64,000 nucleotides of DNA, taken from the NCBI GenBank assembly GCA_964016885.1, contig OZ024752.1, positions 26,474,001-26,538,000 of the forward strand, given 5' to 3'. This document shows positions 1 to 64,000 of the stretch, in pieces (position 1 is the stretch's first letter; every line of letters begins with the position of its first letter). The notes beneath the pieces were generated by a model. That model worked only from the letters and a program-made list of their open reading frames with translations, had not been told where the DNA came from and made no database searches. Made by a program: the position numbers and the translations under genes. The DNA comes from Eledone cirrhosa. Lineage: Eukaryota.

Positions 1-727
1 TACATTTTAAGTTAATTTTATGACTGAGGTCGACTTTGTATTTCATTTTTAGGGGGTATTATGTATAGTCAAATCCTGCCGAGGTTGACTTTGCCTTTCA
101 TCCTTGCAGGGTCGATAAAATAAAGTACCAGTAATGCACTGGGTAATTGCTGGCCTTGTGTCTAAAGTAGAAACAATTATGTATAGTCACTTCTATGCGC
201 CAACACACTTCTTGTTCTACTCTTTCAATCTTTTCTATATTTCATCTGCCTCTCACCCACCTTGTAGATGGTCTCTCTGTTGACCACTAGCCGCTGGTCT
301 CTGTCCTCTGAGGCATTTTTGCCTATTGCTGTCCTTGACAGCCTTTGGTTCTTTTAACGGCGATGAGTTTTCTCATTTTTATATGCATGTATATATATAT
401 ACATTCATATATTCATATATATTTATCAAAGCTCAGGCGTAGTAAATGCCTGTAGTTACAGTCAGTCGCTGTGAAATCTATCTATATATTACTAAAAGTC
501 TGTGATTGCTTGCTTGCTTGCTTGTCTGTAATGTAATAGAGCCAAAAGGGCGCTTAATGGGAAAATACTTTGAAAGAAAGTTGACGTTAAAATGGGAATA
601 CAAATGGAATAAAACTAGTTTTGTGTAAATCGGATCACGGGTTCCCGAGATATGAGGTTTTTCCGGGTACCTTCATAAACAAAGAGATAGATAGAGAGGA
701 AGAGATATTGGTTGTGGCAGAATAGAT

Positions 728-784
<57 letters not shown>

Positions 785-1763
785 TGGAGGAGAATGGAAG
801 AGAGCTGGTGGTGTTGTTGTGTCTATACATATGTGTGTCTTGCATGATGCTTCAAAAGTTTATCGTTACTTTTCCTCCCCGCCTTAATAGTTGTTTCTCT
901 TTCTCTCCCCCTCTCTCTCTCCCTTCTCCCCCCCCTCTCCCCCTTCTCTGCACCCTCTCTCTCTCGCATTCACCCTACATACAAATATACATACATACAT
1001 GTTTTGTAAGAAATGTCAAGATGAATGGACCTATTATTTTTATGTAAAGACATTTTTTCCAATTCCATCCCGTCCGTCCCCTCAATCTATTTTATTTATC
1101 ATTTTTTCTTCTGATGAAAGACTAGCGTCCGAAACGTTAAGACCCTCTTCCTGCTATATCAAGCGTTAACCTAATATATACCTTCTATATACTGTACCGA
1201 TTGTGTTGTTATTTCTGTTTACCTTTTACATGCATATATATATATATAGAGAGAGATATATACATACCTAAATACGCGTGTGTACGCATGTATAAAACGA
1301 TTTTTTTAAACATATGCACTCATGTGCGCGCGTGAGAAAGTGTTAGTGTGGTTGAGTGTGTGAATTATTGATTCATTGCATTCACTTGTTTAGATCTGTG
1401 TGTGTATATATATATATATATATGAGTGGGCGTGAGTGTTTTTGTGTGCGTGTGTGTGTGTGCCTCAGTGTGTGTGTGTATGCGTGTTGTAGCGTCAGTG
1501 TGTGTGTGTATGCGTGTTGTAGCGTCAGTGCGTGTATGTGTGCGTGTGTGTGTGCGTGTGTGAGCGCGTGTATGTGTGCGTGCGCCTGTGTGTGTATGTG
1601 AGCTCGTGTGTGTGTGTGTGCGTGTGTGTATGTGAGGTCGTGTGTGTGTGTGTATGTGAGTTCGTGTGTGTGTGTGTGTATGTGAGTTCGTGTGTATGTG
1701 TGTATGTGTGTGTGTGTGTGTGTGTATGTGTGTGTGTGTGTATGTGTGTATGTGTGTGTGTGA

Positions 1764-1815
<52 letters not shown>

Positions 1816-2255
1816 CTATAACGTTTTTAATTCAGTGTTTGGATTACCAACCAAAAGAACCCGATTTAATATAAATGTATATTTACACGTATATCTCATA
1901 TATTTACATCATTTACACAAATAAACACACATGCATATATATATACACACATTTTTTCGTTTGATTTATTGTATTAAAACATCAATGTTTTCTCTACACA
2001 TTTATATTAAAAGTATGCAGGGTCTTTTATATATGTGCAATAAAAATTGTGTTTAGAATCCAGTACTCACAGGCATACAGAGGCACACGCATACACACAC
2101 ACACACATACACATACACAGGCATACACACATATACGCACATATATACGCACCCACATACGCATACTCTCATACATGCACACGCACAGGCACACGCACAC
2201 GCACACGCACACACATAGATATAGCACTATATAAATCTGAACGTTTGCAAGGGTG

Positions 2256-2318
<63 letters not shown>

Positions 2319-2696
2319 TGTGTGTGTGTGTGTATATCATCCATACTATATGCATATGTATTTGTGTGTACATCGGCATGTATGTATGTATGTATGTATG
2401 TATGTATGTATGTATGTATGTATGTATGTATGTATGTATGTATGCATATACTTACTTACTTACTGTATGTATGTGTGCATATACATACTGTATGTATATA
2501 TGTATGTATGTATGCATATACATACTATATGTATGTATGTATATATGTATGTATGTGTGTATGTATATACATACTGTATGTATATATGTATGTATGGATA
2601 TATATATATATATATACATACATACTGTATGTATATGCATACATACATATAGTATGTATATCCATACATACATATATACATACAGTATGTATATAC

Positions 2697-2767
<71 letters not shown>

Positions 2768-2786
2768 TATATATGTATATATACAT

Positions 2787-2830
<44 letters not shown>

Positions 2831-3481
2831 TATATATATACCTACACGGTGGCAATGTATGGTAATATGTGAAAGGGCGGAAGATGCTCTGTTTTTCCAC
2901 CTCTTTTATGAGAAGAGCGGCACTGCTGAGTCACTTTCGCTGGAGTTCTCTGATCTTTTAGATATCAGAGGCCATATTGTTAAATTTCCCCGTACGTCTG
3001 TACAAAGTAAAGGTTTCTTGGTGCAACCAATATACCAGTCTAATGGTGATGATAGTGATGTTGTTAATGTTGTTGTAGTTGTCGTCATTATTATTGTTGT
3101 AATGGCTATTGTTGTCGTCGTCGTTGTAATGGTTATTGATGTTGTTGTTGTTGTTGTTTCTGTGTTGTTATTGTTGTTGTTTCTGTTGTTGTTGTTCTTG
3201 TTCTTGTTCTTGAAGATGACGTGGAGGTGGAGGGGATGACGATGATGATGTGAAAGTGTGGATGGGGCGGAGGTAATGATAGTAAAACTTAGTAGTAGTA
3301 GTAGTAGTAGAGGTAGTAGTAGTAGTAGTTATAGTAGTAGTAGTAGTTATAGTAGTAGTAGTAGTTATAGTAATAGTGGTAATGTTAGTAGTAGTAGTGG
3401 TAGTAGAAGTAGCAGTAGTAGTAGTAGTTATAGTAGTAGTTGTAGTAATAGTAGTAGTTATAGTAGTAAAAGTAGTAGTAA

Positions 3482-3540
<59 letters not shown>

Positions 3541-3809
3541 AAAGTAATAGAAAAGTAATAGAAAAGTAGTAGTAGTAGTAGTACTTGTTGGAGTAGCGTT
3601 GATGATGGCATTAATAATAATGACGATGATGATGATGATGATGATGACGATGACGATGATGATGACGATGACGATGATGATGACGATGACGATGACGATG
3701 ACGATGATGATGACGATAATGGTGTGAGTAAGTTTGTTTCATCTCTTTCATAGTTCGATTCATCTTATAGAATCTTTTGCGGATGTGTAGATGTGCAACT
3801 ATGTGTGAG

Positions 3810-3923
<114 letters not shown>

Positions 3924-4099
3924 TGTGTGTGCGTGTGTGCGTGTGCGTGTGTGTGTTAGAGGCTGCACATATGGGTGGGGTTTGTGAATGGAAGGTATGT
4001 GTGTAGGATTGCGTGTACATCTGTATGTGTTAGGCAAATGCATAGCTTGTGTGTTTCAAATGTATTTGCACTTTATGCTTGTGTGTGTGTATGTGTGTT

Positions 4100-4137
<38 letters not shown>

Positions 4138-4186
4138 TTGAGTATTGTCATCATGGCGTACATATGATGAAATATTTGTATCTGTG

Positions 4187-4230
<44 letters not shown>

Positions 4231-4279
4231 GCTTTGTTGAGTATTATCATCGGGGCGTATATGTAATGAAATATTTGTA

Positions 4280-4399
<120 letters not shown>

Positions 4400-4647
4400 T
4401 ATGTGTGTGGTCAGACATGCGGCTTTGATCTAGACGTGCAATGCACTCGTTTCTCAATCGATACAATGTAAAGCATCAGGGAGTTTTAGTGAATGAAAAG
4501 AGCAAGATAGATAGATAGAGAGAGAGAGAGATGGAGAGAGGAAGAGGGAGAGGCAGAGATATATATATATAGAGAGAGAGACAGACAGACAGAGAGAGGG
4601 AGACGGAGAGAGAGAGAGAAGGGGGAGTAAAAAGGAGAAAGAGGCAA

Positions 4648-4705
<58 letters not shown>

Positions 4706-4833
4706 CGAGAGAGAGAGAGAGAGAGACAGAAAGATAGAGAGAGAGGGGGAGAGACAGAGAGATAGAGAGGGAGAGAGAAAGGGAGAGAAGTGGCAGTAAA
4801 AGCGAGAAATACCCTAATATATATATATATATA

Positions 4834-5175
4834 TTAGAAAGAGAGGTTTTTTTTACAAAATGAAAAATAACCGAGGTGTCCTACATGAGTGAAAGTATAA
4901 AGAAAAAAAGCTGAAATCGAAAATGCAACTGGAGTCTTATTTAAAAGAAAATATATATATTTATTTGGTTCCTTTACCGGTTTCGCAGTTCTTCTGCTTT
5001 TCAAAAGTAGAGTTGAGATGGAGGGTCTGTGGTTTTTCTCACATCTGATGTGAGGAAAACCACCTCAACTCTACTTTTGAAAAGCAGAAGAACTGCGAAA
5101 CCGGTAAAGGAACCAAATAAATATATATATATTTTTTTAAATAAGACTCCAGTTGCATTTCAGCTTTTTTTCTTT
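4834..5175. repeat. Fold-back pLTR of the 61651 Penelope family (others at 16614-16924 and 50596-50761; single copies at 17915-18085 and 32170-32380)
   Basis: Same sequence as 63063-63277, plus an inverted partial copy. Confidence 0.85.
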
Positions 5176-5200
5176 ATATATATATATATATATATACATA

Positions 5201-5276
<76 letters not shown>

Positions 5277-5317
5277 AATATTTACATATATATATGTATA
5301 TATATATATATATATAC

Positions 5318-5352
<35 letters not shown>

Positions 5353-5971
5353 CATACATATATATATATATGTATATATATATACGAGAGGATAGATTTA
5401 GAGACTTAGCAATTTTGAATAGAATTCGAGAGAAATAATTGTTTCTACGTTAGGCACAAGGCCACCGATTAGCCAGTGCATTACTGGTACTTTATTTTAT
5501 CGACCCCGTAAGGATGAAAGGCAAAGTTAACCTCGGCGGGATTTGAACTCAGAATGGCAAGGGCCGTAACTCTATGCGTCAAAGCATGGCGTCCGACCCT
5601 CTACTGATACTGCCAATCCGTGGTGGTAATAATGTTGCTGTTATTGCAGTTGCTGGTACTGGTCATGGTATGATTGTGGAGATAGGAGCCAGAGTTGCGG
5701 TGGTCTTGTGACTAATGATGATGATAGTGATGCTGGGGTCATAGATGGTTTAACGAACGACGGTGGTTGTGGTGGTGCTGGTGGCAGTTACAGGTTCTTG
5801 ATTCTGATGTTCGTGTTGCAGAGGGTGGCTTTTCCTCCGAAATATCTTTCCAATTACACAAAAGATCAAAGTGTCTTCAGATGGTACACTTGTTCTAATT
5901 GGTGCATCTTATTCTCCATGCAAATATGCACTTGGCAGAATGAACGAGCTGCAGGCATATTGACTCGAAAA

Positions 5972-6054
<83 letters not shown>

Positions 6055-6570
6055 TTTTCTTTATTAACCACAAGGGTTTACATAAAATAGACATTAAGGA
6101 CAGTACAGGACAATACAGGACGGTACAAAAGGGCATTTCTGCGTGTAAAAAAAACAAAAAAACAGAGGATGTAATAATAGAATAATAATAATGATAATAA
6201 TGATAATGATAATGCTTTCTTTATTGATCACAAGGGTTTACATAAAGTAGACATTAACGACAGTACAGGAGAATACAGGACGGTACAAATGGGCATTTCT
6301 GCGTGTAAAAAAACAAAAAAAGACAGGATGTAACAAAAAAAAACAATGAAAAATTCCCCAATACGGGAGAGATAATAATGATAATGATTTCTTTATTGGC
6401 CACAAGGGCTGACATTAAGAAAAACATTACAGACGGCACAAAAAAAAAACACACATACACACACACTAAACGTACAAGCGTACACATACACATACACATA
6501 CAAAGACAAGAACAGTTATTGAGAAAATAAAATAATATAAAAAAGATCGAAACGGGACCAAACCAAACAT

Positions 6571-6620
<50 letters not shown>

Positions 6621-6650
6621 ATATATATATATGTACATATAAATATCATA

Positions 6651-6717
<67 letters not shown>

Positions 6718-6721
6718 TTAC

Positions 6722-6788
<67 letters not shown>

Positions 6789-6926
6789 TAAACATATGTA
6801 TATATATATATTAAAATATATACATACATGCACATATAGATCTATATATGCGTGTGTGTCTTTTGTATATATCCGTGTGTGTCTATATAGCTAGATAAAT
6901 GCATGAATACACACAAACACATACAC

Positions 6927-6978
<52 letters not shown>

Positions 6979-7328
6979 CATTTTACTTCTTTTATGTAGT
7001 ATGTTTCAGAGGCCATTTTCAATATCCTTAAAATATATGACATTTTCTCATATAAGTGTCTTTTGCTTAAAACGCTGCTTCAAATACTTAAGCACGAGGC
7101 TCCTCACAATCCTTTATATATATTTTAGTTTTCCTCTATTTTTTACCTTCTTTTCGATGTAATTGTTATTGAAGTTACATCTGATCTTCTAGTTGTTTAT
7201 CTTGTTCTTATCATAGAGCTCAAATTGCTCCCGACTTCTCACGCATTTTTAACCCATTCAGATGCAGCTACAGCACGCATATGTAATAAAACGGTACTCA
7301 TAGTTCAGAGCTCGTGTGTGTGTATATA

Positions 7329-7381
<53 letters not shown>

Positions 7382-7422
7382 GTGTATATATATATATATA
7401 CGTATATATATATATATATACG

Positions 7423-7457
<35 letters not shown>

Positions 7458-7689
7458 GTATATATATAAAGCTTCCATTACTCATACTTCTCTCCCCCTT
7501 CACCACCTCTTCTACGGCTTCGATATAAATACCCCCTCCGCCTCCGTGGTATTTTCTTCGGGGTTATAAGAGGCTTAGCTCTGTTTCTCGACCGTTATAT
7601 CGCGTGACTATCTCCCCCTCCGCCTTTTGGGATTCTTTCTCACGTCGTGTAGACGCGTTCTTGAGTCTTGAGACTAGTAAAATGAGATA

Positions 7690-7779
7690 TCCTCTTGATA
7701 AGTCGGCAGACCTCGCAAGGACTCTATATCTTTATGATGTATTGTTTTTGTTTATGCCACGAAACTACGTAGTCGAGGA
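7690..7779 (+). ncRNA. Type-I hammerhead, U3:A8 core, long stem II insertion (tandem copy at 8282-8371)
   Basis: tcctc TTGATAA gt(c)ggca...tgccac GAAA ctacgtag TC gagga. Confidence 0.7.
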
Positions 7780-8599
7780 ATCTAGGAGCAGTTTAGGTAT
7801 GATACATTTTATTACTAATTATATCTAAATGTTTCTTCTCTCTTCATAATGTATTTTTAACTCTGATACTGGTTCAGTCTAGTTCAACCGGATTGGTCTG
7901 TCCCAGTCATTCATTGAGCAACATCGGTGAAGTTGGCACCCTTAACTCACGGTTGGGTGCGGATGCATTCATGTATATGTGTGCGTCCGCATGTATCTGT
8001 GTGTTTCTAAATATATTGTTAATAACTCCCTCTGGTCGAGCAATCTTTGAAGTGTGGGGACTGCTGGAAAGCTTCCATTACTCATACTTCTCGCCCCCTT
8101 CACCACCTCTTCTACGGCTTCGATATAAATACCCCTCCGCCTCCGTGGTATTTTCTTCGGGGTTATAAGAGGCTTAGCTCTGTTTCTCGACCGTTATATC
8201 GCGTGACTATCTCCCCCTCCGCCTTTTGGGATTCTTTCTCACGTCGTGTAGACGCGTTCTTGAGACTAGTAAAATGAGGTATCCTTTTGATAAGTCGGCA
8301 GACCTCGCAAGGACTCTATATCTTTATGATGTATTGTTTTTGTTTATGCCACGAAACTACGTAGTCGAGGAATCTAGGAGCAGTTTAGGTATGATACATT
8401 TTATTACTAATTATATCTAAATGTTTCTTCTCTCTTCATAATGTATTTTTAACTCTGATACTGGTTCAGTCTAGTTCAACCGGATTGGTCTGTCCCAGTC
8501 ATTCATTGAGCAACATCGGTGAAGTTGGCACCCTTAACTCACGGTTGGGTGCGGATGCATTCATGTATATGTGTGTGTCCGCATGTATCTGTGTGTTTC

Positions 8600-8680
<81 letters not shown>

Positions 8681-10912
8681 ATCTATCTATCTATCTATAT
8701 TATATATATATATATAAAATGTATACGTATGTGTGTGTGTCTGTGTGCGCGAGCGCATGTATGTATATATTTATTTGTGTGTAGTCCGCGTATTTAGCTT
8801 ATGTATGTATGTATTTATGTATGTATTCATATATGTAAATGTATATCTTAATGTTTATAGAATATCATATACATATGTGTGCATACGTGTGACTTTACAT
8901 CAGCCCCCACCCCACCCATATATATATATATATATATATACTTACATATATTTATATACCTATATACATATATATTTATGTGTGCTTGTGTGTACCCGTG
9001 TATATATATATGTACATATATATAACGCATATTTGTCAGGTGGCTTTGCGGGCCGCTGGTAAAGTGTAATCTAGTAAAACCTGTTAGACTGTTGGGCTGC
9101 CGGTGACTAAGTGTACACTGCCTATCCGCAAATGCTTGCAACCCACGGAAGGTTACTAGATTCCCGATAGGATGAAAGGAAGACTTGTCAAAAGATCGAG
9201 TTTATACAGCATGGCCAACGGCTATCTAACAATGAGTAATAAATGAACCATCGTTGAGCTACTGGTTATGATTGTTCAAGTTGTCCGGTTAAGGGAACAA
9301 CTAACTTTTTAAATTTACATATAAGTGGGTGAGTAAAATCTGAGTGTGACGGCTGACCATTTAAATTACAGGTATCATTCATCTGATGGGCTTTCGTAGT
9401 GTTTTCTTCTAGATAGTTTCACTCATAAATCATGTGTTGACCAGAGATTTGGTAAATTACACTTGTCCTATATTTTACACTGAAGGACCGAGTTGGGAAC
9501 ATTGCGAAATAAACTTCTTAACCATTCATCTCTTGTACCTATATGCGTAGCAATACATAGACATACGCGAAATGGTGATCTTGACCACACCGAGAGGGAT
9601 AGTGTCCGAGTTGCTGTGAGTACGTATGTCTGGTGGAGGGTGTAAATAGTGCTCCTTAATCGTGATGAGTGTGAAAAATCACCACTGCCTTGTGGGTCAG
9701 TCCGAGGAGTTCAAATATAGAGGTATACACTACGAGGAAAATATAATCTGTGGCGATTAGCATTGAGACGGTTTCCGATAAACTGTATTTCTAACCGTTT
9801 CCTACAACTGGATCGCCCTTACCACACGCTCAGTCACCTTCTCAACAGACCTCGTGATACCAGCATATGTGTATGTCAATACCATTAGAATAATTCTTTC
9901 TGCCAGGCTCTTTTTCTGCGATGTGGAGATGGGTAGTTTGGGCCAAAGTTGCCAGTGAGAATCAAAACACAAACATAGATACTGTTTTCAAAACATTACT
10001 GATTGTATTTTTCATTTTAAAACAACTAAGTGTTGAACATTTTCATGCTTCCCTAATTATAAGTAATGAGCCAATTGTCAGATCGGATCAAGGAAATGGC
10101 TTCCATTAAATTTTTCTTTTGTTGATACTATATGCCTATCTCAATTATTGGCAGAAGCATCACCGCTTGTCCCACAACGAAAGGCGTTCTTTGAACTCAG
10201 AATGCATGCATGGAGCCAGAACAATGCATATTCCTTGTTCTTGTTCTTGCCCAAGAGTGCCCTCCATCGCTGGCAGTCCCGTGCCAGTTTCTCTGCAGCC
10301 TCATGACAAGTACTTTATTTATCAACCTTGAAATGATGATAAATAAAGTTGACTTTAATAGAACTAGAACTCAGAACGGAGAGAAACAGAAGCCTCACAG
10401 AGACATATTAGCTGACGCTTTAGCCGACTTTGCTAGATCCGCAGATCTGTGTATTCTGAGTTGAAATCTCGTGTACTCGCATTGGAAAAGTGTGGCAGCT
10501 TTCTAGGATGTGTGGTTGGCATATACAGCATATACAATGGAAAACCCAATGGAAACATAGTTCCATCGGTCCGCTGTAATAACTGGATCCCCCCCCCCCC
10601 TTAATAATAAGTAAATAACGTATTACTTCAGTTGGGTTAATGTGAAATATATAAAATATTTAAAAAAGACCAAAAACATATCAATGAAAACATTCCACGT
10701 GACAAACAGGTTATATCAACTACACTTGTCTGATTTAGTCAAGGGAATGGCTTACAGTGAAACAATTTGTAATCTATTATTCCATATTCCGCCCTTATTA
10801 TGTCTTCATTTCTTGTCAACAAGACAATCCATCTATCTATTTATCTGTCACTATGCATATATATATATATATATATATACATGTATACCTGCTTATATAA
10901 AAACATACATAT

Positions 10913-10975
<63 letters not shown>

Positions 10976-11246
10976 AGTATGTATGTATGCAGGTATATAT
11001 GCAAATATATATAAATACATACAAACATATATATATATATATATGTGTGTGTGTATGTGTGTGTGTATGTATGTATGTATATATATTTGCATATATACCT
11101 GCATACATACTTACATATATATATATATGTGTGTATATACATATGTAAATATATGCTTATATATATATATGCATATATTTACATATGTATATACACACAC
11201 ACATATATATATATATGTATGTATGCAGGTATATATGCAAATATAT

Positions 11247-11282
<36 letters not shown>

Positions 11283-11345
11283 GTGTGTCTGTGTGTGTGT
11301 ATATATGTATATATATATATATATATGCAGATACATATATATATG

Positions 11346-11436
<91 letters not shown>

Positions 11437-11451
11437 GTATATATATATATA

Positions 11452-12329
11452 CGAGGTGTGTCAGAAAAGTTCCAGGACTGATGTCACAAAAGATTTATTT
11501 CAAACCCAAAATTCACACTAAGAATTTTCTCCTTCAAGTAATCCCCCTGGAGTCTAATTCCCCTTTCCCTCCTTTTCTGCCACGCTTGCATGCACTTCTG
11601 GAAGGATTCTTCCGGGATCCTCCGCAGTTCCGTCGTCACGGCCTTTTTGATGTCGTCCACGTCTTCAAAACGCGTCCCCTCCGGGTCGTACTCGAAGATC
11701 CATGACTCATCACCGGTGATGACTGTCCCTAGCAAGTCTGGTTCGGTTTCAAGACGCTCGAGGATGTCCTGGCACACTTGCATGCGTCGACCCTTCTGGT
11801 CATCGTTCAGCAGTTTTGGCACCATCTTCGCGCAGACTTTCCGCATGTCCAAATCTTCAGTGAGAATCTTCCAGACGCTGTCCCGATTCATGCCCAGCTC
11901 ATTTGCCATCAATCGAACAGTCAGCCGATGATCGCTACGCACCATCTGCCTGACGCACTCAAAGTTGACCTCAGTCCTGGTTGTTGAGGGCCTTCCGCTC
12001 CTGGGGTCATCCTGTACTACTCAAAAACGTGTGAGCGTGACATTCTCTCAGCTTCATACACTTGCTGCAGCAATCCCAGTGCTTCTGATGGAGTTTTCCC
12101 CAACCGTACCAGAAACTTCAAGTTTGTTCGTTGCTCTGTGCTCATTGCTTGACGACCTGAAACATGTATATAAAATTATGAAGAAAAAAGTTTGATCGCT
12201 GCAGAGAACTAAGATTACAGTTACTTACTCCAGGGGGATTACTTTGAAGGAGAAAACTCTTAGTGTGAAGTTTGGGTTTGAAATAAATCTTTTGTGACAT
12301 CAGTCCTGGAACTTTTATGATAGACCTCG
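11452..12329 (-). mobile_element. Mariner-family DNA transposon, internally deleted
   Basis: TA flanks and imperfect TIRs of about 100 bp (11452-11553 / 12227-12329). Transposase remnants MSTEQRTNLKF.., DDPRSGRP, KMVPKLL, VITGDESW..YDPE fused directly to GTRFEDVDDIK. Confidence 0.92.
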
Positions 12330-12372
12330 TATATATATATGCATAGATATACATATGTAAACACACACACAA

Positions 12373-12506
<134 letters not shown>

Positions 12507-12667
12507 AAACTGATTAGTCTGTCTGCCTATATTAGATACATTCTTGTCATGATCTTGATGTTTTGGTATGGCAGCCTCGAGCATCCATTAATATCCTTAT
12601 ATATCGTCGAACGAATAGCACGAAGCTAGTCACCGTTGTTCTTTCGTTCATCTTAGGAGACGCCGAA

Positions 12668-12991
12668 TCAGTCGCGTTCGTTATTTTTGACAAATGTCAG
12701 CAAGATTTATAGATAGATAAATGAACTGACAGCTTGAGAAGACAAATAGGTTTATAGATAGATAGATAGATAAAGATATTGCACACGCGTTCATACAAAT
12801 GTAGAATCACAACAGACACAGAAGATATAGACAAGAGAGAGAAAGCAAGAGTGAGCGACCGAGCGAAATAAGGAGGAAACGAAGAAGAGAGAATGTAGAT
12901 TTAATTATAAATAAAAGTATTCCAAACAGATTAGATATCTTTTTCTTTTTCGGTCTAATTTTTTCCTCAAAATTGAGATTCCTATTGAAAG
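12668..12991 (+). promoter_or_regulatory. Candidate non-coding first exon / TSS region of the FAM20C-like gene
   Basis: Non-repetitive, CpG-containing patch with an Inr-like TCAGTC at 12668 and a strong donor AAG|GTAAGT at 12992. An otherwise unpartnered acceptor at 19380 precedes the ATG exon. Confidence 0.4.
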
Positions 12992-13048
12992 GTAAGTATT
13001 GAATTTCAAATTTCTTACAAAACTTATATATATATATATATGTATATA

Positions 13049-13082
<34 letters not shown>

Positions 13083-13149
13083 AGAAAGAAGGATTGGGCA
13101 GTATTCTAGAATGATACGATTTTATCAATGACTGTAAGAGAATTTTTGG

Positions 13150-13219
<70 letters not shown>

Positions 13220-13270
13220 GTATATGCATATATATATGTATATATATTTATATATGTATGTATACATATA

Positions 13271-13390
<120 letters not shown>

Positions 13391-13412
13391 TATATATATA
13401 TATGTGTATATA

Positions 13413-13470
<58 letters not shown>

Positions 13471-13480
13471 TATATATATT

Positions 13481-13511
<31 letters not shown>

Positions 13512-13514
13512 GTG

Positions 13515-13545
<31 letters not shown>

Positions 13546-13558
13546 GTGTATATATATT

Positions 13559-13624
<66 letters not shown>

Positions 13625-13894
13625 TATAAAAATATATATATATTTATTTATTTATTTTATTTTATTTTATTTATTTATTTACCGATCTTTTATTCTCCTG
13701 ACGAAGGACTAAATTCTGTCCAGTGCCGTGTGTAAAGATAGAAGCAGAGACAGGGAGGTCAGTCTAATACATATATATATGCTTTATACATATATATATT
13801 TAATATATATATATATAATGTATTTTTGTATATATATATGTATGTATATATATATATATTTATATATACATATGTATGTGTATATATATATATG

Positions 13895-13990
<96 letters not shown>

Positions 13991-14297
13991 AAAGTTATAT
14001 TTAAAATGTTGGGTTAACAACGAGTAAATATTTATAACTGATATAAAAGCACTCAACAAGTATTTGGAGTATATTTATGATATTAAATAAATGGAAACTA
14101 TATTTATAAAACCATATTTATTTCGTTGAGCTTCTTTTTTTCTCTTTCATTTAAGCGTAAACATAATAACATTCATTATCTATTGTCTTCGTAGCTCTGT
14201 ATCTGTCATTTCAATATATATATATATAATCAAGGTTTAGCAAATAAGAAAAAGTTTCAAAATAAATTTCAAAAAATTTACTGTATTCACTATGGTT

Positions 14298-14384
14298 ACC
14301 TTTACCGAATCGGTTTCGAGTCTCAAAAATAAAAGGACAGTCCTTGCGGCCTTCCATTGAAAAGATAAACTCCCGTCAGAAGGT
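14298..14384 (-). ncRNA. Hammerhead with one core substitution (CTGACGG)
   Basis: Minus strand: acctt CTGACGG gagttt...agactc GAAA ccga t tcgg TA aaggt. Confidence 0.55.
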
Positions 14385-14648
14385 TCTTTTCACTCGGAGA
14401 ATATAAAATTCCCGAGTTCAAATTACGAACTGGTGCTATTCAAAATTGTTCCCGAGATGAGAATGAATGATGTGGAAGCAATTCTGTCCAGTGCCGTGTG
14501 TAAAGATAGAAGCAGAGACAGGGAGGTCAGTCTAATACATATATATATGCTTTATACATATATATATTTAATATATATATATATAATGTATTTTTGTATA
14601 TATATATGTATGTATATATATATATATTTATATATACATATGTATGTG

Positions 14649-15306
<658 letters not shown>

Positions 15307-15307
15307 C

Positions 15308-15841
<534 letters not shown>

Positions 15842-16102
15842 GTTAAACAAGGTTCAATGAATAAATCAAAGAAGAGTTTTACAATAGATTGGAAGCACTC
15901 AACAGTGAGGTTTTCCGGAGTTATTAATATTAATTCAAAATATTATGACTGAATCTTAACCATCTACTAAGTCAGGGTATGTCATGCATCATCTTATTTT
16001 ATCTGATGAGGACGTACTGTTGAAGATAGCTCAGTACCTCTGAAATATGTATAATAAAATATACTTGATCACAGGAATGTCTATTTTTGTTAATATTTTG
16101 AA

Positions 16103-16144
<42 letters not shown>

Positions 16145-16253
16145 TCCTGTATATATATATAAAAGCTATATATATATATATATATATTAAACATGTATAT
16201 ATATGTATATATGCATATACATGTATATATGTATATATATATGTATATATATG

Positions 16254-16338
<85 letters not shown>

Positions 16339-16502
16339 ATAGTTGTTATATAGTAAGGTGTATTATTGGTTGTGTCAAGGATTTTCACCTCACGAGATCA
16401 GTGATAATCGATCATGGCTACACGATCGATTTATCTCTTATTGAAACATGTGTCGTGATTAAAATGATTGGAAATTTATACCATGCCTTCGAATCTTTAT
16501 TT

Positions 16503-16558
<56 letters not shown>

Positions 16559-16577
16559 GTGTGTGTATATATGTATA

Positions 16578-16620
<43 letters not shown>

Positions 16621-16920
16621 GTGAGGTTTTTTTTACAAAATGAAAAATAACCGAGGTGTCCTACACGAGTGGAAGTATAAAGAAAAAGGGATGAAATCGA
16701 AAATGCAACTGAAGTCTTATTTTTTTTTTTAAATATATATATTTATTTGGTTCCTTTACCGGTTTCGCAGTTCTTCTGCTTTTCAAAAGGTGAGTTGAGA
16801 TGGAGGGTCTGTGGTTTTTCTCACATCTGTGAGAAAAACCACAGACCCTCCATCTAAATAAATATATATATTTTTTTAAAAAATAAGACTTCAGTTGCAT
16901 TTTCGATTTCATCCCTTTTT

Positions 16921-16971
<51 letters not shown>

Positions 16972-17059
16972 TGTGTATATATGTATATATATGTATATAT
17001 ATGTATATATATGTATATATATGTATATATATGTATATATATATATATGTATATATATG

Positions 17060-17136
<77 letters not shown>

Positions 17137-17649
17137 GTATATATATTTATATACACACTCATAAATATATATATATAATCTCTCCCCTTTGGTATTTGTT
17201 GTTGGTGTCGTTGTTATCTATTGGCATACGTATGGTCAACAATTTATTCAAGGTCTTTTCCTCTAATCTCGTAACTGAGTCGGCTTTGATGCCAGGAATT
17301 TATTTCTTCTCTCATCAAGTGTATAAAGACTATTTCAATTGTTTTTGACATGGTTTACTTGTTAAGGTGTTCGGCACAGTCTCCTTTGGTTATGAGTTTG
17401 ATTCCTGACGTTGCGTTCTGTCACTGAGCTACACGCTTTATTTCGCATTACTCCAGCCTACTCAGGTGGAACACATAAAACCTACCGATAACTCAAAGGA
17501 CCGGCTTTGTCACACGCTGTCACTCTCAATTTTTCTGAGAACATCATTACGGGTAAAATCAGCTACTTGCACGCTAATTTCTTTGGCAGGCTCTTCTGTT
17601 GGTCATACAACGGAGCTTCTACTCTCATACGCACATGCAATGGACACGT

Positions 17650-17699
<50 letters not shown>

Positions 17700-17846
17700 G
17701 CACACCCACACACACACACACACACATATATATCTATATGATTGTGTTTTGTTATTTCTGTTTACCTTTTACACACATATATATATATACATATACACAC
17801 ACATATATATATATATTTATTTATTTATTTATTTAATTAGAGAGAG

Positions 17847-17911
<65 letters not shown>

Positions 17912-18115
17912 ACAACAGAAACACAAACCCTCCATCTCAATTTTACTTTTGAAAATCATAAGAACTGTCAAACCAGTAAAGTAAATAAATAAATATTCTT
18001 AAAAGACTCCAGTTGCATTTTCAATTTCTTTTCCTTATACTTTCACCCGTGGGGGACTCCTCTCTTTTTAAAAACCTCATTTTGTTATATATGTATATAT
18101 AACCTCATTTTGTTA

Positions 18116-18194
<79 letters not shown>

Positions 18195-18311
18195 CGAAGG
18201 AGGTGTGATAAGGAGCCAGATGGACCATAACGCACCAGAGTACTCCACACTTACGTCCAGAAATAGCCGTCGAAACGGCTTGAGCTCTGACGTCGGGGTC
18301 AAACATTTTCC

Positions 18312-18404
<93 letters not shown>

Positions 18405-18859
18405 GTGGGTGTGGGTGTGTGTATGTATATATATATGCACACCTAACCCAAATCTGCCAGTGAGCGGCCGATACTTGGACAGTTTTCCATGTTCGGCCTC
18501 GTGGGCAGCATAGTCTGGGCTGGTAGCCGAACGCACCAGATGCCCGCTAGAGAAGATGTCACAATGTTTCTATTATTTCTTCATTCTTTTAAGTAACTCT
18601 TAAGCTCCCGTATAAAATGAAATGAAACTACATTACCAATACGTCCATGAAATGAACAATAATATCAGAATGGTCATTCTAATGGTGTGTTTATGAAACA
18701 GACATATACTCCAGGTCCAAACACAAAGGAACCAAACTCCCACGTTACTGCAACCGTCTCTCCCACTTTCCCTATCTCTCTAAGCAGTACTTTGACTACT
18801 TCACATACAAAATTAAGTCTTATAATCTGGTACTAAAATATCAAACAAACACAACAACA

Positions 18860-19173
18860 ATACGTTGTAAATAATAAACACAACCACAAGGATACAGTCC
18901 GAACGTGGAAGAGCCGAACTCCCATTGTCATCGCCTCCATCTCACTGTGTGGTGAGCAAATAGGGTTCTACGTGCTGGCCTCCCCACAGCACCGGCGGGC
19001 AGAATGGAGAAGGAGTTTCCTCGGGGGTTGATAAGGGAGATGCGCTGGAAGAGCCATTCCATTTTGCGAGGCTCACACCAGGGGCTGGCCAGCTCAGCGC
19101 CTATGGTGGTGAGTAGGGAGGTAGCCCTAGGGCCAAGGACACCAGAAGTCTCCTCTGCCAAGGGAACGACCGC
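18860..19173 (-). mobile_element. CRE-clade RLE retrotransposon C-terminal fragment
   Basis: VPLAEETSGVLGP..EPRKMEWLFQRISL..RGNSFSIL resembles the CRE C-terminus. The preceding segment [20 protein letters not shown] lies at 18450-18545. Confidence 0.7.
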
Positions 19174-19671
19174 AATAATGATCTGCTCTCTAGTAAAGAT
19201 ACTATAAACATTTGAATTAACAAACTTTCTTTTAGATATTTTCATTTTCTGCTAAATTATTGCAGGATGTAAAGACTTAAATACATTAACACATTTTCAT
19301 TCTTCATATTGTTTTCATTTCTTATTCATTTGTCATTCATTCTTTCTATCATTCTGTATTTTTTTCTTTCTATTTGCCAGGTGTTCCTTTGTCTTCCTAT
19401 CCAGAATGCTTCAGCTGCATCACTGGCCAATGTATAACTCGGCATTATAGATCCGCACAACCGGTCCCTCCAAGCTCTTCACATTCACACAGTCAACGAT
19501 AGTATAATACATATGTTCATATGTATATATGTATACGTTTACATGTGTATATGTATATATATATAAATGAATAAATAAATATATTTTACATGTATACATA
19601 TACATATATATATATATTTATATATTTCTATTATATTATATCGAACGAAAAGGAAAGAAGTCCATCACGCC

Positions 19672-20621
19672 ATGAAGACACCCCAACGACTTTTCACACT
19701 GATTGTATTATCCTTTCTATTGGCGGTTCTGCTACTAAACACAGCCCTTATAAGTCGACTTTTCTCAATGGCTTCCACGGATTACTTGGGGACGGACATA
19801 GAAGCAGTTGGCGAGAAAGAGGCGACCTATTACCTGATTCGTGAGGGCCAGGCCGTCAGCGATCCTTACCGCATAGACTACTCCAACACAAGGGCCGGAG
19901 CAAATCGGGCCCACTTGCACTTACTCCGGAAGAACCTCAATAAAAGCAACGCCAGTAGTGGCGGGGGTGGCGGCGGCGGCGGCGGCGGTGGTGGTGGTGG
20001 TGGTGGTTTTGGCCATGATACTGGAGTCGGTGGTGCTGGTGGTGGCGTAGAAGGAGGAGGGGGAGGAGCTGAAGGTGGTGTAGGTGTCGCTGGCAATGTC
20101 AATGGTGCCCTTGCTGCTGCTGCTGTTGTTGTTGTTGCCGGTGGGGCTGGTGGTGGTGTTGCTGGAGGCGGAGGTGGTGGTGGTGGTGGTGGTGGCGGTC
20201 ATGCCGAGGAAGAGGATAACAACGAGAACAACAACAACAACAACAATAACAACAATAACAACAATAACAACAACAACAATAACATAAGCTTGGAACGAGA
20301 GAGGGCAGCACATGACCAAAACGATACCCCCGAGCAGGACGATGACATCCCGCTACGCCGCGAGCTTGAACGAGGCGGAAACAGCCAACACCACCACCAC
20401 CAACTGGATAAGAGTCTACGATGGCGGAACAGCAAACGGACAGGTTTACTGAACGCAGGAATCTTGCAGAAATGTGTCAATTCAACGGCAAATGCCGTCT
20501 ACATCAAGGAACTATATCGAATTATAGAAAAATACTTCCGGGATAAAATCGATGTGATTCCGTCTCAACGTCGAAATGTTAGGATGCCCAGCCTCAAGTC
20601 CATCTTCCGCAGTTATGACCA
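19672..20621 (+). CDS. FAM20C: FAM20C-like secretory pathway kinase, coding exon 1 (signal anchor plus low-complexity stem)
   Basis: ATG at 19672. Hydrophobic anchor LFTLIVLSFLLAVLLLNTALI, then poly-G, poly-N and poly-H tracts. Donor GTAAGT at 20622 is phase 2 (CA|A = Gln) and joins exon 2 in frame. An upstream acceptor (tttgccag) ends at 19380. Confidence 0.85.
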
Positions 20622-20728
20622 GTAAGTAAAACATTACTGAATAATTTAATGATTTTTCTTTGCCTAAACATCTTTTACAGTCTCTTCATCCTTTTTTTAA
20701 AATCTCTTTTACTCATTAAAATAAACTG

Positions 20729-20763
<35 letters not shown>

Positions 20764-20773
20764 AAGTAATAAT

Positions 20774-20955
20774 TGTTTCTACTTTTGGCACAAGGCCACC
20801 AATTATCCAGTGTATTACTGGTACTTTATTTTATCGACCCCGTAAGGATGAAAGGCAAAGTTAACCTCGGCGGGATTTGAACTCAGAATGGCAAGGGCCG
20901 TAACTCAATGCTAGAAAGCATGGCGTCCGACCCTCTACCGATACTGCCAACCCAC
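20774..20955 (-). mobile_element. tRNA-derived SINE with 12-bp TSD
   Basis: Same family as 58284. tcaagtaataat occurs at 20762 and 20998. Confidence 0.85.
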
Positions 20956-21591
20956 CTGCTACTAAACACAGCCCTTATAAGTCGACTTTTCTCTATATCA
21001 AGTAATAATATTTTCCAATCACCGAGCGAGTTTGAAATTATTATAAATGTAAGCTATCGCCGTATTTTGACTAAAGAAATTAAAGAAATTATTTAGCCTG
21101 ATAGTGGGGTTAAGAACCCTCGGAGAAATGGAAAAAGATGAGTATTGACGTACATGGGAGTCGAACCCACATCTTTGGTTATCCAGCCCACTGTGCTACC
21201 ATTTACATCGACACACACATATATATACATATATACATATATATATATATATATGTGTGTGTGAAAAGTAAGTTTGTTTTTGAAACAGCGAGTGAGTTTG
21301 AAAATAGAAATAGAAGCTTTCATTTGCCAGTCAAGTACCGGAGTCGGTTTAATCGACTTTCCCCTCCCAACAACCTCCTGGCTTTGTATCTCAATTAGAA
21401 ATCCTTAATATAATTTGGTTAATAGACTGAAAGAAAAGTTAAGGCGACTGAGAGGATATCCTTTACATTTCTTCATCCTCCTGAGCAGTGAGTATATTGA
21501 TGTGCAGTGAAAAAGTCTTGCCAATTGCAGAGTGTAAGTTCCCCAACAACACCTCAAGGAGAGCAGTCAAACCAAATAAGAATTAGCACGG

Positions 21592-21692
<101 letters not shown>

Positions 21693-22376
21693 CAGTTACA
21701 CACACACACATATATATATACCAATGATATTAATAAATGGAAACTATATTTATAAAACCATATTTATTTTATTATATATATTTCAAGGGTACCAAAAATT
21801 TTGGTACGCCCTCATCAGATAAAATACAAAATTTGTTTTATAAATGGTGACATACCCAAGAAATCAGACCTTATCGGTTCAGGTTCAGTTTGCTTATATA
21901 TATATATATATATATATATTTGTTTTGCGAGGTTTTTGATATGAAATTGTGTGTCGAAACATCACCAAACACTATACACACACACCAAACACTATACACA
22001 CACCAAACACTATACACACACCAAACACTATACACACACACAAACGCAAGCGCAGAGAAAAAGACAAAAATAAATAAATAAATAAATAAACAGATAAAAT
22101 AAAGATGGCGTAGATATACAATACAACAGGAGGAACATAATAGCACCACTGACGATGTTGCAGATGTGCAGCGAAAGAACTTTGTTAGACTATATATATG
22201 TGTTTATATCTATATTATATCAGTATTTTTGACCGTTGGTCAGTCAATGGTAAACATTGAGGACCGAATGAATTAACTGATATAAAAGATACAGAAGCGA
22301 AAACAAACCACACAGTGAGTGTCTTCTGTTATTAATTCTGGCAATATTATTACAACAATATGACCCTCCCCAAGTA

Positions 22377-22480
<104 letters not shown>

Positions 22481-22739
22481 TATATATATATACTGTATAT
22501 ATATATATATATATATTTCGTTTTCTAAATTTGTAACAAACAAACCGAACATTATAATAAATGTTCGGTAAACCCATACGTACATGTATATATGTGTGCA
22601 TGTATGTATATACATACTGCTGTGCGTCTGTATACATATATGTATGTACGTGTACATACTTACATTTAAGTATCAGCCGTACTAAGAGTGAGAAAGGAAA
22701 TTCACTCTTTCCATTTTTTTCCATTATCTCTCTCTCTCT

Positions 22740-23512
<773 letters not shown>

Positions 23513-24503
23513 AGTACAGCATTAAGGAAGCTTTAGTTCGCGGCCAAGCTAACGAATGCAAATTCGGTATGTAGCTTTAGCACTGGTGATGGGGAAAAGT
23601 ACCCCAATATATATATATAATCGAAGAAAATGAAGAAAGAGAAAGAGACCGTTAAAATATAGTTTCTATATGAATTTCGATGTGACAATTGTACTCGTAC
23701 CCATACAGGGTTCATAATTAAACCTTTTACCTCCCTCTGAGCCTCCGACGAGCCCAACTTATGCGTAACATGTGTAAGAGCTCCATATAAATTGTATTTT
23801 AACGGTCCGCTTCTCTGTCTTCATTTTCTTCGATTATAATTGCCCTGCTTATCTTCGCACACTAAATATTAATGCTTCTAATGTTTAACCCCGTCTGTAT
23901 AGGCATCGAGCAATAAAGCACTTGCTGCTGGCAATTAATTATCTGTATCGTTTCCTCCTATAACGTTTCTTCTCTTCTTCCCTCTATTTTCTCTCTCACG
24001 ATACTATAGCATTCGGTGGATTGACAATATCGGTAGAGGGTCGGACGCTATGCTTTGCAGCATAGAGTTACGGCCATTTATGATCTGAGTTCAAATCCCG
24101 CCGAGGTTAACTTTGCCTTTCATCCTTACAGGGTCGATAAAATAAAATACCAGTAATGCACTGGATACTTGCTGGCCTTGTGCCAAAAGTAATCAAATCG
24201 GACTGAGGAAACAACGTTTCCATTGGTCTTTCCAATTGCCAATACTATCTATCGGTCGCAACTCCATGTAGAAGGGGCAAGGTGAAATAAAATGTCTTAC
24301 TCAAGGACATAACGCATCGCCCGATATATATATATATATATATCAGTATTGGTGCTCTGAAATAGCGATGTATACATGAATGGATGTATAGTATATTTGG
24401 CAATATGCTGTATATTTAATTAAAAACATTTTGAAGACCATTCGCTATGAGTTTTAAAGTAGTGTCTACGTCACTTACTTATTCTCGGCAAAAGCAAAGG
24501 AGA

Positions 24504-24550
24504 GTAATCGACAGTCCTGTTTCTCGCTCGTTAGCGGTTATCAAGACTAC
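24504..24550 (-). ncRNA. Type-I hammerhead, U3:A8 core
   Basis: Minus strand: gtagtc TTGATAA ccgc taacga gcga GAAA cag ga ctg TC gattac. Confidence 0.72.
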
Positions 24551-26182
24551 TCAGCCCCTCGCTTCTGCCGAGAATTATAGAAGCTGTCTCAATCCTATGA
24601 TATTTTGATAGGAATAGAATGAGCCTCTGTCGGTTTCGATGATGAGTGTTCAATTTGATTCAATAAATGGAACAGCCTACTCGTGAAAGTGACGTGCGAT
24701 TAACTGAGCGTTCCGAGTACACGGATACCCTGTGTGACTTTCATTTCTCTGTGATCGATACAATTAATGACCCTTTGAATTACAGATACATCTCGTTGTT
24801 TCCAGTGGAGTAGACTGGAGCAACGTGAAGTAAACTGCCTCGATCAAGGACAGAAGGTGCCGCCGGAAATCAAGCTCTCAATCTCACGATCCAGAACCTT
24901 TCGACCTAACCATTAAGCCACGCACCTTCGCACCTGGCACAAAATAAATAGCAGTTAAATTCAAGGTATAAGGCGGTGAATTGGCAGTCATTTGAACGTC
25001 AGATAGAATGCTTTGTGGTATTCGTTTTGGCTCACCTCTCTCTGAGTTCCAATAACACCCAGGTCAACTTTCCCTTTCATCCATTCGAGGTCCATAAAGA
25101 AAAGGTACCAGTCAAGTACTGGAGGACAATTCTTCCTCTATATCACTTTCTCACTTTCCCACTCACTTTCTATTCTTCTGTGGAAGAAATCTGTTGTGTT
25201 TAAACCTGGAGCGGGATGGGCTCCACCAGGTTTAAAAACTGCCCTAAAAATTCCATAGATCAATACGACTCGCTCGGGGGTTACGGGTAATGCATACATG
25301 CAGAGTCAAAGGCCACTATTCGAAAGCGCACCGATGACAGTTCAAATATTGGGTCATCAAGTATGAGATTTGGAGAAATATGTAGAAAAAAAAAAAAATT
25401 TCTAGAAATTTCATACTTGATGACCTCAATCTTCTGATGTAAAATGTAGGACAAAATACACGAGTTCAAATTTCGCTAATGTTGTTAAATGTACTAGCTA
25501 ACGATTGGCCACCAAAGTGTGTGGCCTTATGCTAATAAAGAAAAGAGCCCATAATATCACTGCCATATGTTTTGTTATATATTATAATCTACAAATACCT
25601 GAAAATCTCTATTAAAATAACGATGCGCCCTCGTATGGATGATTTAATTACAGGAAGAAACTGTGTATTGCTATGTATTAATGTGTCTGAGATGCATACA
25701 TGTATACATACATTCAAGAATGTATATATAAATATATATATATTTAAACACACACATACACACGTGTGTGTGTGTGTTTGTGTATTTATATATATATATG
25801 TATATATTATATACATACATGCATATGCATATATATATATATCAATGTACATATGTATGTACATATATGTATGTATGTATATATGTACATATATGTATGT
25901 ATGTACATATATGCATGTATGTATGTACATATGTGTATGTATGTACATATATATATATATATGCATGTATGTATGTACATATATATATATACATCTATGT
26001 ATGTATGTATGTGCATATATATATACATCTATATATGTATGTATGTGCATATAAATGTTCATATGTACATATATATATGTATGTATGTACATATATACAT
26101 ATGTATGTATGAATGCATGTATGTATATATGTATATATGTATGTATATGCATATATATATATATATGTATGTACGTACCTAT

Positions 26183-26246
<64 letters not shown>

Positions 26247-26470
26247 TAGTGTGTTTAGTGTCAGACTGTTTGTGGTAGAGAAGTATGGAGTTCGGTGGGA
26301 CACACTGCTAGTCATAATTAGTAATCAGGAATTAACAGGCTGTATAATTAACCAATTTAATTAGCAGGTGTAATCATAAATGTGCACATATATGTATGTA
26401 TGTATATATGTATATATTATGTATGTAGGTTTGTATGTATGTATGTATGTATCTATGTATGTATGTATGT

Positions 26471-26840
26471 AGGAGAAGGAAAACTCTGATATAACACCTG
26501 CAACCCTGATGGTATCCAATGATGTTGACTTGTTCTTCTTTTTGGTAAATATCATCTTGGTTAAGAGAGTGGGACTAGCTTTGTGCAGTGCATTTGCTCA
26601 CTATAAAAGCTTCACGGCACAGGCATTGCTTTATATCTGGAGATCTCTCTGCACTTGTCGTCACATGGTACCATGGGCCCAGCACTATGTGTCAATAATT
26701 GTTACAGGTGTAGTGTTTGTACCAGAGTTTTCAAGTCGCTGGTTGGACTAAAAAGTCACACTCGTTCAGCGCATCGGTAGGGGTTCTCTTACATGGATAT
26801 AAAGTAGTGGCCGTACTCGAAAACGAATTGGCAGCCACCA
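26471..26840 (+). mobile_element. 5'-truncated copy of the 26868 non-autonomous retroposon
   Basis: Direct repeat of 27103..27472 with few substitutions. (TGTA)n on both sides. Confidence 0.7.
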
Positions 26841-26867
26841 TCTATGTATGTATGTATGTATGTATGT

Positions 26868-27472
26868 AGTCACCAGTTGGTGCTACTGGTAACATGTATC
26901 CCAGTACAACCTGTATCATGGTCGGGTCGTTGGCGACTAAACTGGCAACCCCACCAAGGTTTCTTGGTGAGGAGGGTGACTTTGGACATCCAACAGGACT
27001 AAAAACAAAACCTGTCAAAGGGCAAAGGAGCTCTTAAGAGTCAATGGCCATCCAAAATCACAGGGAGAGATGACCCCTTAGCCTTTGTCAAGGCAGAATT
27101 CTAGGAGAAGGAAAACTCTGATATAACACCTGCAACCCTGATGGTATCCAATGATGTTGACTTGTTCTTCTTTTTGGTAAATATCATCTTGGTTAAGAGA
27201 GTGGGACTGGCTTTGTGCAGTGCCTTTGCTCACTATAAAAGCTTCACGGCACAGGCATTGCTTTATATGTGGAGATCTCTCTACACTTGTCCTCACATGG
27301 TACCATGGGCCCAGCACTATGTGTCAATGATTGTCACAAGTGTAGTGTTTGTACCAGAGTTTTCAAGTCGCTGGCTGGACTAAAAAGTCACACTCGTTCA
27401 GCGCATCGGTAGAGGTTCCCCTACATGGATATAAAGTAGTGGCCGTACTCGAAAACGAGTTGGCAGCCACCA
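26868..27472 (+). mobile_element. Non-autonomous retroposon of about 600 bp with RTE-like 5' UTR
   Basis: No RT ORF. Contains CTAGGAGAAGGAAAACTCTG, which I recall as an RTE 5'-UTR motif. Ends ggcagccacca + (TGTA)n. Shares its 3' end with the truncated copy at 26471. Confidence 0.65.
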
Positions 27473-27490
27473 TGTATGTATGTATGTATG

Positions 27491-28079
27491 TTTTCTCTTT
27501 CTCTTAATTTTGAGTATATTTTTTGACCGGCCACCTTCCTGGTGGCAAGGTTGTAAAAGAAAAGAAATTGTCATCCCTTGAATCGCAAGAATGTTTTGCA
27601 AATTTTGAAGGTGCCAGCTATCGCAGCCATTTGTAGACTATGAATTAGGGAGCTGCGCTTTTTGTCCGCAAATCCAAGTTCAGTCATACTTTGGTCCAAG
27701 CGGGTTGGTATATAACCCGTAGCACCAATAATGATGGGTATGAAGCTAAAGGTGTATCTTGGATACTGGATTTGTAAACTCCTCATCAATGGTCCGTAGA
27801 TGTCCTCCTTCACCTGTATTTTTCTGACAACGTTTACATCAAGTGGGCAGCTGATCTCCACAACAGAACACGTTTTCAATGTGTGGTCCCAAACTACAAT
27901 ATCAGGCCGGTTGTGTTTTAATTTGGTGGCAGTTTTTATTTTCAGGTTCCACCAGTATTCCTTAGTGCCATCTGTCTCAATATATTCTTCCTCGTTTGTT
28001 GTTGATTTTGTTTTCCGAAGTGCGTTCCAGATGGTTCTAGCTATCCCATCGTGTCTCATGGGGAGGTAGTAGCGAGATG
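27491..28079 (-). mobile_element. R4/Dong-like element, about 590-bp 3' fragment
   Basis: Near-identical to 28457..29046, with the same 3' end. Flanked by (TGTA)n. Confidence 0.92.
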
Positions 28080-28135
28080 TATGTATGTATGTATGTATGT
28101 ATGTATGTATGTATGTATGTATGTATGTATGTATG

Positions 28136-28449
28136 TTATCTCTTTCTCTTAATTTCGAGTATATTTTTTTGACTGGCCACCTTCCTGGTGGCAAGGTTGT
28201 AAAAGAAAAGAAATTGTCATCCTTTGAATCACAAGAATGTTTTGCAAATTTTGAAGGTGCCAGCTATCGCAGTCATTTGTAGACTATGAATTAGGGAGCT
28301 GCGCTTTTTGTCCGCAAATCCAAGTTCAGTCATACTTTGGTCCAAGCGGGTTGGTATATAACCCGTAGCTCCAATAATGATGGGTATGAAGCAAAAGGTG
28401 TATCTTGGATACTGGATTTGTAAACTCCTCATCAATGGTCCGTAGATGT
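28136..28449 (-). mobile_element. R4/Dong-like element, about 310-bp 3' fragment
   Basis: Same 3' end as its neighbours. Flanked by (TGTA)n. Confidence 0.92.
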
Positions 28450-28456
28450 ATGTATG

Positions 28457-31400
28457 TTTTCTCTTTCTCTTAATTTCGAGTATAATTTTTTGACCGGCCA
28501 CCTTCCTGGTGGCAAGGTTGTAAACGAAAAGAAATTGTCATCCCTTGAATCGCAAGAATGTTTTGCAAATTTTGAAGGTGCCAGCTATCGCAGCCATTTG
28601 TAGACTATGAATTAGGGAGCTGCGCTTTTTGTCCGCAAATCCAAGTTCAGTCATACTTTGGTCCAAGCGGGTTGGTATATAACCCGTAGCACCAATAATG
28701 ATGGGTATGAAGCTAAAGGTGTATCTTGGATACTGGATTTGTAAACTCCTCATCAATGGTCCGTAGATGTCCTCCTTCTCCTGTATTTTTCTGACAACGT
28801 TTACATCAAGTGGGCAGCTGATCTCCACAACAGAACACGTTTTCAATGTGTGGTCCCAAACTACAATATCAGGCCGGTTGTGCTTTAATTTGGCGGCAGT
28901 TTTTATTTTCAGGTTCCACCAGTATTCCTTAGTGCTATCTGTCTCAATATATTCTTTCTCGTTTGTTGTTAATTTTGTTTTCCGAAGTGCGTTCCAGATG
29001 GTTCTAGCTATCCCATCGTGTCTCATGGGGAGGTAGTAGTGAGATGACATTCTTTCGCAGCTGGCAACAATGTGGCTTACATCCTCGATCTTTGTTTTAC
29101 ATAGCCTACATTTATTGTCCGCTGCTGACCCTCCTCTTTTGTGCAGCAGATATTTGGTAGGGAGTTCTTGTTCCTGTATTGCATAGAGATATCCCTCAAG
29201 GTGTGATGTCATAAACTTGTCGGAACTCCATGCCAGGCTTTTTGAGTGGTTTATCCCCTCTATGGTCTGTGTTTTACGCCTCAAGTATCCATGCACAACT
29301 TTTTCTGTAAATTGGTCAATTTTTTTATCTTGTTTGAACATTGAATAGGATCTTCCGATTTCTCTGGGTGAGAGATTTATATCAGGCTTTATTCCATATC
29401 TCTCCTCCAGATCAGTCGCTATTCTAATGATATTTCTTTTTTCATGCTCATAAACCTGGGCAAGATGGTTGCCAACCTTTTTCCTCTGTTGAAGGTGTTG
29501 CTTCAGTGTTACTATCCGGGTATCATATGTTGTTAATATTGATTTTAGACCCCGGCCACCTTCCTTGCGTGAGAAGTATAGCCTATCCACATCACCATTG
29601 ATGTTAAAGTTCCCAGTAACACTGAGAAGTTTTCGAGTTCTAACATCCATCTCACTTAGTTCTTGCAATGACCAGTTCAGTAGGCCAAATGTTGGCGTTA
29701 GAATTGGCACAGCATAAGTATTGTGGGCAATGTATTTGTTGTATGCTGACAGTTCTGATGACCATATTTTCTTTACTCTTCTGAGGTATTCAGTTCTGGT
29801 TCTCTCCTTATTTATGGGTCCATCATATCTGACATTCTCATCCTGTCCAAGATATCTGTAGTTATCACCTGACTGCAGAGGTTGTATTGTCAGGCCGTTC
29901 ATCTCTAGATTTCTAGAGGAGGGCACAGCTCTTCCACGTTTTACTGCCAAATATGCACACTTGGACTCACCAAATTTCATTTTGATGTCGGTTGAAAATT
30001 GTGTAATGAGGTCCAATTGTTTCTTGATGTCATTGATATTTGGCCCATACAGCTTCAGGTCATCAACAAAGAAAAGATGGGAGATACTTCTGGGCCCACT
30101 TCTTTGTCCACCTTGTTTCCTGAGTAGGTAAGATAGTGGATTCAGTGAGAGAACGAAGAGTAGCACTGACAAGCTATCACCCTGAAAAATGCCCTTCTGG
30201 TAATGTATCTTATCAGTCCTAACCTGCTCCTTCTCACCTCTAAGGATCAAATTGGTGTACCAGTTCTTGGTCAGGCGTTCAACAGCAGCTACCAATGGTT
30301 GTGGGACTTTAGCTAACTGTAAAGCCGTAATAATCCACCCATGATGTACACTATCAAATGCTTTTTGATAGTCCAGCCACACCACAGTCATGTTTCTGCG
30401 ATTCTTTGTTGTTTTTTCCTGAATCATTTTGTTAGTTAGTAGGTGATCTCTGCAACCCCACACCTCTTTCTTTCCACCAGCTTGCTCAGGTGTTATGATG
30501 TTGTTGGTAGCACAGTGATCCTGTAAGAACAGGTTAAGGCACCCAGTATATAATTTATACATGATGTTTTGGCAGGCAATTGGGCGGTAATTTTTAGCAA
30601 GGGTGGTTTGGCTATTTTGGGGAATGAGGAGAGTAGTGGCAGTTGATAACCATCTGGGCAGTTCTTGTGTGCCCTTAATGGTTTCTGTAAACAGCCGTAT
30701 GAGATCTTGCCGATAGAAAGTGAAATTCTTCAACCAGTATCCTGTAATGAGGTCTGGGCCTGGCGATTTCCTATTCGACATTTTCTGTAGAGCTGTTTCC
30801 AGTATTGACCCATCTATGTCATATTGTTTTGTCTGGACATGTTGGCAGTAGTCCTGTTCCAGTTCTTTTAGCCAATTAGCTTGTCTGTTGAATCCGTCAT
30901 CCGTTTCCCCTACAGATCTCCAGTAGCTCTCAACCTGTTCTTTTGAAGGGGTGTCGGTTACAGGGATTGAGCTTTTGCCACCTAAGCTGCGATAAACTGA
31001 TTTAGGATCTCTGGCAAACAATCTATTTAGCACTTGTCGTTTATGTGCTGTTGACTTATATTTTAGTCTTTCTGTTGTAGCTGTGAGTTGTTGTTTCAAC
31101 TGGTGTAATTTGGAGTTCAAAGTTTTAAATCGTCTCTCTAACTTTTTCTTTAGGTCTTCCTGGTGTCGTGTGAAGTTGCTCTCTATGTTGCATTTCATAA
31201 CGACTGCGATGTGTGAGATACTTCGTCTCAGGGACAAAATTTTGGTTTTTAAATTTCGCATCCACGCTGGTTCAGGCTTTCTGTTTGTATCTTGATTGCG
31301 TGGTTTTAGATGTGTGTTATATGATAGCAATGTGACAGCTGAAACATATAACAAAACATTAAGCGTTTCAAATGTCGTTTCTACACCTTTAGATCGTATA

Positions 31401-31478
31401 GCCTTCAGATAATTGCCAGCTATTTCGTTCACCGCTTCCAATTCCAATTTAGTGTGTTCTTTACTGACTCTAGTGTTG
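28457..31478 (-). mobile_element. R4/Dong-clade non-LTR retrotransposon (RT + restriction-like endonuclease), 5'-truncated, remaining ORF uninterrupted
   Basis: RT motifs NYRPIAC, WLDYQKAFDSV, GIFQGDSLS, HLFFVDDLKLY and YRYLG. CCHC knuckle CRLC..HIVASC, then RHD, RPD..EISCP and KEDIY. Flanked by (TGTA)n. The N-terminal HTYI repeats of the listed ORF are microsatellite read-through. Confidence 0.92.
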
Positions 31479-32730
31479 TATGTATGTATGTATGTATGTA
31501 TGTATGTATGTATGTATGTATGTATGTATGTATGTATGTATGTATGTATGTATGTATGTATGTACGTACGTACGTACGTACGTACGTACGTATGTATGTA
31601 TCTATGTACGTATATATATATGTATGTACGTATGTATGTATATATGTATGTATGTACGTATGTATGTATGTGTATATGCTTGTATATATAGATGTATGTA
31701 TGTATGTAAACGCAATATACGTATGCGTATACACACCTCATGGAAAAATGTTTATGACTTATGACCCTAAGCAATTTAGGAATATATAATTAGCTATATT
31801 GCGTATACATACGTACACATATATGCATATATACACAGTGTATATATACACAGTTGGAAACGTGAGTATGGCACTTATACTGGAAGATGCCATACAACGA
31901 CAGGCCTTCAGTCCTCAACAGCTCTGGAGTCCCCACCCAACACCATCAAAGTGACGGAGTGAACTGCAAGACCAAGAGGTCAACCAAGATTGATATAGAA
32001 AACGACCTTACTCGTCATTTGGGACCCCTATGGCCAAAGCTGGCCCTTGACCGATGTCACTGGAAGTAGTTCAATGAGAAGAACTCCTCCTCTAGGAGTG
32101 ATAATGCCCTGATGATATGAATTAGCAATCAAATACGCGTAACCCTTTAAATATCAGTATATATATATATTAGAAAGTGATTTATTTTTTTACAAAATGA
32201 AAAATAACCGAGGTGTCCTACACGAGTGAAAGTATAAAGAAAAAAAGATGAAATCGAAAATGCAACTGGAGTCTTATTTAAAAAAATATATATATATTTA
32301 TTTGGTTCCTTTACTGGTTTCGCAGTTCTTCTGCTTTTCAAAAGTAGAGTTGAGAGAGAGTGTCTGTGGTTTTTCATTTGGGTTTGTTGGTTCACCACTG
32401 GATAGAACTGGTCATTCCGTATGCTCAACCTCGATGTGATATTATGGAGAGCACTCAACGTAATGCGACTCACTCGTCTTCTTTTGTGTTGTTGGTGGTG
32501 CGAGTACGGAGTTAATTATTATAAAATAACAGGAGGCTGGACTGGTGTAATTCCTTAAAGGTTTATCATACTACAAACATTTCAATGACCGGGTTCAGTA
32601 TGAATCCGGTGACATCATCAGGTATTCGAAATTTAACAAAGGAATATAATCCATGGGGCTGAAAAGGCACACATTTAGCAGTTTCTAGTCCGGTCGGCCG
32701 CCCTCAATATAATATACATATATATATATA

Positions 32731-32924
32731 TCTTAGCCTTAGCCTTAGTTCCTCCAGTCCCTTGTGGAACATTGGGCGACGAGCTTCCTCTAGTTGATCC
32801 TGTCACTGGCGGCCCTTCTAGCACCTCTCCAGGTAATCCCATCTCCCGCAGGTCCTCCCTGAATGTGCTCCCCATGTCTTTCGTGGTCTTTCCCGTTCTC
32901 TCCTGCCACCTTCTGGTACCCAAT

Positions 32925-32925
<1 letters not shown>
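32731..32925 (-). mobile_element. RTE-clade LINE 3' fragment
   Basis: Frameshifted RGRPRKTWGSTFREDLREMG..ASDRIN*RKLVAQC followed by a (ctaagg)n tail. Similar decayed RTE ends at about 200-365, 10130-10310 and 31855-32110. Confidence 0.65.
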
Positions 32926-32999
<74 letters not shown>

Positions 33000-33108
33000 T
33001 GTGTATGTGTGTGTGTGTGTGGATTGTGTATATATGATCTATCTATGTATCTATCTATCTCTATCTCTGTCTGTTTCTCTCTCTCTCCCCCTCTCTCTCT
33101 CTCCCTCC

Positions 33109-33142
<34 letters not shown>

Positions 33143-33517
33143 TGAGGGGGAACGCCAAGAGAGAGATAGGGGTTAGAGCATTAGACTTGCAATCGAAAGG
33201 TTGTGAGTTCAATTCTCGGACCGGGTGATGTGTGGTTTCCTTGAGCAAGACACTTTACTTCACGTTGCCCCAGTTTACTTAGCTGTAGAAAAGAGATGAT
33301 AGTACTGAGGTCCCTATCATTAAATCACCCAAGACACCTCCAGCGAGATATTCCTCAGAGGAGGCCAGCTAACCCCTGCATATGTGTGAGCTGTAACAAC
33401 AAAAACAACAGCATAAAGGGCCATAACATGCAAAGCATGGCGTCAGACCCTCTACAGATACTGCCAATCCACCACCCTTTATCAATAATAATATTCACTT
33501 ATTTATTTTATTTTCAG

Positions 33518-33645
33518 AATGTCCAAATTGACCAGTTGGGAAGCTATTTTCTACAACATCAAGCAGGATGCTCTGTATGACAGCAGAGACCCTGCAGTTA
33601 AGGCTGTGCTTAGAGATCTGGTAGAACAACCGATTGAAGAAGTTG
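33518..33645 (+). CDS. FAM20C: FAM20C-like kinase, coding exon 2
   Basis: Acceptor ttttcag. Encodes MSKLTSWEAIFYNIKQDALYDSRDPAVKAVLRDLVEQPIEEV. Donor GTAAGA at 33646, phase 1. Confidence 0.88.
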
Positions 33646-33735
33646 GTAAGACAACAACCGATTTTATGTATGCCTTACTAATTAAAACACCTTTTACATA
33701 TATGTGAATATGTATATACATACATACATAATAAC

Positions 33736-33778
<43 letters not shown>

Positions 33779-35531
33779 GAAATAAAAATAGAGCAAGAAA
33801 CAAGGACTATCCGTCATCGGTGATCTTCTGACTATCATCGGTATTTCTTCGCATTAAAGACCAGATACCTCAAGTCAGTGGGAGCAATAACTAAAATAAG
33901 TTATTGGAATAAAAAGAAGTGGGTGGAGAAAGAGAGACATGTAAACAAACAGAAATGGTAAGGCAACGTAAAGAGAGGAAAATGAGAAAACAAGTCAGTG
34001 ATACATGTGAACTTAAGTTCGAGCAAATCATAGACGAGAAGAAGAAAGAGGACGCGTCCGAACCCTGCGAAATGTGAGCGAGAAAAGGATTTCACACAGG
34101 TCACACGGGAGGAAATGAAAGAGGGGGAGTAGCAGAGAGTGAGTGAGTGAAAGTGTGAGGAAGAGGCTAGCCGAGAGAGGGTGAACAGCAGACGCTCCGA
34201 ATTTGTAGAGGAGCTCGACAGTACAGGGTCCAAATTTTGAAGATGATATTTTGTCAAGAACTAATACAAATCAGGTTCATTGTGAAAGCCTTTGTACGAC
34301 AAATAAATTTGTGAAGGGGTTCTGTATATTTTTAATGTTTAACTCTAGTTCAGCCCTGATAAAGCAGACATGAACAAACGTGTTTCAGTTGTGAACATAG
34401 AATTTTATCTATTTTGAGCAACAAACACTTCGTTTTCCAAAGAGAGTATGGTTTTATTTGAGAGGGATGTGGCTGCTTGAAACATTCAGATATTTTTTGT
34501 ACCTTGAGTATTTTATAAATATGTAATTATGTCATTGGATACTTTTATACTTTTATAGTAATACTAGACTACCCGTGACCCGCTGGATCACGTTCACTTA
34601 GAAGTATTTCTTTTTAAAATCATGTTCACTTAAGAATAATTTTGAAATGATTAAAATATACACATACATGAATATAATGTAAAATGAAATTGGAAGGCCC
34701 ATATATATATATATATATATATGTGTTTGTGTGTGTGTGTGTGCGTACATATATATATATATATGTGAGTGTGTGTGTATATATGCTGAATAGGACCCGT
34801 CTAACCCTTGCAAGCAAGGAAAAGCGGACGTAAAATGATGATGATGATGATGATGATGAAATGCGTGTGTGTGTGTGTGGGGGGGGGGGTATGTGACCTA
34901 TATAGACAGGTTACAGACACACACACACATATACACACAAACTTAGAAACCCTTCCTATTTAGCAGGAAATATTCGCTACATACATCCTATCCTAACACA
35001 AGTTGTATGGTAAATCTGACTTAATATTCAGTCACCAAAGTTACATTAATGCTGCATTCGATTTTTGAAGTCACCTGTTATAATTTCATTCAACAAAACC
35101 ACTACCTCTCTATCCCCCTCTCTTAGTTTCTACCTCTCTCTCTCTTTTAATCTACTATCTCACAACCAGTATATCTTTCTCTCTCTCTATTTATGAAGGT
35201 ACCCGGAAAAACCCCGTATCTCGGGAAACCATGCTCCGATTTACGTGAAACTTGTTTTATTCCATTTGTATTCCCATTTCAGGGGCAATTTCCTTTCAAA
35301 GTATTTCCCTATTATGCACCGTTTTGGCTGTATTAAATTACAAACAAGTAATCACAGAGTTTTAGTAGTATACAAGCTTACAATCAGCAGAATGGCCCGG
35401 CGTTGCTCGGGATTTTCTCAAGGGTTCTTTTATATTTGATATATATTTATCCTTATCGAACCTCGTGAAATAAATACGTTTGTTTATAATTTGTTATTTT
35501 GTATGCAAAAATATCTGTACACGAATATATA

Positions 35532-35578
<47 letters not shown>

Positions 35579-35761
35579 AGAGAAGTACGGAATACCTCGG
35601 CCTCGGGATGGTGTCTACATTTTGTGCTTATAAAAAAAATTCGTCGTAGATTACCAGGAGTTTTTTTCGTGCGAAGTAAATCAATACTTTATCGCGAAAT
35701 AAATACTTTTGTTTATATTTTGTTTATTGTATATGCAAAAATATCTGTACACGAATATATC

Positions 35762-35797
<36 letters not shown>

Positions 35798-36663
35798 TAA
35801 CAGATTAAAGTTTAACCAAAGAATCGCTGCTTTCACCCTTAACGGTATCTTCTACCTAAAAGCAGTATGAAGTACACTAAGACTAACTGATGTAATCGTA
35901 TGTAATCGCCGGCCTTGTTTGTTTATATTTTGTTCTTGTGTATGCATCGTATGTAATCGTTGCCCTTGATTGTTTATATTTTGTTTTTGTGTATGCAAAA
36001 AAATATATATATATTAAAATAACATATTAAAGTTTAAGCAAATAATCGCTGCTTTCAACCTTAACGGGATCTTCTAAAACTAAAAAAATCAATCTGTGAA
36101 CGCAGATGTAAATATTTCGAAAAACGTTGCAACCGAAGGAAGACGATACTTTGGTTCGTGAAGACGTTCCCTGGCATAAGAATATATATATATACACACA
36201 CACTATAAATACATATATACACACACTGATCGCGTCATAATGACGTAATGCAGACAGCCAGGCATACAGACAGATATTATAAGGGTGCAGCGTTATATCT
36301 ATGTATCTATCTAAAAAGAGAAAGACTAAGTTATATAGAGAGATCGCTAAATCGCTTAATGCGGTCCCTAGGGAATAGAAAATTTGAATTTTTTTCACTC
36401 AAAACACTAACAGGACCATAAGTATTACATGTGTAAAGTTTGAAAAAACTCGGTTGGGTGGTTCTCGAGTTTTAGTGATTGGACAGACAAACAGGCAAAC
36501 ATACATTCTCTGTTTTAGTAATATAGATATATTTCTTTATTAGCCACAAGGGCGCACAAGAAAAGGGGACAATACAAAGACATGCCGGGGATTTTACATA
36601 CAGTCGTGTAAAAAATATAGATAGATAGATGGTCAACTTTATTTCTACAATTTTCTTTTTCAG

Positions 36664-36742
36664 AAATGAAGTCTGGTGGCACACAACTGAAGCTGATTTT
36701 TACATTTGAGAACGAAGGCCGTGCTTTATTTAAACCCATGAG
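36664..36742 (+). CDS. FAM20C: FAM20C-like kinase, coding exon 3 (GGTQLK loop and catalytic Lys)
   Basis: Encodes [27 protein letters not shown], matching the Fam20[10 protein letters not shown]...ALFKPM motif. Acceptor tttcag, donor GTAAAT. Confidence 0.95.
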
Positions 36743-37009
36743 GTAAATAGCATATTTTTTTACGAATTAGAACAAAAAAATATATAGTTTTCTTTAATCC
36801 TTTTGATACCTTAAAACTGCACTTCTCTAACTTCTACTTGGTGGGATTTGAACTCAGGACCTAAAGTAACGCAATTAAATACAAGATATTTATTCAAAGA
36901 TCGCAGAGTGTAAATTTAGGCAGATTTGGCTGCTATTTCCAATCGGTTGAACGTCCGGATAAAATATCTTTTATTGGTACATTTACTCTTTGAAAAGGTT
37001 GAAAAAAGT

Positions 37010-37100
<91 letters not shown>

Positions 37101-37698
37101 ACGCATACACACACACAGACACATACACACACACACGCGCACACACATACACACACACAGACACACACACACACACACCCACCGTCCCCCACACATACAT
37201 ATCCCCCCCTGGACCCCCCCACACACACAACCCGATCCACACACATACATACGCGCACCACCACCACCCCTCCACACACAGCCCCCTACACACATACACA
37301 CCCCGCACACACATACACACATACGTAAAAGGTTTTGTGAAAGAAAAAAAAACTATGACATTAGTGTATTTGGTGAATTGAGTGGAAAACAGTATTTTTG
37401 CTTCAAAATTAACGAGATGGATGATCTAACATTTTATGGTAGAGTGTAAGTTATTTTTCTTTCGACTTGTAAGTAAACTAATTTCTCGTTTACGGCGGGA
37501 AGTGGACAGAAGTAATATTATTTTTCCTTTGAACTTATGAGATAACTGATATGTATGTGTCGATGTGTAGTGGGGTGGTCGCATGCAGTAAAATCCTTTC
37601 GTATTGTTTGGAAGCTTTCCCAATATTTTAATCATTTTTCTTCTTTTATTTCTAGGTAGAGGTGAGTTGTAGTGTGTGTATATATCTATATCTATCTA

Positions 37699-37753
<55 letters not shown>

Positions 37754-39373
37754 ATGCATGTGTGTGTATGCATGTGTGTGTATATGTGTGGGTATGTGTG
37801 TCTATTTGTCTGTCTGCATGACTATGTGTATGCATTTCTACACACACACAAACACACACACATATATATATGTAAAACTAGTTTTGTTTGAAATATGAGA
37901 CGAAAAATAGTTTTACAGTTTTATAAATATTCATCTACATTCATTTTTGTTTCAAATTATCTAATTATTTGCTTCGTTTAAAACTATGATGTAAGCGACA
38001 TTTGTATGGATGAGGGGAGATAGAGGGCTGGTAATTTTGTTTTAATGATTTAGTCAAACGAGGAAGGGCAGCACCCGTGACACTTTTTATGGTTCCCGTG
38101 ACTGCTGTGAAGAAGAACGGAAATTCTTCTAAGATTGGAGACCTGACTCGAATACTAGCCACAGAGTAGATTCCGCTAAAGATACCCAGAATTATGGTAG
38201 TGATGTTAACCCGGGTCAGAGATTAAGTTTATCGCCTAAGGACATCAGTTATTTCTCTGACGAGCTTCCATAAATAAATGCCTGAAATATAACGCAGTAC
38301 GTTCGAACACCAGACTACGAAGTAACACAACGAATTTCTTAACGACAGAGAAAGGCTTGATTACAAAATAAACTTTTTAATATTTGCTTCTTCCCCCATT
38401 TCTATTAAAATACTTAAAGTAATTATAGTTATCGGTTTGGTCAAGGAAAACGAGAGAAATAAGAATGGCAGAGTAAGTAGTTTGTTCGATACACCAGTTG
38501 ATTGCTATGGGTTTCATTTCTAGCATTTCGTTTCACCACTGCACCCTGTTTAATGCTAAGACATATAACTTGAAGTTGAATTCCCCTAGTTTAAAGTAGG
38601 TATCTCTCATTACTTGTAAAAGGGTACTTACTACTCAACACGTGAATCTACCTAGTTGTAAATAAATAGCTTTTAATAAACAATGATACTTAACTGTAAA
38701 CACTCTTGAAAGTGAAGTCCATCGAGTGGTTTTTTTTTTTTTACATTATACTACGCTACAGAATGTATGTACGGGTTATTAACCAAGTCTTTGTATAGAA
38801 CGATGCGTACATTTTTGTTTTATATACAATACTTTCGTGGACAGAAAAAGTGGGATCAGCTGGCTTAGTTTCAATCCTATGTTGAGAATTCAATAGCGAC
38901 CGAATATCTTCGTGGAGAGTTGTAGAGTTGTAACATCAATCGTCCTCAGATGGCATTCTTATATATCAAGAGCGATATTTCAATATGTGGAAAACTTATC
39001 CCTCCACCACCATTATAGCCCGTGGTTGCCTTATCTTCCTTTCAGCCATATTATATCCGCTATTAGGTTATTTGTATATTTATCAATTTTCATGGCGGTA
39101 GAATAATATTTAATGCAAATTTAGTTGCAATACATTGCACATCTATCGACCGTCTACAGACTTCCTCGCTAGCAAAAATAGTATTCCAGATCTATTTGAC
39201 AGCAATTTCTTACGGTGGTATTCTTGAGGTGGTATTAACGGTTGGTTTGCTGGTGGTGTATGTTGATGAGGATGGTGTTGGTGGTGCTGGTAGTCATGAT
39301 TGTATCAATGATAATGATGTCAATATTTATGATGAGCAGAATGATGATAGTGGTGTATTTTCTACACTTTCAG

Positions 39374-39466
39374 ATTCCCGCGTGACAAGGAGACCTTACC
39401 AAATCATTTCTACTTCGTTGACTTTGAACGTCACAATGCCGAAATTGCAGCTTTCCATCTCGATAG
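39374..39466 (+). CDS. FAM20C: FAM20C-like kinase, coding exon 4
   Basis: Encodes [31 protein letters not shown]. The ERHNAE Glu, which is Gln in pseudokinase Fam20A, is retained. Acceptor tttcag, donor GTGATC. Confidence 0.95.
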
Positions 39467-39569
39467 GTGATCAAGGTTTTCTCAATCTATCTATAACACT
39501 TTCAGTGACATACTCTTTCACCTTTATATACATACAAACACACACATATATATAAATGTATATATATAT

Positions 39570-39668
<99 letters not shown>

Positions 39669-39688
39669 CATACACAAATACACACACA

Positions 39689-39805
<117 letters not shown>

Positions 39806-39992
39806 ATGTGTATATGATTCCTTTTCACATAGCACAAAACAACTGATCACACCACAATAACAACATTCATCACCACACAACATAAACGCAACATTATACA
39901 ATAGACCACATCTATCTTATTTCAAGCCATTAATTTTACTTTAACAACACCTTTCTCGCACATTTTCTATTTCGGCCATTTTATATACACAG

Positions 39993-40105
39993 GATACTCA
40001 ACTTTAATCGTGTCCCACCCAATTCCGGCCGTCTTATAAATATGACGCGAGATATCCGAAGACTTTCCGACAAGAAGCTGGCGAAAACCTTTTTTGTATC
40101 ACCAG
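39993..40105 (+). CDS. FAM20C: FAM20C-like kinase, coding exon 5
   Basis: Encodes ILNFNRVPPNSGRLINMTRDIRRLSDKKLAKTFFVSP. Acceptor cacag, donor GTAAGC. Confidence 0.95.
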
Positions 40106-41614
40106 GTAAGCAGAATTTGTATTCACGCTGCCTTTTATTAGTGGCATTAGCAGAAAAGCCATCCTTCGGGTGGTTTTCTGCTAGCATGTGTAGTGTGCAT
40201 ATTGATATTATACGCAAACATAAATACATATAGATATGATACATCAAATAAAATCGTAATTGACAATATACACAGAAATTGAACGAAGTCTGCGTTACAC
40301 TCTCTTCTGTAATCAGTAAAGTAATCCATGATACATTAAAAAAAGTAGATATTATATATAAACTGCATTAGGAGAAAATTAGCGACGGAAATATATGAAT
40401 GTTTATATAAGTGATGTAATAAATGTTATACTATAACGTGCGCTAATCGGAAGGGTTGACATTTGAAAATTTTAAAGAAGTGAATCTTAAAATAAGCAGT
40501 AAAATTATTTATATTTAACCAAAAGTTTGAGTTCAAATCGAGGTTAACTTTGCCTTTCATCCTTACGGGGTCGATAAAATAAAGTACCAGTAAGGTACTG
40601 GGTAATTGCTGGCCTTGTGCCAAAAGTAGAAACAATTATTTATTCAAGTAATCCAACTTATTTTACAAACGGCATAAAAAAATATATTCTGGACGCAGTC
40701 CCCCGCGCTCTCCCCCTTCACCATCCCCTGCTTGAGATTAACTCTCAATATTTAGTGCGTCGGGTTGAAATGAATCGCAGTATTTCGTCATGGAAATCTA
40801 CGTTGTTTCAATTCTTCCATGCTTCCATGAATGATCAATAGAATAAAGTATCCCTAAAGTACTGAGATCGGTACAATCGACTTTCTGCATCCCTAAAAGA
40901 ATTGTCGGCCTTGTGCCTAAATTAAAAACTGTTATTGGTATTTCCTGTGATGGAGGTGAATAGCAAACAACCTGAGCAACGGAGAAAATATATTTTCTTT
41001 ATCATTTCGGATAAACATAACCAGTACAAATTCTGCATGAGCAAGACACGGTCACCTGATCTGACTAGTCTCGCAACGGGACAACTCGTCTAACCCATGC
41101 TAGCGTGGAATAATGGACGTTAAACGATGATGATAACGATGACGATAACGAGACGACGACGACGACGACTCGTCTAATTTTAAAATAAATACAATTAAAT
41201 GTCGATCATGTTTGAGTTAGGCAGTGAATTGGCAGAGTCATTAGAACGTCGGATAGAATGTGTTGTAGTATTCATTTCGGCTCTCTGCTATCTGAGTTCG
41301 AATCCCACCGAGGTTAACTTTGCCTTTCCTCCATTCATGGTCGATAAAAAATACCAGTACTGGGGTCGATTCTTCCTCTATATCTCTTTCTCACTTCTTT
41401 TCTCTCACTCTCTCTATTCTTCTCTGGAAGAAATTTGCTGTGTTCAGGCCTGAAGAGGAGATGGGGTCTGCCAGTTTAAAAAAATGCCCTAGAAACACCC
41501 TCAGGAGGTACGGGTCCATACCATATGTTTGAGCTATTGATCTTCACCATAGATTTCTGCCAATGTAAAAAATTAGAGTAATAAGTCTTTCCATTAAATT
41601 ACATTTCATTACAG

Positions 41615-41905
41615 CCAATAATCTCTGTTTCCATGGAAGCTGCTCTTATTACTGTGATACAAGTCACGCTATCTGTGGCAACCCTGATATGCTGGAAGGA
41701 TCCTTTGCTCTCCTACTTCCGCCGGACAAGGTTGCGCCACGTAAAATATGGCGATCACCTTGGAGGCGATCTTATTCGAAGCATCGAAAAGCACTGTGGG
41801 AAATTTACGACGATTACTGCGACCAAGTTCGAATGAAGCCTCCATTCAACAAAGGACGTCGTCTGCTTGATATGACCGATATGGCTGTGTTTGATTTCCT
41901 GACAG
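41615..41905 (+). CDS. FAM20C: FAM20C-like kinase, coding exon 6
   Basis: Encodes [30 protein letters not shown]...WRSPWRRSY...DMAVFDFLT. Acceptor tacag, donor GTAAGT. Confidence 0.96.
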
Positions 41906-42745
41906 GTAAGTGTAATTGAAGAAGAAAGTTATTTTCTTCTATCTCAGTATTTATTCGATTTATTGCAGGTTTGGAGATGTTCCCCCGATTGATGCTCCAC
42001 TTCGTTTAATATTAGAGACATATCCCTATTATCAGGGTCGCAACGAGTTCGTTTTCTGCCCCCGAAGAAGCCGGTGTTAGGTGGCGAGATTTGAACTCAG
42101 AACGTTAAGAACTGGAACAAATCCACCGCCCTCCACTCTCTAAATAAGGAAAAGTTCTGAGTTCAGATACAGCTTAGGTCATCTTTGTCTTTCACCCTTT
42201 CGAAGTCGATAAATAAAATATCAACCCAGAACTGAGGTTAATTATTTTTCTATTTCCCTCTAGTGTTTCCTCTCTTTCTCTGGAAGAAAATCAGCTGTGT
42301 TCCGACCTGGAGAGGGATGGGTCCGTTCAACCAGGTTTAAAATGTCCCAAATATGCCGTATATCAGAATGGCATCCCTACAAATCCGTCAGATGTTAAGG
42401 GCGTCATTGCTTTATCTGTGCCATACGACCTGGCATGCTTCTTCATATGATTTAGGCACAAGACCAGCAAATTTTTTTTTGGGGGGAGAATGTCGATTGA
42501 AACAACTTCAGTACTTGACTGGTATTTCACACACACGCACACACACACACACACGCAAACGCACACACACACGCACTCACTTACACACACACACGCGGAC
42601 ACCCATATATATATATATATATCTACCTGAAATAGCAGGAATTTATTTTTTCCCATTGCTCCCTTTAAAATTTGAAATTGATTATAGTACCCCCCACCCA
42701 AACATACCCCCTCCCCCAGCTCACATAACTGATGATGCCTTTCAG

Positions 42746-42784
<39 letters not shown>

Positions 42785-64000: not shown

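What the first reader, a model, noticed from the sequence alone, without database searches (positions are those of the whole stretch)
24481..24577. One repeat family carries both C3:G8 and U3:A8 hammerheads, with compensatory changes in the enclosing helix
Seen: 24350-24580 and 63540-63730 are homologous (shared ctctgaaatagcgat, aaacattttgaagacc and stem I gtagtc/gattac). One has CTGAAGA and the other TTGATAA. Stems II and III differ in sequence yet still pair. The outer helix changes on both sides: attctcgATaaaagc/gcttttATcgagaat versus attctcgGCaaaagc/gcttctGCcgagaat. Inference: this covariation within a single window indicates selection on RNA structure and catalysis. The outer helix of about 15 bp may be a stem-I extension making tertiary contacts with loop II.
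Basis: partly seen in the sequence, partly recalled or inferred. Interest (0 to 1): 0.75.

Follow-up and report, generated by a model that had tools for sequence, protein, structure and literature searches.

The report
Retrozyme lineage that flips core pair
The two sites are an old and a young branch of one family of small non-coding repeats that carry a predicted self-cutting RNA; the family's helices change in matched pairs, and a core base pair has likely flipped between two already known forms at least twice, though cutting itself is untested.

Summary
Observation confirmed. Both hammerhead motifs lie on the minus strand and the loci are homologous (166 of 229 aligned bases). They belong to one lineage of non-LTR retrozyme-type repeats with Penelope-type ends, but to different subfamilies, each fixed for one pair. 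The window's U3:A8 subfamily has 88 of 95 copies U3:A8 and none C3:G8. The 310-bp tandem family (13,726 motif matches) is C3:G8. Covariation holds on the subfamily tree: outer helix 8.0 same-branch co-changes against 1.8 expected, stems I-III 12.8 against 3.8. What this report adds: eight age-ordered subfamilies show the 3:8 pair switching at least twice (three in the best tree). A one-switch tree is rejected at p 0.016-0.030, but not without the ribozyme columns (p 0.27). No amplified half-way subfamily was found. The outer helix more likely clamps the RNA ends than touches loop II. U3:A8, retrozymes and Penelope links are all in print, and this scan noted the swap and the arrays before on other DNA of this genome. 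No RNA holder was listed; cleavage is untested.

The parts
24344..24586 (-). Single 5'-truncated copy (about 240 bp of a roughly 315-bp unit) of U3:A8 subfamily A; its 3' end is the long (tailed) end, joined to (TA)n
24324..24343 (.). (TA)n microsatellite at the 3' end of the copy, the likely insertion target
24561..24575 (-). Outer helix, 5' arm (distal stem I)
24481..24495 (-). Outer helix, 3' arm
24504..24550 (-). Type I hammerhead motif with U3:A8 core, C10.1.A11.1 mismatch, short stem III; predicted cut between 24510 and 24509
63536..64000 (-). 3' part of a six-core head-to-tail 310-bp array (continues to L001:1870), (TA)n on both sides, short 3' end, 5' end inside the outer-helix arm
63661..63703 (-). 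Type I hammerhead motif with C3:G8 core, U10.1.U11.1 mismatch, palindromic minimal stem III (dimer type); predicted cut between 63667 and 63666
63713..63727 (-). Outer helix, 5' arm of the 310-bp unit
63639..63653 (-). Outer helix, 3' arm of the 310-bp unit

Best explanation
Both loci are genomic copies of one lineage of short hammerhead-bearing repeats with Penelope-type ends, likely non-LTR retrozymes whose tandem transcripts would cut themselves into unit RNAs that a Penelope-like retrotransposon's enzyme would copy into TA repeats. Shown: homology, tandem and back-to-back layout, two fixed 3' ends, TA targets, at least eight subfamilies of different divergence, each fixed for C3:G8 or U3:A8, and paired changes in all helices. 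Inferred: (1) selection on the master RNAs kept the fold and a Watson-Crick 3:8 pair; (2) the old subfamilies were U3:A8, one descendant (C) returned to C3:G8, the young 310-bp family is C3:G8 independently, and D is U3:A8 either by retention or by a third switch; (3) the outer helix extends stem I and, after cleavage, holds the 5' and 3' ends of the monomer together for ligation into a circle; (4) the loop II contact is made by the stem-I internal loop six pairs from the core. The window's U3:A8 copy is shorter than one unit, cannot give a monomer, and is most likely an inert fossil.
For: Homology 72.5%. Pattern counts on one stem-II scaffold: U3:A8 723, U3.G8 582, C3.A8 498 against about 43,700 C3:G8 (29,943 plus 13,726, different patterns); independent decay predicts about 7 doubles. 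Core-free patterns: subfamily A 88 of 95 U3:A8, 0 C3:G8; C 86 of the first 100 of 613 C3:G8, 0 U3:A8; D 99 of the first 100 of 1,205 U3:A8, 0 C3:G8; these tallies were counted by eye from the listings. Trees with columns 3 and 8 removed: 3 switches in the 76-row and 93-row trees, 4 in the 109-row tree; starred branches force 3, 2 and 2; a one-switch split appears in 0 of 200 bootstrap trees in each. One-switch AU p 0.030, 0.016, 0.028. Within-group divergence E 0.21, G 0.18, F 0.14, A/B 0.125, C 0.11, D 0.07, 310 0.013 matches the ladder. Outer helix 113 of 120 subfamily cells paired, 53-65 when slid by 1-3; co-changes 8.0 vs 1.8 and 12.8 vs 3.8, each reached by 1 of 20,000 permutations; RNAalifold on 16 copies: 15 of 25 pairs with double changes. 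3' ends fall into a short and a tailed class, mostly at TA, as described for Penelope-like elements (PMC11167929, PMC8557442). The 310-nt monomer folds with its two ends paired through stem I and the outer helix. Retrozyme cycle and RtcB circularisation: PMC7229834.
Against: No cleavage or RNA data. Without the ribozyme and outer-helix columns the one-switch tree is not rejected (p 0.27), and a two-switch tree is never rejected (p 0.26, 0.27). The 310 and D branches are long (0.2-0.37), copies were sampled through exact patterns mostly on contig C1, and recombination between subfamilies was checked only by half-trees with few resolved forks. The C.A mismatch at 10.1-11.1 departs from the consensus and was a rejection criterion in PMC3088659. 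The active fold is 1.9-8.1 kcal/mol above the free ensemble in 10 of 12 copies tried, and my script found no active fold in the other 2. Eight of nine Xenopus retrozyme dimers did not cleave in vitro (10.64898/2026.07.22.740005), and hammerhead mutants did not impair Penelope insertion in vitro (PMC11167929). No autonomous partner was identified.
Confidence: 0.78

Rival explanations
1. Only one switch happened: the C3:G8 310-bp family and C3:G8 subfamily C are sisters or mosaics, and the apparent repeated flip comes from long branches or recombination between subfamilies.
For: One-switch tree not rejected on the flank columns alone (p 0.27); the 310 branch is long and moves between trees.
Against: Rejected at p 0.016-0.030 on all columns; 0 of 200 bootstrap trees even on flanks only; U3:A8 copies L235 and L143 sit at the base of C, L235 being 90.6% identical to a C copy; mean distance 310 to C (0.35) is no lower than 310 to A or F (0.33).
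Confidence: 0.15
2. The outer helix is kept by DNA-level arm-to-arm copying during reverse transcription (template switching), or as a handle for the Penelope enzyme, not by selection on the ribozyme.
For: 3 of 46 two-armed junctions examined lie in the outer helix with a 16-nt overlap (L057, L211, L121); the 310 helix is perfectly Watson-Crick; hammerhead activity was dispensable for insertion in vitro (PMC11167929).
Against: G.U 10 against A.C 1 on the sense strand, where copying would give perfect pairs; stems I-III and the 3:8 pair covary too, and fold-back cannot pair positions 3 and 8; most junctions lie elsewhere.
Confidence: 0.15
3. One reading: the outer helix itself makes tertiary contacts with loop II.
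For: It is continuous with stem I and conserved in length across subfamilies.
Against: Its sequence varies freely while pairing is kept, whereas loop II keeps a Y-A-A-N-N-A pattern in most groups and an R-T-R-N word sits 7-10 nt before the core, aligned with the HH9 loops; the helix starts about 16 nt from the core.
Confidence: 0.07
4. U3:A8 copies are decayed C3:G8 copies (chance double mutants).
For: One such double mutant was seen in the unrelated ACGGTG family (L141).
Against: 723 seen against about 7 expected; U3:A8 copies have their own stems and flanks and form whole subfamilies.
Confidence: 0.01

Closest known systems
Metazoan non-LTR retrozymes (Cervera and de la Pena 2020, PMC7229834, parts 2-4 of 6 read; Li, Clavereau and Pollet 2026, 10.64898/2026.07.22.740005, parts 1-3 of 5 read)
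   Same: Tandem 250-320-bp units with one type I hammerhead each; weak palindromic stem III; the axolotl Amex2 motif also has U.U at the base of stem II; monomers, dimers and multimers coexist; Penelope-like mobilisation proposed.
   Different: Here a ladder of subfamilies with a switching 3:8 pair and a C.A or A.A mismatch at 10.1-11.1; expression, circles and cleavage not shown; the parts read report no core-pair switching within a retrozyme lineage.
U3-A8 hammerheads of Schistosoma mansoni Cercyon Penelope-like elements (Cervera and de la Pena 2014, PMC4209133, parts 1-2 of 4 read)
   Same: U3-A8 and C3-G8 forms in one retroelement family of one animal genome (about 1,300 U3-A8 hits there), mostly single copies.
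   Different: Those are minimal hammerheads in pLTRs of ORF-bearing elements with a long stem II; these have canonical-size stems and an extended stem I. No tree of switches was given in the parts read.
Natural U3:A8 core covariants (Perreault et al. 2011, PMC3088659, passages and section 8 read)
   Same: C3-G8 to U3-A8 covariation in nature, stated to be active in vitro; U10.1-U11.1 mismatch tolerated.
   Different: Scattered examples; hits with other 10.1-11.1 mismatches were rejected unless activity was measured.
Penelope-like element insertions (Frangieh et al. 2024, PMC11167929, parts 1-2 of 4 read; Craig et al. 2021, PMC8557442, passages read)
   Same: 5' truncation, inverted 5' copy, optional 30-40-bp tail from two start sites, AT-rich or (TA)n targets.
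   Different: No reverse transcriptase or endonuclease in the unit; the partner element was not identified.

Membership tests
Type I hammerhead ribozyme | Core Y3 U4 G5 A6 N7 R8 A9, G12 A13 A14, A15.1-U16.1, H17 with a Watson-Crick 3:8 pair | tested here: met
   Both copies; per-subfamily table
Type I hammerhead ribozyme | Three helices, stem I open | tested here: met
   stem III is 2-3 bp
Type I hammerhead ribozyme | Paired 10.1-11.1 (usually G-C) | tested here: not met
   C.A in the 24.5-kb copy, U.U in the 310 family; G-C only in subfamily D, A-U in the majority of sampled C. U.U is a published tolerated form (PMC3088659, PMC7229834); C.A was not found in the passages read.
Type I hammerhead ribozyme | Site-specific self-cleavage | not testable with these tools
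   No RNA holder listed
Rfam hammerhead families (clan CL00010) | Score at or above the gathering threshold | tested here: not met
   HH9 17 of 52 bits for the C3:G8 copy; none for the U3:A8 copy
Non-LTR retrozymes | Tandem units of 150-450 bp, each with a type I hammerhead | tested here: met
   310-bp six-core array; tandem pairs of older subfamilies at 253, 292 and 315 bp, and at about 318 and 321 bp from listed coordinates. The 24.5-kb copy itself is a lone truncated unit.
Non-LTR retrozymes | No protein-coding capacity | not tested
   No ORF scan was run on the units; they are about 310 bp and AT-rich
Non-LTR retrozymes | Expressed as linear and circular monomer RNA | not testable with these tools
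   No RNA holder listed
Penelope-mobilised elements | 5' truncation, inverted 5' arm, short and tailed 3' ends, TA targets | tested here: met
   Short/long/continuing/no anchor: old U3:A8 38/14/0/19 of 71; C 31/16/5/11 of 63; D 16/17/7/6 of 46; 310 family 9/5/11/1 of 26
Penelope-mobilised elements | Sequence shared with the pLTR of an autonomous element | tested here: inconclusive
   Only the neighbouring GIY-YIG fragment was compared; best match E 0.019 over 40 nt

The most novel reading that the evidence does not exclude
This genome preserves an age-ordered record of one ribozyme lineage flipping its catalytic 3:8 pair back and forth three times (U3:A8 to C3:G8 in subfamily C, back to U3:A8 in D, and to C3:G8 in the now-amplifying 310-bp family) without ever amplifying a half-way form, together with repeated changes at 10.1-11.1. 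It would be a natural series for measuring how a ribozyme crosses a fitness valley in its core.
Probability: 0.4. Interest if true: 0.58.

Novelty: new member of a known kind. Interest (0 to 1): 0.38.

Why it matters
The element type and both core forms are known, so the headline is ordinary. What is useful is the series: eight related natural ribozymes of graded age that differ in the 3:8 pair, the 10.1-11.1 position, loop II and the outer helix. It allows a direct test of whether core-pair switches need a permissive background, whether C.A at the base of stem II is tolerated, and whether cleavage matters for retrozyme spread. It also shows that searches fixed on C3:G8 and a paired 10.1-11.1 miss well over a thousand motifs in this genome (1,205 matches for subfamily D alone are nearly all U3:A8).

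Tried and rejected
Whole-window Rfam scan: the 150 rows listed of 425 were microsatellite-driven miRNA-type matches below threshold. DNA search of the genome with the 310 unit returned nothing, as the tool skips very common words; patterns were used. RNA evidence: no RNA holder listed; contigs of four runs of unrecorded kind were laid and say nothing on expression; the 340-nt contigs in X4-X6 fit a tandem repeat as well as a circle. Whether organism B's copy keeps U3:A8 could not be read, since 20 rows were not shown. Search for C3:G8 relatives of the 310 family with another stem II: 0 matches, so its long branch could not be broken. Half-way subfamily: 4 U3.G8 and 2 C3.A8 copies of C-type added to the tree scatter inside C; a third C3.A8 copy was too short and was dropped. 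5' ends at the cleavage site: none among 9 two-armed 310 junctions; about 6 of the 46 junction mappings were unreliable. Two-switch against three-switch trees: not separable. Rows dropped before trees: 80 of 156 cores (other families or truncated); 97 of 211, then capped to 93; 4 of 20. The large ACGGTG family shares the stem II pattern but gave no alignment to this lineage and was left out. R-scape was not available; a permutation test on the subfamily tree and RNAalifold were used. The idea that loop III of subfamily A pairs with the stem I/core strand as an off-switch does not explain U3:A8, which predates that loop. The host taxon was not determined; a recalled impression of a cephalopod guided two literature searches and is untested. 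Supplements of the papers were not read and may hold further variants.

Full report
Observation. Both motifs are real and lie on the minus strand. The 24.5-kb copy has core TTGATAA at 24544-24538; the 63.6-kb copy has CTGAAGA at 63697-63691; both have stem I GTAGTC/GATTAC. The loci align over 229 bases at 72.5% identity, score 229 against at most 128 in 500 shuffles. The outer helix differs by two double changes and one G.U to A-U change; the wobble exists only on the minus strand, which also folds better for the U3:A8 copy (-47.7 against -33.2 kcal/mol). Both copies have a mismatch at 10.1-11.1 (C.A, U.U). Rfam does not reach threshold.

What the loci are. The 63.5-kb locus is the 3' end of a six-core head-to-tail array of 310-bp units with (TA)n on both sides. 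A pattern for this motif matches 13,726 times in the 3.0-Gb genome, 0 in the reversed control; many listed arrays are back-to-back, minus-strand units followed by plus-strand units. The 24.5-kb locus is a lone 240-bp copy, 5'-truncated just above the outer helix, with a 3' end that runs into (TA)n. Its pattern matches 143 times, mostly as dispersed diverged copies. Across 206 copies typed, 3' ends fall into a short class and a class longer by a tail of roughly 30-40 bases, mostly followed by TA; 37 had no anchor. These are the features described for Penelope-like insertions (PMC11167929, PMC8557442), and tandem type I hammerhead units are non-LTR retrozymes (PMC7229834; 10.64898/2026.07.22.740005).

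Is U3:A8 decay? No. On one stem-II scaffold the genome has 723 U3:A8, 582 U3.G8 and 498 C3.A8 matches against about 43,700 C3:G8 (different patterns); independent decay predicts about 7 doubles. With the core left free, subfamily A (the window's) has 88 of 95 U3:A8 and 0 C3:G8; subfamily C has 86 C3:G8, 6 U3.G8, 4 C3.A8 and 0 U3:A8 among the first 100 of 613; subfamily D has 99 U3:A8 and 0 C3:G8 among the first 100 of 1,205. None of the first 100 of 723 U3:A8 matches has the 310-type stem II. These tallies were counted by eye. So the lineage carries both pairs, and each subfamily carries one.

How often did it switch? Trees were built from natural copies with columns 3 and 8 removed (76, 93 and 109 rows). 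They give a ladder E-G-F-A-B-C with D near or in C and the 310 family on a long branch near A/F. Within-group divergence falls in the order E 0.21, G 0.18, F 0.14, A/B 0.125, C 0.11, D 0.07, 310 0.013, which I read as age. The best trees need 3, 3 and 4 changes; starred branches force 3, 2 and 2; no bootstrap tree of 200 has one. Holding all C3:G8 rows together is rejected at p 0.030, 0.016 and 0.028 but not when the ribozyme and outer-helix columns are removed (p 0.27). Holding C together without D is not rejected (p 0.26, 0.27), so two and three switches cannot be told apart. U3:A8 copies L235 and L143 sit at the base of C, L235 being 90.6% identical to a C copy, so that switch happened over a short stretch of master evolution; single-change copies scatter inside C and form no subfamily. 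Direction rests on the age order, since the tree has no outgroup. Caveats: two long branches, sampling by exact patterns mostly on contig C1, and a weak recombination check.

Covariation. Using majority letters per helix column for eight subfamilies, 113 of 120 outer-helix cells pair (103 Watson-Crick, 10 G.U, 1 A.C), against 53-65 when slid by 1-3 columns. On the subfamily tree, same-branch changes of both partners number 8.0 against a permutation mean of 1.8 for the outer helix (14 pairs), 12.8 against 3.8 for stems I-III (14 pairs), and 20.8 against 4.8 for all 28 pairs, reached by 1, 1 and 0 of 20,000 permutations. RNAalifold on 16 copies gives 25 pairs, 15 with double changes, covariation term -5.1 kcal/mol; three of its pairs join the core to stem III and are not the active fold. 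The structure was taken from the window copy, which favours the paired count but not the co-change test. R-scape was not available.

Role of the outer helix. In the HH9 alignment the internal loop six pairs from the core and the six-base loop II line up with the HH9 loops, and both keep recognisable words across subfamilies. The outer helix lies beyond that and changes sequence freely. In a monomer cut at both ends it pairs the 5' end with the 3' end, which would favour ligation; RtcB circularises such monomers (PMC7229834). It also acts as an occasional junction between the two arms of an insertion: 3 of 46 junctions, with 16-nt overlap. That keeps DNA-level copying as a rival for the outer helix, but not for stems I-III or the 3:8 pair.

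Against the reading. No RNA or cleavage data. C.A at 10.1-11.1 is off-consensus (PMC3088659). The active fold lies 1.9-8.1 kcal/mol above the free ensemble in 10 of 12 copies and was not found by my script in 2. Most Xenopus dimers tested did not cleave (10.64898/2026.07.22.740005), and Penelope insertion in vitro did not need hammerhead activity (PMC11167929). No partner element was found; the GIY-YIG fragment at 61685-62086 shares no clear sequence with the units.

Novelty. Natural U3:A8 covariation is published (PMC3088659), including beside C3:G8 within one Penelope family of a blood fluke (PMC4209133). This scan already noted the 310-bp arrays and a C3:G8/U3:A8 sister pair on other pieces of this genome. 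I found no paper on repeated switching within one retrozyme lineage in searches, which cover open-access text only; supplements were not read. Verdict: a new member of a known kind, real covariation, with a moderately interesting and partly supported history of repeated core-pair switching. Interest 0.38.

Noticed in passing
window 61685-62086 (+), within 61648-63215: Open frame of 133 aa with a GIY-YIG domain (Pfam PF01541, E 1e-7), inside a stretch flanked by a 123-bp inverted repeat at 96.7% identity; looks like the 3' fragment of a Penelope-like element.
   Followed up: partly
window about 56900-57900 (-), cores at 57485 and 57041: Two tandem copies of another hammerhead family (stem I ACGGTG/CATCGT, C3:G8, U.U at 10.1-11.1); it makes up most of the first 100 of 29,943 matches and does not align to this lineage.
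   Followed up: partly
window 44823 and 61459 (+): Two further hammerhead-like motifs found by the descriptor; the one at 44823 lies in a near-palindromic stretch after (TA)n. Five descriptor hits in 64 kb.
   Followed up: no
L154, L155, L156 (G000:C1): A family with stem II G-TCC/GGA-C shows U3.G8 in 4 of the first 100 listings and C3:G8 in one arm of L155; whether a wobble-core subfamily exists was not settled.
   Followed up: partly
L022 and window 57485 family: An ATGCAAAT octamer (label recalled, from no call) occurs upstream of the hammerhead in subfamily E and in the ACGGTG family; could be part of an snRNA-type promoter.
   Followed up: no
about 45-75 nt upstream of the core, all subfamilies: A second hairpin with a conserved TCTATAAG word and differing arms between the 310 family and older subfamilies; covariation not tested.
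   Followed up: no
runs X4, X5, X6: The 310 unit is about 99% identical in contigs labelled organisms B, C and D; related hosts, contamination and transfer were not told apart.
   Followed up: no
G000:C1 arrays listed: Each 310 array is uniform for its N7 and loop II variants across both arms while arrays differ, as expected if one RNA templates a whole array.
   Followed up: partly
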